This document shows, one piece after another, positions 1-64,000 of a DNA stretch of 64,000 nt. The stretch's first letter is position 1. Each line of letters starts with the position of its first letter. Made by a program: the position numbers and the translations under genes. The stretch lies in NCBI GenBank assembly GCA_964620655.1, contig CAZUJW010000002.1, positions 4,144-68,143 of the forward strand. The letters are read 5' to 3'. The stretch comes from an uncultured Christensenella sp. (GTDB lineage: Bacteria; Bacillota; Clostridia; Christensenellales; DTU072). The notes beneath the pieces are model-generated. The model made no database searches. It was given only the letters and a program-made list of their open reading frames with translations, and was not told the origin of the DNA.

Positions 1-38
1 TACCGTTTTTTTTTATGAATAAACATAAAGGAGATTTT

Positions 39-1031
39 ATGATAGAGATACAAAACCTATGCAAGACCTACGGTTCCGCAAAAGAAAAGTTCGTCGCGTT
101 GAAAGACGTAAACTTAAAAATCGAAGACGGCGATATCTACGGAATAATCGGTCTGTCGGGGGCGGGAAAATCGACGCTCGTAAGGTGCATAAACTTACTC
201 GAACGCCCCACCTGCGGCAAAATTCTTATCGACGGCGAAGACCTGACTTCCGCAGACAAAAAACGACTTCGCGAAATACGCAGAAGCGTGTCGATGATTT
301 TTCAACAGTTTAATTTGTTGCAACAACGGAGCGTCCTTAAAAACGTGGAGCTTGCGGGAGAACTAAGCAAAGACGACGACAGAAAAGAACGCGCGAAAAA
401 GCTGTTGGAGACGGTGGGACTCGGCGACAAACTTAACGCCTATCCGTCGCAACTGTCGGGCGGACAGCAACAGAGAGTGGCGATAGCCCGAGCTCTTATG
501 ACCAATCCGAAAATCCTTTTGTGTGACGAAGCGACGAGCGCGCTCGACCCGGAAACGACTAAATCCATATTGGAACTACTGAAAGAACTCAACAAAAAAC
601 TCGGTCTTACGATAGTGATAATCTCCCATCAGATGTCGGTAATCGAAGCCGTCTGCAACAAGGTAGCTATAATAGACCACTCTGAAATAGTGACGCAAGG
701 GTATCTGCAAGACGTATTTTTGTCACCCAAAGAGCCTATTGCAAAAAAACTTATCTATTCGGGCAAGATAAACGCCGGTTTTGCGGGAGAGAAGTTTATT
801 AAGCTCGTTTTCGACGGTTCTACCGACAAACCGATAATAACGAACATAATACAAGAATGTAACATTCTTCTGTCCATAATCTATGCGGAGACGAAAATAA
901 TAAACGATAAAATTTACGGACAGACGATATTCAGACTGCCGTACTACGAGGAAGATATACAAAAACTCTGCGCATATCTCGACGAGAACGGCGTAAAATT
1001 CGAGGAGGTGGACAGCGATGACTTTTGTTGA
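39..1031 (+). CDS. metN: Methionine ABC transporter ATP-binding protein (MetN-like)
   Basis: Walker A GLSGAGKST, ABC signature LSGGQQQR and Walker B LLCDEATSALD, plus a C-terminal NIL-type domain. RBS AAAGGAG at 27-33 favours ATG 39 over the track start at 15. Followed by metI/metQ-like genes. Confidence 0.9.
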   Translation: MIEIQNLCKTYGSAKEKFVALKDVNLKIEDGDIYGIIGLSGAGKSTLVRCINLLERPTCGKILIDGEDLTSADKKRLREIRRSVSMIFQQFNLLQQRSVLKNVELAGELSKDDDRKERAKKLLETVGLGDKLNAYPSQLSGGQQQRVAIARALMTNPKILLCDEATSALDPETTKSILELLKELNKKLGLTIVIISHQMSVIEAVCNKVAIIDHSEIVTQGYLQDVFLSPKEPIAKKLIYSGKINAGFAGEKFIKLVFDGSTDKPIITNIIQECNILLSIIYAETKIINDKIYGQTIFRLPYYEEDIQKLCAYLDENGVKFEEVDSDDFC

Positions 1032-1689
1032 TATTCTTTTACTTACCGGCGAAACCCTGCTTATGACCGTTCTTTCCACGGCGCTTGCTTACGTCTTCGG
1101 TCTTCCTTGCGGAATACTTCTTAACGTGACGAGCAAAAACGGACTTAAACCGTGCAGGTGGCTTAACGTAGCAGTAGGATTTATCGTAAACGTATTGCGT
1201 TCAGTCCCCTGTCTTATAATAATCGTGCTGTGCATACCGTGGTCGCGGGCGTGGTTCGGTATCGGTACGGGAGCCTGGTACACTATCATTATCCCCCTCA
1301 CCGTTTGCGCGTTCGGGTTCGTTTCGAGAATGGTCGAACAGTCCCTTGCGGAAGTGCCTGCCGGCGAGATAGAAGCGGTTCGTTCTCTCGGCGCGACGGA
1401 TTTTCAGTTAATAACAAAAGTTCTGCTCCCCGAATCGAAAGCTTCGCTCATTACGGGCGCGGCGGTGGTCGCGGTAAGCATTATAGGCTACACGTCGTTT
1501 GCGTACAACATCGGCGCGGGCGGACTTATTTCGGGGATATACACCTATTACACCCGACACACGGGAGATTATCTTAAACAAGCCACGTTCTGGATACTCA
1601 TCGCCGTAGTGGTCGTAATCGTCCAACTCATACAGGAATTTGGACTTAAACTTGCAAAAAAAATCGATAAAAGGAGAATATTAAAATGA
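1018..1689 (+). CDS. metI: Methionine ABC transporter permease (MetI-like)
   Basis: Polytopic membrane protein with an ABC permease EAA-like loop (EAVRSLGAT). GAGGAGG RBS just upstream. Overlaps the metN stop, suggesting translational coupling. Confidence 0.85.
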   Translation: MTFVDILLLTGETLLMTVLSTALAYVFGLPCGILLNVTSKNGLKPCRWLNVAVGFIVNVLRSVPCLIIIVLCIPWSRAWFGIGTGAWYTIIIPLTVCAFGFVSRMVEQSLAEVPAGEIEAVRSLGATDFQLITKVLLPESKASLITGAAVVAVSIIGYTSFAYNIGAGGLISGIYTYYTRHTGDYLKQATFWILIAVVVVIVQLIQEFGLKLAKKIDKRRILK

Positions 1690-2585
1690 AAAAACTCACC
1701 ACAACATTACTCATTCTGACTCTGTGCGTCGTATGCGTATTTGCTGCGTTCTCACTCACCGCTTGCAAATCTTCCGCAACGACTTTCGAAATATGCGACG
1801 ACGACTCCAACGCCGTCCGCGCCTTCCAGCTTTTAGAAGCGAAAGGGGTTATTTCGAAAGAAGCCGAAGGCGACAACTATCCTATTACCGACGACGGCAA
1901 ACTCAATATATCCGAAGCCAATAAGTCGTGGACAAACAAAGCAGGCACCGTTAAGGTAACTTTGGTCGCCGAAAACTTACTTGTGCCGTCCATGGGCGAC
2001 TACGACTATGCCGTTCTTCCCTGCAACACCGCTTACACCGGCAAAATAACCGCCGATAAGAGAGCCAACGTCGAAGACGACGCCGTTCAGGTATCCGGCA
2101 AAGCCAACGTGCTTGCCGCAAGAAAGAACGATTACGCCAACGACGCCGCATACAAGCAAAAAATCGACGCTCTTACGAACGCTCTTCTGTCCGCGGAAGT
2201 GTCCGCTTACTTTAACGACAAATACTTAGGCGCAATGACCTGCGACTCTTCCACTCAGATAGATTTGAGAGAAACTAAGGACGCTACCGTAAACGGAAAC
2301 GGAACCGAAATAAAAGTCTGCGCGTCCGACACGCCGCATGCGGAAGTTCTTAACGGTTGCGTAAAAGCTCTTCTTGCCGACAAAGGCTACGACCTTAAAG
2401 TAACCGTTCTTGACTGGACTTTACAAAACGACGCCGTAGCTAACGGAGAATACGACGCAAACTATTTCCAACATATCCCCTATCTCGAAACCTACGCCGG
2501 TAAAGTAGAACTTTTCGCCGCATGCAAAGTTCATTACGAACCGCTCGGAATTTATTACGGCAAAGCTACCGAATGGAAATTCTAA
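1686..2585 (+). CDS. metQ: MetQ/NlpA-family substrate-binding lipoprotein
   Basis: Signal peptide with lipobox LTAC. The C-terminal region (HIPYLE, YEPLGIY) resembles NlpA/MetQ binding proteins. Third gene of the metNIQ arrangement. Confidence 0.8.
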   Translation: MKKLTTTLLILTLCVVCVFAAFSLTACKSSATTFEICDDDSNAVRAFQLLEAKGVISKEAEGDNYPITDDGKLNISEANKSWTNKAGTVKVTLVAENLLVPSMGDYDYAVLPCNTAYTGKITADKRANVEDDAVQVSGKANVLAARKNDYANDAAYKQKIDALTNALLSAEVSAYFNDKYLGAMTCDSSTQIDLRETKDATVNGNGTEIKVCASDTPHAEVLNGCVKALLADKGYDLKVTVLDWTLQNDAVANGEYDANYFQHIPYLETYAGKVELFAACKVHYEPLGIYYGKATEWKF

Positions 2586-2616
2586 CTAATCGGTATTAAC
2601 CTTTTCCTAAAACAAA

Positions 2617-2640
2617 AGCCTCGAAATTCGGGGCTTTTTC
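2617..2640 (+). terminator. Rho-independent terminator after metQ (also usable from the minus strand for cysK)
   Basis: Stem AGCCTCG/CGGGGCT (7 bp including one G-U), loop AAATT, then T5. An A-run lies upstream. Confidence 0.7.
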
Positions 2641-2686
2641 GTTAAGCCGAATTCGGGTTTTTATTAAATCGAATTCGGGTTTTTTG
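2617..2686. repeat. Three tandem CGAA(A)TTCGGG(G) + T-run units between convergent metQ and cysK
   Basis: The units read cgaaattcggggcttttt, ccgaattcgggttttt and tcgaattcgggttttttg. Each has a palindromic core containing GAATTC followed by a T-run. Confidence 0.6.
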
Positions 2687-2704
2687 CTTTTTCGCCGAAA
2701 TAAA

Positions 2705-3631
2705 TTACAGCGAATACAAGTCGGTACTTAAATATCTTTCGCCCGTGTCGGGGAACACGACTACGATATTTTTATCCTTATTATCGCCGTCGGCGGCTAT
2801 CTTGCAGGCGGCGCAAAGAGCTGCTCCGCTGCTTATACCGCACAAAAGACCTTCGGTTTTTGCTAAATCTCTCGCATACCCGAAGGCTTCTTCGTCACTT
2901 ACGGTAAGGACTTTATCCATTACTTTTACGTCGAGAAGGGACGGAATAAAGTTGGCGCCTATTCCCTGAATTTTATGTTTTCCCGCATGTCCAACGGATA
3001 AAAGCGGAGAAGAAGCGGGTTCTACTCCGATTACTTTCACGTCGGGAAGTTCTCTTTTTAAGACCTTACCTACTCCGGTGACCGTTCCGCCGCTGCCGAA
3101 AGCCGACACGAAATAGTCTACCTTGCCGTCGGTATCTTCGAGAATCTCTATTGCGGTGGTACGTTCGTGAGCTAACGCATTTGCGGGATTGGCGAACTGG
3201 TCGGGCATAAAGGCGTTAAGTTCTTTTACGAGTTCTTTCGCCTTGTCGACGGCTCCCTGCATCCCGAGAGAACCGGGCGTAAGGACTATTTCCGCTCCGT
3301 ACGCTTTTGCAAGTTTACGCCTTTCCTCGCTCATTGTTTCGGGCATGGTCAATATAAGTCTGTATCCTCTTATCGAGCATATCCACGCAAGACCTATTCC
3401 CGTGTTGCCGCTGGTGGGTTCTACGACCGTTCCGCCTTCTTTAAGAAGCCCTTTTTCTTCGGCGTCGTTAATCATAAATAACGCCGCTCTGTCTTTCACG
3501 GAAGAACCGGGGTTAAAAAATTCTACTTTAGCATAAATTTTTCCGCAGAGATTATACTTTTTTTCGAGTCGTTCCATTCTCACAAGCGGAGTGTGACCGA
3601 TAAGTAAAGTTGCGTCGTCGTATATTTTCAT
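2705..3631 (-). CDS. cysK: Cysteine synthase A (O-acetylserine sulfhydrylase)
   Basis: 308 aa. PLP-lysine motif NPGSSVKDR, TSGNTG loop and GSGGTVTG glycine loop. AAGGAG RBS. Confidence 0.9.
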   Translation of the reverse strand: MKIYDDATLLIGHTPLVRMERLEKKYNLCGKIYAKVEFFNPGSSVKDRAALFMINDAEEKGLLKEGGTVVEPTSGNTGIGLAWICSIRGYRLILTMPETMSEERRKLAKAYGAEIVLTPGSLGMQGAVDKAKELVKELNAFMPDQFANPANALAHERTTAIEILEDTDGKVDYFVSAFGSGGTVTGVGKVLKRELPDVKVIGVEPASSPLLSVGHAGKHKIQGIGANFIPSLLDVKVMDKVLTVSDEEAFGYARDLAKTEGLLCGISSGAALCAACKIAADGDNKDKNIVVVFPDTGERYLSTDLYSL

Positions 3632-3663
3632 ATTGCTTATCTCCTTTTACTATATTACTATAT

Positions 3664-3688
3664 TAAAAAACGGCGTTTTTACCGCCGT
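3664..3688 (-). terminator. Rho-independent terminator after the Crp/Fnr gene
   Basis: Stem ACGGCG/CGCCGT with a 7-nt loop. On the minus strand it is followed by T6 (plus-strand A-run 3665-3670). Confidence 0.6.
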
Positions 3689-3711
3689 CTCTTTCGTAGT
3701 TTAATAAAAAA

Positions 3712-4410
3712 CTATTCAGCCGATTCGGCGAGTTTTTTCAAGGCTTCCAAGTCCTTGATTACTATTATCTCTTTACGGAAAGTGAACATATCGTCGTTGT
3801 CTCTCATTCTGCCCATTTCTCTGGACATACTCGGACGGCTTACGTTAAGGTACTTTGCCATTTCGTTACGGTTCATACCGAGACTTACCGTAAGAGAATT
3901 CTGTTCGCAATACTTGTCGTAAATAAGTTTAGCTATCTTATTACGCATACCTTTCGTCGTTATATAATCGTTGTTATCTTCGAGAGCTTCTATTCTTTCG
4001 CTCATCGCGCGCAAAAGATTTTTTATAAGTTTGGACTTGAATTCTCCGTCGCCTACGTCGGAACCGAAAATGCTTTCCGCCGCTATATACAAAACGGTAC
4101 TGTCGAGAGCAGCCACGACGTAATACCCTAAATTCCTGCCGGGGTTATAACAATGCGAGAGTCCGAAGTATTCGCCGTCTATAAGAGAACGTATAACTTC
4201 TCTCTTGCCGCTGTTTTTTGTTGTGAATTCCACCAAGTTGCCTTCGAGAAGTATGCAGATTTCTTCGGGAAAGTCGTTCTCTTTCGCGACGAGCTGTCCG
4301 CGGGAATATTTTACTATACGGGCTTGCAGATAATCGAAAGCTTCGTTGATTTCCGCGTCGGTAAAACCGTCGAAAAGGGAGCATTTTTTGATTTGCTTAA
4401 TTATTCTCAT
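3712..4410 (-). CDS. Crp/Fnr-family transcriptional regulator
   Basis: N-terminal cNMP-binding-like beta-roll (LFDGFTD...GEYFGL) and C-terminal HTH (MNRNEMAKYLNVSRPSMSREM). GAGGA RBS favours the internal ATG at 4410 over the track start at 4434. Confidence 0.75.
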   Translation of the reverse strand: MRIIKQIKKCSLFDGFTDAEINEAFDYLQARIVKYSRGQLVAKENDFPEEICILLEGNLVEFTTKNSGKREVIRSLIDGEYFGLSHCYNPGRNLGYYVVAALDSTVLYIAAESIFGSDVGDGEFKSKLIKNLLRAMSERIEALEDNNDYITTKGMRNKIAKLIYDKYCEQNSLTVSLGMNRNEMAKYLNVSRPSMSREMGRMRDNDDMFTFRKEIIVIKDLEALKKLAESAE

Positions 4411-4637
4411 TCTATCCTCACTGTTCCGTAGCACACGCTACAAATGAGATTTTACCCTAAATCGATAATTCTGTCAAGAAAAAGGCTCGGAAAATTTGAC
4501 AAATATACGAAATATTTACAGTAAATCGAGTCTGGCGAAAACCAGACGAAAATTATGAAATACTCGGTGCGAGTTGTGTTTTTTTTATCGTGATGCTATA
4601 CTTAATGTTAACAAAAATCATCTCAACGGAGAAAAGT

Positions 4638-5321
4638 ATGAAAGTCGTAAATAATTTTGTTAATTCGATAAAACGCCTGCTCGACAGCAACGTGATTACA
4701 GCGGGAAGAGAGATAAGAAGTTTTCTTATAACTCTTACCGAAGACGAAGAAACGAAAGATATTCTGCGCGCGGTAAGCAGCGGATATTCAATAAACGAAG
4801 ATTATAAAAGAGTGATTATAGAACGCGGACCGCTGCCTAATTCCGACGCGAAAAAAGTGGCGTTCGTGACGGCTCTTCTGTTTGCGATAGACACGGGCAG
4901 ATTGGACTTATCCGACCTTCTCAAAAAACTTTTTCCGCAACTCGACACGGCGGACGGATACTCAGAATTTATAAAAACATTCCTTCGTCCGTATGCGGAG
5001 AGTTTCGTTAATCTCTCAATCGGAGAACCTATCCCCGACATCAAGGAACCGAAAACGCCGATTTTGGACAAAATGGAATCCGACGTCACCGCCGCGGTGA
5101 ACGAAATTATCGCAAAAGTCTCTTCCGAATATCAGGCGGAAGAAATAAAATCGGCGGTCAAGTTTGCGGGTAACGGTCTTATCTATGCGCTGACTTTCAA
5201 GGACTCTTTCCTTACCGAAATAGCCTATAACGGACTTATGGTAACGCTCCGTCTTTACGGCGTAAAAACCGAAGCGGAAAATTTATTGACTTCCACGTTA
5301 AGACTGTACGGAGTAATTTAA
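4638..5321 (+). CDS. Hypothetical protein (no family recognised)
   Basis: GGAGAA RBS precedes ATG 4638; the track start at 4590 is a GTG with no RBS. The stop overlaps the start of the AEC transporter (TAATG). The C-terminus repeats TLRLYGV twice. Confidence 0.5.
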   Translation: MKVVNNFVNSIKRLLDSNVITAGREIRSFLITLTEDEETKDILRAVSSGYSINEDYKRVIIERGPLPNSDAKKVAFVTALLFAIDTGRLDLSDLLKKLFPQLDTADGYSEFIKTFLRPYAESFVNLSIGEPIPDIKEPKTPILDKMESDVTAAVNEIIAKVSSEYQAEEIKSAVKFAGNGLIYALTFKDSFLTEIAYNGLMVTLRLYGVKTEAENLLTSTLRLYGVI

Positions 5322-6241
5322 TGCAGTTTTCGACTACGGCTATAAACGTTCTTATACTCTTCCTTTATTTTATCCCGGGGTATATCCTGATAAAGACGAA
5401 GGCAGTTAAAGAAGACCAGATAAAGGCTTTTGCGAAAGTTCTTTTATACGTTTGTCAACCCTGCCTTTCCATATACTCTTTTCAGAAAGCGAGCTACTCA
5501 CTTGAACTCGTGAAAAATATGGGGATATTCGTAGGGCTAAATATAGCTTTGATGCTTATTATCCTTTTCGGGTGCTATTTAGCACTCCGCAAAAAGTACG
5601 ACGACTGCCGTAACAGAATTCTTACTCTCGCCGCTACTTTCGGTAACGTGGGATTTATCGGTATCCCCTTACTTGAAGCCTTACTCCCCGATAATCCCGA
5701 AGTAATAGCCTACAACGCAGTGTTTATAGTCGCAATGAACGTGATGAGTTGGACTCTCGGATTTTTTATCCTTACCGGCGACAAAAAGTATTTTCACCCG
5801 AAAAAAATCTTCCTTAACCCGCCCGTGCTTTCTCTTCTTGTATCGTTACCGCTGTTTTTTACAAAAACGACTCTCCCGACCGTCTTAGGTAACGGTATCG
5901 GACTTTTAGGAAAAATGACCACGCCGTTATGTATGATGATAGCGGGTATGCGTTTCGCCACGTCCGATATAAAAGCTCTCTTTACCGAACCGAGAGTCTA
6001 TATTTCTTCCGCTCTTAAACTTATAGTAATGCCTCTTTTGGCTTTTCTTGCTGTAAATTGGCTTCCCGTCGATTATCCTATTAAAGCCACTATGGTAATA
6101 CTCTGCGCCTGCCCTACGGCAAGTCTTGTGCTTAACTTTGCCGAAGTCTACGGCAACGGACAAAAAACCGCGTCGTATATGGTGCTTGCGTCTACTATAT
6201 TTTCGATGATTACAATACCGATTGTCCTACTTATACTTTAA
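5321..6241 (+). CDS. AEC (auxin efflux carrier) family transporter
   Basis: 306 aa with about 10 predicted TM helices. Sequence resembles the membrane transport protein (AEC) family. Confidence 0.8.
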   Translation: MQFSTTAINVLILFLYFIPGYILIKTKAVKEDQIKAFAKVLLYVCQPCLSIYSFQKASYSLELVKNMGIFVGLNIALMLIILFGCYLALRKKYDDCRNRILTLAATFGNVGFIGIPLLEALLPDNPEVIAYNAVFIVAMNVMSWTLGFFILTGDKKYFHPKKIFLNPPVLSLLVSLPLFFTKTTLPTVLGNGIGLLGKMTTPLCMMIAGMRFATSDIKALFTEPRVYISSALKLIVMPLLAFLAVNWLPVDYPIKATMVILCACPTASLVLNFAEVYGNGQKTASYMVLASTIFSMITIPIVLLIL

Positions 6242-6270
6242 TGTAAAAACCATTCCTTTGACAAAAAACT

Positions 6271-6294
6271 AAGGCGTCGCAAAAGCGACGCCTT
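6271..6294. terminator. Bidirectional hairpin terminator between the AEC transporter and the DUF1858 gene
   Basis: Perfect 10-bp stem AAGGCGTCGC/GCGACGCCTT with loop AAAA. T-rich flank on the minus-strand side. Confidence 0.65.
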
Positions 6295-6324
6295 AATCAT
6301 AATTTTTACGTTACCGCAGTGTTT

Positions 6325-6531
6325 TTACGCTTTCGCAGCTTCGTTAAGAGCTTTGAGCATTTCGTCGGGGTCGTATCCGTGCGCGATAGCGGCTTGTTCT
6401 ATGGTTTCGCCGTGACTTAAAGCGCAACCTAAGCAGTGCATTCCGAAATTACCGAGAACGTCCGCCATAGCTTCCACGTTTACTCCTTCGGTCTTAAAAG
6501 CGTCGATTAAGAGCATATCTTTGGTCAACAT
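6325..6531 (-). CDS. DUF1858 / hybrid-cluster-protein-associated redox disulfide-like small protein
   Basis: 68 aa with a CxxC motif (HCLGCALS) and the typical ending ...GYDPDEMLKALNEA. GGAGG RBS precedes the internal ATG at 6531. Confidence 0.6.
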   Translation of the reverse strand: MLTKDMLLIDAFKTEGVNVEAMADVLGNFGMHCLGCALSHGETIEQAAIAHGYDPDEMLKALNEAAKA

Positions 6532-6668
6532 ATATCCTTTACCTCCGTAAGTGTTTTTTATTTGGTACGGATATAGTATATATCTTTCGGCGTTTTTTTT
6601 CAAGGCTTTTTCCTAAGTTGCGGAGTAATCGTAATTTATTTTTTCAAAGCGGCTTAATATTTCCCGTT

Positions 6669-7349
6669 TTACTTCTCGCCTATGGTGAGATAAGTGTACG
6701 GATCGGCTGCTTCGCCGTTTTCGTAAAGGCAGAAATGAACGTGCGCTCCGTCGAGATACTCGTTCGTGGCAGTAACCCCCATAGTGCCTATCACTTCCCC
6801 TTTCAGTACGGTTTGTCCTACGGTTACGGCAGGTTCGTTAAGGGAAGAATAAGTGGTGGTAAGTTTATCGTTATGAGTAATGGTCACGGTATAACCGTTA
6901 AGGACGTCGTATTTTATATTGCTTACCCTGCCCGAATATACACTCATTACGCTGTCGCCGTCGTTACCGGCGAAGTCGATACCCGTATGCACGGCGTAAT
7001 GTTTTAAGGTAGCGTTCCAGACCAAAGTGTCTGCGGAATAATCTTTAAGAATATTGACGTCGGCTACGGGGCAGGCGAATACTATCGCCGTGGGCGTAGG
7101 AATGACGGGTTCGGTGGGCGTGGGGTTTATCGTGGGATTGTCGTCGTCGGGTTTTACCGCGTCGTCGGTGGACGGAGTGATATCCTGCGAAGGACCTACT
7201 GGGTCGACTGCGTCCTTATTGTCTTTGACTACGAGAGCTACGGTGACCATTGCGGCTATCGCGATAAGGCAAACTCCCATAATAATGTAATACACGTTCT
7301 TTTTAAGGAAAGTTTTGAATTTCCCGTTCGTTGCGCGTTTCTTTTCCAT
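6669..7349 (-). CDS. M23-family (LytM-type) metallopeptidase with N-terminal membrane anchor
   Basis: HxxxD motif (HTGIDF) and HxH-like motif (GAHVHF). One N-terminal TM helix and a Pro/Thr-rich linker. GGAGG RBS precedes the ATG at 7349. Confidence 0.8.
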   Translation of the reverse strand: MEKKRATNGKFKTFLKKNVYYIIMGVCLIAIAAMVTVALVVKDNKDAVDPVGPSQDITPSTDDAVKPDDDNPTINPTPTEPVIPTPTAIVFACPVADVNILKDYSADTLVWNATLKHYAVHTGIDFAGNDGDSVMSVYSGRVSNIKYDVLNGYTVTITHNDKLTTTYSSLNEPAVTVGQTVLKGEVIGTMGVTATNEYLDGAHVHFCLYENGEAADPYTYLTIGEK

Positions 7350-7471
7350 TTTTACCTCCATATGGACTTGCTTTTTGATGTCCATACGATTATGGTCAGG
7401 ATTTTTTCCTTTTATACCTGCTAAAAAACAAAAATTATTCTTGCGACCCGTTCTTTTTCATAGACTAAAAC

Positions 7472-8452
7472 GTGAAAGTAAAAAAACCACGTTTTTCCAA
7501 ACGATATTTTTATATAGCCTTAGTGACGGCAGCGACTATCCCTATCGTAATTTTCCCGGACAGATACCTGCCGTCGGTAAGTTACGGTCTTAATTTATTC
7601 GTCCTTAACGTATTCCCCGCTCTGTTTCCTTTCTTTTTCTTTTCCACTATTCTTTCGCAACTTAACTTCGGTTACGACTTGGGACTCGTGATGAAAAAAC
7701 CGTTAAAAAAACTTTACAACGCGCCGCCCGTAGCGGGTTACGTTTTTATTATGAGCCTTTTATGCGGATACCCTATCGGGGCGAAACTCCTTTCCGACTT
7801 CTATTCCGACGGGCTTATTACGAAAGAAGAAGTAAAATCGGTAGCGAGTTTTACTTCGACTTCGGGTCCGCTTTTTATCGTGGGTACGGTGGGCGTAACC
7901 ATGCTCGGCAACAAAACCGCGGGGTTTATCATTTTAATAAGCCACTATCTCGCCACCGTAATTAACGGTCTTATTTTCCGAAGAAGAAAATCGACGGACA
8001 AAAAATCGACTCTCGCTCCGCCCTTAACAGACGCGGACGGCGTGCTTAAAAAGAGTATGATATCCGCTTTGCTGTCCGTTGCCGTGGTGGGAGGGTTCAT
8101 CTCGGTATTCAATCTCGTCCTCGATATATGCGCCGACGTGAAAATAATAGAGTGCCTTTCCTTTCCGCTAATTAAGTGCGGCGTGGATAAGTCGCTTAGC
8201 GAAGGGATAATCTCGGCTTTTATAGAAATAACGAAAGGCTGTCTTATCGTGTCTAAGTCGGGTTTGCCCGTAAAAATAACCGCTCCCGTATGCGCCCTTT
8301 TAATAACCAACGGCGGACTTAGCGTAACTATGCAAAGTCTTACTTTTTTGGGTAAATGTAAAATATCCCCTGCGTATTACCTTCTGTTTAAGGTGACGCA
8401 AGGGATATTGGCTTTTTTTATATGTTTTTTACTGTCCTTATTGTGGCTTTGA
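7472..8452 (+). CDS. ylbJ: YlbJ-like sporulation integral membrane protein (nucleoside-recognition/gate domain)
   Basis: 326 aa polytopic protein whose N-terminus aligns by eye with Bacillus YlbJ. It neighbours rsmD/coaD as in the Bacillus ylbH-ylbI-ylbJ cluster. GTG start with no clear RBS. Confidence 0.6.
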   Translation: MKVKKPRFSKRYFYIALVTAATIPIVIFPDRYLPSVSYGLNLFVLNVFPALFPFFFFSTILSQLNFGYDLGLVMKKPLKKLYNAPPVAGYVFIMSLLCGYPIGAKLLSDFYSDGLITKEEVKSVASFTSTSGPLFIVGTVGVTMLGNKTAGFIILISHYLATVINGLIFRRRKSTDKKSTLAPPLTDADGVLKKSMISALLSVAVVGGFISVFNLVLDICADVKIIECLSFPLIKCGVDKSLSEGIISAFIEITKGCLIVSKSGLPVKITAPVCALLITNGGLSVTMQSLTFLGKCKISPAYYLLFKVTQGILAFFICFLLSLLWL

Positions 8453-8887
8453 CTGTTTGTTGGGAGAGCATTGTTCGGCAAAATATTTTATCGACGAGTC
8501 CACTTCCGTGCTAATGCCCTTTAACATATTTTGCAGCTGATTTAAGTTTTTGATAACGTTCTGTGCGATGTGGGTTTCTATCTGCCCACTTTTTGCGGCG
8601 GCTTCTCTTACCGTCTTATCCGCCATGGCTCTGGCTTCGGCTATTATTATGCTCTCGTCCAAAATCTGCTCTTTGCGCTGTTCGGCTGTGGCGACTATTT
8701 TCTGCGCTCTGTCGTTGGCTTCGGCAAGAACGTTGCTGCCGTCGAGTTCATTGAGCGAAATGCGGATTCTTTTCACGAGATTAAGTACGTTTTCACCGTT
8801 TATTATAATCCCGTTGCCCATAAAGGTTTTTTTCCCTTCAAGAACTTCCGTTTCTATATAACTGAGCAATAAATTTATATCTTCCAT
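8438..8887 (-). CDS. Hypothetical coiled-coil protein
   Basis: 149 aa, Ala/Glu/Lys/Gln-rich helical sequence. Last ORF of the atp-aconitase-rsmD::coaD run. Its 3' end overlaps the ylbJ 3' end by 15 nt. Confidence 0.5.
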   Translation of the reverse strand: MEDINLLLSYIETEVLEGKKTFMGNGIIINGENVLNLVKRIRISLNELDGSNVLAEANDRAQKIVATAEQRKEQILDESIIIAEARAMADKTVREAAAKSGQIETHIAQNVIKNLNQLQNMLKGISTEVDSSIKYFAEQCSPNKQSKPQ

Positions 8888-8908
8888 TTTTCTCCTATGC
8901 GACGGTCA

Positions 8909-9910
8909 TTACGGTTTTACGTACTTTACTGCGTCTTCGCAAACGTACCCAGACAGCGATTCACCTTTAAGATACCTTTCTTTCACGAGAGTGCTGCTCA
9001 ATTCCTTATCTTCGGCTTCGATAAACAGAGTTTCTATTCCGCCGTTACTCTTATTGTAATCGGCAATTTCTCTTTCGTAAGCCGAGTCTTCGGGATTTCT
9101 CACACCCCTTATTATATATGTTATACCCTTTTTATTGCAATAGTCAATAGTAAGTCCATCGAAAAACTCGATTTTTACCCGTCTTTTGTACTCTCTCAAC
9201 GAGTTTTCTATTATTTTAAGGCGGTTCTCAACCGAAAGAAACGGAGTTTTGGCTTCGTTTATCAACATAACGACGTACACCGCGCCGAAACTTTCCAACG
9301 CCTTTTCCACGAGGAATTTATGTCCCGTAGTAAAGGGATCGAAACTGCCCGTAACAGCGACTTTCGATACGTTACGGAATATGTCCAGCGACACGTTGCC
9401 GTAGACTCTCGTCGATTCGAGAAAATACTCCCTGTCCGGCAAAGCTCCGTCGTCGGTGGCTCTTTCTATCGTGACTACGCCGCCGGCGTTAAGAAAATCG
9501 TTTTCCTTAATCTTAGACAGTATTCTTTCCCCTTCCTTAAACCTGTACGGCGGGTCGCATATTACTATATCGGCTTTAACTCCCCGCAAGGCAAGGCGGC
9601 GGATACAGTCGGCGTAATCGCCCTTTATTATTTCGTACTCCGACTTGTCGCAAAAGGAAGTATTCTGTTTGATAAGGTTAAGAGAGCGGTTGTCGATGTC
9701 GCAAAAATAGACCTTTTTCGCGCCGCGGCTGAGGGCTTCTACTCCGAGTCCGCCCGTACCGCCGAAAAGATCTACCACTACAGCGTCGGTAATATCGTAC
9801 TGCAAAATATTAAAGAGGGTTTCTTTAATCTTGTCGGTAGTAGGTCTTACGTCGTTGCCGACGGGACTCATTATCTTCCTTCCCCTGTATTTTCCGGCAA
9901 TTACTCTCAT
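8909..9910 (-). CDS. Fusion protein: 16S rRNA m2G966 methyltransferase RsmD (N-terminal) + phosphopantetheine adenylyltransferase CoaD (C-terminal)
   Basis: Aa 1 to ~178 carry the RsmD hallmarks (RPTTDKIKETLFN, DLFGGTGGLG, DPPY). Aa ~185-333 carry the CoaD nucleotidyltransferase motif (GSFDPFTTGH) and a CoaD-like C-terminus. One uninterrupted ORF. Confidence 0.85.
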   Translation of the reverse strand: MRVIAGKYRGRKIMSPVGNDVRPTTDKIKETLFNILQYDITDAVVVDLFGGTGGLGVEALSRGAKKVYFCDIDNRSLNLIKQNTSFCDKSEYEIIKGDYADCIRRLALRGVKADIVICDPPYRFKEGERILSKIKENDFLNAGGVVTIERATDDGALPDREYFLESTRVYGNVSLDIFRNVSKVAVTGSFDPFTTGHKFLVEKALESFGAVYVVMLINEAKTPFLSVENRLKIIENSLREYKRRVKIEFFDGLTIDYCNKKGITYIIRGVRNPEDSAYEREIADYNKSNGGIETLFIEAEDKELSSTLVKERYLKGESLSGYVCEDAVKYVKP

Positions 9911-9914
9911 AACT

Positions 9915-12137
9915 TTATTTTACGTCCTTCCTGTTTGCGTTTATAAGACACCCGGCAAGAATAATTTCTTTTTCCTTTTCGGTGACGGCGTCCATACGCA
10001 AAACTATTTTTTTAACTTGTCCGTTTCTTACGACGTAACCGTCTATTTTTCCGTCGTCGAAAATTTTCTTCACGCCCTTGACTACTATTATATCGTCGCA
10101 AAGAATATCGTCGCCGTCGTAAATAAAGGGCAACATTCCCCAGTTTATAAGGTTGCTTCTGTATCGTTTCGTCGCATACTCCTTAGCTATATTAGCTACT
10201 CCTCCCAAAACTCTCTGACAGGACGCTGCTTGTTCTCTCGCGCTTCCGTCGCCGGGTTTAACGGCGTAAATTACGCTTCCTATTTCGATGCTTCCGTCGA
10301 TTTTAGTAAGTTCAGCCGCTTCGGCGTACTCGTCGGGTAAACTTTCCGACAAAGAGTCTTCCGCAATTTTTTTCGCCTTACCGACGTAATCGGGGCGTTT
10401 TCTGCTCAACGTAAATTCTGCAAGGCGCAAAGGATTGGACCTGTAAGAACTCGTTTCTCCACTCGGAATAAGTTCGTCCGTGGTAGTCACCGCGTCGTCG
10501 ATTTTGGCAGCGACTTTCATAATAAGATTATCTTTAAGCGGTTGCATTTCGGGCCAGTCGGCTATATTGGGTCCGTAGCAAAGGGGGTAGTTTATATCGC
10601 CTTTGCCGAAACAATCGGTAATTCTTATCTTATATATAGTATCGTCGTAAACTGCCTTTTTTTTCTTATAAACGTAGTCAACTTCTGTGGCGGGGGTAAG
10701 GTATCCGCCGTTACGCGCGGTAGCCGCTATGCTTCTCGCGTCCATAAGAGCCACGCAGGCAAGCTGTCCTTCGCCGGGCTTGCTCCCTTCTCTCGACTCG
10801 AAATTTCTTGTGGTGTGCCTTATGGAAAATCCGTTGTTTGCGGGAACGTCGCCCGCGCCGAAACACGGTCCGCAAAACGCCGTTTTTACGTTAACCCCTT
10901 CCGCCATAAGCTCCGCAAGCAAACCTTTTTTCGACAGGTCTATATAAGCGGGCATACTGCCGGGATACACGCTTACGGAAAGTTTTCCGCCCACTCCGTG
11001 TCCCCGTAAAATAGCGCAGGCTTCTTCTATATTGTCGTAAGTTCCGCCGGCACAGCCTGCAATAATCGCCTGATCGACTTTAATTCTTCCGTCGGGGGTT
11101 ATTTTATCGGTAAGACGGAAACTGCCTTTCTTTATAAGAGCATTGCCGCGTTCTTCGCATTCCGACAGATATTTATAAGGATCGGACAAAAGTTCTTTAA
11201 TGGTTATCGCATTGCTCGGATGGAACGGCAACGCTATCATAGGTTCTATCTCGGATAAGTTTACCTTAATGACGGAGTCGTAACAGCAAAGGTCTTTTTG
11301 TTTTAATTCTTTATATTCTTCTCCGCGATTATGTTCGGTCAGGTATTCCTTAACTGCTTCATCGGTGACCCAAACCGAACTTAAACAAGTGGTTTCCGTG
11401 GTCATCACGTCGATACCGTTTCTGTATTCGACGGGGAGATTTTTTATTCCCGAACCGAAAAACTCCATAATTTTGTTTTTGACGAAACCGCTTTTGAAAG
11501 TTTCTTTTATTATGGTGAGAGCCACGTCCTGCGGTCCGACGCCTTTTTTAGGTTTGCCGACGAGTTCTACGCCGACTACGTCGGGATATGTTATATCGTA
11601 AGTTTGGTTAAGGAGTTGCTTTACGAGTTCTCCGCCGCCTTCCCCTATCGCAAGCGTGCCCAACGCCCCGTAACGAGTGTGGGAGTCGCTGCCTAAAATC
11701 ATCTTGCCGCAACCTGCCATCCTTTCTCTCATGTAGCTGTGTATTACGCCCTGATGAGCGGGGACGTAAATGCCTCCGTACTTTTTCGCGGCGGAATATC
11801 CGAAGTTATGGTCGTCTTCGTTAATCGTACCGCCGACGGCGCAAAGGCTGTTGTGGCAGTTGGTCAAAACGTACGGAATATGGAACTTAGTAAGTCCGCT
11901 TGCCTTGGCGGTCTGAATTATTCCTACGTACGTTATGTCGTGCGACGCAAGACAGTCGAATTTAAGTTTTAGTTGTTTCCCTTTTTCGGTGGGTTTTGCG
12001 ACGTTGTGCGCATCCAGAATTCCGAATGCGACGGTGCCTTTATACGCGTCGGTAAGGTCGAATGACGACAGTTCTTTTCCCGATAATTTTCTTCCCTTAT
12101 AATAGTATGCTCTCTTGCTGATTTTTTTTAGCGTCAT
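9915..12137 (-). CDS. Aconitase-family hydratase (putative aconitate hydratase)
   Basis: 740 aa with Fe-S ligand contexts GSDSHT and CGPCFG and a C-terminal swivel-like domain. GGAGA RBS sits 18 nt after the atpC stop. Confidence 0.75.
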   Translation of the reverse strand: MTLKKISKRAYYYKGRKLSGKELSSFDLTDAYKGTVAFGILDAHNVAKPTEKGKQLKLKFDCLASHDITYVGIIQTAKASGLTKFHIPYVLTNCHNSLCAVGGTINEDDHNFGYSAAKKYGGIYVPAHQGVIHSYMRERMAGCGKMILGSDSHTRYGALGTLAIGEGGGELVKQLLNQTYDITYPDVVGVELVGKPKKGVGPQDVALTIIKETFKSGFVKNKIMEFFGSGIKNLPVEYRNGIDVMTTETTCLSSVWVTDEAVKEYLTEHNRGEEYKELKQKDLCCYDSVIKVNLSEIEPMIALPFHPSNAITIKELLSDPYKYLSECEERGNALIKKGSFRLTDKITPDGRIKVDQAIIAGCAGGTYDNIEEACAILRGHGVGGKLSVSVYPGSMPAYIDLSKKGLLAELMAEGVNVKTAFCGPCFGAGDVPANNGFSIRHTTRNFESREGSKPGEGQLACVALMDARSIAATARNGGYLTPATEVDYVYKKKKAVYDDTIYKIRITDCFGKGDINYPLCYGPNIADWPEMQPLKDNLIMKVAAKIDDAVTTTDELIPSGETSSYRSNPLRLAEFTLSRKRPDYVGKAKKIAEDSLSESLPDEYAEAAELTKIDGSIEIGSVIYAVKPGDGSAREQAASCQRVLGGVANIAKEYATKRYRSNLINWGMLPFIYDGDDILCDDIIVVKGVKKIFDDGKIDGYVVRNGQVKKIVLRMDAVTEKEKEIILAGCLINANRKDVK

Positions 12138-12155
12138 CGGTAAATTCTCCTTCGT

Positions 12156-14818
<2,663 letters not shown>

Positions 14819-14832
<14 letters not shown>

Positions 14833-16576
14833 TCTTTCTCTCGTTAAAATAATACGCGTTGTAGTTTGTCAAATTGTCCTCCAAAACCTTTACTGTTTCG
14901 TCTGTAAGTTTTCCTTCTTTGCGCATATGTTTCAACGTGCTGTAATCGGTATTAACCATATAGTTGTAAAAACCTTCTATATAGCGTTTTACTTCTTCTT
15001 TCGGAATATAGTCAGGGTCGCCGTTAATAAGGTACAGCGTTATTATCTCTCTGTCCACGCTCATCGGATCGCCTTCTTTCTGTTTCAGAATTTCGGTGAC
15101 TTTTTCGCCCTTGACGAGAATTTTTCTCGTGTCTTCGTCCACTTCCGCACCAAACTGCGTAAACAACGCCATTTCTCTGAAATGAGCAAGTTCCAATCTT
15201 AGTTTGCTGGAAAGTTTTCTTATAGCGGGATACTGCGCGCTTCCGCCGACGCGGCTTACCGAAAGTCCGACGTTTACGGCAGGTCTTATCCCTGCGTGGA
15301 AAAGTTCGCTCTCGAGATAAATCTGTCCGTCGGTTATACTTATTACGTTGGTGGGGATGTATTGAGAAATATCTCCCGCCTGCGTTTCTATTATAGGTAT
15401 CGCGGTCATACTGCCGCCACCCTTTTCCTGCGATAACTGCGCGCTTCTTTCGAGAAGTCTCGAATGTATATAGAACACGTCGCCGGGATACGCTTCTCTT
15501 CCCGACGGGCGTTTTAAGAGAAGGCTTATCGTTCTGTAAGCGTTGGCGTGTTTCGTAAGGTCGTCGTAAATAATAAGTACGTCTTTACCTTGTTCCATAA
15601 ACTCTTCGCCTATGGCGCAACCGGTGTACGGAGCTATGTACTGCAACGCCGCCGAGTCGGACGCGGTGCTTGCCACTATTACAGTGTTTTTCATTGCGTC
15701 GGCGGATTTTAATTGGGCGATAAGTTTACTTACGGAACTTGCTCTCTGTCCTATTGCGACGTACACGCAGATTACGTCCTTGTCCCGTTGGTTTATGATA
15801 GCGTCTACCGCTATGCTCGATTTACCCGTCTGTCTGTCGCCTATTATAAGTTCTCTCTGTCCTTTACCGATAGGTATCATACTGTCAATAGCAAGTATAC
15901 CCGTCTGCAAAGGTCTGCTTACTTTCGCTCTGTCAATAATGGGCGGAGCGGGGTTTTCTATCGGTCTTACCTTGTCGAAATGTAAAATTTCTCTTCCGTC
16001 GATAGGCTTTCCCAATGGATTAACCACTCTCCCTAACAGGGTTTCGCCTACGGGTACTTCGACTATTCTTCCCGTACACTTGACGGTAACTCCGTATTCT
16101 ATGTTCCTGTCGGCGGTAATAAGCATCGCTTTTACCGAGTCGGACATAAGGTTCATCGCGACGGCGTAGCCCCCCGTTCCTATTTCCAAAAGTTCGTAAT
16201 ACCGACATTCTCTCAGTCCTTCCACGGTAAGAATACCGTCGGCGCAAGTGACTACCCTACCGTAGTTTACGGTGTGCGGCGTAGTGGGAACTTTTTCTAA
16301 AAGTTCTTTCTTCCACATTGAGGGAAGTTCGCCTTTAGCGACGGACTCGGTTATGTACTCGTTACTTTTATTCCTGAACGAGAACAACGCCGACGCCACG
16401 CTGCCGTCGAAAACCGTCTCGCCGTCTTCTATGACGATACCTCCGATAAGATTTTTTTCTTCGGCGTAGGTAATCGTTATTTCTTCACCCGCATATCTCT
16501 CTTTTAGAAAGTCCGACAGCTTTTTACGTTGCGGCGCGGTAAGAGTCACTGAAGTTTTTACCGTGATGTTACGCAT
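14819..16576 (-). CDS. atpA: F-type ATP synthase subunit alpha with an N-terminal ~80-aa delta/OSCP C-terminal-domain-like extension
   Basis: Walker A GDRQTGKSS. At 585 aa it is longer than the roughly 500 aa I recall for typical alpha subunits. Aa ~5-65 (VTLTAPQRKKLSDFL...NLIGGIVIEDGETVFDGSV) match the delta C-terminal pattern. There is no separate atpH between atpF and atpA. Confidence 0.9.
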
Positions 16577-17099
16577 CTTTCTTTTCTTCGTCCTTCTTCT
16601 TTATGCCGTCGAGCAAATTGTCGATAAACGCGTCGTTGTCGGCGGAATTTATTTCTCTGCCGATAATCTTCTTCGATATGTCCACGGCAAGGTCGGAGAT
16701 GGAATAGTAAAGGTTTTCTTTTTCCTTTTCTCTCGCCTTTTCGCCGTCTTCTACCGCTCTCTTTTTTATCTTTTCCGCTTCTTCGTTGGCACCGTCAATT
16801 ATTTCGCTTGCCTGAACCATAGCGGTGACGTGCGCTTCTTCGGCAATACGTACCGCTTCTTCGTGAGCGTCGTCGATTATCTTCTCGGCGTCTTTTTCGG
16901 CACTTTCGGTCTTCTTTACTGCGTTTTCGTAACTTTCCTGTGCCGCTTTGTACTTTTCGTCACGCTTTTGCATGAACTTCTTTACGGGTTTGTACAGCAA
17001 AAATCTTAATGCCACGATAAGAATGACGAAGTTAAGCAAATGCAATAAGAATTCCTGAACGGTAAGTCCGAGAATAATTTCTTTGCTGAAAAAGTCCAT
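16569..17099 (-). CDS. atpF: F-type ATP synthase subunit b
   Basis: 176 aa with a single N-terminal TM helix and a long charged helix. Its stop overlaps the atpA start by 8 nt. Confidence 0.8.
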   Translation of the reverse strand: MDFFSKEIILGLTVQEFLLHLLNFVILIVALRFLLYKPVKKFMQKRDEKYKAAQESYENAVKKTESAEKDAEKIIDDAHEEAVRIAEEAHVTAMVQASEIIDGANEEAEKIKKRAVEDGEKAREKEKENLYYSISDLAVDISKKIIGREINSADNDAFIDNLLDGIKKKDEEKKDA

Positions 17100-17110
17100 T
17101 TTCTACCTCG

Positions 17111-17374
<264 letters not shown>

Positions 17375-18061
17375 TTATTCCGTCGCCTCTGCAATAAACA
17401 GAGTGGACAAAGTAGCAAATATATACGCCTGAATAAAGGCGTGGAATAACGTAGTAATGACGCTCACTATTACGGGTACGACGAACGACGTAAACAGGAA
17501 CGAATAGACGAGTTCGGTAATAAGCAAACCGCTCATTATAGAACCGAACAAACGGAACGACAGACTTACGGGTACGGCTAAGTCGGTGACGATGTTAATC
17601 GGGTTAAGGAAATGTTTGAGACGATTTTTTCCGTTGGCTTTGAAGCCGTAGAAAAAGATAAGTCCGAACGTGGACACGCCCATAGCCACGCAGGCGTTAA
17701 GGTCAGCCATAATGGGGCGGAAACCTAAAAGTTCCACAAGCGTACCCAAGCCGATGTAGATAGCGGCTATCGCTATGTATCCGCCGACAAAACCGGAATA
17801 TTTGCCTTCCGCCATTTTGGAAAACCCGCCGACGAACGTTTCCAGAATAGTCTGAACCTTGCCAGGAACGTCTTTCATCTTTTTTACGACGGTGAGCCTT
17901 AAAATAACCGCCGCAATAATAAGAATAGCGGACACGGCGAGAGCGGTATAAAAAGACGGATTGACCATTATTCTCGTGCCGAAAAGGCTCACCTTTTCGG
18001 GAGATAACGTTTCCGTCAGCCTTTCGTTGACGTCGTTTGCCGCAAGTAAAACGCCTAACAT
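17375..18061 (-). CDS. atpB: F-type ATP synthase subunit a
   Basis: 228 aa with the essential Arg context (SLSFRLFGSIMSG). First gene of the operon; no atpI seen. GAGGT RBS. Confidence 0.9.
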   Translation of the reverse strand: MLGVLLAANDVNERLTETLSPEKVSLFGTRIMVNPSFYTALAVSAILIIAAVILRLTVVKKMKDVPGKVQTILETFVGGFSKMAEGKYSGFVGGYIAIAAIYIGLGTLVELLGFRPIMADLNACVAMGVSTFGLIFFYGFKANGKNRLKHFLNPINIVTDLAVPVSLSFRLFGSIMSGLLITELVYSFLFTSFVVPVIVSVITTLFHAFIQAYIFATLSTLFIAEATE

Positions 18062-18106
18062 AATATAGTTACCTCAATAATAAATATATATTTTAATAGA
18101 TAGCTT

Positions 18107-18135
18107 ATTGTAACGCCTAAATACCTTTTTGTCAA
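18107..18135 (-). promoter_or_regulatory. Putative sigma-A promoter of the F-type atp operon
   Basis: On the minus strand: TTGACA (18135-18130), 17-nt spacer, TACAAT (18112-18107), about 45 nt upstream of the atpB ATG. Confidence 0.55.
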
Positions 18136-18248
18136 GGACAGCAAGCTAAGTAAATCGTATCACGTTTGTCCGTAACGGAAATAATTAGTAAACGTTTGAC
18201 CGGCGTGTAATAAATCTTTAACCGGCGTGCCGAAACGGCGACTGATTA

Positions 18249-18277
18249 TTGACTAATCGATTATCGTTTGATATAAT
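18249..18277 (+). promoter_or_regulatory. Putative sigma-A promoter of the HTH-DUF3990 cassette
   Basis: TTGACT (18249-18254), 17-nt spacer, TATAAT (18272-18277), 30 nt upstream of the ATG at 18308. Confidence 0.6.
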
Positions 18278-18307
18278 ATAAAAAACAGCATATGATAGGT
18301 AAATATT

Positions 18308-19153
18308 ATGGATAAACTTATAAAAACCATAAGACAAAGCGCCGGAATGAACCAAGAGCAATTTGCAAAGGCTCTCGGAACGACGGCGTTGTCTATAAAC
18401 CGGTGGGAGAACGGAAAAACGCAACCGAACAAGATGGCGCAAACTCAGTTGTTCGAGTTTTGTAAGAAGAACGATATCGACCTGTTCGACTACATTGTTA
18501 GCAAAATAAAACGAGATGCGGACGATAACGGATTGATTGTTTATCACGGCTCCAAGAAAGGAATCACGGGCAAGATCGAACCGATAAGTCGTGAGTCGTG
18601 CGACTTCGGAAAAGGGTTCTATCTCGGTACCGAACCGGCGCAACCGCTGACCTTAATCTGCGATGAAGACAAACCGATCCTTTACACGATGAAACTCGAT
18701 TTAACGGGACTGAAGGTCTTGAAAGTCGAAATGACCCTCGAATGGGCAATGCTGATTGCTTATTATCGCGGGTATATGGACGAAGTAAAGGGAAGCGAGA
18801 TCTACAAGAAGTACGAAAGGTTGGCGGACGGATACGATGTGATAATAGGCTATATCGCCAACGACCGTATGTACCGAGTGATGAAGAGTTTTTTCGAAAA
18901 GGAAATAACCGACGTCGCGCTTATTCATCGCCTTTCGGCGTTAGACCTTGGTAATCAGTACGTTTGCAAAACAGAAAAAGCGTGCGACCGACTCGAAATC
19001 GTAGACAAGAGAGAATTGACGTCCCTCGAACTCAATATACTTAGGGATAAGAGTATCGTTAGAAGGCAAAAGGGAATCGACCTTACGGAAGAGGTGCTTT
19101 TGAAATACCGTAGAGAAGGTAAATTCTTTGACGAGATATTGAGAGGTGAGTAA
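18308..19153 (+). CDS. XRE-type HTH domain fused to a DUF3990 domain (ADP-ribosyltransferase-like motifs)
   Basis: Aa 1-60 form an HTH (QEQFAKALGTTALSINRWENGKTQP). Aa ~75-240 carry the DUF3990 signature as I remember it: VYHGS ... FGKGFYLGT ... IIGYIANDR ... NQYVCKTEKA. Confidence 0.7.
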   Translation: MDKLIKTIRQSAGMNQEQFAKALGTTALSINRWENGKTQPNKMAQTQLFEFCKKNDIDLFDYIVSKIKRDADDNGLIVYHGSKKGITGKIEPISRESCDFGKGFYLGTEPAQPLTLICDEDKPILYTMKLDLTGLKVLKVEMTLEWAMLIAYYRGYMDEVKGSEIYKKYERLADGYDVIIGYIANDRMYRVMKSFFEKEITDVALIHRLSALDLGNQYVCKTEKACDRLEIVDKRELTSLELNILRDKSIVRRQKGIDLTEEVLLKYRREGKFFDEILRGE

Positions 19154-19154
19154 A

Positions 19155-19583
19155 ATGAACGACAGTTTGAAATCGGCGCTTTCGGATATGCAAGGGCAAC
19201 TTTTCGAGACGTCTATCGAAAAGGGTTTAGATAGCGAAACCTTTATAAAGGCTTTTATGCAGTCGGACATAGCGAGCGACCTCGATTCGGAATTCAACCA
19301 TATGCAATGGGCGGGCAAAGAGTACATTATGGAGCGTATTCTTGACGAACTTAAAGACAAGTTGAAAACGGGCGGAGAGATATATGACCGAGAAACGATG
19401 TATTGGACGGGGTACGTTTATAGAGAATGGCATTATTACACGGGCGAAAGCAGTAAAGAAATTTACAAGCAAGCGCCCGCAAAAACGATGAGAATAACCT
19501 ATTTTCCGTATCACACTATGAGTGTGGAAACGGCAATAGACAGACTGAAAGAGTCGTACCTCGAAAAACGAAAAAAGCACTGA
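19155..19583 (+). CDS. Small acidic partner protein of the DUF3990 gene (possibly DUF3791-related)
   Basis: GAGGTGA RBS (19143-19149) precedes ATG 19155, which lies 1 nt after the upstream stop. 142 aa. The family call is from memory of DUF3990/DUF3791 pairing and is not verified. Confidence 0.55.
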   Translation: MNDSLKSALSDMQGQLFETSIEKGLDSETFIKAFMQSDIASDLDSEFNHMQWAGKEYIMERILDELKDKLKTGGEIYDRETMYWTGYVYREWHYYTGESSKEIYKQAPAKTMRITYFPYHTMSVETAIDRLKESYLEKRKKH

Positions 19584-19703
19584 ATGCCTTTACTTACAGA
19601 CGGATTATAAAGCCAAAACGTCGGCATAAAAAATCGGACAAGCCGTGAGATTATGCGTTTTTTCGTTTTGCCGGGGAGCAGCGGTCTAAAGAAACTAATT
19701 TAC

Positions 19704-19732
19704 TTGACAAAAGGTCATAATTTAACTAATAT
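19704..19732 (+). promoter_or_regulatory. Putative sigma-A promoter of the rluA-family gene (very short or absent leader)
   Basis: TTGACA (19704-19709), 17-nt spacer, TAATAT (19727-19732). Only 9 nt separate it from ATG 19742, and there is no SD. Confidence 0.55.
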
Positions 19733-19741
19733 ATAAGCATT

Positions 19742-20476
19742 ATGAAACAATTTACTTATGAAGACCTCAACGTAGTATTCGAAGACAATCATATTATAGT
19801 GGCGGTAAAACCGATAAACGTACCTTCCTGCCCCGACGGAACGGGCGACAAAGATATGCTTACCGTAGTGAAAGAATATCTTATCGCAAAGTACGACAAA
19901 CCCGGCGACGCTTTCGTCGGACTCGTCCACAGACTCGACAGACCCACGGGCGGAGTAATGGTCTTTGCGAAAACTTCCAAAGCCGCTTCCCGCCTTTCCG
20001 AAAGTCTCAGAAACGGAGAACTGGAAAAGAAATATCTCGCCGTAGTAGTGGGCGAACCCCGCGAAAAGTCCTTGGTCGGGCTTACAAACTACCTTATTAA
20101 GGATACCGAAAAGAATATTGTGTACTGCGTGCCGATGGCTACGGAAGGAGCGAAAAAAGCGGTGCTCGACTACACTACTATCGCTACAGACCACACGTCG
20201 AGCTTACTTTGGATAAAGCTCCACACGGGAAGAGCGCATCAGATAAGAGTACAGATGGCAACTTTAGGTCATCCCCTTTTCGGCGACAACAAGTACGGAC
20301 AGGGCAAGTCCCCGACGGAATTCGGTCTCGCTCTCTGGGCGACGGAACTTAAACTTATTCACCCCGTCACGAAAGAAACTCACGTTTTCAGAGTTTATCC
20401 CCCGACGGACAGAATACCGTGGAATCAGTTCGATATTCCGAGATACCTTTCCATATCCATTAAAAACATTTATTAA
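19742..20476 (+). CDS. RluA-family pseudouridine synthase (no S4 domain)
   Basis: Catalytic motif HRLDRPTGGVMVFAKT and the later motif GRAHQIRVQ. 244 aa. Confidence 0.85.
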   Translation: MKQFTYEDLNVVFEDNHIIVAVKPINVPSCPDGTGDKDMLTVVKEYLIAKYDKPGDAFVGLVHRLDRPTGGVMVFAKTSKAASRLSESLRNGELEKKYLAVVVGEPREKSLVGLTNYLIKDTEKNIVYCVPMATEGAKKAVLDYTTIATDHTSSLLWIKLHTGRAHQIRVQMATLGHPLFGDNKYGQGKSPTEFGLALWATELKLIHPVTKETHVFRVYPPTDRIPWNQFDIPRYLSISIKNIY

Positions 20477-20497
20477 AAAATTTTTTATTAAAAAAAC

Positions 20498-20530
20498 AAA
20501 TCCGCGCCAACCGACGCGGATTTATTTTTT
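20498..20530. terminator. Bidirectional Rho-independent terminator (rluA-family gene / 898-aa lipoprotein gene)
   Basis: Stem AAATCCGCG/CGCGGATTT (9 bp) with an 8-nt loop. T-run downstream and A-run upstream. Confidence 0.75.
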
Positions 20531-20552
20531 CTATTCGTTTCCGATAATCTTA

Positions 20553-23249
20553 TTAAAGCGTTATCCACATTGCGGGAACTACGCCTATGGTCGTCAGCTG
20601 CGTGATATCTCCATACTGGTCGTTGCCGTCGCGGTCTATCGTGCGCGCGCCCGGAGCGACTTTGCTGTTGACGGGAGAACGCAACCACCACCAACACGGG
20701 TCGGTAGCCATACTGCCGCCTTTTGCGCCCTGACATCTTGCGTAATCGGTGCGCGACATAATTCTGTCTACGCTCTTTTCAAAATATTGATTAGCTTCGG
20801 CGTAATTTAACAGGAACACTTTATCGTTGGTGTCTTCGCAAACGAAATCGCTACTCGTGTACCCCGTGCCTTCTACTCCGTTATCGACGAGCGTAGTTAC
20901 TATCGTCGCTTTTTCCTTAACGTTAAACGCAGTATTATAGAAAGTTTCGTTTAACCACTTTCTTATGGAACTTTTAGCGTAGTTATTACCCGAATTTCCG
21001 TCAGAGTAATCGAACTGTTGACTGTCTAACGCTAAATCGGCAAGAATAAACGCTTTTCCGTTTTCTTCTTTAAGAACTCTCCATTTTACGGGTTCGTACT
21101 TGAACCAATACACGGTGTTTATATAATAGTAATTTATATCCTGAACGCGGTTACCCGTAGTGTCGCCGTCGGTTTCGCCGTATATAGGACGATACCTTAC
21201 GAAGTATACGCCGCGGTACTTTTCGCCGTTAAGTTCCTTGTCTATATACCACATAAAATTCGTGACGACTTTGTTTATATAATATCCGTAAGAAGTCCAT
21301 CCCTGCGAATTGTCTTCGGTCGGAAGAGTTCCCGCCATTGCGTTAAGCGCGTCTTTTATAGTATCGTCCGTTACTTCCGACTGCGGATAACTTCCGAAAT
21401 AGATTACGTTGTCGTTGCGGGAATAAGAAGGCTTTTCTTTTCCGCACGCGGTACATTTGCCGTCGTTACCGTAGTTATGCTGCGTCTTTGAATTTTCCAC
21501 TTCTCTGTACCCTACTTTACCGCACACGGTACAAGTACTCTTTTCGGTTGCGTTCTTGGTACAAGTAGCTTCTTCGTACGCTTCCCAAATAACGTAAACG
21601 TGGTCATCGGTCTTCGTATCGGGCACGGATATATTCTCTTCATGTCCGCACACGCTGCAATGGAAAAGGTCTACTCTGTCTTCCTTACAGGTCGCTTCCT
21701 GTACCGTGCATACCGATACGTAATTATGGTTACCCGTCGCAGTATTCGCCACCGTTCTTTCTTCTCTGTGTCCGCATACGTCGCAAAGGCTGTATTCGGT
21801 TCTGTCCGCTCCGCAGGTAGCTTCCGTGTCAGTATACCACGTCGTATAAGTGTGAACTTCACAGTCTTCCGCTATTCTTACCGTCATAGCGGGGCGTACG
21901 CCGTAATATGCGTTGACGTAGGAATTGTAACTCGTCGCTCCGTGACTCGCCACGAAACACGAGCCGCCGTTTACCCAATACGACGGGCTACGCGACCACC
22001 ACGGACTTCCGCCCTGATACTCGTTAATTCCGAGAACTTTCGCGTAATCGGTACCGAGCGACTTTCTCGCTTCGTTGTCGGCAAAGAATTCCGTAATATC
22101 CTTATACGACAACAAATATACGTTATCGTTAGTGTCGGCGTAAGCTAAATCGTGCATTTGCTCCGCCGTATGCCAACTGTTATCAACCGCGGTAACCTGA
22201 ACTATCGAACGCTGTAAAGCGTTAAAGGCGGTTTCGTAAAAGTCGCCGTTAAGGAACGCTCTTACGTAGCTTTCGGCGTAGTCGTTGGCGTAGACTATCT
22301 TTCCGTCCCTGTCCTGCAAATTCTGATAAGATGTCTTGTAGAAACAACCCACGTCAAGCACGCTTTCCGCTACGATAGTGCTTAAACCCGCTTCGGTTTT
22401 TACTATTTTCCACTTAATCGGCTCGTATTTGAACCAATATACGGTTTCTATGCGGTAACCGTTTTCGTACTGACGGGAATTTTCTCCGTTAGCGTCGGGC
22501 GAGTAGTCGGCGTAAACGTATCTGTACAAAGTAAAATATACCGCTCTGTACTTCGCTCCGACGTATTCGACGTCCTGATACCACGTAAAGTAGTTTTCGA
22601 CTATGGAGTTATAAGTTTCTCCGCCGACGTAAAAATCGTACAAAGTCCAACCGTTCGAGTCGTTTTCCGTCGGTACGGTAACGTAACCCGAAAGGTCTTC
22701 CAACAAACTTTCGTCGGTAACTCTGCTTTGCGGATAGCTTCCGAAATAAAGAACGTCGCCGTCTTTCATAAATACTTCGCTTTCGGCGTCGTATTGCTTG
22801 TTTGCTCCGCAGACGGTACATACGTTTCCGTCGTTATATTCGTGTCTGCCCGTGGCGGTGTGAGCTACTTTTTGCGTTTCTTCGTATCCGCATGCGGTAC
22901 ATTTTCTGCTATCCGTCCTGTCTTCTCCGCAGGTCGCCGCAATTTTTACCGTCCACGCTCCGAACGTATGCCCTGCCGAGCCGCTGACCGCGCGTTGTTC
23001 CGTGTCGCCGCACTTTGAGCAAATACGTATTTCCACTCTGTCCGCTGTGCAGGTAGCGGGAGTCTTTACTCTCCACTCTCCGTACGAGTGAACGCATTTC
23101 GTATCTTTCGGCGGAGTGGTCGTTCCGCCCGTGTTGCCCGTGTCGTCGCCCGACGGAAGATTATCGTCGGTTTCTCCGCACGCAACCAAACATAACGCCA
23201 TAACGGCTACGAGCAAAATAACCACCGCAAAATAAAATTTACGTTTCAT
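20553..23249 (-). CDS. Large lipoprotein with two tandem modules, each made of Cys/His-rich ~35-aa repeats followed by a DUF6273-like domain
   Basis: Lipobox LVAC. Repeated H-x(2)-W...ATC...D(R)...C-x(2)-CG units. Two copies of the block YFGSYPQS...YWFKYEP(I/V)KW...WW(S/L)RSP...RPAM. AAGGAG RBS. Confidence 0.7.
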   Translation of the reverse strand: MKRKFYFAVVILLVAVMALCLVACGETDDNLPSGDDTGNTGGTTTPPKDTKCVHSYGEWRVKTPATCTADRVEIRICSKCGDTEQRAVSGSAGHTFGAWTVKIAATCGEDRTDSRKCTACGYEETQKVAHTATGRHEYNDGNVCTVCGANKQYDAESEVFMKDGDVLYFGSYPQSRVTDESLLEDLSGYVTVPTENDSNGWTLYDFYVGGETYNSIVENYFTWYQDVEYVGAKYRAVYFTLYRYVYADYSPDANGENSRQYENGYRIETVYWFKYEPIKWKIVKTEAGLSTIVAESVLDVGCFYKTSYQNLQDRDGKIVYANDYAESYVRAFLNGDFYETAFNALQRSIVQVTAVDNSWHTAEQMHDLAYADTNDNVYLLSYKDITEFFADNEARKSLGTDYAKVLGINEYQGGSPWWSRSPSYWVNGGSCFVASHGATSYNSYVNAYYGVRPAMTVRIAEDCEVHTYTTWYTDTEATCGADRTEYSLCDVCGHREERTVANTATGNHNYVSVCTVQEATCKEDRVDLFHCSVCGHEENISVPDTKTDDHVYVIWEAYEEATCTKNATEKSTCTVCGKVGYREVENSKTQHNYGNDGKCTACGKEKPSYSRNDNVIYFGSYPQSEVTDDTIKDALNAMAGTLPTEDNSQGWTSYGYYINKVVTNFMWYIDKELNGEKYRGVYFVRYRPIYGETDGDTTGNRVQDINYYYINTVYWFKYEPVKWRVLKEENGKAFILADLALDSQQFDYSDGNSGNNYAKSSIRKWLNETFYNTAFNVKEKATIVTTLVDNGVEGTGYTSSDFVCEDTNDKVFLLNYAEANQYFEKSVDRIMSRTDYARCQGAKGGSMATDPCWWWLRSPVNSKVAPGARTIDRDGNDQYGDITQLTTIGVVPAMWITL

Positions 23250-23364
23250 TTCGTTCTCCTTTTTCGATTACTTAAATAACGGCTTATAACATATAAAACC
23301 GTCCGCAAAATTTCGTAATTCTACTTAATAATTTTATTACAACAGACTTTTTATTGTCAATGCG

Positions 23365-23410
23365 TTTCACAAAAAAAGGAGTGGTACAGGTGCGTTGATT
23401 TTTTGTGAAA
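23365..23410. repeat. 12-bp perfect inverted repeat TTTCACAAAAAA / TTTTTTGTGAAA (22-nt spacer)
   Basis: Read directly from the sequence. It lies 5 bp from a TTGACA box (minus strand, 23360-23355) upstream of the 898-aa lipoprotein gene. Confidence 0.6.
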
Positions 23411-23422
23411 ACAAGACGTAGG

Positions 23423-23447
23423 CGTACTAAGTACGGTAGGTGAAGTT
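23423..23447 (+). repeat. Solo 'mini-hairpin + GGTGAAGTT' unit (same family as the 36.2-kb array)
   Basis: CGTAC-taa-GTACG hairpin (23423-23435) followed by gta and then GGTGAAGTT (23439-23447). Confidence 0.5.
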
Positions 23448-23574
23448 TTCGCAAAAGCAGCAAAAAACTATAATTTATATCCGCTTTTTTGTAGTTGTTT
23501 TACCATATACAGCTTGTGCGACCTTACTTTTCCCCCGTTTTTTGTTGCGTAAAGCAATGTGCATGGGACGCTCC

Positions 23575-23607
23575 GTAAAAAACCGCCCGATTTAGGGCGG
23601 CTTTTTT
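23575..23607. terminator. Bidirectional terminator after V-ATPase subunit D
   Basis: GC stem CCGCCC/GGGCGG with loop GATTTA, flanked by an A-run (23575-23582) and a T-run (23602-23607). Confidence 0.75.
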
Positions 23608-23608
23608 A

Positions 23609-24238
23609 TTATCTTTCTTCGAGCATCGTTTTTACTTTCATAAGCCTTATCGTATTGCTTCGCTCGTTCTCGTCGAGTTTCATCGTAATATACTTAATGG
23701 TTTCTTCGAGTTGCGGTATCATAACGTATTCGAGAGCGTTTACTCTTCGTCTGTTCTTTTCTATTTCGTCGGCGAGCATATTGCAGGTTTTTTCAACTTC
23801 GGCGAGTTTAACCATTTTTTCGAGCAGTTCGCTAAGATTTGCGATACTTCCGTCAAGTTCCGACGATACCGACGCGAAAGAATAGGGATACAGTTCTTTT
23901 TTATCCCCCGCCTTGACCGCAATCTGCGGCACGGTAACTCCCATAACGTTTTTTTCCGCGGTGGTAAGCTCCACGCCGAAAGCGGGCATCGCTACGGCTT
24001 CTTCGAGTACCTGCGACGTCGTTACGGCGCTTGCGAGCATAAAGGAGCGGAGAGATAACGATAGTTCCGTTTCTATCTCTTCTCTGAGGCGTTTGTTTTC
24101 CTTGACGTACGCCATAAACTGCCTTATGGTTTCGTCCGCCTTGTCTTTAAGAAGTTTGTGTCCCCTGACCGCCGTCTTTAACCGCGTCTTTAACCGACGA
24201 AGTTCCATTCGGGTCGGGTTTACGTTAAGTCTTGCCAT
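23609..24238 (-). CDS. ntpD: V/A-type ATPase subunit D
   Basis: 209 aa. N-terminus MARLNVNPTRMELRRLK is typical of subunit D. Last gene of the operon. Confidence 0.85.
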   Translation of the reverse strand: MARLNVNPTRMELRRLKTRLKTAVRGHKLLKDKADETIRQFMAYVKENKRLREEIETELSLSLRSFMLASAVTTSQVLEEAVAMPAFGVELTTAEKNVMGVTVPQIAVKAGDKKELYPYSFASVSSELDGSIANLSELLEKMVKLAEVEKTCNMLADEIEKNRRRVNALEYVMIPQLEETIKYITMKLDENERSNTIRLMKVKTMLEER

Positions 24239-24250
24239 TATTTTCTCCGA

Positions 24251-25624
24251 TTACTTCTTGTCGTAATATTCTTCGAGATAAGCGTCTCTTATACGTTTCA
24301 GTTCTCCCCTTGGGAGAAGCCTTAACAAGTCCCACCCTAAGTCGAGAGTTTCTTCTATCGTTCTGTTGCAGTCGAAACCCTGATTTACGTAGCGTTTTTC
24401 AAACTCTTCGGCAAAATGAGCGAACTTCCTGTCGGTTTCGGTAAGAGCCGCTTCGCCTAATATTGCGGAAAGCTCTTTCGCTTCCTTGCCGCGGGCGTAC
24501 GCGCTGAAAAGTTGGTTCATAGTGTCGGCGTGGTCTTTTCTCGTCTTGCCTGCTCCGATACCTTTATCTTTAAGACGGGACAGCGACGGCAACACGTCGA
24601 TAGGCGGGTTTATGCCCCTTTTATTTAATTCACGGTTAAGAATAATCTGTCCTTCGGTGATGTAACCCGTAAGGTCGGGAATAGGATGGGTCTTGTCGTC
24701 TTCGGGCATGGTAAGGATAGGTATCTGCGTGATACTGCCCTTTTTGCCCCTTATTCTGCCCGCTCTTTCGTAAATGGTGGCAAGGTTGGTGTACAGATAC
24801 CCTGGGTATCCGCGTCTTCCCGGAACTTCTTTTCTTGCCGCGCTTACTTCTCTTAACGCTTCGCAATAGTTTGTTATATCGGTCATTATTACGAGAACGT
24901 GCATATCCTTTTCAAACGCGAGATACTCGGCAGCTGTAAGAGCCATACGGGGAGTAGCGATACGTTCTATCGCGGGGTCGTTAGCCAGGTTCATAAAAAG
25001 AACCGTCCTGTCGATAGCTCCCGTCTTACGAAAGTCGGATATAAAGTAATCGGCTTCTTCGAAGGTGATACCGATAGCGGCGAACACTACGGCAAACTTA
25101 CTGTCGCTGTTAAGAACTTTCGCCTGTCTTGCTATCTGAGCGGCGAGTTCCGCGTGGGGAAGACCCGACGCGCTGAACACTGGGAGTTTCTGCCCCCTGA
25201 CGAGAGTGTTAAGTCCGTCGATAGCCGATATTCCCGTCTGAATAAATTCGTCGGGGTAGTTACGGGCGACGGGGTTAATCGGTTGTCCGTTAATGTCTAT
25301 TCTCTTATCGGGGATAATGGGCGCGCCGTTATCTCTCGGTCTGCCCATACCGTCGAATACTCTTCCGAGCATATCTTCGCTTACGCCGAGTTCTATACTC
25401 TTACCCAAAAATCTCGCTTTCGCGGTGGAAATTTTCAGTCCCGAAGAACCTTCAAAGAGCTGTACGAGCGCCTTGTCGCCGTTTACTTCGAGAACTTTTC
25501 CGTTTCTCTTTTCTCCGTCTTCCTGTTCTATTTCGACGAGTTCGTCGTACTTCGCTCCTTCCACTCCTTCGACGAGCATAAGCGGTCCGACTACTTCTTT
25601 TATGGTCTTATATTCCTTTAACAT
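24251..25624 (-). CDS. ntpB: V/A-type ATPase subunit B
   Basis: 457 aa non-catalytic subunit with strong family resemblance ([23 protein letters not shown]). Confidence 0.95.
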
Positions 25625-25634
25625 TCCGTATCTC

Positions 25635-27386
25635 CTATCCTATCAGTTCCTGTATTTCGGATTTTAATTCTTTTTCTATTTCGTCGAAACGAGCCAAATC
25701 GCTTTCTTCTATATATTTGGCTCTGCCTATCTTTTCTCTTACGGGGATTTCGATAAGGTCTTCTATATCCACGTTTTTAAGTAAGGCTTCTTGTCCCGAC
25801 TCGTAGAAGTTTATTATAAGACGCAACATCCTTAACTGCTTTTCGAGCGAAGCGTAAGTGTCCACTTCGTGGAAAGCGTTCTGATGAAGATAGTCTTCTC
25901 TTATAGTCTTTGCGGTTTCCATAGTAAGTCTGTCTTTCGCGCCGAGAGCGTCCATACCGACGAGCCTTACTATTTCGTCCAAAGACGCTTCTTCCTGCAA
26001 CACGGTCATAGCCTTGCCGCGTAAAACGTTCCATTCGCTTCCTATATTGTCGTTGTACCACGGAGCCAATCTGTCGGCGTACAGGGAATAACTCTGCAAC
26101 CAGTCGATAGCGGGGAAGTGACGCTTATACGCAAGCGATGCGCTCAAGCCCCAGAATACCTTTACTATACGCAAGGTAGCCTGACTTACCGGTTCGGAAA
26201 GGTCGCCGCCGGGAGGGCTTACCGCTCCGATTGCCGTGACGCTACCCGTCTTACCTTTGCTTCCGAGCACCTTAACTATACCCGCTCTTTCGTAAAACTC
26301 CGCAAGTCGGCTCGACAGATACGCGGGATACCCTTCTTCACCGGGCATTTCTTCGAGTCGTCCGCTCATTTCGCGCAACGCTTCCGCCCAACGGGAAGTG
26401 GAGTCCGCCATTATGGCTACGTTATATCCCATATCCCTGAAATATTCCGCTATCGTTATACCCGTGTATATGCTCGCTTCACGCGCCGCAACGGGCATAT
26501 CGGAAGTGTTCGCGATAAGGACGGTTCTTTTCATAAGGGGTTCTCCCGTCTTCGGGTCGATAAGTTCGGGGAATTCGTTAAGAACGTCGGTCATCTCGTT
26601 GCCTCTTTCGCCGCAACCGACGTAAATAATAATATCCGCGTCCGCCCATTTAGCAAGCTGATGCTGAACTACCGTCTTGCCGCTGCCGAACGGTCCGGGA
26701 ACAGCCGCCACGCCGCCTTTCGTAATCGGGAAAAAGGTGTCTATTACTCTCTGTCCCGTGACCATAGGCATATTCGGAGAAAGTTTTTCTCTGTACGGTC
26801 TGCCTTTACGGACGGAACATTTCTGTACCATCGTTAAGTTATGCTTTGTTCCGTTATCGTCCAACGTAGCTATTACGTCGTCCAACGTAAATTCGCCGTC
26901 TTCCACGCTTTCCACCACGCCTTTTTTGCCGAACGGAACCATTATGCTGTGACGGATAAGTTCGTTTTCCATAACGTAACCTATTTCGTCGCCGGGGATA
27001 AGGGTATCGCCTACTTTCGCCGTGGGGTAAAAACGCCATACTTTGTTGTGGTCGAGAGCGTTTACTTCAACGCCGCGTCCTATACGGTCGCCGCTCTTTT
27101 CCCAAAGTTTGTTGAGCGGTCTTTGGATACCGTCGAATATCGATTCGATAAGTCCCGGCCCCAACTCTACGCTAAGGGGCATTTCGGTGGAAAAAACTTC
27201 GTCTCCCGGTCCTATACCGCCCGTTTCTTCATAGACCTGTATGGAAGCCTTGTCGCCCCTTAATTCTATGATTTCGCCGATAAGGTGCGAAGAAGATACC
27301 TTGACCACGTCGAATAGCTTAGCTTCGGACATTCCTCCGGCTACTATAAGCGGTCCGCTTACCTTGATTACTTTTCCCTTTTCCAT
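25635..27386 (-). CDS. ntpA: V/A-type ATPase catalytic subunit A
   Basis: Walker [10 protein letters not shown]. 583 aa with the non-homologous insert typical of A subunits. Confidence 0.95.
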
Positions 27387-27407
27387 CTATTTCTCCTTTA
27401 AGAAAAA

Positions 27408-27728
27408 CTATTTATCGCTTAAAATATCCGTTCCTATCGCCTTTTCCACGTCGTCGGATATACCTTTCATTCCGAGTCCCGTACTGCCCTGCGCTCCCGG
27501 TATGGGAATAACGGCGGGATAGGGGCGTGTCTTGTATCTTTTTAACACGTCGGGGATTTTTTCCGCAATATCTTCCGTAATAAAAATCACGGCGTAAGTT
27601 CGGGCGAGTTTCTTCAACGTGTCGGCGGAATCGAATTCGTTCCTGACGGGATAAACGTCGACACCCACCGCCTTGAACGCGAGTATGCTGTCCTTATCGC
27701 CGATTACGGCTATCTTGTCCCTACGCAT
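27408..27728 (-). CDS. ntpG: V/A-type ATPase subunit F (E. hirae NtpG-like)
   Basis: 106 aa. IAVIGDKDSILAFKAVG is typical of subunit F. Positioned between C and A. Confidence 0.75.
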   Translation of the reverse strand: MRRDKIAVIGDKDSILAFKAVGVDVYPVRNEFDSADTLKKLARTYAVIFITEDIAEKIPDVLKRYKTRPYPAVIPIPGAQGSTGLGMKGISDDVEKAIGTDILSDK

Positions 27729-28698
27729 ACAACTCCCTCACTCTCTTTTTCATCTGGTCTTCGGGTACGCCGTTCTTTATGCAAACGAGAACCACCCTTA
27801 TTACCTTAATTTCGTTCAGCTTCGCAAGGTAATAACCTAAAATCGGAGCTACCGAAAACATATCGGTCTTATTTACGGAGAATATCTTCAACAGATACTC
27901 GTCCTGCGCCGTTTCGTAGGCGGCGAAATCGTCGCTTAGTACCTTGTCGGCGAATTCTTTAAGATAACTTCCCGCAAGGTAATTACTTAGTTTATTTTTA
28001 TCTCCCGAAAAACTTAAAAATTCTTTTTCGGAAACTTTACCGCCGTCTATAAAGTTTTCGGTAAAGAAGTTTATTCCCGCGCCTATCTTTTCGACGCGGA
28101 GATAACTTAGTATATTCGTCAAATCGGCGTTCGCCTGAAAATAAAGTTTTATATACTTGTCGGCGTTTTTATCGAGGCGGGAATTTATTTCGTCGTACAT
28201 AGCCTTGTCGAGAGTTACGTCGATAAGTCTCGGAGTGCCGATTCCTGCTTCGAACGCCTTATTTATTTTTTCGCAAGCCTTTTCGGCGAACGGACTGAAA
28301 TCGACTTTGTTTTGGTCGAACCTTTCTTTAAGATACCCGAAAGTGTAGTTGCCGTCGGGTAAAATAAGTCCGTCTATATCTGTAAGATTAGCGTACTTTT
28401 GCTTAAAAAGGACTTTAAGGTTATGATAATCGTTCCTTAAAAAGTAACATTCTATTCCCGAATCCTTAGGGGCGGCTTCTCTGACGAAAGCCGCGGTAAG
28501 GCGTTCTTCTTCGTCGAGCAGGGAATAAAAATCGTCCTTTTCGGGAATGAAGGCTGCGGCGTAGTTTACTTCCAGCAAAACGCGCATAGCGTCGGAAACG
28601 GTTTTCGCTTCCGTCATACGCATAAGTCTTTCCTTAGAAAGTAAATTGCCTTCTTTGCCTTTCGCTCTCGCATTGGCGAATATAAGTCCGTCTTTCAT
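27721..28698 (-). CDS. ntpC: V/A-type ATPase subunit C (V0 d-like)
   Basis: 325 aa helical protein, positioned between E and F as in ntpFIKECGABD. Confidence 0.75.
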   Translation of the reverse strand: MKDGLIFANARAKGKEGNLLSKERLMRMTEAKTVSDAMRVLLEVNYAAAFIPEKDDFYSLLDEEERLTAAFVREAAPKDSGIECYFLRNDYHNLKVLFKQKYANLTDIDGLILPDGNYTFGYLKERFDQNKVDFSPFAEKACEKINKAFEAGIGTPRLIDVTLDKAMYDEINSRLDKNADKYIKLYFQANADLTNILSYLRVEKIGAGINFFTENFIDGGKVSEKEFLSFSGDKNKLSNYLAGSYLKEFADKVLSDDFAAYETAQDEYLLKIFSVNKTDMFSVAPILGYYLAKLNEIKVIRVVLVCIKNGVPEDQMKKRVRELYA

Positions 28699-29274
28699 CT
28701 ATTCTCCGAATAAAATCGCCGCTATTTCGGGTTCGTACTCTTCTCTTACCGATTTAAGCTCCACTTCGAGCGACATGTTTTTGTCGCTGTCATCGCCTAC
28801 TGCTATAATTCCGCCGCAAAAATCGCCGTATCCGCCGAAAAATAACTTCTTATTCAAGTCGTCGGCAACTCCGCTAAGCCACTTCTCTCCGACTAAGTTT
28901 TTATCGCTTTCGGAAAAAATCACTTTATCGCCGTCGGAAGCCTTTTCTATCATTCCCCTGAGTAATTTGAAATAGCTTTTTCCGTTTTCTTTGATAAGTT
29001 TTACCGCTTCGTCGAAAGCCGCCGTCATTACTTCCTGCTTTTTCGCAAGAATATCTTTCTTAACTTCGAGATTGGCTACCGTTATTTTTCTGCGGATAAT
29101 TTCCTTACGTTCTTCGTAAGATTCGCGCATATTCTTTTCGCGATAAATCCGAGCGTCGTTTTCGGCGGTTTCTATCGTTTTTTTACCGACAGTGCCCGCT
29201 TCTTCCAAAGTGGAATTGGCTATTCCTCTCGCGTCGGAAAGTATTTTTTCTATAATAGCTTCTTTTCCGTTCAT
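28699..29274 (-). CDS. ntpE: V/A-type ATPase subunit E
   Basis: 191 aa with a long charged N-terminal helix. Positioned after K. Confidence 0.75.
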   Translation of the reverse strand: MNGKEAIIEKILSDARGIANSTLEEAGTVGKKTIETAENDARIYREKNMRESYEERKEIIRRKITVANLEVKKDILAKKQEVMTAAFDEAVKLIKENGKSYFKLLRGMIEKASDGDKVIFSESDKNLVGEKWLSGVADDLNKKLFFGGYGDFCGGIIAVGDDSDKNMSLEVELKSVREEYEPEIAAILFGE

Positions 29275-29293
29275 ACCGTTCCTCGGTTATTTT

Positions 29294-31788
<2,495 letters not shown>

Positions 31789-31802
<14 letters not shown>

Positions 31803-32109
31803 AGCTACTAAAAACCTTTTCTCTTATGAAATCGGCAGCCGAATATACGTCGGCTTCCTTTGCCAATTTTTCCGTAACCTGTTTCCCGGCAAGGAGAATC
31901 TTAGCGTACTCTTCGTCGCCTTCCTTTTCGGCGGCTTCCGCAACCGACTTACGTTCTTCCTTAACGTTCTTTACCGTGTCTTTACGCAGTTTTTCCGCAT
32001 AAACGTCGGCGTCTTCCACTATCTTTTTAGCATCTTCCGACGCTTGCGACGTGATAATTCTCGCTTCTTCTTCCGCCTTCAATACGGCGTTTACGGTTTC
32101 GGTAATCAT
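31789..32109 (-). CDS. ntpF: V/A-type ATPase subunit G/H-like (E. hirae NtpF-like)
   Basis: 106-aa charged helical protein and first gene of the operon. AAGGAGG RBS. Overlaps the ntpI start. Confidence 0.6.
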
Positions 32110-32171
32110 CGGTCCTCCTTGTCTTTATAATTTTATAGGAGAGGCTCTGGTATGTTGGTTGGTTTTTTTCG

Positions 32172-32798
32172 TTATTTCGTACCGAACAATCTGTCGCCTG
32201 CGTCTCCGAGCCCGGGGATGATGTAGGCGTGGTCGTTTAGTTTTTCGTCGAGTGCCGCAGTATAGATAGGCACGTCGGGGTGAGCCTTGTTAAGAGCGGC
32301 TACTCCTTCGGGAGCTGCGATAAGGCACATAAACTTAATGTCGGCGACTCCTCTTTGTTTGATAAAGTCAATAGCCATGGACGCGCTTCCGCCGGTAGCG
32401 AGCATCGGGTCTACTACGATGACCGTTCTTTGGTCGACGTCTATGGGGAGCTTGCAGTAGTATTCCACCGGCAACTTGGTATCGGGGTCGCGATAACAGC
32501 CGATATGCCCTATTTTAGCCGCGGGGACGAGTTCCAACACGCCGTCCACCATTCCGAGACCCGCTCTTAAAATGGGTACTATTCCTATGCTTCTTCCTCC
32601 GAGCATCTTACCGGTACATTTGGTGATGGGAGTTTCTATCTCTACGTCCTTCAAGGGAAGGTCGCGAGTGACTTCGTACGCCATAAGTAAAGATATTTCT
32701 TTCAGCAACTGGCGAAAATCCTTAGACGTGGTATGAATGTCTCTCATCATGGATACTTTGTGGGTTATTAACGGATGGTTAATAATGTTAACTTGCAT
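32172..32798 (-). CDS. upp: Uracil phosphoribosyltransferase
   Basis: 208 aa. PRPP-binding motif [13 protein letters not shown] and C-terminal [16 protein letters not shown]. Confidence 0.95.
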
Positions 32799-32828
32799 TT
32801 TATTTTACTCCTTTTGTTTAATTTACTC

Positions 32829-33275
32829 TTAATAATTCCCTTCTTCTATAGCGGTGATTTTATCCACGCGTTTTGCGTGTCTCCCTCCCGCAAACTTCGC
32901 GTTAAGGTACGCCGTCACCATTTCGTAAGCTTCTTCGGGAGAAGATATTCTTCCCCCCATGGATATAACGTTGGCGTTATTGTGTTCGGCAGCCATCTGC
33001 GCGCAGAAAGCGTTCGTCACGTGGGCGCAACGGATACCTTTTACTTTATTGGCGGCAATGGATATACCTATACCCGTTCCGCATAATAAAATACCCTTAT
33101 CGGCTTCTCCGCTTTTAACTGCAAGAGCTACCTTAAGGGCATAGTCGGGATAATCTACCGATTCGGGACCGTACGTCCCCAAATCGATTACTTTCGCGCC
33201 GTAATCTCTGACGGCTCTTATACACGCTTCTTTCAATACGATTCCGCCGTGGTCGCAACCTATGGCTATAATCAT
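32829..33275 (-). CDS. rpiB: Ribose-5-phosphate isomerase B
   Basis: MIIAIGCDHGG N-terminus and the GTGIGISIAANK motif. GGAGG RBS precedes the internal ATG at 33275. Confidence 0.9.
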   Translation of the reverse strand: MIIAIGCDHGGIVLKEACIRAVRDYGAKVIDLGTYGPESVDYPDYALKVALAVKSGEADKGILLCGTGIGISIAANKVKGIRCAHVTNAFCAQMAAEHNNANVISMGGRISSPEEAYEMVTAYLNAKFAGGRHAKRVDKITAIEEGNY

Positions 33276-33375
33276 TTTCGCCTCCGTGGTACGATTTTTT
33301 ATTTTTTCCATTTTATCACATCCCGATTTTCTTTACAAGCAAAGTAATCGACATACGGAATTTTAATTTTTTTAT

Positions 33376-34356
33376 TTACAAAATTTTTCCTTCGCAACTT
33401 TTGTATATTCTGTTCATAACCGCCCCTTCTTCCCCTTCGTCGGAAAACTTTTCTATTAAGATAGCGTCGTAAGTTTTTTCGCAAATTCTCAAAAAGTCGA
33501 ATATGTTATGGGCTATCTCCACGCCGTTATACCCTACCTGCAACACCGGCACGCCGTACTTATTTTCGGTTCCGCTCCTTACTATCACGGCGGTCTTTTT
33601 CCCTTTGGCTATCCCCTGACGGTAAAAATTTTCGGCTTTGACTCTGTCGTCGAAAAGATAACACGGCACGACCGGAGCGTAATGTTTGTATTTCATCCCG
33701 GGAGCGGGAGCTACGAGAACTTCTCCTTTGTGAGTCTTCACGGCGGGCAGATATTTAGTAAGTTTTTCCGCCGTTATTATACCGGGGCGAAGAATAGTAG
33801 GTATTTCGGTAGCGAGAGTAATTACGGTACTTTCTATCCCCACTTCGCACTCTCCGCCGTCTATTATCATAGGAATACGCCCTTTCATATCGTCGTAGAC
33901 GTACTCCGCTCTCGTCGGGCTTATCCTTTTAGACGCATTTGCGCTCGGAGCCGCCACGGGTACTTTGCACGCCGCCAAAAACTTACGGCATAAAGGGTGC
34001 GACGGCATTCTTATTCCCACCGTATCGAGTCCCGCCGTAGCTTCGTAAGGAATACAATCTCTTTTTTGTAAAACTATGGTGATAGGTCCCGGTGCGAACA
34101 CGTTAAACAACGCTTCCGCTTCTTTAGTAACGACCGCCGCTCTGTCGGCTTGTTCTATATCGGTGACGTGAACTATAAAAGGATTGTCCTTAGGACGGTT
34201 TTTCGCTTCGTAAATTTTGTTAATAGCGTTTTTGTCGAGAGCGTTGCCGCCCAAACCGTAGACCGTTTCCGTCGGGAAAGCCACTACTTCCCCCTGTCGT
34301 ATGAGTTCCGCTCCCCTTTCTATAAGCTCTTCTCCGCCTGTTATCGTATCGTACAT
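33376..34356 (-). CDS. tsaC: L-threonylcarbamoyladenylate synthase (Sua5/YwlC-type TsaC, with Sua5 C-terminal domain)
   Basis: 326 aa. YrdC-like motifs (FPTETVYGLG, KNRPKDNPFIVH). ywlC-rpiB-upp order as in Bacillus. Confidence 0.9.
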   Translation of the reverse strand: MYDTITGGEELIERGAELIRQGEVVAFPTETVYGLGGNALDKNAINKIYEAKNRPKDNPFIVHVTDIEQADRAAVVTKEAEALFNVFAPGPITIVLQKRDCIPYEATAGLDTVGIRMPSHPLCRKFLAACKVPVAAPSANASKRISPTRAEYVYDDMKGRIPMIIDGGECEVGIESTVITLATEIPTILRPGIITAEKLTKYLPAVKTHKGEVLVAPAPGMKYKHYAPVVPCYLFDDRVKAENFYRQGIAKGKKTAVIVRSGTENKYGVPVLQVGYNGVEIAHNIFDFLRICEKTYDAILIEKFSDEGEEGAVMNRIYKSCEGKIL

Positions 34357-34367
34357 AACTTTCCTTC

Positions 34368-36179
34368 TTATGATATGGTAAATATATAATTGACTTTGTC
34401 TTTTACCGCAATGACGTATCCGCTCTGGAACTTGCCGCCGGTAAGGAAAATATCGTAAACGTCGAGTTTTTCATACTCCGCGTTAAGTAAAATATCCCCC
34501 GCGTAATTTTTCAGCCCCAACTTTCCGTACTGCTCGTAGACGTACACGCCCTGACGGACGTTGACGACGTCGGTTATCGCAACGGCGGTTCCGTCCTTAT
34601 AGATTCTGTAACGTGTTTTGCCGTTTATTTTCTTACTGCCCACCGCATAATCGCCGTAGAAAGGAGAAAGTTCGTCGTACTCGAACGGTACTATAATCTT
34701 TCCGTCGGTATCGACTATTCCGTACTTTATTTCCTTGCTCGAATAGTCTATCTTGCCTGCTACCACGCCCACTCCGTTGTAAATATGGGTAGAATAAGTG
34801 TTTTTCCCTTCCTGCAAGGCTATCTGTTCACGTTTTTCAAGGGTTTTCGTAAAATAATGAACGCTCCCGAAATACTGTTCGTACATAGGGTCGCTCGTTT
34901 CCGTCCCCACCCCGTCGACAAACACGCTCGGCATAAGCATATCGCTAATGTTGACGATATTGGCGTTTGCGTCCATTATACAGAACGTAACTTCGCTCTG
35001 CACGCTGCCGCTGTCGGCGTACGGGAAATAGTAATAGTAAACTATGCTGTAACCTTTCTTGACCATTGCCGACACGTCCATATAAGGAAGAACGTAATCG
35101 TAAATACCCGTGTCTTCGTCGAAGGTAGCCAAGTTGTTGAGATAAGAACTTAACTGCGAATAATAGTCGACGTAGTAAGAATTAGCCACGTTGTCGACGA
35201 TAAGCCATTCTCTGTCCGTCGTGGTCTTGTCTTTCGCATTGTACATATCGCAACGGATATTCGCGTAATAAACGGTAGTAGTTCCGCTCGATAAATCGGT
35301 ATCTTCGTATTCTATATTGTATCCGTCGAACTTTTCCGTCGATTTGAGTCGCGCCGTGCGGGTGAACCAACCATTGCCGATATAGTAGATATTCATCTGA
35401 ATATTGTCGGTATATTGCGAGTCGGTATCTTCGGGATATGCGATATAGGTACCCCTTTCGTCGTAAGTAAGATACCCGTCCGACTGAATTTCTTTCACGT
35501 TATAGAAAAAGGCGTGGTCCTTGTTTTCGGCTACGAGATAGTCGTCGTATATCGAAATCGTGTAATTGTAACTGCACCTTATTTTAAACACTTCCAACAT
35601 TTGCCCCGTGGTCTTGTAGTCGTAAAACGTGGTGAACGTAGCCGTGCTGTAAGGATAAGTTTTCGTACCGGGGCAAGCGACGTAATCTCCCGCGAAAAAG
35701 AACTGATTAAACCCCGAATTATAAACCGTCATAAAGTCGGTAAGGTCGCCCTTGTTTTCTCCGCGGAATTTAATAACCCCTATCGTGGGCGCGTAAGAAG
35801 CGGTGCCGTTGCCGTTGTCGACGACGGCGGGTTTAGTCACTATCGCATAATCGCCACTTATCGAGATGACGGAATTGTAAGTAGGCTTTACCAAAACCCC
35901 TTCCGTGGGAGATGCAATGCCGTAAAGATACGAGTACCCAGACGAAGCGTAATCGTTGACGACGGGTTGTATCGTAATAAAAAGGTCGTTTTCTACGTCG
36001 TAGGAATAAACAGACGTGTCGGGCGAGTCCACGATAAGAGTCTGCTCCGCTTTGGTGAACTGCCCCTGCGACGCAAAATTAACGAAATATGCGTTCTCTT
36101 TTTTCTTGCTGCACCCCGTAAGGACAGCGGCAAGCAAACAAAGAAAAACGATAGTAATTAGTAAAAACCGTCTTTTCAT
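34368..36179 (-). CDS. Putative lipoprotein with C-terminal WG/KWG-like beta repeats
   Basis: Lipobox LTGC. C-terminal units such as KYGIVDTDGKIIVPFEYDEL and GKLGLKNYAGDILLNAEYEKL. No SD upstream; see the leaderless promoter. Confidence 0.6.
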   Translation of the reverse strand: MKRRFLLITIVFLCLLAAVLTGCSKKKENAYFVNFASQGQFTKAEQTLIVDSPDTSVYSYDVENDLFITIQPVVNDYASSGYSYLYGIASPTEGVLVKPTYNSVISISGDYAIVTKPAVVDNGNGTASYAPTIGVIKFRGENKGDLTDFMTVYNSGFNQFFFAGDYVACPGTKTYPYSTATFTTFYDYKTTGQMLEVFKIRCSYNYTISIYDDYLVAENKDHAFFYNVKEIQSDGYLTYDERGTYIAYPEDTDSQYTDNIQMNIYYIGNGWFTRTARLKSTEKFDGYNIEYEDTDLSSGTTTVYYANIRCDMYNAKDKTTTDREWLIVDNVANSYYVDYYSQLSSYLNNLATFDEDTGIYDYVLPYMDVSAMVKKGYSIVYYYYFPYADSGSVQSEVTFCIMDANANIVNISDMLMPSVFVDGVGTETSDPMYEQYFGSVHYFTKTLEKREQIALQEGKNTYSTHIYNGVGVVAGKIDYSSKEIKYGIVDTDGKIIVPFEYDELSPFYGDYAVGSKKINGKTRYRIYKDGTAVAITDVVNVRQGVYVYEQYGKLGLKNYAGDILLNAEYEKLDVYDIFLTGGKFQSGYVIAVKDKVNYIFTIS

Positions 36180-36186
36180 ATTTATT

Positions 36187-36215
36187 ATTGTAGCACTTAA
36201 ACGAGTAATTTACAA
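36187..36215 (-). promoter_or_regulatory. Putative promoter giving a leaderless mRNA for the 603-aa lipoprotein gene
   Basis: On the minus strand: TTGTAA (36215-36210), 17-nt spacer, TACAAT (36192-36187), then exactly 7 nt to the ATG (36179). No Shine-Dalgarno. Confidence 0.5.
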
Positions 36216-36240
36216 GAGAAATGCTTTATACAAAGCTCAT

Positions 36241-36394
36241 AGTGAAGTTTAGAAGGTCGTCGAAGTGAAGTTGCCTTACGGCGGTGAAGTTCCGCCATAG
36301 GCGGAGTGAAGTTGCCTTACGGCAGTGAAGTTATCGCTCTGCGATAGTGAAGTTCGGCTAACGCCGAGTGAAGTTTCGAGTAAAACTCGAAGTT
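36241..36394 (+). repeat. Tandem array of 7 x (A/G)GTGAAGTT, six of them followed by a distinct perfect mini-hairpin
   Basis: Motif starts at 36241, 36264, 36283, 36305, 36324, 36346 and 36367, with a truncated AGTT at 36391. The hairpins are GCC-ttac-GGC (twice), CCGCC-ata-GGCGG, ATCGC-tct-GCGAT, CGGC-taac-GCCG and TCGAG-taaaa-CTCGA. Confidence 0.85.
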
Positions 36395-36829
36395 AAGGAT
36401 ACAAAGAATAAGACGGAGTAGGCTAATAATTCTATTCCGTTTTTGTTTATATGATTAGCTTTTTACTTTCTTTTCGGTGTGAAAAGAAAGTAGCAAAGAA
36501 ACACACGAGCCGCAAGTTGCGAAGCTCGGCTCGACCGAGCACGCTTTCATTTTCACAAGGATAAAGTAGATTTATAATTAAGGGGGCATCGCTCCAAGCC
36601 CCCTTAATAAACCCCTTTCCTCATAAAGTTCCCCCTTATCCGAATTTAACAAACTAAATCTTTCTTAATAAACTTATTACTTGAATAGGCTTTATCGACA
36701 TAGGGATAGAATAATCCGTTTGGGTGGGCGGGTGGGAAATAAAAACCCCGATTACAGATAAAAACGGAATAGAACTACCATCCTATCCCGACTTTCTCTT
36801 TTTTCCGCAACTCAAAACCATCGGTTTTG
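36395..36829. other. ORF-free, highly self-complementary core (candidate structured RNA/long leader or MITE-like element); strand unknown
   Basis: No ORF of 60 aa or more in any frame between 36253 and 36912. 14-bp perfect long-range complement (36431-36444 / 36760-36773) with degenerate extension. 12-bp and 11-bp local hairpins. G4 motif. Confidence 0.35.
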
Positions 36830-36857
36830 AACTTCACTGCCGTTAGGCAACTTCACT
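36830..36857 (-). repeat. Two inverted copies of the AGTGAAGTT + GCC-taac-GGC unit
   Basis: The plus strand reads AACTTCACT-GCCgttaGGC-AACTTCACT (36830-36857), preceded by the hairpin AAAACC-atc-GGTTTT (36814-36828). Confidence 0.8.
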
Positions 36858-37050
36858 CAAAGCGGTAAATTCGTTCGGCTTTGCCGAAAAAGGATAGAAA
36901 TATATATATAATTTGTTGCGGCGGCGTGTAAAGGCTTCGAGGTTTGAGATGATTTTTGCCAAATTTCGAGCGAAGTCGTACCGTCGTACGGCGAGTGAGA
37001 ATTTGACAAAACGCACAAAAATTCTAATTATTTTTATCCTTGTTTATATA

Positions 37051-37076
37051 AAAGAAAGCACCCCGTTCGGAGTGCT
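37051..37076 (-). terminator. Rho-independent terminator after the 1326-aa phosphoesterase gene
   Basis: On the minus strand: AGCACTCC-gaac-GGGGTGCT, followed by TTCTTTTAT. Confidence 0.7.
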
Positions 37077-37105
37077 ATCTTTAATCTTGTTTTTTGTGCC
37101 GTAAA

Positions 37106-40100
37106 TTACCAATTTATCGAAGTCGACTTTGCTTTCTTTTTCTTTTTGGTGACTGCTACTATTATTATGACGACTGCCACGCTTATCACAGCTACGCCCG
37201 CTACGATAGCGGCTATAATGATTCCGGAAAGTTCGTTACCGGTTTTCTTAATGACTTTTACTTCGCCGCCGGTAAGATTGCCTTCGCTGTCGTATTCTCT
37301 AAGATACTGATATCCGCAATAATAAAGTTTTTTGCCGTCGAAAGTCAGTTTCCCGAAAGTAGGATCGGAAAGGTGTCCGGATTTGTGAAGAGAAGTTCCC
37401 GTAGCGGTGGGTACGTCGGGATTGTCGACGAAGTTATAGAACTTTTCGCCCATGGTCCCTACGGTAACGTAGAGAGTTCCTTTATTGCTGATTTCATTCT
37501 TGCCGTTGGCGTCGACGGATATTTTCTTTCCGTTGCCGTCGAGATAGAAGGTTTCGTTGTAGACGTGGTCGTGACCCGCTATTACGAGATTAACGCCCTT
37601 TTCGGCAAACAGCGGAGTGAGTTGCGCGCGCATACCTACTACGTCTTTGTCGTAGGAGTGGCTGCCTTCGCTGTAAAGCGACTTGTGCATAACTATTACT
37701 TTCCATTCCTTGTCGGTGTCGGTAAGGTCGTTCACGAGCCATTCGTATTGCTTCGAGCCGAGCTGTTTAATAGTGTTGCCGTCGGCGTCCTTACTGCTTT
37801 CGATATCGTTGGTATTAAGGACGGTGAAATGAACTTTGCCGTAGTCGAAAGAGTAATAGAAGCCGGTGTTGTCTACCTGTGAAGAAGAAATACCGTAGTT
37901 GTAGTGAGTCCACATATAGTTGTACTCGTCGGTGTACGCTCCTTCGCTTGCTCCGCCGTACGCAGCCATATTGCTCGCTTTGTCGACGGTAAAATACTTG
38001 TTGTCGTGGTTGCCGGCGGCTACTACGGTCGCATAACTTGCGTTAAAGGACTGGTCGCTGTCGTAAAGCCATCTGTATTGAGAAAGGTTACGACCGTTGT
38101 CGACGATGTCGCCGGGGTTAATTACGAAGCTTACGCCGTTGGTAAACACTTTTTCCACAGCGTCTTTCTGAATTTTGGCTATTCTTTCGTAAGCGGTCTG
38201 AGTACTGGACTGCAAATCGCTTGCTATCATAACTTCGAACTTTCCGTCTTCGGAAGCGGTAGTAAAGGTATACCAATCGCTCCAATATCCGTTAGTCGCG
38301 CTGCCCGCTCTGTAAGCGTAAGTCGTACCCGCTTTAAGTCCGGTAAGCTCTACCGTGTGACGAGCGAGTTCTACGTAGCCGGACTGGCACCAGATACCCA
38401 AGTCGATAAGGGGTTTTGTGGTGGCGTACACTTTCGTGGTAGCGGTTTGGGTCGTTACTCCGGTGTGGTTTTCCACGTCGGTAGTGTACTGAATGGCTCC
38501 GTCTTTTATACGTCTGTCGGTGTAGTAAGTGAAGTTTCTCGTCGTGGCGACGTCGCTTCCGAAGTTATTGGTGAGCATGGACGGCAATTTTCCGTTTTCG
38601 ATGGTCACGATTTCTTTTCTTTCTACTGCCTGATAGGTTACGCCTTCGCCCTTATATTCGGCGATTTCCATAAGATATCCGTTGCCGTTGTTGTCGTCGA
38701 TTACGTCCTGATGTCCGCCGTCGATACCGAAAGCGTAAAGTATGTTGTAGGCGTATTCGCCGAGTCCCTGCTTAAAGTTGTCGGTGAGGTACTTATCCAC
38801 TATATCGTTTATTATTTCGGGGATGGTAAGATTGGCTAAGTCTATCTGAACGCCGAGATTGTCGATAAGGTCGGTCACCATCGAAATGCCGCCGAGAGTT
38901 TTCGCTATCTTACCGAGGTTAAAGTTATTTAACGTAACGGCTTTACCGTTTTCGTCTTTAACGTCGAAAACCGTGCATACGGCGTCAATAACTCCCTTAA
39001 ATCCTTCGCTTATGTCTTTGGACAGGTCGAGAGTGGTTTCGGAAAGTCCTTTGACAAGGAACATAAGTCCGTCGTTTTCGTCGAGAAGAATATTAAACAG
39101 ATCGGTTACGAACTTGCCCGAGATAAGATTGTTAAACGCATTGACGTAAGAAGGCTTTTCGGTTTTCATTTCGTCATAACTGTTCCAATCTTTGCCGGTG
39201 CTGTGACGCATATAGCAGTCCATAAACACGGTGAATACATCGTCTCCTTCTCCCGAAAGATCGTAATCCAACACTCTGTAAGCGAGTTCTTCCAGATACC
39301 CGAAAGCCTTCATATCGGCAACCTTGAATCTCTCGTTGTCGCCGCCGTAGGTGTAGTCTTTCAATATTTTTGTATTGATTTCGGAGATAAGGTTGTTTGC
39401 AAGTTGTACCACGTCTCCCGCATAGTCGCCGAGATTTATCGTGATACCTACTTTAATAGGAGCTATTCCTTCTATCATTTCGCCGAGTTTTTCGGTAATG
39501 TCCTTTTTAAGGAACTTATTTATATAGTTTTCGACGATATTGTCGTAGACTCTCGTCTGAGCGTAATCGGAATAGTTTTTGATGGTCTTTTTGTTGTCGT
39601 CTATGTATTTTTTGACTTTGTTCTTTGCGACGTATCCGTACTTGTCGCCGGCAAAAACTTTGTCGTACACTTCGGTAGCGTCTACTTCGATATTGGGATA
39701 TGCGCTTAAATAAGTCTGTTCGGCAAACTTACCGTCGAGCGTTCCGCGTTTTATGGTGGTTATTTTACATTGGCTGCCCACGCTTACGTTGGCGGCGCCT
39801 TCCATATCGATAAGCTGATTGCCTTTGTCGGAAATATAGCTTGCCTTATCGTTGGCGTGTTGGTGACCGGTATAAACGTATCTTACGCCGTAGTTTGCGA
39901 TAAAGTCGGCGGTTTCTATCGGATTATAAATAATAAATCCGGTAGTGATTTCTTCTTCCATGCCCCAGTGTTCCACGATAGAGTGGTGAGCGGTCATAGC
40001 TACGGTGATATCGTCGGCGGGTTTGGCAAAATCCTTATTCGCCGTCAACCAGTCCTGAGTGTGCTGTTGCAACTGTCCGCCGAGAACGTGACCTTCGTCC

Positions 40101-41086
40101 GCATTACTCATAACAACGTCGCCGGTAATGAACGTAAACTTATTGTCTTTACGAACCTGTATACCCGTTAAAGCGCCGGTTTCTATATCCAGTCCGTAGT
40201 GGTCGAACTTTTCGTAAGTGTAGCAAAGACCGCTTACGGCGAACATATCGGAATTATCGATAAGTTCTACCTTGTCGTTTGCGATAAGTTTTGCCATAGT
40301 GACGTCGTCGGCAGCGGTGGTATCGAAGGAAAAGACTTCGGCTTTTCCGTCGGCGCCGTCCTTAACGAATTCCCATGCGTAATCAAAATCGGAAGAAAGG
40401 TCGCTTCTTACGTAGTCGTATTCCGTGGGCATAAGTTTGCCGCCGTCGATGGCTTTAAGGGGAGCGTAAAAATCCGCCGCTTCGGCTTCGGTCATATTTG
40501 GATAACCCAACCCTGCGTAAACTTTGGCTATTTCCAAACGGGTAGCGTAGTAAGTAGACTCCTTATACCCCGTATTATCGAAGCGGAAGGTATCGGGGTT
40601 GTACAAATCGTGGTTGCCCATAATTACGAACACTTGAAACTCGGGCTTAGTCTCTCTTACTTTATTCTGCAACTTACGGAGCTTGTTAGCCACGTCGATA
40701 TGATTGACGAGTTCTCCGTCCTGCACGCAGTCGCCGGAAAGAACGACGTAGTCGGGCATTTTCGTAGCGAGAGTTTTCAGACTGTTTTCGAAAGACGTAG
40801 CGGATTCGAGCCACATCTTCGTGGACTTGTTCATTACCCAATTATAAAAGTAATCGATGTCGTCCGTTTCTATCGCGTCACCGTCGGTGTAGCAAAGACG
40901 TAAAGCGTAGTAGTGAGTATCGGTAATGTGCCCGATAGAGATGTTCTCTCCCGATTCCGTAAATTTGGAAGCGGCTTCGGCTTGAACGTTTTGCGATACG
41001 GTAAGGCAAACCAATGACACGCACATAACGGCTATTATAGCAATAACTGCCACAAGTACCGCGTTGCGTTTAAGGAATGTACTCAT
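37106..41086 (-). CDS. Large surface-anchored protein with two calcineurin-like metallophosphoesterase domains (second is purple-acid-phosphatase-like)
   Basis: N-terminal signal/anchor and a C-terminal TM helix with a KKKKK tail. Domain 1 motifs: GHITDTH, LSGDCVQDG, GNHD, GHQH. Domain 2 motifs: SDLQ, PGDIVDNG, AAGNHD, VMHKS, GHDHVY. GGAGG RBS. Confidence 0.75.
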   Translation of the reverse strand: MSTFLKRNAVLVAVIAIIAVMCVSLVCLTVSQNVQAEAASKFTESGENISIGHITDTHYYALRLCYTDGDAIETDDIDYFYNWVMNKSTKMWLESATSFENSLKTLATKMPDYVVLSGDCVQDGELVNHIDVANKLRKLQNKVRETKPEFQVFVIMGNHDLYNPDTFRFDNTGYKESTYYATRLEIAKVYAGLGYPNMTEAEAADFYAPLKAIDGGKLMPTEYDYVRSDLSSDFDYAWEFVKDGADGKAEVFSFDTTAADDVTMAKLIANDKVELIDNSDMFAVSGLCYTYEKFDHYGLDIETGALTGIQVRKDNKFTFITGDVVMSNADEGHVLGGQLQQHTQDWLTANKDFAKPADDITVAMTAHHSIVEHWGMEEEITTGFIIYNPIETADFIANYGVRYVYTGHQHANDKASYISDKGNQLIDMEGAANVSVGSQCKITTIKRGTLDGKFAEQTYLSAYPNIEVDATEVYDKVFAGDKYGYVAKNKVKKYIDDNKKTIKNYSDYAQTRVYDNIVENYINKFLKKDITEKLGEMIEGIAPIKVGITINLGDYAGDVVQLANNLISEINTKILKDYTYGGDNERFKVADMKAFGYLEELAYRVLDYDLSGEGDDVFTVFMDCYMRHSTGKDWNSYDEMKTEKPSYVNAFNNLISGKFVTDLFNILLDENDGLMFLVKGLSETTLDLSKDISEGFKGVIDAVCTVFDVKDENGKAVTLNNFNLGKIAKTLGGISMVTDLIDNLGVQIDLANLTIPEIINDIVDKYLTDNFKQGLGEYAYNILYAFGIDGGHQDVIDDNNGNGYLMEIAEYKGEGVTYQAVERKEIVTIENGKLPSMLTNNFGSDVATTRNFTYYTDRRIKDGAIQYTTDVENHTGVTTQTATTKVYATTKPLIDLGIWCQSGYVELARHTVELTGLKAGTTYAYRAGSATNGYWSDWYTFTTASEDGKFEVMIASDLQSSTQTAYERIAKIQKDAVEKVFTNGVSFVINPGDIVDNGRNLSQYRWLYDSDQSFNASYATVVAAGNHDNKYFTVDKASNMAAYGGASEGAYTDEYNYMWTHYNYGISSSQVDNTGFYYSFDYGKVHFTVLNTNDIESSKDADGNTIKQLGSKQYEWLVNDLTDTDKEWKVIVMHKSLYSEGSHSYDKDVVGMRAQLTPLFAEKGVNLVIAGHDHVYNETFYLDGNGKKISVDANGKNEISNKGTLYVTVGTMGEKFYNFVDNPDVPTATGTSLHKSGHLSDPTFGKLTFDGKKLYYCGYQYLREYDSEGNLTGGEVKVIKKTGNELSGIIIAAIVAGVAVISVAVVIIIVAVTKKKKKAKSTSINW

Positions 41087-41143
41087 TTCGTAACCTCCAA
41101 AACATAGTTGAAATACAAAAAATATAATTTTTCGATAACAAAG

Positions 41144-41172
41144 AGTATACCACGGAAAGACAGCCTTGTCAA
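41144..41172 (-). promoter_or_regulatory. Putative extended -10 promoter of the phosphoesterase gene
   Basis: On the minus strand: TTGACA (41172-41167), 17-nt spacer ending in TGG, TATACT (41149-41144). Confidence 0.6.
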
Positions 41173-41306
41173 TACGGCAATTTTAGCGAAAAACCCTGTT
41201 TTTTACCTGTTTTTTATAAAAATATACACATTTTTGCAAATTTGCCGATAAAACCCAAACGAAACTGTTTTTATTCTTTACACAAAAACTTAACTGCGCA
41301 ATCACG

Positions 41307-41334
41307 TTGACAAAGTGCAAATATATGGTATACT
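41307..41334 (+). promoter_or_regulatory. Orphan near-consensus extended -10 promoter (no downstream CDS)
   Basis: TTGACA (41307-41312), 16-nt spacer ending in TGg, TATACT (41329-41334). Divergent from the phosphoesterase promoter. Confidence 0.6.
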
Positions 41335-41340
41335 GAAAGT

Positions 41341-41583
41341 ACCTGAGGTGCTCGTATACTGCAAGCACATTTGGAACCGCAACATTATTATAAGGGATTT
41401 CGGAGTCCGATATACCGGACGTCACGCCCTCGCCGAAAGGTATGGTCAGGGGAAGGCGGAAAGTATGGCAGAAAACCCACCTGCGCAAGCGGGTTTATAT
41501 TACTTGCGGTTACGGCACGCTCGGCAATTTGCTAAAACCGAAAAAAGGTCTACAAAAACACAAATTTTTTGTAGACCTTTTTT
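41341..41583 (+). ncRNA. Candidate ~240-nt small RNA of unknown class
   Basis: Bounded by the orphan promoter and a 14-bp-stem terminator. Contains an internal GNRA-capped hairpin (41479-41494), an 8-bp long-range pair AACCGCAA/TTGCGGTT (41375-41382 / 41504-41511) and other helices. No credible ORF. Confidence 0.35.
41545..41583. terminator. Bidirectional Rho-independent terminator (candidate sRNA / yerC)
   Basis: Stem AAGGTCTACAAAAA/TTTTTGTAGACCTT with a ~7-nt loop. T-runs on both strands. Confidence 0.8.
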
Positions 41584-41640
41584 GTCTTTCTCTTTAGCTT
41601 CGCCGGTTCATTCACGATATCCGGTACGGCGTTCCGACGT

Positions 41641-41925
41641 TTATTTTATTTTTTCGATGATTTTTTTGTATGCGCCGCTTCCGTGTCGAACGCAGTTGTT
41701 GACGCGACTTAACGTCGCGCTGGATATTTCGGTTTTTGCGATTATTTGCGAATAGGTATTGCCTTCGATGAGAAGTTTTGCCGCTCTTAGTCTCTGCGCA
41801 AACTGCTCGGTTTCGGTCACCGTAAACAAGTCCTTAAAAAAGTCTTCGCACAAGGTTTCGTCGTCGATAGCCACGACGGCTTTTTTTAAGTCTTCTATCA
41901 TATCGTAAGTAATTTTATCTTCCAT
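41641..41925 (-). CDS. yerC: TrpR-family YerC/YecD-like DNA-binding protein
   Basis: 94 aa. FFKDLFT..E...FAQRL..AKLL..G.TY..I...T.IS.ATLSRV is typical of the YerC/YecD family. Confidence 0.8.
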   Translation of the reverse strand: MEDKITYDMIEDLKKAVVAIDDETLCEDFFKDLFTVTETEQFAQRLRAAKLLIEGNTYSQIIAKTEISSATLSRVNNCVRHGSGAYKKIIEKIK

Positions 41926-41950
41926 AATTTTCCTCCGTAAATTCCCTTTT

Positions 41951-42781
41951 TTATTCTTGTCCGTTAATAAACGTTTTCATTTTTTCGCTTTTTGGGTCTC
42001 CGAACACTTCTTCGGGGGTGCCTTCTTCTTCGATTACGCCCTCCGACATAAATATAATTTTGTCGGACACGTTGCGTGCGAAATTCATTTCGTGAGTCAC
42101 TACTATCATAGTCGTGTCGCCGCCTTTAAGTCCCCTTATTACTTTAAGGACTTCTCCCGTAAGCTCGGGGTCAAGCGCGCTCGTCGGCTCGTCGAAACAT
42201 AATATTTCGGGGTCGAGCGCCAATGCTCTCGCAATAGCCACGCGCTGTTGCTGTCCGCCCGACAGTTCGCACGGATAGGCTTTCGCCTTATCTCTCAAAC
42301 CCACCCTGTCGAGAAGTTCGTACGCCCGCTGTTCTATCGCTCCGAGAACGTTCCGTTTAAGCTCTTTTTTCTTCTTGTGCGTTATCTTTATTCCGAGTTT
42401 TTCTTCTTTTATTTTATTATAACCTATTTTGAGCGATTTTTTTGCCTTAATTTCGCTTGCTAAAGTAATATTCCTTAAAATGTTCAGATGCGGAAACAAA
42501 TTAAAGTTTTGAAAAACCATTCCGAACCGCAATTTTTCGTCGGCAGATTTCTTTTTTTCCGCAACGTTTTTTCCGTCGAACGCAATCTTCCCGTCCACGA
42601 TTATTTCGCCGCTGTCGGCTCTTTCGAGAGAATTAAGACACCGTAATAAAGTGGTTTTTCCGCTGCCGCTGTTCCCGATTATCGTAAGGACTTCGCCTTT
42701 ACTTAAAGAAAAACTTATTCCTTTCAAAACTTCCGTCGTTCCGAAATTCTTTTTCAGATTTTTTACTTCCAATAAAGCCAT
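41951..42781 (-). CDS. Polar amino-acid ABC transporter ATP-binding protein (GlnQ/ArtP-like) with a Lys-rich insertion
   Basis: Walker A GNSGSGKTT, signature LSGGQQQR and Walker B ILCFDEPTSALD. About 25-30 extra residues (aa ~113-145) compared with the typical layout. Confidence 0.9.
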   Translation of the reverse strand: MALLEVKNLKKNFGTTEVLKGISFSLSKGEVLTIIGNSGSGKTTLLRCLNSLERADSGEIIVDGKIAFDGKNVAEKKKSADEKLRFGMVFQNFNLFPHLNILRNITLASEIKAKKSLKIGYNKIKEEKLGIKITHKKKKELKRNVLGAIEQRAYELLDRVGLRDKAKAYPCELSGGQQQRVAIARALALDPEILCFDEPTSALDPELTGEVLKVIRGLKGGDTTMIVVTHEMNFARNVSDKIIFMSEGVIEEEGTPEEVFGDPKSEKMKTFINGQE

Positions 42782-42791
42782 ATCCCTACCC

Positions 42792-43475
42792 TTAAATTTT
42801 GTAATAATCGAGTTTTTTTTCTATTCTGCCCAATATTATCGTAAGAACGCCGTTGAAGATAAGGTAGAACGCTCCCGCATAGAAAAGGGGCATAATGTTT
42901 ACCGTAAGATTAACTATATTCTGCGCCGACTTGATTATTTCCACCACGCCTATTACTCTTGCGAGCGACGTGTCCTTAACCAAGGTAATGACTTCGTTCC
43001 CGACGGGGGCGACGGTGCGTTTAACTACCTGCGGCAATATAACGTAACGGTAAGTTTGCCTTTTGTTAAGCCCGAGTACGGCGGACGCTTCGTATTGCCC
43101 TTTGCTGATACTTTCGATTCCGCCCCTGAAAATTTCGGCAAAATACGCGGCATAGTTAATGACGAACGCTATCACGCAGAACAGGAAATTCACGTTTGCC
43201 ATACTCGTACCGAAAAAGCCGGCGATAGCCTTGTTGGGCAAGTCGAAAACTATACTCGGCACGAACGACACTACGATTATCTGCAGCATAAGCGGCGTGC
43301 CGCGGATTACCCATATAAAGCCTTTGGTAAGGTACTTTAACGGTTTGAACGCCGACATCGAACAAAAACTTACGACTAATCCTAACGGTATCGCAAGTAC
43401 GAGCGTAATTACGAAAAGTAATACGGTGAGTCCGAATCCTTCGGCTAATTGAACTAATATCTGACCGAAATTCAT
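42792..43475 (-). CDS. Amino-acid ABC transporter permease (His/Glu/Gln/Arg/opine family)
   Basis: 227 aa with an EAA-type loop (YEASAVLGLNKRQTYRYVILPQ). Confidence 0.85.
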   Translation of the reverse strand: MNFGQILVQLAEGFGLTVLLFVITLVLAIPLGLVVSFCSMSAFKPLKYLTKGFIWVIRGTPLMLQIIVVSFVPSIVFDLPNKAIAGFFGTSMANVNFLFCVIAFVINYAAYFAEIFRGGIESISKGQYEASAVLGLNKRQTYRYVILPQVVKRTVAPVGNEVITLVKDTSLARVIGVVEIIKSAQNIVNLTVNIMPLFYAGAFYLIFNGVLTIILGRIEKKLDYYKI

Positions 43476-43558
43476 TTGTTTCCTTAGTTTAGTATTTTTT
43501 TGCGGCTTCCCGCCCGAAAATAAATTTCGGGAAGGAAACCAAGCTAAGTTTGACTGAT

Positions 43559-44443
43559 TTATTTTTTTACTATCATTATCGATTCTGCGGCGGAACCTTC
43601 TTCTACCGCCACTATCTTGTCCTTTGCCGACGACTTAAAAGCGTCGAGAGAAGAAAGGTCGTAACTGCTTTCGTCCTTTTTAAGGATAATTATCGTCTGC
43701 TTGTTGGCTAAATACGGAATGGACATACTCATACCCGCCTTTCTTTCTTCGGTGATGGTCATACCGTTCCAGACAAGGTCTATACTTTCGTTTTCGAGCA
43801 GAGCTTCTTTCGTACTCCAATCGATTTCGATAAATTCACATTCTATTTTCGAGCCGTAAGTCGCGTTAAGATACTCTACTATTTTTCTCGCAAGCTCTAT
43901 ATCGAACCCGGTAAAATTACCGTCGATATCTTCGTAAGCTATAGGCGCGAATACCGTATAGCCTATATTGAGTTTTTTCGACGCGACCACTTCGTCCCAT
44001 GACGAGTCGGTGGCGTTGTTTATCGGATTAGTCGTGTCGTTGCCGACAAGATTTTCGCTATAAAGGCCGAACCTGTCGCCGATTTTTTTGAGTTCTCCGT
44101 TCTTTTGTAAGGCGATAAGCCCTTCGTTTATTTTGGAAATAAGTGCGTCGTTACCCTTCTTAGCGCCGATACCGTATTCTTCTTCCGACAGATTAAACGG
44201 AAGAGCCTTCATAGAATCTTTATACGAACCGTTGTTCATATAGTACCCTGCCATTACGCTGTCCATTACCCCTATATCGGCAGAACCGTTGCTTAACGAA
44301 TTCAATACGTCTATCTGCGCCGACATAGATACCGTTTCTTTGCCGAAAAGGTATTCTTTCTTACTGCCGCAAGCCACCGCCGCTACCGTAACGGCTACCG
44401 CCAAACATACTATCGCAACGATTTTTATAACGTTCTTTTTCAT
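43559..44443 (-). CDS. Amino-acid ABC transporter substrate-binding lipoprotein (family 3)
   Basis: Lipobox AVAC. SBP_bac_3-like segments (DIELARKI, DLVWNGMTIT). Confidence 0.8.
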   Translation of the reverse strand: MKKNVIKIVAIVCLAVAVTVAAVACGSKKEYLFGKETVSMSAQIDVLNSLSNGSADIGVMDSVMAGYYMNNGSYKDSMKALPFNLSEEEYGIGAKKGNDALISKINEGLIALQKNGELKKIGDRFGLYSENLVGNDTTNPINNATDSSWDEVVASKKLNIGYTVFAPIAYEDIDGNFTGFDIELARKIVEYLNATYGSKIECEFIEIDWSTKEALLENESIDLVWNGMTITEERKAGMSMSIPYLANKQTIIILKKDESSYDLSSLDAFKSSAKDKIVAVEEGSAAESIMIVKK

Positions 44444-44498
44444 CGTGACACCTCTCGTTTGAATTTACTTTACCGCTTTAACTAAGTAAAGTATCTTC

Positions 44499-44527
44499 AT
44501 TGTACTTTATCTTGCTAAATAAGTAAA
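44499..44527 (-). promoter_or_regulatory. Putative promoter of the amino-acid ABC operon
   Basis: On the minus strand: TTTACT (44527-44522), 17-nt spacer, TACAAT (44504-44499). The -35 lies inside one of two TAAGTAAAG direct repeats (44483-44491, 44520-44528). Confidence 0.4.
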
Positions 44528-44589
44528 GCGATTTTACGCAACTTTTTGAAAAATTTTTAACTTTTCAATTACCTACCCGTTATCGGAGT

Positions 44590-44630
44590 AAAAAACCGCC
44601 GCAGTCTTATATAAACCACGGCGGTTTTTT
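44590..44630. terminator. Bidirectional terminator between the 1044-aa gene and the ABC operon
   Basis: Stem AACCGCCG/CGGCGGTT with a 17-nt loop, flanked by an A-run and a T-run. Confidence 0.7.
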
Positions 44631-44675
44631 ATTTAATATGGTATTTATTTTTACTCTATATATCTATATATATAA

Positions 44676-47600
44676 TTACGGGTGTGACGGTACGTTGCCT
44701 GCGGTAATAAGAGCGTACTTAGGCGTACTGAAAATTATTTTATGCGCAGACTCCTGTGAAGACGGAACGTATATCGTCATAAGGTTAGCTGTTTCTTTTT
44801 CGAATATCGCAGTAGGCAGCGACCTGTAATAGAAGGCTTCGTTATCGAGCTGAGTGTTTGCCGTAGACTTTATTACGCTTTCTATAATAAGGGTACGCAA
44901 CTGTTTACAGCCCGTAAAGGTAGCGTTGCCGACTTGCTGCAACTTCTTCGGCAGGTAAACCCATTCGAGCGACGTGCAGTTTTGGAAAGCTCCGTCGCCG
45001 AGAGCGTTTATATAATCGGTTTCCGTGCCTTTTTCCACTTCGTACTCGTACTTGAACTGCGTAAGATACCCTTTTCTGTTGTTGTTGCCGCTGGCGGTGG
45101 TTTCGTTCACTATTGCGGTTTCGCTAAGGTCTATCCACTTTAAGGAGCGGCAACGCATAAAGGCGTTCTGCCCTATTACCCTTAACGAAGTTCCCCCTTC
45201 GAAAGAAGTAATCTTAGTGCCGAAGAAAGCGTAGTCGCCGATATATTCGAAAGTATTCTTGTCCAGGAACTTCACTTCTTCCAGGTTTACGCAACCGTTA
45301 AGAGCGTCGTGTTCGAAACGGGTAATATTTGCGGGTACGGTAAGGGTGGTTACGCTGGTAGGCAAAGCGTACATAGCGAGTTCGGTTATCGGAGCGGGTA
45401 CGGTAAGACCTTCTATCTTTTCGGGAAGAACGATATTCTTACTTCTTACCGACCAATAAACTATACTATACGCCACAGGGGTTTTGCTCCTTTCATCCTT
45501 GCCCTTATCTTTTTTATCGTAAATCGGTTGCAAAGCTATCGACACTTCGGCGTCTTCGCCCTGCGTAGCTCCCGGGTTTACGTAGGTTTTGATAAGTCCT
45601 ATGTCGTGGACGAAAACCACGTTTCTGAAATTGGAGGCGGAGGCTATCGTAGCCGTCGTTTCGCCTTTACTGTTAAAGGTGTAGGTAGCTTTCGAATCGA
45701 GAATAGTTTGTTTGAAACTTTCCATTACGGTGTCTTTACAGAATATTCTCGTCGGCAAGGAGTAAGTGGATACCGTGCCGTCGTCACTATCGTTACTGCC
45801 GCTTTCGAAAGTACCGTACAAAAGGTCGGAGAATTTATGCTGAGTAAGAACTTCGTCCTTATTTTCTTCTCTGGAAAATCCTTTCGGGATTTTGTCTACT
45901 ACGTTAAGATTCGGGAATTCTATACTTTTAAGACGGGAACAGCCTTCGAAAGGACCGTTGCCGTACTTTTCGAAATCGGAAGAAAGTATTACCACCCTGT
46001 CGATGGCTTTCATATTGCCGAAACATCTGGAATGTAAAATCCTTAACGTACTGCCTTCCTTGAAGGTAAGGCTCGTGACGTTGCTGCAATTGTAAAAAGC
46101 GGACTTCCCTATTTCGGTGACGCTCACGGGGATTTCGAGTCTGGTTATTTTCGACTGGTAATTAAACGCATTATTCCCTATGTACTCTATACCTTCCGCC
46201 AGAGTAAGATTTTCTATACAGTTTACCGTATAGTTACCGGCGTCGAAACATGCGTCGGGAATAATGTTAAGGGCGTTGTTTTCCCCGTCGTCGGCTAAAA
46301 ACCTTACTTCGGTAAGGTTGGCGCAATTTCCGAAAAGGTTAGCTCCTATCCTGTTAAGGTCGGTTTTCGCTTCGAGCCAACCGGCATTCTTTTCTATCTC
46401 TTTCGCTTCGTCCGAACCTATCTGAGTATCGAATTTACAACCGGCTTCGAATACTACCTGCGAAAAGCCCGTTTCGAAGAAGCAAGCAGTTCCGATAAAT
46501 TTGTAAGCGGGCTTAATATGCAGAATGCTTTCGTTAATTCCGTTATTCGTCGTTATTTTCCAACCGCTGTAACGGAAAGCGAAGTTGCCTAAATACGACA
46601 CGGTGTCGGGCAGAGTGAAAGAACTCGTAATACCCATCTTCTTCGTCCCCTGGAAGGCGTAGTCACCGATGACTTCAAGGCAAGAACCTTTGTTAAAGGT
46701 GGCTTTTTCGAGCGCATTGCAATTGTTGAAAGCGTAAGCTCCGATTTCTTTGACAAACTTACCTATCGTGAGTTCTTTAATATTATTGACGTTCTGAAAG
46801 GCTTTGTTGGCTATTTTTACCACGGGGTATTCGCTGGAAGTTACCGTTTCTTTGCCCGTGGTTTCGTTCTTTACTATCTTTTCGTCGGCTATCGTATCGC
46901 CTATGTTCATAATAGGGTACTTCCCCCTGCTGTTGTCTTTCGTGATGATTACGCCGCTGTTGTAGGTGATAGGCTTATCGTTTACCACGTTGGTTATCGG
47001 TTTGTCAAGGCTGACTACTTCGTACTCGAATAATCTCGTGTAGTAGGCGTACAGCGTAACGTCCGACCAAAAATAGTAGGTGTCGGTACTCTTGACAAGC
47101 TGACCTTTGCCGTTAGGCTCGGTGTACCAACCTTCGAATATCCAACCACCGGCTTTCGTCGGAAGACCTACGGTGTCGTTGGTATAGTCGGCGTCGAGTA
47201 TTCCGCCTACGTTCATTTCCGTGCCGTAGTCGATGTCGCTCGGATTGCTCACTTCGTCTTTCGTCTGCGCGGAAGACGCTCTTCTGTCGGCGTTCTGATA
47301 ATTTAACGTAAGATAATACGACGGCGAAACCTTTACGGTAAAGTTCATATCCAAATCTTCTGAAAACTTTATTTTTTTCGTTTCCGAACCGGTATTGTAG
47401 AAAATATTCTTTATATTAAAGGTCATTTCGTCACCCTTAGTTGCGTCTGCGGGTACCGTAATTTTAATAATCGTGTTAATCTTCGACGAACCCGTCGCAA
47501 ACTGCGACGGCATAACTTTTTCGTTATTGACGGTGACGTAGCTTATAGCGTACTTTTTAGGATTGTTGTACTTTATCGACACGAGAAAACTTTTGCCCGC

Positions 47601-47810
47601 GAATATAGCCATCGGGTTTCCGCTGTCTTTGTTGTACAAATACTCCTGACTTTCGGTATAGTTCGGTTCGTCTTTCAGCATTTCCACACTGTCTATCGTG
47701 GGCGGAACTACCGTATCCGACGGTCCGAACAGATCGCAAGAACTCAGTATCGTCAGCGCAAACAGTGCGACGACGACAATCAATAACAATAATAACGATT
47801 TCCTTTTCAT
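44676..47810 (-). CDS. Large lipoprotein with BspA-type leucine-rich repeats and a Listeria-Bacteroides-type repeat
   Basis: Lipobox LSSC. Many (I/V)G..AF..C..L units (e.g. IGNNAFNYQSKITRLEIPVSVTEIGKSAFYNCSNVTSLTF). GWYTEPNGKG motif. RBS AGGAGAA. Confidence 0.7.
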   Translation of the reverse strand: MKRKSLLLLLIVVVALFALTILSSCDLFGPSDTVVPPTIDSVEMLKDEPNYTESQEYLYNKDSGNPMAIFAGKSFLVSIKYNNPKKYAISYVTVNNEKVMPSQFATGSSKINTIIKITVPADATKGDEMTFNIKNIFYNTGSETKKIKFSEDLDMNFTVKVSPSYYLTLNYQNADRRASSAQTKDEVSNPSDIDYGTEMNVGGILDADYTNDTVGLPTKAGGWIFEGWYTEPNGKGQLVKSTDTYYFWSDVTLYAYYTRLFEYEVVSLDKPITNVVNDKPITYNSGVIITKDNSRGKYPIMNIGDTIADEKIVKNETTGKETVTSSEYPVVKIANKAFQNVNNIKELTIGKFVKEIGAYAFNNCNALEKATFNKGSCLEVIGDYAFQGTKKMGITSSFTLPDTVSYLGNFAFRYSGWKITTNNGINESILHIKPAYKFIGTACFFETGFSQVVFEAGCKFDTQIGSDEAKEIEKNAGWLEAKTDLNRIGANLFGNCANLTEVRFLADDGENNALNIIPDACFDAGNYTVNCIENLTLAEGIEYIGNNAFNYQSKITRLEIPVSVTEIGKSAFYNCSNVTSLTFKEGSTLRILHSRCFGNMKAIDRVVILSSDFEKYGNGPFEGCSRLKSIEFPNLNVVDKIPKGFSREENKDEVLTQHKFSDLLYGTFESGSNDSDDGTVSTYSLPTRIFCKDTVMESFKQTILDSKATYTFNSKGETTATIASASNFRNVVFVHDIGLIKTYVNPGATQGEDAEVSIALQPIYDKKDKGKDERSKTPVAYSIVYWSVRSKNIVLPEKIEGLTVPAPITELAMYALPTSVTTLTVPANITRFEHDALNGCVNLEEVKFLDKNTFEYIGDYAFFGTKITSFEGGTSLRVIGQNAFMRCRSLKWIDLSETAIVNETTASGNNNRKGYLTQFKYEYEVEKGTETDYINALGDGAFQNCTSLEWVYLPKKLQQVGNATFTGCKQLRTLIIESVIKSTANTQLDNEAFYYRSLPTAIFEKETANLMTIYVPSSQESAHKIIFSTPKYALITAGNVPSHP

Positions 47811-47820
47811 AGCCTTTCTC

Positions 47821-50800
47821 CTAACCGTGTTTCTTTCTCCAAATAATCAATATTACCGCAATTATCGCGGCTGCGCCCGCTACGCTCCCGCCTATTATGA
47901 AATAGAGTGCGTACCCCGACTTTATATCGGAAGTCTGATCTTCGACGACTTTAACGGCGTACCTGCCGCCGAACACCGTCGCTCCCGTACTTATGTTTCT
48001 TATGACGATAACGATTTCTCCTTCGTTGCCGTTTAGTATAAGCTCTTCGTAATAATATCCGTTTACGTATATTCCGTAACTACTCTTATATTCGTCTTTA
48101 AGCGACAATCTGCCGCCGTCTTTCGACACTTCCAACGTATCGCCCTTAAACGTTACGCCGTTCGTATTAAACGTCTCTTCCGTAATGACGACGGGAGTCG
48201 AACCGCCCTGGTACGTCACGTCGAAAATGTAATTGAAAGCTACTTGTTCTCCGAGCGTAACAGTAACCGCCACCGTTTCGGTCTTCGTAAATTCGATATA
48301 GTCTACCGCATTGCCGTTGCGGCAAAGGACGAGTCCGTCGAGTACGGGGGTAAGTCTCATTTTTACCGCGCCGTAAATTATCGTTCTGCCGTCGGGAAGA
48401 AAACTTATATTGTCGGGATTATCGAACGCGAAATCGGCAAGTGTGATTTTCGCCGTCCTGATATTAGCCGAACCGTAAATCGCGTTAAAGTTTCGGTTGT
48501 CGTCGGGGACAAAAGTATATCCGTACGCCGATTGTCCTTCTTTAAGCGCCTGCCCGCCGTCGGGAACGAACCTGCCCGAAACGGAATTGCCGTCAAAAGT
48601 AGCCGTACCGACTATATCCCCTTCGGTAAGAGTATAATCTTCTATAAAAAGCCTTTCCGAATCGGCTACCGTCACGACGGGATTTGCAGCGACTATGGTT
48701 ATTATACAGTTGCCGCTCTGCGTTCTTCCCGTAGGATAGGTTATCGTAACGCCCGCAGTGTACACGCCCGCATTCGTGTGCGCGTTGTTGGAATACACTA
48801 CCGTCACGTCTTCGCTTATACCCGCTATCTCCACTCTTATCTCGCTCCCCGTATAGACGTAAGTAACGTCGTGCCAATAAGAATACGAAAGATAGTCGGG
48901 ATAAGGATTGGGTATTACGGTAATTTTACCTGTTTTCGTCATTTCCGCTTCGTAGTTGTCGAAAGTCGCCGTTACGGTAACGTCGAACGTACTTCCCACG
49001 GGAGCGGTTGCGGCATAAGAAGTGTTTATTCTTATATTCGCCCCTTTAAGACTCGTTACGGTCTTGTTTATATCGTCGCCAGCTTTACCGTAGCAACGGT
49101 AGGACGCGGTGTAACTTTCCCTTTGCCAAACTTCCGCGTCGTCTACTTCTATCGAAAGAGAGGCTTTCTTTACTCTTACGGTAAAGTAATCGTTCGTTAA
49201 TTTATAGTTGACGTTGTCGTAAAGAGAAACCAATATCCCGTACGAACCTACGTCATAGATATCTTCAGCCGTTCCGGATACTTTAATTCCCAAACTAAGG
49301 TCGGAAGCCTTATCGCCGAAAGCAAGCGTCCCTACGTTGTAAGAAAATCTGCCGTTCTGACTGCTGCCGGAATAAACGGCTTCGTAACTTGTAGCGGAAG
49401 TTTCCGTGCCGTCCACTTTCCACACGAGCAAAAGTTCTTTCGGAGTAATCGTTATTTCGTTCTTTCCTTCGGGTACGAAATTGTAATTCGTGGTAAGAAT
49501 TACGTCGTCGGCGGTTACGTTTTGTATCCCGGCATTGCGTCCGGTTTTTACCGTAATCTCAAAAGTTTCGCCCGAATAAACGTAGTTCTTTACCGTAAGG
49601 GTAGTTTCGGTAATTACGTACTTTACGCCGTCTGTTTCCGTATTGCCCGTAGTGCCGTAAACGTAGCTTACCGAGCCTAACGTAAAGGGTATCGTAAGTT
49701 TGTTTACGGTTATATTTACGGTAGGATTGCCGACAGAGTAATCTGTATTCCTTACCGCTATATCTACGAAATAATTCCCGGCGCTTATTATAGACGGTAT
49801 CGACTGACTTAGCGCATTGCGGTAGCCTAACAATATATCGTCCGCCGTCAACTCGTCGTTCACCGCTCCGTCTATCGAAATAATCTCTATCGTAACGCTG
49901 CCGTTTTTTACGTAGTCGTACGTTTGTTCTATATTTACGGTCACGGCTTTTTTCGTAATTTCGAGTTCTGCGTAAGCCGCCGCCGCTTCTTCGTTCTCGC
50001 CGCCGTCGAAAATTATTCCTATCGAATAAACTCCCGCCCTAATAGCTTCGGTCGATACCGAGTTTTGCGTGCATTCCAGTCTTACAGCCGTTCCGTCGGG
50101 CAAACCAGAATAGGAAAAGTTATTTAAGTCAGCTTTATTATTTCCGTCGTAAACGAAAGAATATTTTTCTTCCGCAACGGTAAGGTTATATTTTATTTTC
50201 TTGACGACGTACCGACAAGCGTAGGTATCCGCAAAATAATTTTTCGCCAAATCCCCTTTCGGCGCGACTAACGCTTCGATAAGATATTCGCCGGCGTTCT
50301 TAATTTCCGTAACCGCCGTTCCGCTTTTCGTTATCGTATATTGTACGTCCGCTTCTTCGTCGGTAAAAAAATCTATCTTCTTTTCTACAGCCGTCCCGTC
50401 GTAAGTCTTTTCTCCGCCCGAAAACTCGTCGTTCCTTGACTTCTTTATCGAGACCTTTTCTATCGTAAAAACGCCGTCTTCGTAAATTACGTCGTAGTTA
50501 TTCGGACTATCTTTTGTTATTGTCTTAACCGAATACGTCCCTGCGTCGTAAACGCCCGACACTTCCTTTTCGCCGTCGAGAATTTTGTAAGTAAACTCAG
50601 AGCCGAAAACGCTCGATACCGTTTCTCCGTCAATAAAACCGCTTACCGATACCGCTTCGGTAAGGAAGGCAGCCGTTCCGTACTCTATATTTCCGTCGGG
50701 AGCGACTACGGTAAGAACAGCCTTTTTTATTTCCAACTTCACTTTAAGCGTGAGCGGTATATAGTTTTCGTCTATCGTAAAAGTACCCGTTACGACGTAA

Positions 50801-53800
50801 TCGCCGACCTCCTTATGAACGTTATTTTCGTACGTTGCGGTAACGCCGCCCGTTAAAGTCGCCGTAACAGTCGTTTCCTTTCCGTTGTAAGTTTTTATTA
50901 AACTTCCTTCCGCGCTTCCCGTCGCGCCGTAAAAATCAACGTTATCTACGGGAACTACTATTCTGTTTACTTTAAGTACGCCCGCCGTTACGGTATAGTA
51001 ATAGTCGTCGGCTTCGCCCGTAAAGTTAATAGCATAGTTACCCACCGAATTACCCATGACGTAGTCGGTGGAAAAACCGTTTTTATAGTCGGGAGTAAGG
51101 ACTCCGACAGTCTTGCCGCCGTCGGCGGATACAAGTCCGTCCGTTATCGTAAGGTCGCAACTACTTAAATCGAATTCGGAATTGTAGTAGCAACTGCCGT
51201 CCTTTACCGTAACGAAAAGTTCTTTTTTTTCTACCGTAAGTTTTACGCTTACGGTAATATCGAAATAATTGTCGGAGTCGGAAGAAAATACCGTCGTATA
51301 TTCGTATTCTCCCGCATGCACCGCAGCCGAAACGGTTTTACCGCCTTTCGTCAATACGAATTTCTGCGTAAATCCCATATTTTGCAATACGGAAAAGTTA
51401 TCGGGTTCAGTCGTCGGAAGACTTACTTTTTCTCCCGAGTAAACAGCCGAAAAGTCTGAAAACTCATTTTCCGTAAATTCGGGACTAACCGTGCTTACGG
51501 CCTTGTTTATGGTAAGAGAATAGCTTTCTTCCGCGGCGAGATAATCGGCAGTCCCCGCAAAGCGCGCGGTAAGAACGTAATATCCCGCGTTCTTTATATC
51601 TCCCGTCAAAAGTTCTCCGTTAAAAGTCCATTTATAGACGGTGTTTTCATAAACGTTACCGTTTATATTCGTTATAGTTTCGTTAATTTCGGACTGCTCG
51701 TAGCTTACGTTCTCGTCGTAATAGGAATAATCGAGAACGAAACTTCCCGTAATCACCTTAATAGCGGTCTTGTATTCGGTAAAATCTTTTCTTAAAGACG
51801 GATTGTCTTCCCCTTTGACGTAACCGAAAATCGTATCGAAATCGAACCCCGCTTTCTTTAACGCGACGTAATCGAACGAGTCGACAGAATACTTAACGCC
51901 GTCTTTTATATAGCTCTTTACCGAAGATATTTCAAAACAATAATCGGCTTTATAATTTTCGTCGGCAGAAGAGGTGTAGTTTATCGAATTGCTTATTTTG
52001 CCGGTTCCTTCGGTGTCGAAAACGTTATTCGCCGAACCTTTATTTTCGCATTTATTTACCTTGCCGTCGTTTTTCTTTACGAAAGCGTAGTCTGCTTCCG
52101 CATAATTTACCGAACTTATTATCGCGCCGTCCGCTTCGTTGTTTTCGGCAAAACCGTAAGTATATACGCCGTAAGTTTCCGCATAGGATATGCTACCTTT
52201 GTTATTTTTACTTATTCCGTAATTTCCGCCGTCGTTACGGACGGATACGTAGCTTATGCTGCCGTAATTATTTTCGCAAACGCCGCTATTTCCCGTACTA
52301 CGCAATTTAAGATTAGTTATCGTTCCGCTTAACGTAGTCGTAAGATTTTCGTCGGTAAGACCTATTACGGAATGACCGTTGCCGTTAAGGTTAAGTTTAA
52401 GTTCCGCTATATTAAGAAGATTTCCGCCGTCTTCCGTATTGTTTACCACCACGTCTTTAGTTAAAACGGCGTAGCCGGTCTTCCCGTCGAGAGATTTAAG
52501 TTGTTCTCTCGTCGACACTATGTACGGGTCGGTAGCCGTTCCCGCCCCCGACGGTTCGGATGCGGTTATTTCTTTTTCCGTCGCGCCTTTGCCGTAATCG
52601 GAATAATCGACGTATCCGTCGTTCGTATTTCCCGAAAGAGTAGCGGAAAGACAGGATATAAAACCTACGTCGGTTCCCGTAAGGTTATACGCCGTGTCGA
52701 AAACTCCGTCGGTTTCGCCGCCTATAAGAGCGTAACCCTTTCCGTATATACTGCCCGAATTATAATCGAAACCGTCTATAACGGATATTTTGCTTTCGCC
52801 CGACAGATATATATCGGAATCGAGTGCATAAACTCCGCTTATAAAGGGTTGAATAAATTTAAGTTTTGTCAAATCGGAATAGCTGCTAAGTAAAAACAGC
52901 GTTTCGGCAGTCCCTTGTCCGTCGAGTAAATTTTTTGCCGCCGTCGAAAAGTCGGGAATATCGGTAGTTTCCGAAATCGTTCCGTCGGTGGTAGCGTAAT
53001 ATTTCTTCTCCGTCGTATCTGTCTCTGACGTATCGGTCTCCGTCGTACCTGTCTCTGACGTCTTGATCACACTTACGCTTACGACGGCGTTTACGTTCGT
53101 TACCGTTCCTTCCGCTATGTTGACGGTTATATCCGACGGCATTTTATTGTCGATTACGGCGTACGAGTCGGTCACCGTACCCGTTCCGTTTTTTGCCACG
53201 ACGTAAACGTCTTGCTGTGCCGCCCACTCTTCGCCCATCGTAACAGCAGTGCCCGACGTTGCGCTCTCTGCCGAATGAGTAAACGTCGCCGCCACGACCG
53301 AATTTGAAACGGTACCGGAATTGGAGTAGGATATCCCGGCAAGCCCGTTGCTGCTGTTTTCTTTTGAGACGTTGATAATTATCTTACCGCCGAAATAACA
53401 ACCGTTTATCGTGCCGCTGTTGATACACGCGATACCGGAAAAATACGATTTGAGCAAAGAAGAATTGTAAACGCATAAATTGTCGCAACCTTCCATTGTG
53501 CCTTTATTCGAATAAACCAATCCGGTATGGTAATTATTGCTTGCCGTGTAGGGCGAAAGAGTTCCGGATACCGTCACGTCGATAATGTTACCTTCGTTTA
53601 TCCACGCTATCGCCATTCCCGCTATAGAAACGTTCTTGAAATAAACGTTCTTTACCGTGCCGCTTGCGGCAATAGTGCCGAAAAGTCTGTCTTTTAAGTT
53701 CTTAACTGCATGTCCGCCGCCGTCGAAAACGCCGCAAAATTCGGATAAATAACCATTGGTCGTAACGTACGAAGCGTCCACGTCGCAATTAAGGCGAACG

Positions 53801-54000
53801 GTTTTTCCGGAATAGTTGTACCGGTTCGTTACCGAGACGGAATAAAAATCGGCGAAATCCTTATCGGAATTTATTTCTATAACTTCGTTATCGTAAGAAA
53901 AATCTGCGTAAACAGCGGTATTAACGGCGGTAATTCCGCATAACGAAATAAGCGTCGCCGCCAATATCGTCACTATGCAAAAACCGACTTTTCTTTTCAC
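47821..54000 (-). CDS. Giant (2059 aa) repetitive surface protein with N-terminal signal and C-terminal TM anchor
   Basis: GTG start with AGGGAGAA RBS. The N-terminal third has F.G.FDG.GH.(V/I).(N/G)L motifs typical of beta-helix/GLUG-type adhesins. A long run of Ig-like repeats follows, with recurrent Y(D/S/N)G strands (MBG-type). C-terminal TM helix plus RKKHG. Confidence 0.7.
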   Translation of the reverse strand: MKRKVGFCIVTILAATLISLCGITAVNTAVYADFSYDNEVIEINSDKDFADFYSVSVTNRYNYSGKTVRLNCDVDASYVTTNGYLSEFCGVFDGGGHAVKNLKDRLFGTIAASGTVKNVYFKNVSIAGMAIAWINEGNIIDVTVSGTLSPYTASNNYHTGLVYSNKGTMEGCDNLCVYNSSLLKSYFSGIACINSGTINGCYFGGKIIINVSKENSSNGLAGISYSNSGTVSNSVVAATFTHSAESATSGTAVTMGEEWAAQQDVYVVAKNGTGTVTDSYAVIDNKMPSDITVNIAEGTVTNVNAVVSVSVIKTSETGTTETDTSETDTTEKKYYATTDGTISETTDIPDFSTAAKNLLDGQGTAETLFLLSSYSDLTKLKFIQPFISGVYALDSDIYLSGESKISVIDGFDYNSGSIYGKGYALIGGETDGVFDTAYNLTGTDVGFISCLSATLSGNTNDGYVDYSDYGKGATEKEITASEPSGAGTATDPYIVSTREQLKSLDGKTGYAVLTKDVVVNNTEDGGNLLNIAELKLNLNGNGHSVIGLTDENLTTTLSGTITNLKLRSTGNSGVCENNYGSISYVSVRNDGGNYGISKNNKGSISYAETYGVYTYGFAENNEADGAIISSVNYAEADYAFVKKNDGKVNKCENKGSANNVFDTEGTGKISNSINYTSSADENYKADYCFEISSVKSYIKDGVKYSVDSFDYVALKKAGFDFDTIFGYVKGEDNPSLRKDFTEYKTAIKVITGSFVLDYSYYDENVSYEQSEINETITNINGNVYENTVYKWTFNGELLTGDIKNAGYYVLTARFAGTADYLAAEESYSLTINKAVSTVSPEFTENEFSDFSAVYSGEKVSLPTTEPDNFSVLQNMGFTQKFVLTKGGKTVSAAVHAGEYEYTTVFSSDSDNYFDITVSVKLTVEKKELFVTVKDGSCYYNSEFDLSSCDLTITDGLVSADGGKTVGVLTPDYKNGFSTDYVMGNSVGNYAINFTGEADDYYYTVTAGVLKVNRIVVPVDNVDFYGATGSAEGSLIKTYNGKETTVTATLTGGVTATYENNVHKEVGDYVVTGTFTIDENYIPLTLKVKLEIKKAVLTVVAPDGNIEYGTAAFLTEAVSVSGFIDGETVSSVFGSEFTYKILDGEKEVSGVYDAGTYSVKTITKDSPNNYDVIYEDGVFTIEKVSIKKSRNDEFSGGEKTYDGTAVEKKIDFFTDEEADVQYTITKSGTAVTEIKNAGEYLIEALVAPKGDLAKNYFADTYACRYVVKKIKYNLTVAEEKYSFVYDGNNKADLNNFSYSGLPDGTAVRLECTQNSVSTEAIRAGVYSIGIIFDGGENEEAAAAYAELEITKKAVTVNIEQTYDYVKNGSVTIEIISIDGAVNDELTADDILLGYRNALSQSIPSIISAGNYFVDIAVRNTDYSVGNPTVNITVNKLTIPFTLGSVSYVYGTTGNTETDGVKYVITETTLTVKNYVYSGETFEITVKTGRNAGIQNVTADDVILTTNYNFVPEGKNEITITPKELLLVWKVDGTETSATSYEAVYSGSSQNGRFSYNVGTLAFGDKASDLSLGIKVSGTAEDIYDVGSYGILVSLYDNVNYKLTNDYFTVRVKKASLSIEVDDAEVWQRESYTASYRCYGKAGDDINKTVTSLKGANIRINTSYAATAPVGSTFDVTVTATFDNYEAEMTKTGKITVIPNPYPDYLSYSYWHDVTYVYTGSEIRVEIAGISEDVTVVYSNNAHTNAGVYTAGVTITYPTGRTQSGNCIITIVAANPVVTVADSERLFIEDYTLTEGDIVGTATFDGNSVSGRFVPDGGQALKEGQSAYGYTFVPDDNRNFNAIYGSANIRTAKITLADFAFDNPDNISFLPDGRTIIYGAVKMRLTPVLDGLVLCRNGNAVDYIEFTKTETVAVTVTLGEQVAFNYIFDVTYQGGSTPVVITEETFNTNGVTFKGDTLEVSKDGGRLSLKDEYKSSYGIYVNGYYYEELILNGNEGEIVIVIRNISTGATVFGGRYAVKVVEDQTSDIKSGYALYFIIGGSVAGAAAIIAVILIIWRKKHG

Positions 54001-54212
54001 GCAGACTTCTCCCTATATATTCTTTTTATTAAGTATATCATACACACGCACGCGAATACAAGTGGTATTTTTTTCTACGGAACGCAAGGCTCTCTTTTTT
54101 ACTGTGTAAAAACCGAGAACGGCAGGTTTTGAGAGCCGTTAGATGTCGAGAAAAGTAAAATTACGGTTGTGTTATAGTTTAATATAGATATGCCACGTTA
54201 AAAAACCGACTT

Positions 54213-55457
54213 TCAGCGGCTCTTTCTCGTGTCGGCGATATTTTTTAAACTTTCGAAAGTCTGTAAGACAAACCCGATAAAGACGGGAACAAAAAATATT
54301 GCTATACGCCAGAAAAGCACCGCCCAGAAAAGGTACCCTTCTTCCACGTACGCTGCGAAAATCGCGTAAAACGACAATTCCGCTATGCCCGCGCCGCCCG
54401 GGGTGGGAGCAAAGGACGAAGCGTAGTTTACGAAAATGCACAATACGAGCGTGTGCCAGAAAGTAACTTCGGTATGTCCTAATCCCCTTATCACGAAAAA
54501 CGGAACGCTGTTGTTGGCGAAAAGTTCTATCATAGCCGAAAGGGCTATAAGGGCTATCATCGCTTTGTTGGTACTCAGATACTTCATTCCGCTCAAAAAG
54601 TTATTTACGTCGTTCTGCATCTTTTTGAGTTGTTTGTCGTAATTTTTGACGATTTTTATTTTGTGTAAAAATTTTATTACGCCTTCCCCGATTTTCAGTC
54701 CGATTTTCGGCTTGAACGCGCATAAAAGCATAAAACTCGGTATAATAAGTCCTGCCGCCACCGACAAAACAGCCACGACCATAACGTAAACGTTGGTGGC
54801 AATTCTCGACGCCGTCAAAATGACGACTACCGCTATTGCGGTAGAGAAAAAGCGGACTATGTGCCTGCTCATCGTGACGGCGCAACTGTCTCCGCCGTTA
54901 AGTCCGCCGCGCATGAGAGTGGCTATCTGGAAAGGTTCTCCACCCATCGACCACGGCGTAATTCTGTCGTAGTACCTGCCCATAAAAGAAACTTTCAGCG
55001 GCAATGCGGCAGAACTTTTCACACCCGTTTTTTTAATCAACGCCGCAAAAACCACCGAATCGGAAAAAGCTATTATAAAATACATCAAAAACGCAAGGGC
55101 GGTATAATACCAATTTTCGGCGAAGTGTTTCATAGCCTCGCTTCCCGCTACCTTGTCGCCGCTCTTGTCTTCCAAAAGTAAAAGGACGAGAACGATAACC
55201 GCGTTAATCACCAAAAACAAAACGTTAAGTAATATAGAATTGCGTCTTTTTTTCTTTTGCGCCTTTAACTTCTCTTCTTCCGACAAAACGGGAACTTGTT
55301 CTTCCGTCGAAGCGAAAGCACCTTCTTGCAAAACTTCTTGCAGCGCGGCAACTTTGCCTTGCGAATGTGCGTCGGAATTATTTTCCGCCGTATTTTCTTC
55401 CGCTGCTACCGTTTTTTCGCACGGTTCATAAATTTCGTTCTTGTTTTCTTCCGCCAT
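54213..55457 (-). CDS. Lysylphosphatidylglycerol-synthase-TM-region (flippase-like, UPF0104) family membrane protein
   Basis: 414 aa. About 70-aa acidic N-terminal tail, then ~8 TM helices; the family call is by resemblance. No SD; see the leaderless promoter. Confidence 0.6.
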   Translation of the reverse strand: MAEENKNEIYEPCEKTVAAEENTAENNSDAHSQGKVAALQEVLQEGAFASTEEQVPVLSEEEKLKAQKKKRRNSILLNVLFLVINAVIVLVLLLLEDKSGDKVAGSEAMKHFAENWYYTALAFLMYFIIAFSDSVVFAALIKKTGVKSSAALPLKVSFMGRYYDRITPWSMGGEPFQIATLMRGGLNGGDSCAVTMSRHIVRFFSTAIAVVVILTASRIATNVYVMVVAVLSVAAGLIIPSFMLLCAFKPKIGLKIGEGVIKFLHKIKIVKNYDKQLKKMQNDVNNFLSGMKYLSTNKAMIALIALSAMIELFANNSVPFFVIRGLGHTEVTFWHTLVLCIFVNYASSFAPTPGGAGIAELSFYAIFAAYVEEGYLFWAVLFWRIAIFFVPVFIGFVLQTFESLKNIADTRKSR

Positions 55458-55464
55458 AAGAATT

Positions 55465-55494
55465 ATTATAACCGTATTCCTGCGTTTTACACAA
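55465..55494 (-). promoter_or_regulatory. Putative promoter giving a leaderless mRNA for the 414-aa membrane protein gene
   Basis: On the minus strand: TTGTGT (55494-55489), 18-nt spacer, TATAAT (55470-55465), then 7 nt (AATTCTT) to the ATG at 55457. Confidence 0.45.
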
Positions 55495-55505
55495 CCGTTT
55501 TGTCT

Positions 55506-55536
55506 GAGTGTGGAGTGTGGAGTGTGAAGAGTGGAG
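55506..55536. repeat. Heptanucleotide tandem repeat (GAGTGTG)x3 plus degenerate copies
   Basis: GAGTGTG at 55506, 55513 and 55520, then AAGAGTG GAG. Lies 12 bp upstream of the putative -35. Confidence 0.8.
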
Positions 55537-55573
55537 TTTTCGATTTTGTAAAAAACGAAACGCTACCGTTCCG

Positions 55574-57127
55574 TCACCGCAAAGAAGCGACTACGCCCCT
55601 TATTCCGTCCGCCGCCGCGCTCGTAATGCCGCCGGCGTACCCTGCGCCTTCTCCGAGCGGATACAGTCCCCTTATCGACGACTCGCATCTGTCGTCTCTT
55701 ATTATCCTTACGGGCGACGAGCTTCTCGCTTCAACTCCCGACAAAACGGCGTCTTTGTCGTCGAAATTTTTTATTCTTCTCGCGATAAGGGGTATCCCTT
55801 CTTTCAGTCCGTTTTTTATAAAATCGGGCAGGAAAGAATTAAGGTCTGTAAGGACGTACCCCGTCGCTACGCTCGGTTTTATCCTGCCTATATCGAGCGT
55901 CTTCCCGGTCATAAAACCGCCGAAAGTCTGCACCGGGACTTTGTAACTGCCCGTAGCGGCATAAGCCGCCGACTCTATCTTGCGTTGCAGTTCTATTCCG
56001 GCAAGAGTTCCTTCGCCGTATTCCCTTTCGCCCACGTTGATAAGTAAAGCGGAGTTTGCGTTACTGCCGTCGCGGGCGTAATTACTCATACCGTTTACGC
56101 AGATTCTTTTTTCTTCGCTCGAAGCGTTCACTACCGTTCCGCCCGGACACATACAAAAACTGTAAAGGCTGTTTCCGTCTGATAATCTTACAGCCGTCTT
56201 GTAATCGGCGGGCGGCAAAGCGTCTCTCTTCCTGCCGTATTGCGAAACGTCAAGGTCTTTCTGTAAATGTTCTATTCGTATTCCCATACTGAATATTTTA
56301 GGAACCATAACTACGCCTTTACCATACAAGGTATAAAACGTATCTCTTGCCGAATGTCCTATACAAAGATAGACTCTGTCGCCGTAAAAATCCCCCTTAG
56401 TAGTCCTTACGCCGTTTATCTTTCCGTCGGAAAAAATAAAGTCGGTAACTTTCGTGTTGAAATAAAATTCCCCGCCTTTACTTATTATTTTTTCCCTAAG
56501 AGATTTAACCACGGTTTCCAATTTGTCCGTGCCGACGTGGGGCTTATTAAGATACAGTATATCTTCGGGAGCTCCGTTGTCGACGAATTCTTTAAGCACT
56601 GCCGGAACGTAAACGCTGTTTATTCCGGTATTTAATTTTCCGTCGGAGAAAGTCCCCGCACCCCCTTCGCCGAACTGAATATTGCTTTCGGTATCCAATA
56701 TAAGGTCGGAATTGAAAACGGCGACTTTTTTCTTCCGTTCTTCCACCCTGTCGCCCCTTTCGAAAATTATGGGGTTTGCGCCCGTTTCCGCAAGGGTAAG
56801 CGCGGCGAAAAGACCGCAAGGACCGGCTCCTATCACTATCGGGCGACTGCCCTCGTACCGCAAATCTGCCACTATATCGGACAGATAATTGTTTTTGTGT
56901 TCGTAGACCGTTCCGCCGTTTTTAAGAGCTTTTTCTGTCTGCGAAGTTTCCGCGGCGACGGTGTAGGTATAAAAAATTTTCTTTTTATCCCTTGCGTCGA
57001 GAGACTTTTTCAGTATCTCCAAGTCGTCGATTTTTACTTTAAGTTTGTTTGCGACGGCTTGTCTTATCGCGTCCTTGTCTTCGCCTTTTTCGGGCGGTAT
57101 ATTTACGCTCGTTTTTATCGTAGTCAT
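55574..57127 (-). CDS. FAD-dependent protein (COG2509-like uncharacterised dehydrogenase)
   Basis: Dinucleotide-binding motif VIGAGPCGLFAALTLAETG. The ATG at 57127 overlaps the upstream stop (ATGA). The longer track start at 57217 would overlap the upstream gene. Confidence 0.75.
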   Translation of the reverse strand: MTTIKTSVNIPPEKGEDKDAIRQAVANKLKVKIDDLEILKKSLDARDKKKIFYTYTVAAETSQTEKALKNGGTVYEHKNNYLSDIVADLRYEGSRPIVIGAGPCGLFAALTLAETGANPIIFERGDRVEERKKKVAVFNSDLILDTESNIQFGEGGAGTFSDGKLNTGINSVYVPAVLKEFVDNGAPEDILYLNKPHVGTDKLETVVKSLREKIISKGGEFYFNTKVTDFIFSDGKINGVRTTKGDFYGDRVYLCIGHSARDTFYTLYGKGVVMVPKIFSMGIRIEHLQKDLDVSQYGRKRDALPPADYKTAVRLSDGNSLYSFCMCPGGTVVNASSEEKRICVNGMSNYARDGSNANSALLINVGEREYGEGTLAGIELQRKIESAAYAATGSYKVPVQTFGGFMTGKTLDIGRIKPSVATGYVLTDLNSFLPDFIKNGLKEGIPLIARRIKNFDDKDAVLSGVEARSSSPVRIIRDDRCESSIRGLYPLGEGAGYAGGITSAAADGIRGVVASLR

Positions 57128-58191
57128 ACGTTTTCTCCCACGATTATTCCGGTGAGGAACGCCCAATGCAGATTGTATCCGCCGCATCTGCCGTCCACGT
57201 CGAGAACTTCTCCGCAAGCGTACAAGCCTTTAATTAGCTTGCTTTCCCCTTTCTCGGTAAAATCTTTCGTATCGATTCCGCCGCGGGTGACCTGCGCGTT
57301 TTGTTTGTCTCCTAAAATAACGTTACTTACGATAAAATCTTTAATACAGCTTTCCACCGATATTTTTCTGTCGGCGGCTTGTTTTTCTACGGCGGCAAGC
57401 ACCGCTCTTTGCAAAAGTCCGTCTTTTCGCATGGTTTTTAGTTCTTCCACCGTGTATTCTACGGCAAGGTCTACGCTTACGTCGTTTCTTTTATTCGGCA
57501 AAACGTAACGTGATATAGCCATACTTACGATGCCGCTTATTCCGTTGTCCTTAAAAAGAAGCTCTCCGTACTCGGAATATACTCTTTCCCCGTCGGTAAG
57601 AAGCGTAACGCGCGCTTTAACTCTTATCCCTGCGAGCTGTTTAACGTATTTTACGTCGCTTTTCAACGCCGACAACACAGGGTAGACTTCCGTCTTTTTA
57701 TGTCCGAACTTTTCGAGTAAAGAATAAGAACCTATTCCGCCCGCCGTTATTCCGCCGGTGCATACGGCTACGTTTTTCGACTTTTTACCGTTTACGGTAA
57801 ATATACCGTCGCTATATTCTACGTCGTCTATCCTGCAGTCGGTGACTATGTCGTCTTCTACGCTCTTTCTTAAAAGGTTAAGAACGGTGCTCGCGCTCTC
57901 GCTGTAAGGATAAATCCTTCCTTCGTCGGTTCTCGTGGTAAGCCCTATCGACTTGAAAAATGCGTACACTTTATCGTTATACGGTAAAAATTTTTCTACG
58001 AAATCGTTATTGTAGTCTTCTCTTTTCACGCTTTCGTTGGAAACGTTGCATTTTCCGTTGCCCGCGACGAGAATTTTTCGACCGACCTTTTTCCCCGCGT
58101 CGAAAATAAGAATTTTTTTATTGCGTTTTTTCGCTACGTCGGCTAACGCGAGTCCGCTCGCTCCGCCGCCGATAATTATTAAATCGTACAT
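57124..58191 (-). CDS. HI0933/YhiN-like (BaiN-type) flavoprotein
   Basis: N-terminal IIIGGGASGLALA Rossmann motif. GNGKCN and C-terminal GGYNL motifs typical of the HI0933 family. Confidence 0.75.
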   Translation of the reverse strand: MYDLIIIGGGASGLALADVAKKRNKKILIFDAGKKVGRKILVAGNGKCNVSNESVKREDYNNDFVEKFLPYNDKVYAFFKSIGLTTRTDEGRIYPYSESASTVLNLLRKSVEDDIVTDCRIDDVEYSDGIFTVNGKKSKNVAVCTGGITAGGIGSYSLLEKFGHKKTEVYPVLSALKSDVKYVKQLAGIRVKARVTLLTDGERVYSEYGELLFKDNGISGIVSMAISRYVLPNKRNDVSVDLAVEYTVEELKTMRKDGLLQRAVLAAVEKQAADRKISVESCIKDFIVSNVILGDKQNAQVTRGGIDTKDFTEKGESKLIKGLYACGEVLDVDGRCGGYNLHWAFLTGIIVGENV

Positions 58192-58198
58192 ACGAATT

Positions 58199-58227
58199 AT
58201 TATACATTAAAAAGCCTTTTCTTACAA
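58199..58227 (-). promoter_or_regulatory. Putative promoter giving a leaderless mRNA for the HI0933-like gene
   Basis: On the minus strand: TTGTAA (58227-58222), 17-nt spacer, TATAAT (58204-58199), then 7 nt (AATTCGT) to the ATG at 58191. No SD. Confidence 0.5.
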
Positions 58228-58242
58228 GTATGATACGGTGTG

Positions 58243-58376
58243 TATATGAAATTTCGTTCATATAAACGGCGGCGTATATGAAAACTTAAATAATCCCCTA
58301 TCTTCATATAAGTATCCATTTATATGAATTCCGTTACCCGTTTGCGGCTTTTTTCGACAACAATCGACTTCATATA
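58243..58376. repeat. Six copies of an 8-mer in strictly alternating orientation (TATATGAA / TTCATATA)
   Basis: TATATGAA at 58243, 58275 and 58321; TTCATATA at 58257, 58303 and 58369. The three pairs have spacers of 6, 20 and 40 nt. Confidence 0.85.
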
Positions 58377-58377
58377 C

Positions 58378-58411
58378 AAAAAAATCTCCGACGGTGGGAG
58401 AACCGTCGGAG
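58378..58411 (-). terminator. Rho-independent terminator after the 58504-59353 gene pair
   Basis: 9-bp stem CTCCGACGG/CCGTCGGAG with an 8-nt loop, followed on the minus strand by A-T7. Confidence 0.75.
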
Positions 58412-58503
58412 TATATATCATTGCGTACGCGTATAAATGGGAACAGATTACTTTTAGGATGAATAACGCGCACGTAGATTTTCTTTTTTTGCGGAACGGC
58501 AGT

Positions 58504-59031
58504 TTAGCAGCCTACTCCGAACGCGTCGGAAAAACTTATTCCCGAACGATGGAAGTATGCGCTCAGTCTTGCGAATACGCTCTTTATCTTTTCTTCGTTG
58601 CCGACTTCGACGTATTCCACGCCGTTTCTTTCGGCTACCGCCTTTACCTTGTCGCAGAATTCTCCGTCCTTACCGAAAGTCTGCATAACGTAAATTTTCG
58701 CAGAACGGTGCGCCGCTCTTATCTTTTTCAGAAGTTCGGAATATGCGATAAAAGTTTCTTCCGAGTCGTCGTCTTCTTCGCCCAAAGATACGAGAATGAT
58801 GGCGGGATCGAGATTTTTCAGACAGTCGTCCACGGCTTCCACAGCTTCGGATACTTTCATACCTTCGATACTTCTGTTGTATACGGCGTAATCGGTGATA
58901 TGCCCCTGCATAAGTTCGTAAAAAGGAAAGTTGAACAAATAGGTTGAACCGAATACCGCTACTTCGTTTCTTAACGCAACTTCGTTAATAATCGTGTACT
59001 TTTTAGCTTTTTCCTTAACATCCTTTAACAT
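58504..59031 (-). CDS. Hypothetical protein, weakly SGNH/GDSL-hydrolase-like
   Basis: GGAGAA RBS precedes the internal ATG at 59031. VAVFGSTY and SLGEEDD blocks vaguely resemble SGNH blocks I/III. The family call is weak. Confidence 0.4.
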   Translation of the reverse strand: MLKDVKEKAKKYTIINEVALRNEVAVFGSTYLFNFPFYELMQGHITDYAVYNRSIEGMKVSEAVEAVDDCLKNLDPAIILVSLGEEDDDSEETFIAYSELLKKIRAAHRSAKIYVMQTFGKDGEFCDKVKAVAERNGVEYVEVGNEEKIKSVFARLSAYFHRSGISFSDAFGVGC

Positions 59032-59353
59032 AATGCTCTTCTCCTTTATGGAATTGACTATCTTTTTCTTCACGTTCTTCTTTGGCTTTTTTGTTGTCGT
59101 TGACTTTGTTAATTATGCTTATTATTAAATCTGCGACTACTATTACGAGATTAAATACGTACAGCCACAAAACGTATCCCGTGTTGCCGCCGACGATTTT
59201 GCTCGTTATGCCGCAAATATAACCGATAATTATTACAATGGTGAAAATAAGGCTCTTGCCTTTGCTGCTTTTTGCCTTGATGCTCTTGACTACCGATATC
59301 GGCCACGATATTCCGAAACATATCAACATGAGCATTTCGAATATTTCTTTCAT
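59015..59353 (-). CDS. Small membrane protein (3 predicted TM helices, Lys/Glu-rich tail)
   Basis: 112 aa, hydrophobic N-terminal 85 aa. AGGAAAG-type RBS region. Confidence 0.5.
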   Translation of the reverse strand: MKEIFEMLMLICFGISWPISVVKSIKAKSSKGKSLIFTIVIIIGYICGITSKIVGGNTGYVLWLYVFNLVIVVADLIISIINKVNDNKKAKEEREEKDSQFHKGEEHYVKGC

Positions 59354-59451
59354 CTTTCTTTCCTCCGTTTGTTCACCTACAGTATACTCTTGACAATTTA
59401 TAATGTATAATATATATTATTTATGAAAACAATAACTTTAAGGAATATATT

Positions 59452-60354
59452 ATGGAACTGTCGGAACTTAAATATTTTTACGAAGTGGCGAAGACCGAAC
59501 ACCTTACGAAAGCCGCGGACGCTCTTCACATATCTCAGCCCGCGTTGACGAAAACCATAAAAAATTTGGAAGAAGAGTTGGGTGTAAAACTTTTTTATAA
59601 GGACGGAAGGAGAATCCGCCTCAACGAGTACGGGCGTTTTCTCAAAGAAAAATTAGAGCCTATATTAAAAGAAATCGACTTGCTCCCCGCTTCGATAGAA
59701 AAACTAATCGACATGTCGCAAAACGTCATAGTCGTAAACGTCCTTGCGGCGTCCACCCTTATCACCGATATAATTATCGAATTCAAAAAGAATAATCCCG
59801 ACGTCGTGTTCAGAATGTTGCAGAAAGAATCGGAAAAAAACTACGATGTATTAGTCACGACCAACGCTACCGTCCCCGACAACCCCGTCCACATAAAAAC
59901 ACGCGGAATAATAGAAGAAAAAATTTACGTCGCCGTTCCGAAAAACTCCGACCTTGCCGAACGGGACTCCGTCCGCCTGTCGGAATTGGCGGGGCACGAC
60001 TTTATCGCATTGTCGGGTTCTCGCAGATTCCGCCCTCTTTGCGACGCATACTGCGAATACGCCGGGTTCACTCCGCAAGTAGTATTCGAAAGCGACTCCC
60101 TTATCGCCGTCAAGAACCTTATCTCCGCAGGTATCGGCGTGGCGTTCTGGCCCGAATTTTCGTGGGGCAAAATAGACGGACACAATATAAAACTTCTCGA
60201 AATAGAAAAACCCGTCTGCCAAAGAGAAATCATAGCCTATCTCAGCGACAAAGAAAAAAACGACTCGGTATCGGAAAAGTTCTTCGTCTTTTTAATGAAA
60301 AAACTTTCCGAACGGCAAGCAAGAACGTCGCCCGATTTGCGAAACGAAAACTAA
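59452..60354 (+). CDS. LysR-family transcriptional regulator
   Basis: N-terminal HTH (LKYFYEVAKTEHLTKAADALHISQPALTKTIKNLEEELG) and a LysR substrate-binding domain. Confidence 0.85.
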   Translation: MELSELKYFYEVAKTEHLTKAADALHISQPALTKTIKNLEEELGVKLFYKDGRRIRLNEYGRFLKEKLEPILKEIDLLPASIEKLIDMSQNVIVVNVLAASTLITDIIIEFKKNNPDVVFRMLQKESEKNYDVLVTTNATVPDNPVHIKTRGIIEEKIYVAVPKNSDLAERDSVRLSELAGHDFIALSGSRRFRPLCDAYCEYAGFTPQVVFESDSLIAVKNLISAGIGVAFWPEFSWGKIDGHNIKLLEIEKPVCQREIIAYLSDKEKNDSVSEKFFVFLMKKLSERQARTSPDLRNEN

Positions 60355-60369
60355 ATTAAGGATACAAAA

Positions 60370-60401
60370 AATCGTCCGCCTTTTGACGGACGATTCGTTT
60401 T
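60370..60401. terminator. Bidirectional terminator (LysR gene / hom)
   Basis: Stem AATCGTCCG/CGGACGATT with an 8-nt loop. T-run downstream and A-run upstream. Confidence 0.75.
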
Positions 60402-60414
60402 TACGTTAGTTATT

Positions 60415-61689
60415 TTATTCTTCCACTCTGATAAGAGAATCCACACTCTGCACGCAAGGAAGTTTTTCTATCCTTTCGAGAGCTTTATTTATATTGTTTT
60501 CTCTCGTTTTGTGAATAAGGAAAATGATTTTCGCGACGCCGTTTTCCGATTCCTGTATCATAGTGTTGATACTGACTTTGTTTGTGGCGAACACGCCCGC
60601 GATTTTCGCAAGCACGCCCGTTTCGTCGTCCACGCTCATTCTTATGTAGTAATCGCAGAAAAAGTCCTTAGCAAAGTTCTTATCCGACACGTCGTTGCTA
60701 TTCTTAAAGGGCATATATTTGTGTTTTTTCTGCTGAGAAGCAAACACGATATCGCTGACTATTGCGCTACCCGTCGGCAAATCGCCCGCTCCGCGACCGT
60801 ACAGCATAATGTCTCCCACATTGTCGCCGACGATGTGAACGGCGTTAAAACTGCCTTTTACCGAAGCCAAAGGATGGGTATCGGGAATAAACGCGGGATG
60901 AACGCGCGCTTCTATCTTGCCGTTTACCTTCTTCGCTATGGCAAGAAGTTTCAACGTGTACCCGAAACGCTTACCGTAGGCTATGTCTTCTTTGCTTATT
61001 CTCGAAATTCCTTCCCTGTAAATCTTGTCAACGGGTACTTTGGTGTGGAAAGCAAGGCTCGAAAGAATGGATAATTTATACGTGCTGTCGAAACCGTCCA
61101 CGTCCGCGCTGGGATTAGCTTCGGCGTAGCCCAAACGCTGAGCTTCTTTAAGTACGTCTTCATATTCCTGCCCTTCGTCCGCCATTTTCGACAAAATGAA
61201 GTTGGTCGTGCCGTTAACTATGCCCATAAGGGATTCTATGTTGTTGCCCTGCATACTTTCGGTAAGAGTCCTTATTACGGGAACTCCCCCTACGCAACTT
61301 GCTTCGAAATACAACCCCGCTTTACCTTTCTTTGCGGCTTCTTCGAGTTCTCCCCAGTGTTTGCTGAAAAGTTCTTTATTCGCGGTTACGATACTTTTAC
61401 CGGCGAGCAAACACTTTATAAGAAAGGTTTTCGCAGGCTCTATCCCGCCGAAAAATTCCGCCACTATCGACACGTCTTTATCATTAACCACCTTGTCGAT
61501 ATCGGTGCTTACGATATTCATATCTACGCCCAACGCTTCAGCTTTTGCTCTGTCGCGTTCTATGATATGTCTTACTTCGACGTCCACGCCGTCGTTTTTT
61601 ATAATGTTGTCGCGGTTGGCTTTCAGTATGCGGTACGTTCCGCCCCCTACCGTGCCTAACCCTAATAAAGCTACTCCTACTTTTTTCAT
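60415..61689 (-). CDS. hom: Homoserine dehydrogenase with C-terminal ACT domain
   Basis: N-terminal GLGTVGGG NAD-binding motif. 424 aa. ACT-like C-terminus. Confidence 0.9.
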   Translation of the reverse strand: MKKVGVALLGLGTVGGGTYRILKANRDNIIKNDGVDVEVRHIIERDRAKAEALGVDMNIVSTDIDKVVNDKDVSIVAEFFGGIEPAKTFLIKCLLAGKSIVTANKELFSKHWGELEEAAKKGKAGLYFEASCVGGVPVIRTLTESMQGNNIESLMGIVNGTTNFILSKMADEGQEYEDVLKEAQRLGYAEANPSADVDGFDSTYKLSILSSLAFHTKVPVDKIYREGISRISKEDIAYGKRFGYTLKLLAIAKKVNGKIEARVHPAFIPDTHPLASVKGSFNAVHIVGDNVGDIMLYGRGAGDLPTGSAIVSDIVFASQQKKHKYMPFKNSNDVSDKNFAKDFFCDYYIRMSVDDETGVLAKIAGVFATNKVSINTMIQESENGVAKIIFLIHKTRENNINKALERIEKLPCVQSVDSLIRVEE

Positions 61690-62471
61690 TTTTGCATCTC
61701 CTTAACGTTATCGTTGTACAGCAAACGTAATCCTTTCAGCGACAAAGCTCTGTCCACGACGTCAATCATGTTTTCGTCGTTCTGCATGACGAGCTGGCTC
61801 ATACCGCCGGTAGCTATTACCTTTGCGTTCTCAAAACCTTTTTCCCCTTTCATTTTCTTCAAAATGTACTCGACCAAACCGGTAAACCCGTAAATTATGC
61901 CCGCTTGCATGTTTTCTACGGTGTTTTTCCCTATCACGCAGTCGGGTTTTACCAATTCTATTCTCGGTAATTTAGCCGCCGTGTTGACAAGACTTTCTGT
62001 ACTCGATTTAATACCGGGCGCAATAAGTCCGCCGGCAAACACACCGTCGGCGTTAACAGCACCGAACGTGGTAGCCGTGCCGAAATCGACGGTAATTACC
62101 GGTCCGCCGTAGAGTTTATACGCGGCGACGGCGTTTACTATCCTGTCGCTTCCCAATTCGCTACCGTTGTAGTCTATCTTCATTCCACACAAGTTTATAT
62201 GAGAACTTACGAATATGGCTTTCTTTTTCATATAATAGGAACACATATGTTCCAACGTGTAATTGATGCTCGGCGCGACCGAACTTATTATTATCCCGTC
62301 CACGTCGGAAAACGACCTGCCGCTCTGCTTCAATAAGTCGAACAAGACCATTCCGAACTCGTCCGCCGTACGCTTCCCGTCGGTAGCTATACGCCAAGTG
62401 GATACCGTCTTAATCTCATTGGCGAGTCCTATCTTTATGTTAGTGTTACCTACGTCCATTAAAAGTATCAT
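61686..62471 (-). CDS. coaX: Type III pantothenate kinase
   Basis: N-terminus LLMDVGNTNIKIG and the later DFGTATTF motif. Its stop overlaps the hom start (ATGA). Confidence 0.9.
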   Translation of the reverse strand: MILLMDVGNTNIKIGLANEIKTVSTWRIATDGKRTADEFGMVLFDLLKQSGRSFSDVDGIIISSVAPSINYTLEHMCSYYMKKKAIFVSSHINLCGMKIDYNGSELGSDRIVNAVAAYKLYGGPVITVDFGTATTFGAVNADGVFAGGLIAPGIKSSTESLVNTAAKLPRIELVKPDCVIGKNTVENMQAGIIYGFTGLVEYILKKMKGEKGFENAKVIATGGMSQLVMQNDENMIDVVDRALSLKGLRLLYNDNVKEMQK

Positions 62472-62571
62472 TCTTACCTCATTTACCTAAAATTTTACCA
62501 TAACGCAGAGTTTTACGCAAGAGAAAAGATTTTCGCAAGCGTTTTTATAAGGATACATATTAGTAAAAGCC

Positions 62572-62606
62572 GAAAAAACAAAAAGCACCCGAAATTATCG
62601 AGTGCT
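62572..62606 (-). terminator. Rho-independent terminator after rplQ
   Basis: On the minus strand: AGCACTCGA-taatt-TCGGGTGCT (one mismatch), followed by TTTTTGTTTTTT. Confidence 0.7.
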
Positions 62607-62630
62607 TTTAATTTGTCGTTAAACCGTTAA

Positions 62631-63146
62631 TTAGTCAACAAGTTCGAGAATACAAGTGGAAGCGTCGTCGCCGCGGCGGTTTCCGGTCTTTATTATGCGG
62701 GTATATCCGCCCTTCTGACCTAATTCTTCCGCTCTCTTATCGTACTTGGGAGCGTATTCTCCGAAGATTTTTTCGATAAGGGGATGGTTGATGTCGGCGG
62801 TTCTTTCACGGAAAGTTTCTTTGCTTTCCTTAGCTATCTTCTGTTCCTGTAAGTCGGGAAGCATAGCCATAAGACGTCTGCGCGCGTTCAACTTCGTCGG
62901 TCCGTCGTTGGTGAATTCTACTTCTATCTTTTCGTTCTTCTGATTTAATTTGGTTTTGGTTACTTTTACGGTGTCCTGATAGGAATTGATAGCGAGAGTA
63001 ATCATTTTTTCAGCTACTTTTCTTACTTCCTTAGCTCTTTCGACCGTAGTTTCGATTCTGCCGTTCCAAAGGAGCTGAGCCGCTTGCGAATAAACAAGCT
63101 CTACTCTTTGGTCGGTTCTCTTACCTAATTTGCGATTTTGTGCCAT
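62631..63146 (-). CDS. rplQ: 50S ribosomal protein L17 (unusually long, 171 aa)
   Basis: N-terminus RKLGKRTDQR and C-terminus GGYTRIIKTGNRRGDDA...ILELV are canonical. Extra internal residues sit between them. AAGGAGA RBS. Follows rpoA. Confidence 0.85.
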   Translation of the reverse strand: MAQNRKLGKRTDQRVELVYSQAAQLLWNGRIETTVERAKEVRKVAEKMITLAINSYQDTVKVTKTKLNQKNEKIEVEFTNDGPTKLNARRRLMAMLPDLQEQKIAKESKETFRERTADINHPLIEKIFGEYAPKYDKRAEELGQKGGYTRIIKTGNRRGDDASTCILELVD

Positions 63147-63160
63147 TTATATCTTTCTCC

Positions 63161-64000
63161 TTACTCGTCTTTATTATAGAGTCCCAATCCGAAACTCTCC
63201 AGCTTCTTGATAACTTCATCCAAGGACTTTCTGCCGAGGTTTCTGACCTTCAACATATCTTCCTCGCTTCTCTTTACCAAATCTTCTACCGTGAATATCC
63301 CTGCGCGTTTCAAGCAGTTGAGAGGACGGACTGAAAGGTCCAGCTCTTCGATGCTCATATACAACGCCTTTTGCTGTTCGTTGTCGTCCTTGTTTACCAA
63401 AATGTCTACGTCACCCATATCGTCTACAAGATTGATGAAGAGTTTAAGGTGATCGTTCATTATTTTGGCGGCAAGGCTTATTACCTTGCGGGGAGTCGTG
63501 GTAGCGTTGGTTTTGACGTTAATCGTCAGCTTGTCATAGTCGATGGACTGTTCTACACGGGTAGCCTCTACGGAGTAGCTGGCTGCAAGTACCGGCGAGA
63601 AGAGAGAGTCTATGGGAATATATCCGATAGGCTTCTGAACCACGGGCTTGTTCTTCGGTCCGGAAACGTATCCGCGTCCGGTTCCGATAGTAAGCGTCAT
63701 ATCGAAAGTATAGCCGTCTTCCAATGTGCAGATAAACGCGTCGGGGTTCATAACTTCCACGTCGGACGGAAGGTCGATATCCGCTGCGGTAATAACTCCG
63801 CCTGTGGACTTAACGAGCTTAACGTCGGTGGGAACGAAGTTTTCTTCGTTGTGAACTTTTATCGCTACGTCTTTAAGATTAAGAATGATTTCCGCCACGT
63901 CTTCCTTAACGCCGGGGACGGTGGAAAATTCATGCTTTACACCTTCGATTTGTATACCTATGATAGCTGCGCCGGGCAAATCCGTGCATAAAATTCTTCT
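63161..64000 (-). CDS. rpoA: DNA-directed RNA polymerase subunit alpha (5' end outside the window)
   Basis: The frame stays open to the window edge (RRILCTDLPGAAIIGIQIEGVKHEF matches the conserved N-terminal-domain motif). C-terminal domain motif ELDLSVRPLNCLKRAGI. Confidence 0.9.
   Translation of the reverse strand, partial: RRILCTDLPGAAIIGIQIEGVKHEFSTVPGVKEDVAEIILNLKDVAIKVHNEENFVPTDVKLVKSTGGVITAADIDLPSDVEVMNPDAFICTLEDGYTFDMTLTIGTGRGYVSGPKNKPVVQKPIGYIPIDSLFSPVLAASYSVEATRVEQSIDYDKLTINVKTNATTTPRKVISLAAKIMNDHLKLFINLVDDMGDVDILVNKDDNEQQKALYMSIEELDLSVRPLNCLKRAGIFTVEDLVKRSEEDMLKVRNLGRKSLDEVIKKLESFGLGLYNKDE

Follow-up and report, generated by a model that had tools for sequence, protein, structure and literature searches.

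The window, a stretch of 64,000 nt, carries on its minus strand a compact F-type atp operon with the gene order BEF-A-G-D-C. The operon begins with atpB (17375–18061, minus strand), the ORF for Fo subunit a (228 aa), which was matched by the NCBIfam F0F1 subunit A models with E-values down to 4.5e-28, all under their curated cut-offs. Fo subunit c (82 aa) is encoded by the atpE ORF (17111–17359, minus strand), which scored 66.8 bits against TIGR01260 (cut-off, 43.95). An ion-site motif was read off the sequence in helix 2 of this subunit. A single b subunit of 176 aa is encoded by atpF (16569–17099, minus strand; Pfam ATP-synt_B, E 4.6e-19; TIGR01144, 76.8 bits against a cut-off of 65.5), and is of ordinary length without a delta-like extension.

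The following gene, atpA (14819–16576, minus strand), encodes 585 aa and was recognized from its ORF and domain matches as a delta-alpha fusion. The end of atpA is overlapped by 14 nt by the ORF of atpG (13972–14832, minus strand; gamma, 286 aa), which was named from its position and sequence. The atpD ORF (12569–13969, minus strand) encodes beta (466 aa), with a PF00006 match at the corresponding genome position (E 2.5e-74), and the last ORF, atpC (12156–12572, minus strand; epsilon, 138 aa), was named from its operon position. The stop of atpF and the start of atpA share 8 nt, ATGCGTAA, in different frames, and this overlap leaves no space for a separate atpH. Another start codon was looked for in the atpA frame upstream of M1, and none is present. 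A complete V/A-type ATPase operon is located at approximately 23.6–32.1 kb, 4.5 kb from the F-type operon, and rnfC, rnfD, and rnfE are encoded in the genome.

The delta module and its junction with alpha

The N-terminal 76 aa of the fusion (16349–16576, minus strand) were assigned to a delta/OSCP C-terminal domain module using PF00213, AlphaFold2, and Foldseek. In the Pfam search, aa 3–69 matched positions 104–170 of the 172-position PF00213 (OSCP) profile, and the isolated 95-aa N-terminus scored 52 bits (E 1.1e-13) against a gathering cut-off of 22.3. Several NCBIfam delta equivalogs matched the same stretch with the same C-terminal profile positions. The N-terminal 130 aa were modelled by AlphaFold2 with an alignment of 13 clade members, and the predicted elements were b1 (aa 2–8), a1 (aa 14–27), b2 (aa 33–39), b3 (aa 47–51), b4 (aa 54–57), and a2 (aa 60–80), which is the beta-alpha-beta-beta-beta-alpha arrangement of a four-stranded sheet and two helices expected of the delta/OSCP C-terminal domain. 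The pLDDT of this model was 80–84 for aa 1–40 and 58–67 for the rest of the domain (65 overall for aa 1–130). When the whole 585 aa were submitted to AlphaFold2 with a 10-row alignment, the pLDDT was 42 and the alpha body was unusable, and the N-terminal model was used instead. In the Foldseek search against the PDB, the best 40 matches were all delta/OSCP C-terminal domains (probability, 1.00; rmsd mostly 2–4 Å, range 1.8–5.0, over approximately 70 columns). In the alignment of the delta motif G45, G46, E50, D51, G52, D57, and S59 are invariant, and G46, D51, and G52 are kept in 13 of 13 clade members at identities down to 32%.

A full-length delta has in addition an N-terminal helical bundle (profile positions 1 to approximately 100), which binds the alpha N-termini on the axis of the head. 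This bundle is absent from the fusion; M1 is the first possible start, and no residues precede the C-terminal domain. A remnant of the N-domain was considered, since the OSCP match in the six-frame translation seems to start at profile position 84, and was ruled out because the additional 20 positions lie beyond a TAA and belong to the 3′ end of atpF, read out of frame.

The segment next to the delta module (aa 77–100; 16277–16348, minus strand) was identified by PDB alignment, AlphaFold2, and clade alignment as the N-terminal helix segment of alpha, and it adjoins the module directly, with no added linker. It contains a conserved (E/D)(L/I)P motif, in which P85 is invariant in the clade alignment. 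Because aa 82 was aligned with residue 6 of the alpha chain of PDB 2qe7, the delta module comprises aa 1 to approximately 76 and is continued by alpha without a linker. A helix was predicted by AlphaFold2 at aa 85–95, and the beta-barrel begins at aa 107. The remainder (aa 101–585 and stop; 14819–16276, minus strand) is a canonical F1 alpha body consisting of beta-barrel, nucleotide-binding domain, and C-terminal helical domain, as judged from TIGR00962, Pfam, and the PDB. TIGR00962 (atpA) covers aa 94–575 of the same ORF with 686.1 bits (cut-off, 484.45), PF02874, PF00006, and PF00306 all match the alpha body, and PDB alpha chains match it with an E-value of 1e-170.

The copy number of these sequences was examined in the genome (1.93 Mb, 81 contigs, 95.7% complete). 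A six-frame PF00213 search yielded one OSCP match, the fusion ORF, and thus neither a free atpH nor any second delta-like sequence was found in the 95.7%-complete genome. The PF00006 search of the genome detected no second F-type alpha; the matches were the fused alpha, the neighbouring beta, the A and B subunits of the V/A-type ATPase, and two weaker non-F-type sequences. The locus therefore has an in-frame delta C-domain at the alpha N-terminus, no delta N-domain, and no free delta gene in the genome, the combination that defines the delta(deltaN)-alpha class. Since delta-derived and F-type alpha sequences occur in the genome only in this fused gene, every alpha of the head should carry its own b2 docking site.

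An earlier note, made from the DNA letters, had placed at 16322–16576, correctly equated here with aa 1–85, a delta reduced to its C-terminal domain (aa ~5–65), fused in frame to alpha, lacking the N-terminal bundle, and leaving no room for atpH between atpF and atpA. The PF00213 match, the AlphaFold2 model, and the Foldseek result agree on the domain, the TIGR00962 match extends through the same ORF, and the missing bundle and the missing atpH were both borne out. The note had also named a separate full-length atpH elsewhere, together with an N-terminus lacking OSCP similarity, as an outcome that would speak against its proposal; the genome was found to have no free atpH, and the N-terminus to match OSCP.

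Distribution and origin of the fusion in Christensenellales

A survey of relatives, which the same note had proposed, recovered the fusion repeatedly. Nine protein clusters, drawn from Logan, ENA, and JGI assemblies, contain it (585–587 aa, with PF00213 and alpha domains), with N-terminal 110 aa that are 54–95% identical to those of the fusion described here. The closest GTDB species genomes with the fusion (n = 4) were those of Christensenella sp. UBA6420, uncultured Clostridiales RUG11213, Christensenellales bacterium LOHA29_bin.008, and an uncultured Christensenella sp., and on these labels the host was assigned to Christensenellales. For the wider survey, PF00213 was searched on 60 relatives of the same order, which provided 49 further loci, and in total 50 alpha loci were examined among 61 related genomes. 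A delta consisting of the C-terminal domain only was fused to alpha at 26 of the 50 loci, in frames of 577–746 aa, and a free mini-delta ORF (approximately 71–98 aa, C-terminal domain only) was located between atpF and atpA at 20 of them. Full-length delta (approximately 174–187 aa) was found at three loci, and the one further locus encodes a 184-aa protein matched in its C-terminal domain alone. Thirteen relatives gave no OSCP match; an F-type alpha is lacking altogether in 12, and the other one has a fused alpha of divergent sequence. In this order, then, loss of the delta N-domain is the rule and fusion a second step; the loss is placed first, since the free delta of sister lineages also consists of the C-terminal domain only.

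In a 300-genome sample of the class, most deltas were full length, and among the matches listed for that sample there were more C-terminal-domain-only fusions (604–611 aa) and also near-full-length delta-alpha fusions (668–691 aa). A search of a representative library with the N-terminal 100 aa returned 71 delta-like proteins and no fusion of approximately 585 aa, a result that is uninformative on the frequency of the fusion; the fused alphas are likely hidden in ordinary alpha clusters at 50% identity in that library.

The probable precursor arrangement is retained in relative G003, which belongs to the same genus and has a 71-aa mini-delta whose start overlaps atpF and whose stop overlaps atpA. 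Genomes of the sister clade have a free mini-delta of 71–83 aa with its stop overlapping the alpha start, and with the same spacing. The distance from the DGS motif to the barrel is 46 aa in the fusion, and 44 aa in G003 when the free mini-delta tail and the alpha N-terminus are added together; these DG(S/T)-to-barrel spacings fit a simple stop loss. The fusion most probably originated by read-through of the overlapping stop and start between an existing mini-delta gene and atpA, without loss of sequence or addition of a linker.

A maximum-likelihood tree was constructed from the alpha bodies, and the label ‘fused’ needs at least three changes on it, which implies at least three origins of the fusion within the order. 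Clade A (16 entries, including this genome) is sister to a clade of 12 entries with free mini-delta (SH-aLRT, 95). Clade B is fused, with a divergent C-domain, and clade C, also fused, has two entries. One GTDB genus holds members of clade A, clade B, and the free-mini-delta clade.

Comparison with known enzymes

The architecture has a closely corresponding engineered form. Ueno et al. (bioRxiv 2024; Nat Commun 2025, PMC12229609) argued that an enzyme whose threefold axis is capped by the delta N-domain is thereby held to one stalk; they deleted residues 2–104 of Bacillus PS3 delta and joined residues 105–178 to alpha by a GSGG linker. By cryo-EM, the resulting enzyme had as many as three b2 stalks, with an a-subunit accompanying each of them; the stoichiometries of a and b were 2.4 times and 2.0 times those of the wild type, on average approximately two a-subunits were functional without further adaptation, H+/ATP was 5.9 against 3.1, and the equilibrium pmf was halved (PMC12229609). 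The preparation contained particles with one, two, and three stalks (PMC12229609), which indicates that the fusion alone does not set the stalk number. The question raised in the earlier note, namely how three delta C-domains on one head affect stoichiometry, is the right one, and it is experimentally answered for this engineered PS3 analogue.

The fusion was aligned with the PS3 construct in PDB 9JC1. Both proteins carry only delta of approximately residues 105–178, at the alpha N-terminus and with no free delta, and their lengths are 580 aa (PS3) and 585 aa (here). The alignment with chain 9jc1_I was colinear in one stretch (query 11–560 to chain 13–562), and the N-terminus alone also matched 9jc1_I (E 0.08), with low identity in the delta part. 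The PS3 protein is man-made with a GSGG linker, and its stalks (1–3) and H+/ATP were measured, whereas in the present protein the two parts are joined directly.

Natural delta(deltaN)-alpha fusions were named by the same authors, namely Acidaminococcus fermentans D2RLW6 and UniProt G4Q3K6 and A0A1I2C5T3 (PMC12229609). Short deltas (<130 aa) and delta-alpha fusions across phyla, including Bacillota, were further surveyed by Mulkidjanian, Kuchevskiy, and Dibrova (bioRxiv 10.64898/2026.10.01.756066), who treated the pattern phylum-wide and tied it to predicted c-ring size. Clostridia and Christensenellales have 0 mentions in the main text of that preprint, and the alternation between free mini-delta and fused forms is not resolved there. 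The remark in the earlier note that delta-alpha fusions were unknown is therefore out of date, natural cases (D2RLW6 and two others) having been named in 2024/2025 and surveyed in 2026. By the description of Ueno et al., the Acidaminococcus fusions have the same architecture, with a delta that lacks its N-domain and is joined to alpha through the C-domain. The Christensenellales fusion is a further natural case of this architecture, which was in print in 2024–2026. Acidaminococcus belongs to the Negativicutes, whereas the host here belongs to Christensenellales, class Clostridia.

In Chloroflexus aurantiacus, F1Fo has two stalks and a dimer of 157-aa deltas (PNAS 2025, PMC12002316; PDB 9ITJ). 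This enzyme resembles the present one in that its delta is shortened and the C-domain of this delta ranks with the best matches in both sequence and fold, and it has more than one b2-a stalk. However, its delta is free, and the four-helix N-domain dimerises to give exactly two stalks, whereas in the fusion nothing of the N-domain is left and a covalent bond ties delta to alpha.

The mycobacterial b-delta fusion and the N-ATPase b with a delta-like C-terminus are similar in that a delta C-domain is joined to a neighbouring stator subunit; there, delta is fused to b, whereas here it is fused to alpha and b has an ordinary 176 aa. The N-terminus of the fusion weakly matched NF009961 (positions 378–438) and TIGR03321 (positions 178–241). 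Assignment to the N-type ATPases was rejected, as alpha scored 589.7 bits against a TIGR03324 cut-off of 750.5, the gene order is BEF-A-G-D-C and not atpDCQRBEFAG, and b has no OSCP match. A mycobacterial-type b-delta fusion was also rejected, as b scored 40 against an NF009961 cut-off of 328 and the delta sequence is in the alpha ORF, in another frame than atpF.

Stator arrangement and alternative readings

The 585-aa ORF is very probably a genuine, conserved fusion and the real and sole alpha and delta of the F-type enzyme. In the arrangement that we propose, each alpha of the alpha3beta3 head would carry its own b2 docking site, and the threefold axis would have no delta N-terminal bundle on it. 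The fused C-domain would dock the C-terminal end of the b2 dimer as in canonical enzymes, and the peripheral stalk would be anchored by the covalent link instead of by the grip between the delta N-domain and the alpha N-helix. If the PS3 enzyme is a guide, three equivalent sites could allow more than one b2-a stalk to assemble round the c-ring, and the extra stalks would raise the ion/ATP ratio and permit ATP synthesis at the low ion-motive force of an Rnf-based anaerobe. That the native enzyme usually has more than one stalk is plausible, and we regard it as a tentative proposal with the odds against it.

The fusion might instead provide a cheaper anchor only, with one stalk, one a-subunit, two empty delta C-domains, and an ordinary ion/ATP ratio, the number of stalks being limited by the supply of a and b or by Fo assembly. 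We give this alternative a little under an even chance. In its favour, neither the gene content nor the gene order of the operon is unusual, with a, b, and c each encoded once, single-stalk particles are also made by the engineered fusion, and within one genus the sister clades switch between the free mini-delta and the fused form as though the two could replace each other. However, the engineered PS3 enzyme reached its average of approximately two functional a-subunits with no adaptation beyond the fusion, and loss of the N-domain throughout the order together with at least three origins of the fusion suggests selection beyond economy.

It was also considered that a plain alpha is made in addition, either from a start at M87 (ATG, 16316–16318) or by proteolysis in aa 66–85, and that not every alpha of the head then bears a delta domain; with one fused and two plain alphas, for instance, the 1:3 ratio would be restored. 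This in-frame ATG, just past the junction, could in principle give a plain alpha and in that respect counts against the fusion as the sole alpha; Met is common there in the clade, and the M87 product would begin approximately five residues after the start of the free sister-clade alpha. We nevertheless judge this to be improbable. In the closest relative (98% alpha identity) the position is occupied by Ala (GCG), and in others by Asn, Arg, Leu, or Phe; the frequent Met is explained by the position being a hydrophobic helix residue in the sister-clade alphas. The only Shine-Dalgarno-like bases (AAAGG) lie 13–17 nt upstream, and the Gly82 codon varies (GGC, GGT, or GGA), indicating that no Shine-Dalgarno sequence is maintained at synonymous sites. 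An artefact of assembly or sequencing, in which a stop was lost or a frame shifted between a mini-atpH and atpA in this fragmented MAG of 81 contigs, and which the earlier note had named as a possible objection at the atpF/atpA junction, has a negligible probability, since the continuous ORF recurs in the nine clusters from three independent sources and in another 15 genomes of clade A that represent different species (four named GTDB MAGs from different studies among them), independent assemblies that exclude an assembly error, and the N-terminal domain is conserved at the amino-acid level as in coding sequence.

The reading of the ORF as a genuine fusion acquires significance from the energetics of the enzyme. 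The ion/ATP ratio of an ATP synthase sets the minimum membrane potential for ATP synthesis, and was formerly thought to vary with c-ring size only. The engineered delta(deltaN)-alpha fusion of 2025 made the number of stalks and a-subunits a second variable, and the Chloroflexus enzyme of the same year demonstrated that two stalks are used in nature. Natural deltas of the C-terminal domain only, free or fused, are obvious candidates for three-fold-symmetric stators, and to our knowledge none of them has been purified. The present locus adds a well-conserved and abundant lineage of the gut and rumen (Christensenellales), in which the fused and unfused sister forms of one genus can serve as ready-made controls in biochemical work. 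What makes the locus valuable is that delta C-domains occur across the order in a series of states, namely free, tandem, alpha-fused, and b-alpha-fused.

Extended to the whole order, the multi-stalk reading is possible, though the odds are against it: Christensenellales F-ATPases may natively have two to three b2-a units per c-ring and an ion/ATP ratio two- to three-fold above c/3, tuned to a small Rnf gradient, whether the delta C-domain is free, tandem, alpha-fused, or b-plus-alpha-fused. If this were true, repeated alpha fusion would be the way in which evolution secured one docking site for each alpha, and stalk number could be compared across the forms that the order itself supplies (full delta, mini-delta, double mini-delta, delta-alpha, and b-delta-alpha).

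The complete V/A-type ATPase operon nearby calls for caution over the physiological role proposed here for the F-type enzyme. The presence of rnfC, rnfD, and rnfE is consistent with anaerobic life at a small ion gradient, for which a high ratio would be an advantage.

Divergent fusions and mixed operon types

In the maximum-likelihood tree of alpha bodies, a second fused group (clade B), independent of the fused clade that includes the window genome (clade A), was carried by genomes G001, G002, G011, G016, G034, G049 and G052 of the same order (loci L037, L041, L036, L073, L035, L038 and L030). The delta C-terminal domain of clade B is very divergent (consensus about YLYSA.P....GF..F...KYG....L.W......GGF.L.V..D.YDWS), and because it was barely detected by Pfam (E 1e-3 or no match), these operons would be called 'delta-less' by annotation pipelines.

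Within the single GTDB genus g1, atp operons were found from three well-separated lineages of the alpha tree of relatives, namely both fused clades (A and B) and a clade with a free mini-delta (a delta subunit consisting of the C-terminal domain only, encoded between atpF and atpA), and genomes G035 and G049 each contained a pair of F-type operons that differed in type. This mixture of lineages, together with the dual operons, suggests operon replacement or lateral transfer inside Christensenellales.

Triple fusion and tandem mini-delta

In G036, a relative of the same family, a 740-aa protein (L023:677-2899, minus strand) begins with a b-like transmembrane arm, which ATP-synt_B matches weakly (E 0.007). 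[quoted passage not shown]

The free mini-delta of G004, a relative of the same genus, is a tandem duplication, its 136-aa frame (L042:1525-1935, plus strand; PF00213, E 7.7e-25) containing two stretches of the OSCP C-terminal domain. Delta-like proteins with two stretches (about 141-151 aa) or three stretches (360-412 aa) were also obtained by a search of the representative library, and thus, judging from these sequences and the G004 duplication, deltas with multiple C-terminal domains seem to be a recurrent form.

Coupling ion and other ion-translocating systems

The identity of the coupling ion bears on every ion/ATP argument. The c-subunit (atpE, window 17111-17359) has an E/T/T/Y pattern of the Na+-type in helix 2, and GVGMG in helix 1, with Met at the position of Gln in Na+-type c-subunits. 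A complete V/A-type ATPase operon (window 23609-32109, minus strand) is separated from the F-type operon by 4.5 kb and gives the organism a second rotary ATPase. In the window genome (contig C24, about 3200-6900; locus L072), an rnfC-rnfD-(rnfG-like)-rnfE cluster was found with family-model scores of 497 bits (TIGR01945), 221 bits (TIGR01946) and 228 bits (TIGR01948), and its gene content indicates Rnf-based formation of an ion gradient.

Follow-up and report, generated by a model that had tools for sequence, protein, structure and literature searches.

The element lies in a 925-nt intergenic region of the window (the whole stretch of DNA that was analyzed, 64,000 nucleotides), between a metallophosphatase gene with its terminator and a gene encoding a 603-aa WG-repeat lipoprotein, two neighbors that are functionally unrelated. 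The features of the region are listed below, with their counterparts at two related loci, L310 and L243.

36179 to 36215, minus strand: promoter of the 603-aa WG-repeat lipoprotein gene, (TG)TACAAT, with a leaderless ATG; a neighbor of the element and not part of it
36241 to 36390, plus strand: 7-unit array, each unit a 9-mer (A/G)GTGAAGTT followed by a short hairpin; unpaired core GTGAAGT, Rfam Gut-1 match at 36304 to 36379
36391 to 36402, plus strand: terminal variant linker AGTTAAGGATAC, purine-rich and Shine-Dalgarno-like
36410 to 36445, plus strand: hairpin of 13 pairs (3 G·U on the plus strand) and then a U-run; looks like the intrinsic terminator of the 7-unit array
36452 to 36752, no strand assigned: central ~300 nt of unassigned nature between two convergent array-plus-terminator modules, with hairpins at 36464 to 36492 and 36578 to 36607
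36757 to 36790, minus strand: terminator-like hairpin and U-run, homologous to 36410 to 36445, closing the minus-strand mini-array
36804 to 36829, minus strand: tail hairpin caaaaccgatggttttg and then terminal linker AGTTGCGGA, nearly identical in L310
36829 to 36858, minus strand: two AGTGAAGTT units with the hairpin gcctaacggc between them, inverse to the 7-unit array
36857 to 36887, minus strand: degenerate leading units tcggcaaagccga-ACGAATTT-accgctttga, with homologous ones in L310 and inverted ones in L243
36905 to 36932, minus strand: possible promoter of the mini-array, TTTACA, 16 nt, TATATA; weak, picked out by eye and unreported by the consensus scan

The 9-mer (A/G)GTGAAGTT is found exactly where the original prediction had placed it, at 36241, 36264, 36283, 36305, 36324, 36346, and 36367, and the truncated AGTT at 36391 is present as well. 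Six of the seven copies read AGTGAAGTT and one reads GGTGAAGTT, with successive periods of 23, 19, 22, 19, 22, 21, and 24 bp (mean, 21.0 bp). In the 64-kb window, GTGAAGTT occurs 14 times versus 1.76 expected (at most 5 in 100 shuffles), and 9 of the 14 copies fall in one intergenic region. The six perfect hairpins reported earlier were also recovered: six of the seven spacers fold flush into Watson-Crick hairpins whose stems measure 3, 5, 3, 5, 4, and 6 bp and whose loops are TTAC, ATA, TCT, TAAC, and TAAAA, the first spacer, TAGAAGGTCGTCGA, being the sole one that is not a hairpin. Four or more hairpins out of seven were obtained in 0 of 200,000 random same-length draws from the window, and six or more in 0 of 100,000 shuffles of the array's own spacers. 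The stems are perfect, and five distinct stem sequences occur among the seven units. As the terminal T of each 9-mer pairs with the initial A or G of the next one, the truly unpaired linker is the heptamer GTGAAGT. Read on the minus strand, the same array consists of hairpin-plus-AACTTCACT units that point to the 603-aa gene.

Three features had not been mentioned in the original prediction, namely, the inverse units, a 49-nt inverted repeat, and a hairpin with a T-run after each array. The inverse units at 36829 to 36858 form with 36304 to 36332 a 29-nt inverted repeat that is 97% complementary, while the 49-nt repeat joins 36403 to 36451 with 36753 to 36801. The hairpin and U-run at 36410 to 36445 look like an intrinsic terminator that closes the 7-unit array in the GUGAAGUU sense. 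Its homolog at 36757 to 36790 contains two G·U pairs on the minus strand, the same positions being Watson-Crick pairs in L310, and in the terminator hairpins after both arrays G·U pairs occur on the GUGAAGU-sense strand only. The terminator arm alone differs between the window and L310, which makes it a thin direct covariation test for this locus. The ~300-nt center harbors a C-rich box, CCCACCCGCCCACCC, on the minus strand (36736 to 36722), and at least its first ~90 nt past the minus-strand terminator are conserved in L310. A coding role of the center was rejected, since its ORFs are just 20 to 40 aa long and unsupported, none of them being convincing.

The leaderless promoter consists of TTGTAA (36215 to 36210), a 17-nt spacer, and TACAAT (36192 to 36187) extended by TG; the ATG follows after 7 nt, at 36179. 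The distance of 26 bp reported between the array and the -35 box holds, the latter being TTGTAA on the minus strand, but the supposed tie between array and promoter does not. The promoter is conserved in L243, L244, and L247, although L244 and L247 have no array, and orthologous loci at 72 to 58% protein identity lack the entire ~700-nt segment (intergenic regions of 248, 129, and 87 nt, all array-free, versus 925 nt in the window) and retain the promoter, which is thus independent of the element. Absence from relatives had been named as an outcome that would speak against a function, and here the answer is divided: the array is missing at the orthologous position in these 72 to 58% relatives, but it is present in the 93% relative L243, with other unit content, and in L310, at an unlinked locus upstream of gyrB. 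In both the window and L310 the array lies upstream of a divergent promoter, that of gyrB in the case of L310. The relatives of the flanking protein come from metagenome-assembled genomes named "Clostridia bacterium." The ~700-nt segment is lineage-specific and sits in an intergenic region upstream of an independent promoter, and in its behavior the array is closer to a repeat that is mobile or turns over rapidly than to a regulatory site that stays fixed.

The original prediction knew of no match for this layout. We found it to be a sub-threshold relative of the Rfam family Gut-1 (RF01706), whose full members have the identical unit grammar. The match scores 39.1 bits (36304 to 36379, plus strand, model positions 1 to 77 of 77), with E values of 5e-6 in an 801-nt search and 4e-4 for the whole window, and does not reach the gathering cutoff of 50 bits. 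This array is the only RF01706-matching locus in the 64 kb, and no Rfam family besides Gut-1 scored at the window locus. Canonical Gut-1 loci score 54 to 80 bits, and GTGAAGT-type elements pass the cutoff too (L284, 55 bits). Gut-1 was first described by Weinberg et al. in 2010 (PMC2864571) from human-gut metagenomes alone, with no function given; its discoverers judged it to be a noncoding RNA, and it is typed "Gene; sRNA" in Rfam. Searching the literature for Gut-1, RF01706, GUGAAAU, and PF05635/TIGR02436, we found nothing past the 2010 paper and passing mentions.

Like Gut-1, the window array combines short variable hairpins with a constant purine-rich heptamer in the same strand sense and may come from the same class of habitat, that of host-associated gut or rumen anaerobes, and with seven GUGAAGU linkers and six hairpins it exceeds the at least three short hairpins, split by a same-strand GUGAAAU-type heptamer, that characterize the family. 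It differs in its linker, GUGAAGU with an obligatory A...U closing pair instead of the published GUGAAAU, and in having seven units versus three hairpins. The 5' start motif of Gut-1, CAAYGAAAU or CAACUAAGU with a preceding hairpin H0, is absent from the window; upstream of unit 1 there is a divergent promoter and neither H0 nor m0, and the minus-strand arm has only degenerate ACGAAUUU units. We propose to regard the array as a divergent and expanded relative, member-like and of the GTGAAGT subtype, of Gut-1, the hairpin-array repeat found in anaerobes of the gut and rumen.

A survey of ~390 fetched loci revealed that canonical Gut-1, as published, is only the left half of a ~150-nt two-armed element with 4 forward and 4 reverse linkers and the core R-T-G-A-A-R. 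The 7-unit (plus) and 2-unit (minus) arrays of the window, which face each other, are such a two-armed element with its center pushed apart, and the minus-strand counterpart of the terminal linker at 36391 to 36402 is the "...tatccTTAACTTC" center of the canonical elements; in L285 and L344 the center reads AGTT-g.gga..tatcc-TTAACTTC. Each unit is made of a 7-nt linker with the core R-U-G-A-A-R and a short, perfectly paired hairpin of arbitrary sequence, the loop of which is closed by C-G. The linkers fall into three sharp subtypes that have the RTGAAR core in common (T-GTGAAAT-A, A-GTGAAGT-T, and TAATGAAG), and units are 18 to 26 bp long in the family (19 to 24 bp in the window). A typical array contains 4 full linkers and 1 variant linker, and the terminal linker, which follows the last hairpin, starts with GTG or GTT and continues purine-rich in 44 of 48 arrays. 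The linker is complementary at 6 of 7 positions to the anticodon loop of tRNA-Glu(UUC), GUGAAAU is also found in the 690 loop of 16S rRNA, and RUG-AAR resembles a start codon followed by Lys, with UGA inside every linker; we take all three for chance resemblances.

The observation that the stems vary while their pairing is kept, already made in the original prediction, extends to the whole family. Among the 1,253 stem pairs of 226 nonredundant hairpins, 1,223 (~98%) are Watson-Crick versus 30 that are not (5 G·T, 12 A·C, and 13 other mismatches), with no enrichment of G·U, and an RNAalifold consensus of 12 elements showed compensatory changes at 23 of 41 pairs. Since stems vary between units and between homologs with their pairing kept, the structure forms in a single strand, and the view of the linker as the constant recognition feature is likewise supported. 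Which strand folds could not be read from nearest-neighbor energies, which differ by only ~0.1 kcal/mol between strands and are uninformative, or from the asymmetry between G·U and A·C (5 versus 12, too few). The loop is closed by C-G in 157 of 189 hairpins; on the GUGAAR strand loops read T..C, and on the opposite, AYTTCAC strand most read GNA or GNNA. Such C-GNA-G and GNNA loops are the signature of hyperstable DNA mini-hairpins that can be extruded by supercoiling. RNAfold and RNAalifold both paired m0 with M4 and m1 with M3 in the two-armed elements, and a putative long-range helix, m0-X : X'-m0', covaries from subtype to subtype. The window and L310 have unit hairpins in common but different unit numbers, L310 having four units at the position of the window's two inverse ones, and L352 and L348 contain recent unit duplications that differ in their loops only. 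The number of units rises and falls through tandem duplication, after which the copies diverge by compensatory change.

The family ranges over Clostridia (Oscillospiraceae, Christensenellaceae, and others), Bacteroidales (Bacteroidaceae), and Akkermansia. Two-armed elements typically lie directly after a tRNA or tmRNA gene, and one and the same ~600-nt cassette was found after at least 8 different tRNA genes and tmRNA; an example of a canonical cassette is that of GCA_017427285.1 (JAFRTE010000046). Nine single arrays begin 13 to 35 nt past a stop codon that is codirectional in the GUGAAR sense, and none do so in the opposite sense; in L248 the array fills an intercistronic gap, the next ATG being 3 nt past the last motif. 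Family members are mostly inside other transcripts, in 3' untranslated regions, intercistronic gaps, tRNA trailers, or the leader of a gene for a PF05635 four-helix-bundle (4HB) protein. In GTGAAAT-type cassettes, the element is placed between H0, an A-run/hairpin/T-run bidirectional terminator, and a promoter that belongs to the 4HB gene itself. Further copies, nearly identical, are present a few kilobases away at most (L050, 95.5%; L109, 96.8%; L069, 99.3%; and L033, inverted), and contigs break at the elements of L243 and L310.

Several other accounts were discarded. No transposase or integrase recurred near the arrays when ORFs around 46 loci were clustered; the serine recombinases near some elements are part of islands integrated in tRNA genes and not of the element, and in L378, where such an island seemed to be inserted inside the element, the element is intact and the recombinase ORF merely crosses the tRNA remnant and H0. 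A phage origin was rejected, as just 2 of 120 IMG/VR motif matches were real elements, both at tRNA-adjacent edges of proviruses, and a core-specific 23-mer had no match in viral contigs. The element is not a cis-regulator of one gene class, since the genes downstream of 20 arrays are unrelated (ABC transporter, TrmB, DegV, ECF sigma factor, glycosidase, and others), nor is it a general promoter-upstream element, since the downstream gene is codirectional in only about half of the two-armed elements and the window promoter persists without the array.

PF05635 is a very abundant family of four-helix-bundle proteins with no assigned function, which includes Avd, the accessory protein of diversity-generating retroelements (DGRs), and the ORFs of 23S rRNA intervening sequences. 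In two PF05635 subfamilies, a two-armed array lies directly upstream of every gene examined (at least 12 contexts), although among the arrays from the motif scan only about 15% have an adjoining 4HB gene. In L386, L002, and L389, the 4HB start codon is 15 nt past the last motif and the only promoter found is the upstream tRNA promoter, which makes the element the leader of the 4HB mRNA. Cassettes at different tRNA or tmRNA genes are homologous from H0 through the 4HB stop codon. A residue count gives the 4HB protein a roughly neutral charge, in contrast to the basic Avd. The closest solved relative of the 4HB protein, 2RLD, has five chains in one entry, and no PHROG or PADLOC family matched the 4HB protein. 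In the window, no tRNA gene was found, and tblastn with three 4HB proteins against the 64 kb gave no match better than an E value of 5. The position downstream of the reverse arm, where cassettes carry the 4HB gene, is taken by the 603-aa WG-repeat lipoprotein gene, and upstream of the minus-strand arm there is the metallophosphatase gene with its terminator and no tRNA or tmRNA 3' end or H0.

Our best reading is that of a transcribed modular hairpin-array repeat that would present a single-stranded heptamer many times over to a candidate oligomeric binder. The arrays would act as RNA, read in the GUGAAGU sense, and their hairpins would serve as clamps holding the heptamers in a single-stranded, evenly framed state, so that a sequence-specific, oligomeric binder may find 2 to 8 identical docking sites on one transcript. 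The best candidate for this partner is probably the PF05635 4HB protein, because canonical two-armed elements are directly followed by its gene and the entry of the closest solved relative was deposited with five chains. The predicted outcome is titration or autoregulation of the 4HB protein and/or control of RNA processing, read-through, or stability at gene boundaries, and the window copy would be an "orphan" array with no 4HB gene nearby. Transcription in the GUGAAR sense is supported by the stop-codon polarity of single arrays, the filled gap of L248, the 4HB leaders of L386, L002, and L389, and the strand-specific G·U pairs of the window terminators. No sigma-70 promoter is recognizable on the plus strand in the 61 nt that separate the divergent ATG from unit 1, so that transcription of the 7-unit array in the GUGAAGU sense is putative. 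In GTGAAAT-type cassettes, the spacer between H0 and the 4HB promoter may be poorly transcribed, which counts against the RNA model. Also on the negative side are the unit stems with their lack of G·U enrichment, the C-GNA-G loops of the opposite strand, the absence of a 4HB gene from the window, the near-neutral charge of the 4HB protein, and the low share (about 15%) of arrays next to a 4HB gene. Taken as a whole, the explanation by a Gut-1-like array, transcribed into RNA, with docking sites for an oligomeric binder and the 4HB protein as candidate partner, has in our view about an even chance of being right.

Known systems with iterated RNA motifs resemble the arrays in part. CsrB and RsmZ present GGA in loops, and the targets of TRAP and HutP are iterated triplets; here, too, a short motif is iterated regularly within one RNA, as would suit avidity capture by an oligomer, and a pentamer would be suited by the 4 + 1 linkers that arrays typically have. 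The motif differs in lying in the linkers between hairpins and in having neither GGA nor UAG, and most copies are inside other transcripts. Multisite protein docking, as put forward in the original prediction, is still the best functional guess. A stand-alone plus-strand sRNA gene (about 36235 to 36450), acting as a CsrB/RsmZ-like sponge for a global RNA-binding protein, would be one form of the protein-sequestering RNA named there, and the terminator-like hairpin and U-run after the array with its G·U pairs on the plus strand, the sevenfold repeated linker, the Rfam typing, and the discoverers' verdict all agree with it. We consider it improbable, given that a Csr/Rsm sponge has GGA in its loops and both a promoter and a terminator of its own, whereas here only the terminator is present and no promoter was detected in the 61 nt before the first unit, that the locus is not conserved at the orthologous position, that the flanking genes are functionally unrelated, and that the family occurs mostly within other transcripts and not as independent genes. 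A nut-like arrangement was likewise abandoned, there being seven units, no boxA-like sequence, and the loops TTAC/ATA/TCT/TAAC/TAAAA, which are not a GNRA-like pentaloop.

A function at the DNA level is unlikely, yet it retains a substantial minority share of our belief. The palindromes would either be extruded, forming mini-hairpins or cruciforms, or fold while the DNA is transiently single-stranded, and a recombinase, nuclease, or structural protein would recognize them together with the heptamer; the element would then be the cis-acting component of a small module that is mobile or recombinogenic (REP/BIME- or MITE-like), or else a supercoil-sensitive feature upstream of promoters. This would accommodate the almost purely Watson-Crick stems without G·U bias and the C-G-closed GNA or GNNA loops of the AYTTCAC strand, which recall the promoters of the phage N4 virion RNA polymerase, supercoil-extruded d(C-GNA-G) mini-hairpins with 5- to 7-bp stems and 3-nt loops closed by C-G on one strand; the N4 promoters differ in being single phage hairpins, whereas ours are chromosomal arrays with no N4-like polymerase. 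It would also fit the twofold symmetry of the canonical element and its place between terminator and promoter in GTGAAAT-type cassettes, its presence or absence among orthologous loci, the near-identical nearby copies and contig breaks, the spread over Clostridia, Bacteroidales, and Akkermansia, the recurrence of one cassette behind many stable-RNA genes, and the position upstream of divergent promoters in the window and L310. Against it stand the 9-to-0 polarity of single arrays relative to upstream stop codons, the fact that in one subtype the 4HB ORF has no leader other than the element, the G·U pairs of the adjoining terminators, which make sense in RNA only, the lack of a transposase or integrase consistently nearby, and the variable unit length, which excludes phased binding to double-stranded DNA. 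REP/BIME of enterobacteria and BOX of Streptococcus pneumoniae are modular, structured intergenic repeats with variable module number, often past stop codons or between convergent genes and cotranscribed with their neighbors, and our arrays resemble them in being modular and intergenic, in their alternating orientations in clusters, and in their presence or absence among related genomes. The REPs of one genome, however, have a single common palindrome and a 5' GTAG and are mobilized by the RAYT transposase, whereas here all stems differ, only the linker is constant, and no RAYT or other transposase is linked; the REP/RAYT-like reading of the original prediction is thus contradicted by the linker (GTGAAGT, not GTAG) and by perfect stems of five sequences among seven units.

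A purely structural hairpin stack, as proposed for REP/BIME, would block exonucleases and/or RNA polymerase as an mRNA stabilizer or a bidirectional insulator or terminator at gene boundaries, with no dedicated partner; in two-armed copies, forward and reverse heptamers would pair into a ladder of four-way junctions. The placement past stop codons and highly transcribed tRNA and tmRNA genes, the terminator nature of H0, the weakly terminator-like AUUUCAC after each reverse-strand hairpin, and the exact fit of 4 forward and 4 reverse linkers with 4 + 3 hairpins to such a ladder, in line with the m0:M4 and m1:M3 pairs, speak for it. It is nonetheless very doubtful, as it leaves unexplained a linker conserved to the nucleotide and three sharp subtypes with an RTGAAR core, as single arrays and the window's 7-versus-2 layout cannot form a ladder, and as a U-tract is all but missing from ACUUCAC. 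A reading of the repeats as double-stranded DNA sites, bound by a factor of replication, partition, or transcription (iterons, a centromere like parC, or an upstream array that activates the leaderless promoter), might be suggested by the mean period of about two helical turns and by the -35 element about 25 to 26 bp from the array. Iterons and centromeres have a constant period and an adjacent rep or par gene, however, and here the periods show no helical phasing (19 to 24 bp in the window array, 18 to 26 bp across the family), no rep or par gene was found near the array (its neighbors being metallophosphatase and lipoprotein genes), the palindromic spacers are left unexplained, and the promoter is intact in orthologs without the array. 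Spacing and ortholog comparison largely refute this reading, which we regard as extremely improbable. Nor is the array a CRISPR, which has repeats of at least 23 nt and nonpalindromic spacers of ~26 to 72 nt; its repeat is 7 to 9 nt long and its "spacers" are palindromes of 10 to 15 nt.

Returning to the docking array and its candidate 4HB partner, a parallel to the cassette is offered by the 23S rRNA intervening sequences, which carry a PF05635 ORF, the family to which Avd also belongs. In both, a small PF05635 4HB ORF is joined to a stable-RNA gene and has inverted repeats that form stems on its flanks; the cassettes lie directly 3' of tRNA or tmRNA, outside the stable RNA, and the intervening sequences inside it. 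The cassettes further differ from the Avd and intervening-sequence systems in having no reverse transcriptase and a 4HB protein that is not basic, and the window contains no such ORF. Two-armed Gut-1 arrays and the PF05635 4HB gene could together constitute an unrecognized, horizontally spreading ~600-nt cassette, a relative of ORF-bearing 23S rRNA intervening sequences, that homes 3' of the tRNA or tmRNA CCA end; a 4HB oligomer would bind the hairpin-framed R-U-G-A-A-R linkers for autoregulation and/or cassette propagation, and gene-less arrays, including the window's 7 + 2-unit copy, would be nonautonomous and respond in trans. We offer this as a speculative idea that is unlikely to hold in full.

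Gut-1 has been an orphan since 2010, with no organism, context, or function, and is now placed in named lineages. It is new that the Rfam model stops at one half of a two-armed element whose grammar is fixed and that this element is tied to the 3' flanks of tRNA and tmRNA genes and to PF05635, so that the Gut-1 motif and PF05635 become jointly testable. With stems free of G·U, loops that read C-GNA-G on the other strand, and a linker that looks like a start codon followed by a lysine codon, the family is also a good case for asking whether a "structured RNA" motif acts as RNA or as DNA. Should the cassette reading prove true, an orphan RNA motif and an orphan protein family would each gain their first function.

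The original prediction had placed seven copies of (A/G)GTGAAGTT at window positions 36241, 36264, 36283, 36305, 36324, 36346 and 36367, followed by AGTT at 36391, and all of these positions were confirmed in the sequence. GTGAAGTT occurs 14 times in the 64 kb, versus 1.76 expected, and 9 of the 14 copies fall within the intergenic region of the array. The claim that six of the seven spacers are small perfect hairpins was likewise borne out: the stems, of 3 to 6 bp, are flush with the motif, and none of 200,000 random draws gave even four hairpin spacers, nor did any of 100,000 shuffles give six. Because each 9-mer's closing T is base-paired to the A or G that opens the following 9-mer, the unpaired linker is the heptamer GTGAAGT; among GTGAAGT-type arrays overall, the motif has an A before it 73 times out of 78 and a T after it just as often.

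The array had also been thought to match no known element, which did not hold. Positions 36304-36379 match the model of Gut-1 (Rfam RF01706), a structured repeat with a consensus of iterated GUGAAAU plus hairpin, from end to end with 39.1 bits, below the 50-bit threshold (E-value 5e-6 in the local search, 4e-4 across the full window). The array is a sub-threshold copy of this known kind of element, differing from Gut-1 in its GUGAAGU linker, its 7 + 2 units and its split centre. Gut-1 was described from human-gut metagenomes only and judged to be an RNA, with no function assigned (Weinberg et al. 2010, PMC2864571); no publications on it after the 2010 description were found in the literature searched.

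Two minus-strand genes, 925 nt apart, enclose the array; the gap between them has the following features.

Features of the 925-nt gap
Flanking gene, minus strand: metallophosphatase, 1326 aa
Flanking gene, minus strand: WG-repeat lipoprotein, 603 aa
36403-36451 and 36753-36801: arms of an inner inverted repeat of 49 nt
36410-36445, + strand: hairpin and T-run in an inner-repeat arm, reading inward
36790-36757, − strand: hairpin and T-run in an inner-repeat arm, reading inward
36829-36858: two inverted units, a 29-nt repeat 97% complementary to 36304-36332

The inward hairpin and T-run in each inner-repeat arm thus define two convergent modules about 300 nt apart, and no convincing ORF was found in the approximately 300 nt between them. 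The module layout at this locus is units, tail hairpin, AGTT plus purine-rich linker, and terminator, the + strand terminator (36410-36445) containing three G·U pairs. The leaderless promoter proposed earlier proved to be real, reading TTGTAA, 17 nt, TACAAT, 7 nt and ATG on the minus strand. It belongs to the WG-repeat lipoprotein gene (36179-36215, minus strand) and lacks a Shine-Dalgarno sequence, with a TACAAT-ATG distance of 6 to 7 nt across homologues.

Homologues of the flanking lipoprotein were found in "Clostridia bacterium" MAGs, and the metallophosphatase-lipoprotein gene order is kept in three contigs whose proteins share 72, 64 and 58% identity, where the intergenic regions measure 248, 129 and 87 nt, respectively. 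No array was found in these three regions, and the leaderless promoter is still present; it is kept in the 93% relative L243 and in the array-less orthologous loci L244 and L247, at protein identities as low as 58%. It follows that the ~700-nt segment is a lineage-specific insertion and that the promoter does not depend on it. L243 terminates in degenerate units adjoining the promoter. A homologue of the window's minus-strand module lies at about 230-500 of metagenomic contig Ga0256404_1008014 (L310), divergently upstream of gyrB, with four units versus two in the window; its additional hairpins (ccgccataggcgg, atcgaatagcgat) correspond to the third and fifth units of the 7-unit array in the window, and sites that are G·U on the transcribed strand of the window's terminator are Watson-Crick pairs in that of L310.

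Elsewhere in the window, a 6S/SsrS RNA match at 41337-41531 (+ strand) scored 46.6 bits, slightly over the gathering score of 46.4, and opposes the prevailing minus-strand gene orientation; at the corresponding place in L121, a 146-aa ORF is called. An Rfam match to the Brucella sRNA BSnc120 at 20478-20548 (minus strand; 35.2 bits versus a gathering score of 114, E 1.5e-4) is probably spurious. Short tandem repeats lie at 2625-2685 (period 22-23 nt) and at 53014-53061 (period 15 nt), the latter inside a 2059-aa ORF (47821-54000, minus strand).

Motif scans of species-representative genomes, viral contigs and metagenomes gave at least 120 matches in each. Among the matches listed, hairpin spacers were present in 42 of 120 from genomes and 24 of 120 from metagenomes, while 10 of 120 viral ones passed the hairpin-spacer screen, only 2 being real elements. 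A recurrent element of ~150 nt, with forward and reverse linker arms around a centre, was found in Oscillospiraceae, Christensenellaceae, Acutalibacteraceae and other Clostridia, and in Bacteroidaceae and Akkermansia too.

Parts of the two-armed element
Part 1 (5' end): A-run, GC hairpin (H0), T-run
Part 2: CAAC-GAAAT (or CAAC-TAAGT)
Part 3: hairpin, then three GTGAAAT (or GTGAAGT) plus hairpin units
Parts 4-5 (to the 3' end): centre, then four inverted units

These elements score 54 to 80 bits with the Gut-1 model, which covers the left arm only. GAAAT-X at the element start can pair with X'-ATTTC in the centre, and this complementarity covaries between subtypes. The centres of L285 and L344, hp-AGTT-g.gga...tatcc-TTAACTTC-hp-ACTTCAC, match the window's AGTTgcgga... 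and ...tatccTTAACTTC, there parted by terminators and a 300-nt core; the window thus holds a two-armed element with a pushed-apart centre, one arm having 2 units (plus 2 degenerate) and the other 7. A third linker subtype, forward TAATGAAG and reverse CTTCATTA (L393 1130-1500; L394 1-240), has the same architecture upstream of a gene for a PF05635 four-helix-bundle protein (4HB) that shares 85% identity with its counterpart in a GTGAAGT-type cassette. R-T-G-A-A-R is therefore the linker core common to the subtypes; it resembles a start codon followed by one for lysine, and UGA is always part of it.

Some other loci carry repeats of a higher order or striking neighbours. At L352 20-154 (minus strand; at least 7 units) a repeated 3-unit block marks a recent higher-order duplication, and in the 6-unit array at L348 153-264 one stem recurs with changed loop bases, again a recent duplication; both arrays begin directly after stop codons (that of hpf in L352). 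Three tandem ~440-nt repeats, 84 to 90% identical, in an Akkermansia sp. MAG (L011 1976-3324) each hold one Gut-1 array of 60 to 67 bits, and a PF05635 gene lies 3 kb off. In L297, a two-armed element sits just upstream of an S4-domain (yaaA-like) gene; this gene and the gyrB of L310 are members of the usual dnaA-gyrB neighbourhood.

About a third of the two-armed elements follow a co-oriented tRNA gene at a distance of 35 to 65 nt; among these tRNAs are those for Arg, Trp, Leu, Tyr, Gly, Asn, Ala, Lys and Gln. A PF05635/TIGR02436 gene (115-119 aa) follows the reverse arm in L002, L015, L040, L065, L094 and L098; in these loci and in L368-L394, the resulting ~600-nt cassette is found after numerous tRNA genes of different kinds, and after tmRNA. 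All 4HB contexts fetched have the same order, namely, tRNA or tmRNA 3' end, H0, two-armed array and 4HB gene, with a CCA-bearing remnant replacing the 3' end at sites of island integration. Cassettes located at different tRNAs are homologous from H0 through to the 4HB stop codon. The two 4HB subfamilies each have thousands of close relatives across Clostridia families, mostly on short contigs; the 120 listed per query are at least 84% identical. Since the start codon in GTGAAGT-type cassettes lies 15 nt past the last motif and the sole promoter found is that of the tRNA, the element there is an mRNA leader. The solved structure nearest to 4HB is 2RLD, an uncharacterised protein whose entry contains five chains. 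No 4HB gene was found in the 64-kb window.

Islands integrated in the tRNA or tmRNA upstream of the cassette (L373 2130-2510, L378 2140-2340, L389 1230-1510, L094 880-1260), two with large serine recombinases and one with a helicase, leave a short 3' remnant before H0 (about 16 nt in L373). In L094, further sequences resembling a T-arm (ggattcgaa) separate the tRNA from its duplicated 3' end and may stem from previous integrations.

Single arrays are polar: nine begin 13 to 35 nt past a co-directional stop codon and none in the opposite sense, and in L248 the array fills the intercistronic gap, the next ATG being 3 nt past the last motif. Of 48 arrays, 44 have a linker after the last hairpin that begins with GTG or GTT; this linker then turns purine-rich (GTGAAGGAAG, GTTGAGGAGG), often preceding a duplicate-stem hairpin and then a terminator. 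In two 4-unit single arrays (L013 5812-5960, L014 3400-3900 (minus strand)), the final unit's hairpin shares its stem with the hairpin that follows (attttgc/gcaaaat, then tttttgc/gcaaaaa, around the GTGAAGGAAG linker), and a U-run comes after the pair; these duplicate stems permit alternative pairing, terminator/antiterminator-like. No common function was found among the genes downstream of arrays, and downstream gene orientation is about 50:50 for two-armed elements.

Watson-Crick pairs number 1223 in the 226 distinct family hairpins, against 5 G·T, 12 A·C and 13 mismatches of other kinds; G·U pairs are nearly absent from unit hairpins family-wide, and the hairpin-linker junction is flush in about 97% of cases. 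C-G closes the loop in 157 of 189 hairpins. On the GTGAAR strand, T comes first in 140 and C last in 109 of the 189 loops; the opposite strand therefore reads C-GNA-G or GNNA. Nearest-neighbour energies gave no discrimination between strands. Scarce G·U pairs and C-GNA-G or GNNA loops are atypical of RNA families and fit stable DNA mini-hairpins; the case for a DNA-level or mobile-element role of the arrays, a role we consider unlikely, rests mainly on them. Under an RNA model, this scarcity and the position of such loops opposite the apparently transcribed strand find no explanation. RNA read in the GUGAAGU sense is the only form in which the terminator hairpins make sense.

Among RNA-based or structural readings, a stand-alone sponge sRNA appears improbable, and a purely structural stabiliser or insulator would be quite improbable. 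The composite reading, to which we give about an even chance, is that the arrays would act as RNA, that the hairpin-framed heptamers may be docking sites and that a 4HB oligomer is the candidate partner of the array. The wider two-armed architecture and its link to a protein appear to be undescribed in the literature searched.

Follow-up and report, generated by a model that had tools for sequence, protein, structure and literature searches.

Gut-1 (RF01706) is an RNA motif of three hairpins separated by GUGAAAU, found in human-gut metagenomes only and with no function assigned; its discoverers, with a covariation call, judged it to be an RNA (Weinberg et al. 2010, PMC2864571). It is described as a free-standing sRNA. 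The REP, BIME and REPIN repeats of Enterobacteria and Pseudomonas are extragenic and sit, in dozens of copies, at the 3' ends of genes. They are mosaics in which small palindromes of either orientation combine with conserved linker motifs into long foldbacks. Cargo MITEs, such as the Correia elements of Neisseria and the pneumococcal BOX and RUP elements, are small non-coding sequences with inverted repeats at their boundaries and are present in multiple copies; BOX (boxA-boxBn-boxC) is modular with a variable number of units, and Correia elements carry promoters and terminators. Eukaryotic Foldback (FB) transposons consist of a variable middle part between long inverted arms, which are themselves composed of short tandem subrepeats. 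Invertons, such as the flg and cwpV switches of Clostridioides difficile, place an inverted repeat around a few hundred base pairs that include a promoter-like site.

We analyzed a 64-kb stretch of DNA from an uncultured Christensenella sp. (hereafter, the window; positions are counted from its first nucleotide) and found, in one intergenic region, an element that combines features of these systems. Like Gut-1, its arms are runs of short free-sequence hairpins joined by a conserved GUGAAAU-type linker; unlike Gut-1 as described, the window motif belongs, as one of two mirrored arms, to a multi-copy DNA element that can hold a 315-bp cargo. The element shares the properties listed above for REP, BIME and REPIN, but its palindromes are free and the linker alone is conserved (375 distinct spacers), whereas the palindrome of REP is conserved in sequence, and its units form direct runs within each arm instead of alternating. 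For its mobilization, a mechanism that reads single-stranded hairpins (HUH/RAYT) would be a plausible analogy. It differs from the cargo MITEs in the build of its arms, which consist of hairpin-unit arrays instead of simple terminal inverted repeats, in having no known target-site duplication or parent IS, and in a centre that ranges from 24 nt to ~700 nt across the family. FB transposons belong to another domain of life, have no sequence relation to the element, and contain subrepeats that are not hairpins. We conclude that the element is a variant of the MITE/BIME kind, giving the orphan Gut-1 motif a genomic identity, and consider it probable that the window holds one copy of a non-autonomous, multi-copy, MITE/BIME-like foldback repeat element of Christensenellales-like gut Clostridia.

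The element spans ~36239-36888 (~620-650 bp) in an intergenic gap flanked by two minus-strand genes, encoding a 1326-aa metallophosphoesterase and a 603-aa WG-repeat lipoprotein (Table 1). A first-pass annotation, made from the sequence alone, had placed it at 36395-36829; these boundaries proved too tight, missing the hairpin-array flanks on both sides. All of the sequence observations in that annotation were nevertheless located in their places, including the absence of any ORF of at least 60 aa within 36253-36912, which an ORF scan bore out. Homologues of the 603-aa protein are found in Clostridia MAGs. A Bacteroidota SusC/SusD context was ruled out by these homologues and by the identity of the two neighboring genes.

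Table 1. Features of the element and of its immediate surroundings in the window
Feature	Position	Strand	Basis and remarks
Promoter TTGTAA-17-TGnTACAAT of the downstream 603-aa gene	36187..36215	-	Between element and ATG; context, outside element
Left arm: seven AGTGAAGTT linkers with a different hairpin of 10-15 nt behind each	36239..36390	+	Repeat search; sub-threshold Rfam Gut-1 match
Junction motif AGTTAAGGATAC, array to centre	36391..36402	+	GTTAAGGATA borders arrays of several linker classes at many Clostridia loci
Left arm hairpin ACGGAGTAGG-N8-TCTATTCCGT plus T5, terminator-like, facing the centre	36403..36444	+	Terminator scan, 36410-36443
Inner cargo module, non-coding, conserved among copies, ~315 bp	36445..36759	+	Alignments of 14 and 11 copies
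Invariant 12-bp hairpin TACTTTCTTTTC-ggtgt-GAAAAGAAAGTA	36464..36492	+	Core 12 bp identical in all aligned copies
Sigma-70-like promoter candidate TTTTCA-17-TATAAT	36550..36578	+	10/12 matches; putative function
Most conserved block: hairpin ATTAAGGGGGC-N10-GCCCCCTTAAT, then C-rich tail AAACCCCTTTCCTCATAA.GTTCCCCC.TATCCGAATTTAA	36577..36650	+	Copy alignments
G-tract GGGTGGGCGGGTGGG, G-quadruplex-type motif	36722..36736	+	Conserved in 13/14 copies
Right arm hairpin, terminator-like, facing the centre; 3' half is the right 14-mer of the first-pass annotation	36760..36804	-	Terminator scan, 36790-36765
Right junction CCGCAACT (reverse complement of AGTTGCGG) plus hairpin caaaaccatcggttttg	36805..36829	-	Recurs elsewhere
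Right arm: two inverted GTGAAGTT units (36830-36858), then degenerate units of the AATTCG linker class (ttcggctttgccgaa)	36830..36888	-	Inverted-repeat search
Locus-specific spacer with AAGGATA...TATCCTT inverted repeat (36887-36916 / 37015-37044)	36889..37056	.	Inverted-repeat search
Intrinsic terminator of the upstream 1326-aa phosphoesterase gene	37057..37076	-	Terminator scan; context, outside element

The seven direct (A)GTGAAGTT linkers of the left arm lie at 36242-36375 with a spacing of 19-23 nt, and the arm includes a 41-nt duplication of two units (36261-36291 / 36302-36332). On the right, the two inverted GTGAAGTT copies are at 36830 and 36849. The element carries 9 of the 14 GTGAAGTT sites in the window, in the whole of which 1.76 would be expected. 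The linker copies yield a 29-nt inverted repeat with 97% complementarity (36304-36332 / 36830-36858), and 36235-36865 folds as single-stranded DNA with z = -15. The junction between array and centre has the consensus AGTTnnGGA / TCCnnAACT.

Inside the junctions, each arm carries an inward-facing hairpin of the form ACGGAATAG-N8-CTATTCCGT followed by a T-tract. The 14-bp perfect long-range helix reported in the first-pass annotation is the common 3' stem half plus T-tract of these two terminator-like arm hairpins: TCTATTCCGTTTTT (36431-36444) is indeed the exact reverse complement of AAAAACGGAATAGA (36760-36773), with a true extent of 15 bp (36430-36444 / 36760-36774), and the left 14-mer forms the 3' half of the left arm hairpin, an arm present in ~30 copies. 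The match is contained in a 49-nt inverted repeat with 76% complementarity (36403-36451 / 36753-36801); the arm mismatches are non-compensatory, as had been noted. The terminator-like arms are consensus matches only, with three found versus 2.0 expected in shuffled sequences. With its 29-nt and 49-nt repeats, the element is small, non-coding and bounded by inverted repeats, in the manner of MITEs.

In an alignment of 14 copies, the cargo holds one to three copies of a 78-nt unit and contains two near-invariant blocks, the region of the 12-bp hairpin and the series ATTAAGGGGGC...CCCCTTTCCTC...CCCCC. Both of the hairpins reported earlier (12 bp, 36464-36492; 11 bp, 36577-36608) are exact, and an extra outer pair of the former varies between U-G and U-A. 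The promoter candidate faces the G-tract end and lies directly upstream of the most conserved block; its -10 element, TATAAT, is kept in 11 of the 14 copies, and the block itself is nearly 100% identical among the window, the copy in Christensenella sp. UBA6420 and the copies in metagenome Ga0256404. The G-tract block was likewise present as reported; it is predicted to pair with the C-tract, a pairing for which there is no covariation. One frame of the conserved block is open, but coding potential was ruled out because copies differ by 1-2 nt indels in the C-tract, indicating that the cargo is non-coding. Counting against the element reading, the very high conservation of the two blocks across species suggests a function that would go beyond selfish spread. 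A phage or plasmid origin of the core was rejected, as it had no match in phage records, plasmid records or IMG/VR.

Three copies (UBA6420 locus L107, 4780-4935; L195; L204) carry, in place of the promoter-like region, an alternative segment of ~190 nt with its own hairpins, which maps to alignment columns 140-320. The cargo itself is thus modular.

To place the element in its genomic setting, we compared orthologous loci. The 1326-aa and 603-aa genes are separated by 926 bp in the window and by 248 bp (L170/L171), 129 bp (L172) and 87 bp (L173) in orthologues, indicating that the additional sequence was gained in a lineage-specific manner and is missing at more distant orthologous loci. At these empty sites protein identity is 58-72%, and breakpoints are not placeable. 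The orthologous locus in Ga0256404 (L235), with flanking genes at 83-89% DNA identity, is filled by an element of a different array subfamily and opposite orientation, suggesting that the intergenic spacer has probably been hit more than once. No filled and empty pair was close enough to reveal a target-site duplication, L235 being the only locus syntenic with the window. Array ends are ragged and differ in length between copies, and a flanking direct repeat is not definable.

L235 also differs in the DNA next to the element. The homologue of the locus-specific spacer is tandemly duplicated there: at 3654-4260, a segment of ~270 bp including the terminator of the upstream gene, homologous to window 36906-37099, is present in tandem duplicate, and a third, partial copy of the 3' end of the upstream gene adjoins the element.

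The window contains a single copy. The arm pattern matched 64 metagenome stretches, including ~30 matches on 18 contigs of Ga0256404, which we assume to derive from a single organism; their cores are 75-88% identical, and each sits between mirrored arrays. The right-junction hairpin caaaaccatcggttttg and the AGTTnnGG junction recur in these copies and in compact elements. BLAST of the core identified one further homologue, in UBA6420; it lies between unrelated genes that converge, and mirrored arrays with linkers of the GTTAATT type stand on both sides of it. In a relative, dozens of diverged copies thus lie at unrelated loci, as expected of a MITE. The first-pass annotation had offered two readings, a large structured RNA and a MITE-like element; the lineage-specific gap, the multi-copy core in a relative, the other genomic contexts and the non-compensatory arm mismatches uphold the latter, and the former gained no support from Rfam or from covariation. 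That the window locus is an element copy with nested remnants is well supported.

The arrays move with the element, since ordered inner hairpins (caaaacc.., cggctNtgccg, accgc..gcggt and cacggcNNNgccgtg) recur beside the arms at different loci, varying mainly in their loops, while the number of outer units is variable. The copies prefer gene 3' ends: of the neighboring genes, 14 of 20 on the G-tract side and 11 of 18 on the other side are directed toward it. At two loci (L181 and L235), arrays begin directly after terminator T-tracts. In this respect the element behaves like REP and BIME, which cluster extragenically at gene 3' ends.

We searched for a protein associated with the element. No recurrent ORF that might mark an autonomous relative or a transposase was found beside or between the arms in ~230 loci, and the ORFs enclosed by arm pairs were ordinary genes. 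Clustering of 1,214 neighboring ORFs returned only ABC ATPases and one gene for a four-helix bundle resembling a 23S-IVS protein, which is confined to one orthologous site in seven loci and is absent elsewhere. This gene (~117 aa, a candidate 23S rRNA intervening-sequence protein; L022, L025, L030, L057, L062, L068 and L084) adjoins GTGAAGTT arrays, and in L062 it lies between them. At several of these loci it is next to a gene for a RumA-like methyltransferase, and probably marks one conserved site across several Clostridia families.

We then examined the relationship to described RNA families. At gathering thresholds, Rfam detected only a 6S RNA (41337-41531) in the window, and a scan of 36000-37300 at relaxed E-values returned nothing beyond sub-threshold Gut-1 and noise. 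Because ROOL, GOLLD, OLE, raiA and HEARO gave no match in this interval even at E <= 10, a known large RNA was rejected. The Gut-1 match (36304-36379) spans the full model, positions 1-77, so that the left arm aligns end to end, and scores 39.1 bits (E = 8e-6) against a gathering score of 50. The arm has seven units with the linker (A)GUGAAGUU, where Gut-1 calls for at least three variable hairpins and a GUGAAAU-type linker. Sister elements do pass the gathering score: the arms of L025 reach 52 and 51 bits. In addition, Gut-1 seed rows, taken with their flanks, consist of an arm, a short centre and an inverted arm, a layout that sits behind a terminator and between convergent genes (PMC2864571 supplement). 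As judged from these alignments, the high-scoring arms and the mirrored seed rows indicate that Gut-1 is one arm of a mirrored element.

Taking a single genome from each species, we searched for three GTGAAGTT sites at intervals of 10-17 nt. The pattern occurs on at least 117 genome contigs, and among the matches listed almost all are gut or rumen Clostridia MAGs. Also among the matches listed, a plus arm is followed by a minus arm in 63 of 97 Clostridia loci and in none of 20 non-Clostridia loci. In compact members of the family, the centre is usually 24-31 nt. Several MAGs carry the family on multiple contigs, and matches are often at contig ends. In the literature, we did not find arrays of this kind described beyond Weinberg 2010.

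Matches to the GTGAAGTT pattern in Bacteroidales, Acidobacteria and giant viruses were plain tandem or coding repeats and were placed outside the family. Those in three Bacteroidales MAGs (L020, 1226-1331; L042, 4526-4609; L069, 6787-6892) are 22-nt tandem repeats of AACTTCACACGTTAAGTTnnnn with near-identical units; they have the 8-mer in common and lack the free-hairpin architecture, and are probably unrelated. A 17-kb viral contig (L136, IMG/VR UViG_3300029305_011416) carries two genuine mirrored elements 4 kb apart in opposite orientations (3845-4055 and 7848-8058), showing that the family occurs in phage genomes too. The GTTAAGGATA junction also borders arrays with other linkers, namely AGTTATAT/ATATAACT, ATATCGC and AAGTGATATT, at L029 (1350-1750), L103 (7160-7400) and L172 (760-910). 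Two linker classes can stand in tandem, which suggests a broad superfamily that would be defined by architecture and not by sequence.

Hairpin and loop statistics bear on whether the units act as DNA or as RNA. Stems can form in 238 of 375 spacers, compared with 45 of 375 when the sequences were shuffled. The loops favored on the AAYTTCRC strand are GNA triloops (54 versus 8) and GNRA tetraloops (26 versus 0); on this strand, ~80% have a C-G closing pair, and G-U pairs amount to 3.6% versus 1.8%. The bias is mirrored: along one strand of a complete element, loops are TTC/TAC in the 5' arm and GAA/GTA in the 3' arm. A single transcript would not have the favored loops in both arms, and a two-fold symmetric process on DNA would fit; the loop bias thus speaks for a mechanism that operates on DNA and has two-fold symmetry. 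Mini-hairpins of the c(GNA)g type are a classic case of extra stability in DNA, and the favored loops may have this role in single-stranded DNA.

Among other explanations, the most serious is a structured non-coding RNA gene, in which the core, with or without Gut-1 arrays, would be transcribed and act as RNA, its repeat-like spread being secondary; in one form of this idea, a C-rich sRNA encoded in multiple copies would mask Shine-Dalgarno sites, and the arrays would be protective or scaffold modules. The block directly 3' of the promoter candidate is almost invariant across species while the arms drift, its tail CCCCUUUCCUC has what we take to be a resemblance to the anti-Shine-Dalgarno sequence, and the inward terminator-like arms would insulate a transcription unit. 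The GNRA loops, and the covariation call with which the discoverers of Gut-1 considered it an RNA (PMC2864571), fit RNA as well as single-stranded DNA. Folding of the core as single-stranded RNA gave z = -6.2, with none of 100 shuffles folding as well, but the value is the same on both strands, the signature of a DNA-level inverted repeat. A conserved RNA fold also gained no covariation support: in an alifold of 11 copies the covariation term was 0.05 and 1 of 57 pairs was compensatory, covariation in the cargo being essentially absent because the copies are too similar. The loop and G-U biases, mirrored between the arms, do not fall on one transcript, compact elements are too small for a promoter, three copies have other sequence in place of the promoter region, and ~30 copies per genome, on the assumption that the Ga0256404 contigs are one organism, would be unusual for an sRNA. 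We consider this explanation unlikely. Far less probable is that the arrays are sites for a protein that binds double-stranded DNA, iteron- or centromere-like, with linkers about two helical turns apart and hairpins that are incidental. Conserved 8-bp linkers, their regular spacing of 19-23 bp and their direct and inverted clusters would agree with such sites, but duplex DNA offers no reason for strand-biased loops or for spacers that are palindromic far above chance despite differing sequences. Moreover, linker sequence differs between subfamilies within one genome, and dozens of copies per genome rule out an origin or centromere.

An inverton, in which a site-specific recombinase would use the perfect 15-bp repeat as its crossover site and flip the promoter-bearing core, is highly improbable. 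The perfect core within a degenerate inverted repeat and the promoter-like site inside it have the expected arrangement, the cargo of L235 is reversed relative to its flanking genes, and this locus first resembled a clean flip at the 15-bp repeat. Arm typing across copies ruled this out: arm type and cargo end are joined identically within each subfamily, and the window and L235 differ in array subfamily and in the orientation of the whole element, so that they look like separate insertions. There was no evidence of flipping between fixed arms, a second assembly of the window locus (L001) having the same orientation; in most copies one arm has decayed, leaving only one intact 12-mer arm, no recombinase gene was seen beside any copy, and the downstream gene has its own conserved promoter. 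That promoter also bears on the proposal, made in the first-pass annotation, that the 603-aa lipoprotein gene has a ~700-nt cis-regulatory 5' leader, transcribed from a minus-strand TTTACA-16-TATATA site (36932-36905) with no intervening terminator. The region is on the same side as the start of this gene, and the sequence of the site, a weak one, was confirmed. The leader role was not: the promoter of the gene lies 8-36 nt upstream of its ATG, downstream of the element, is conserved in L169, L170, L173 and L235, and is kept in orthologues that have the same gene and lack the region. Because of this promoter position and the empty orthologous sites, we dismiss the leader as having next to no chance of being correct. 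Two terminator-like hairpins face that direction of travel, contrary to the proposal, the upstream gene has its own terminator (37076-37057), and elsewhere the element is mostly at gene 3' ends.

The anatomy and a proposed life cycle of this foldback element of the MITE/BIME kind can be summarized as follows. Outermost are two mirror-image arms, with units composed of a conserved linker of 7-9 nt and a short G+C-rich hairpin of free sequence, the same units that Rfam models as Gut-1. Inside these come the AGTTnnGGA / TCCnnAACT junction, then the two inward-facing terminator-like hairpins and, innermost, an insulated, conserved, non-coding cargo of ~315 bp with a promoter-like site, a C-rich block and a G-tract. 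The element would spread as DNA, mobilized in trans by an enzyme that works symmetrically on the two arms and probably recognizes their units as hairpins in single-stranded DNA; in each arm, c(GNA)g / c(GNRA)g loops and a higher share of G-T pairs fall on the strand that runs outward 5'->3'. An RNA of ~230 nt may arise from the cargo, acting as a small transcription unit. After insertion behind terminators, the arrays and inward terminators could act as REP/BIME-like insulators of 3' ends.

A wider proposal, which we put forward tentatively, is that Gut-1-type arrays may be the ends of a previously unrecognized class of bacterial mobile element, possibly with an insulated, conserved small-RNA gene as cargo. 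Such ends would be runs of variable length, each unit a linker plus a single-stranded DNA mini-hairpin of free sequence, and would be read by a single-strand-specific enzyme, new or yet to be assigned; the class would extend widely across the Clostridia of gut and rumen and the phages of these bacteria. If this is true, the cargo RNA would be a genome-wide, multi-copy regulator.

The MITE/BIME-like reading provides a genomic identity for Gut-1, an Rfam family that has been without organism, context or function since 2010: in Christensenellales, Oscillospiraceae and Acutalibacteraceae, gut Clostridia that are abundant yet poorly cultured, Gut-1 runs occur in mirrored pairs and in multiple copies, behaving as repeat-element arms do. 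An architecture of free hairpins joined by conserved linkers, with c(GNA)g loops of the DNA type, is unusual for a bacterial repeat and points to a hairpin-reading mobilization system, and the strongly conserved block of the cargo offers a concrete multi-copy small-RNA candidate. The elements also matter for annotation and assembly, as they cause contig breaks and can be confused with sRNAs, riboswitch-like leaders or CRISPR-like arrays.

Repeats and RNA genes were also noted elsewhere. An intergenic tandem repeat of 22-23 nt, AATTCGGGGTTTTTATTAAACCG, is present in 2.6 copies at window 2625-2685. The 6S (SsrS) RNA lies on the plus strand in the next intergenic region and scores 46.6 bits, against a gathering score of 46.4. 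In L073, a compact hairpin-array element is located ~60 nt upstream of a 6S gene.
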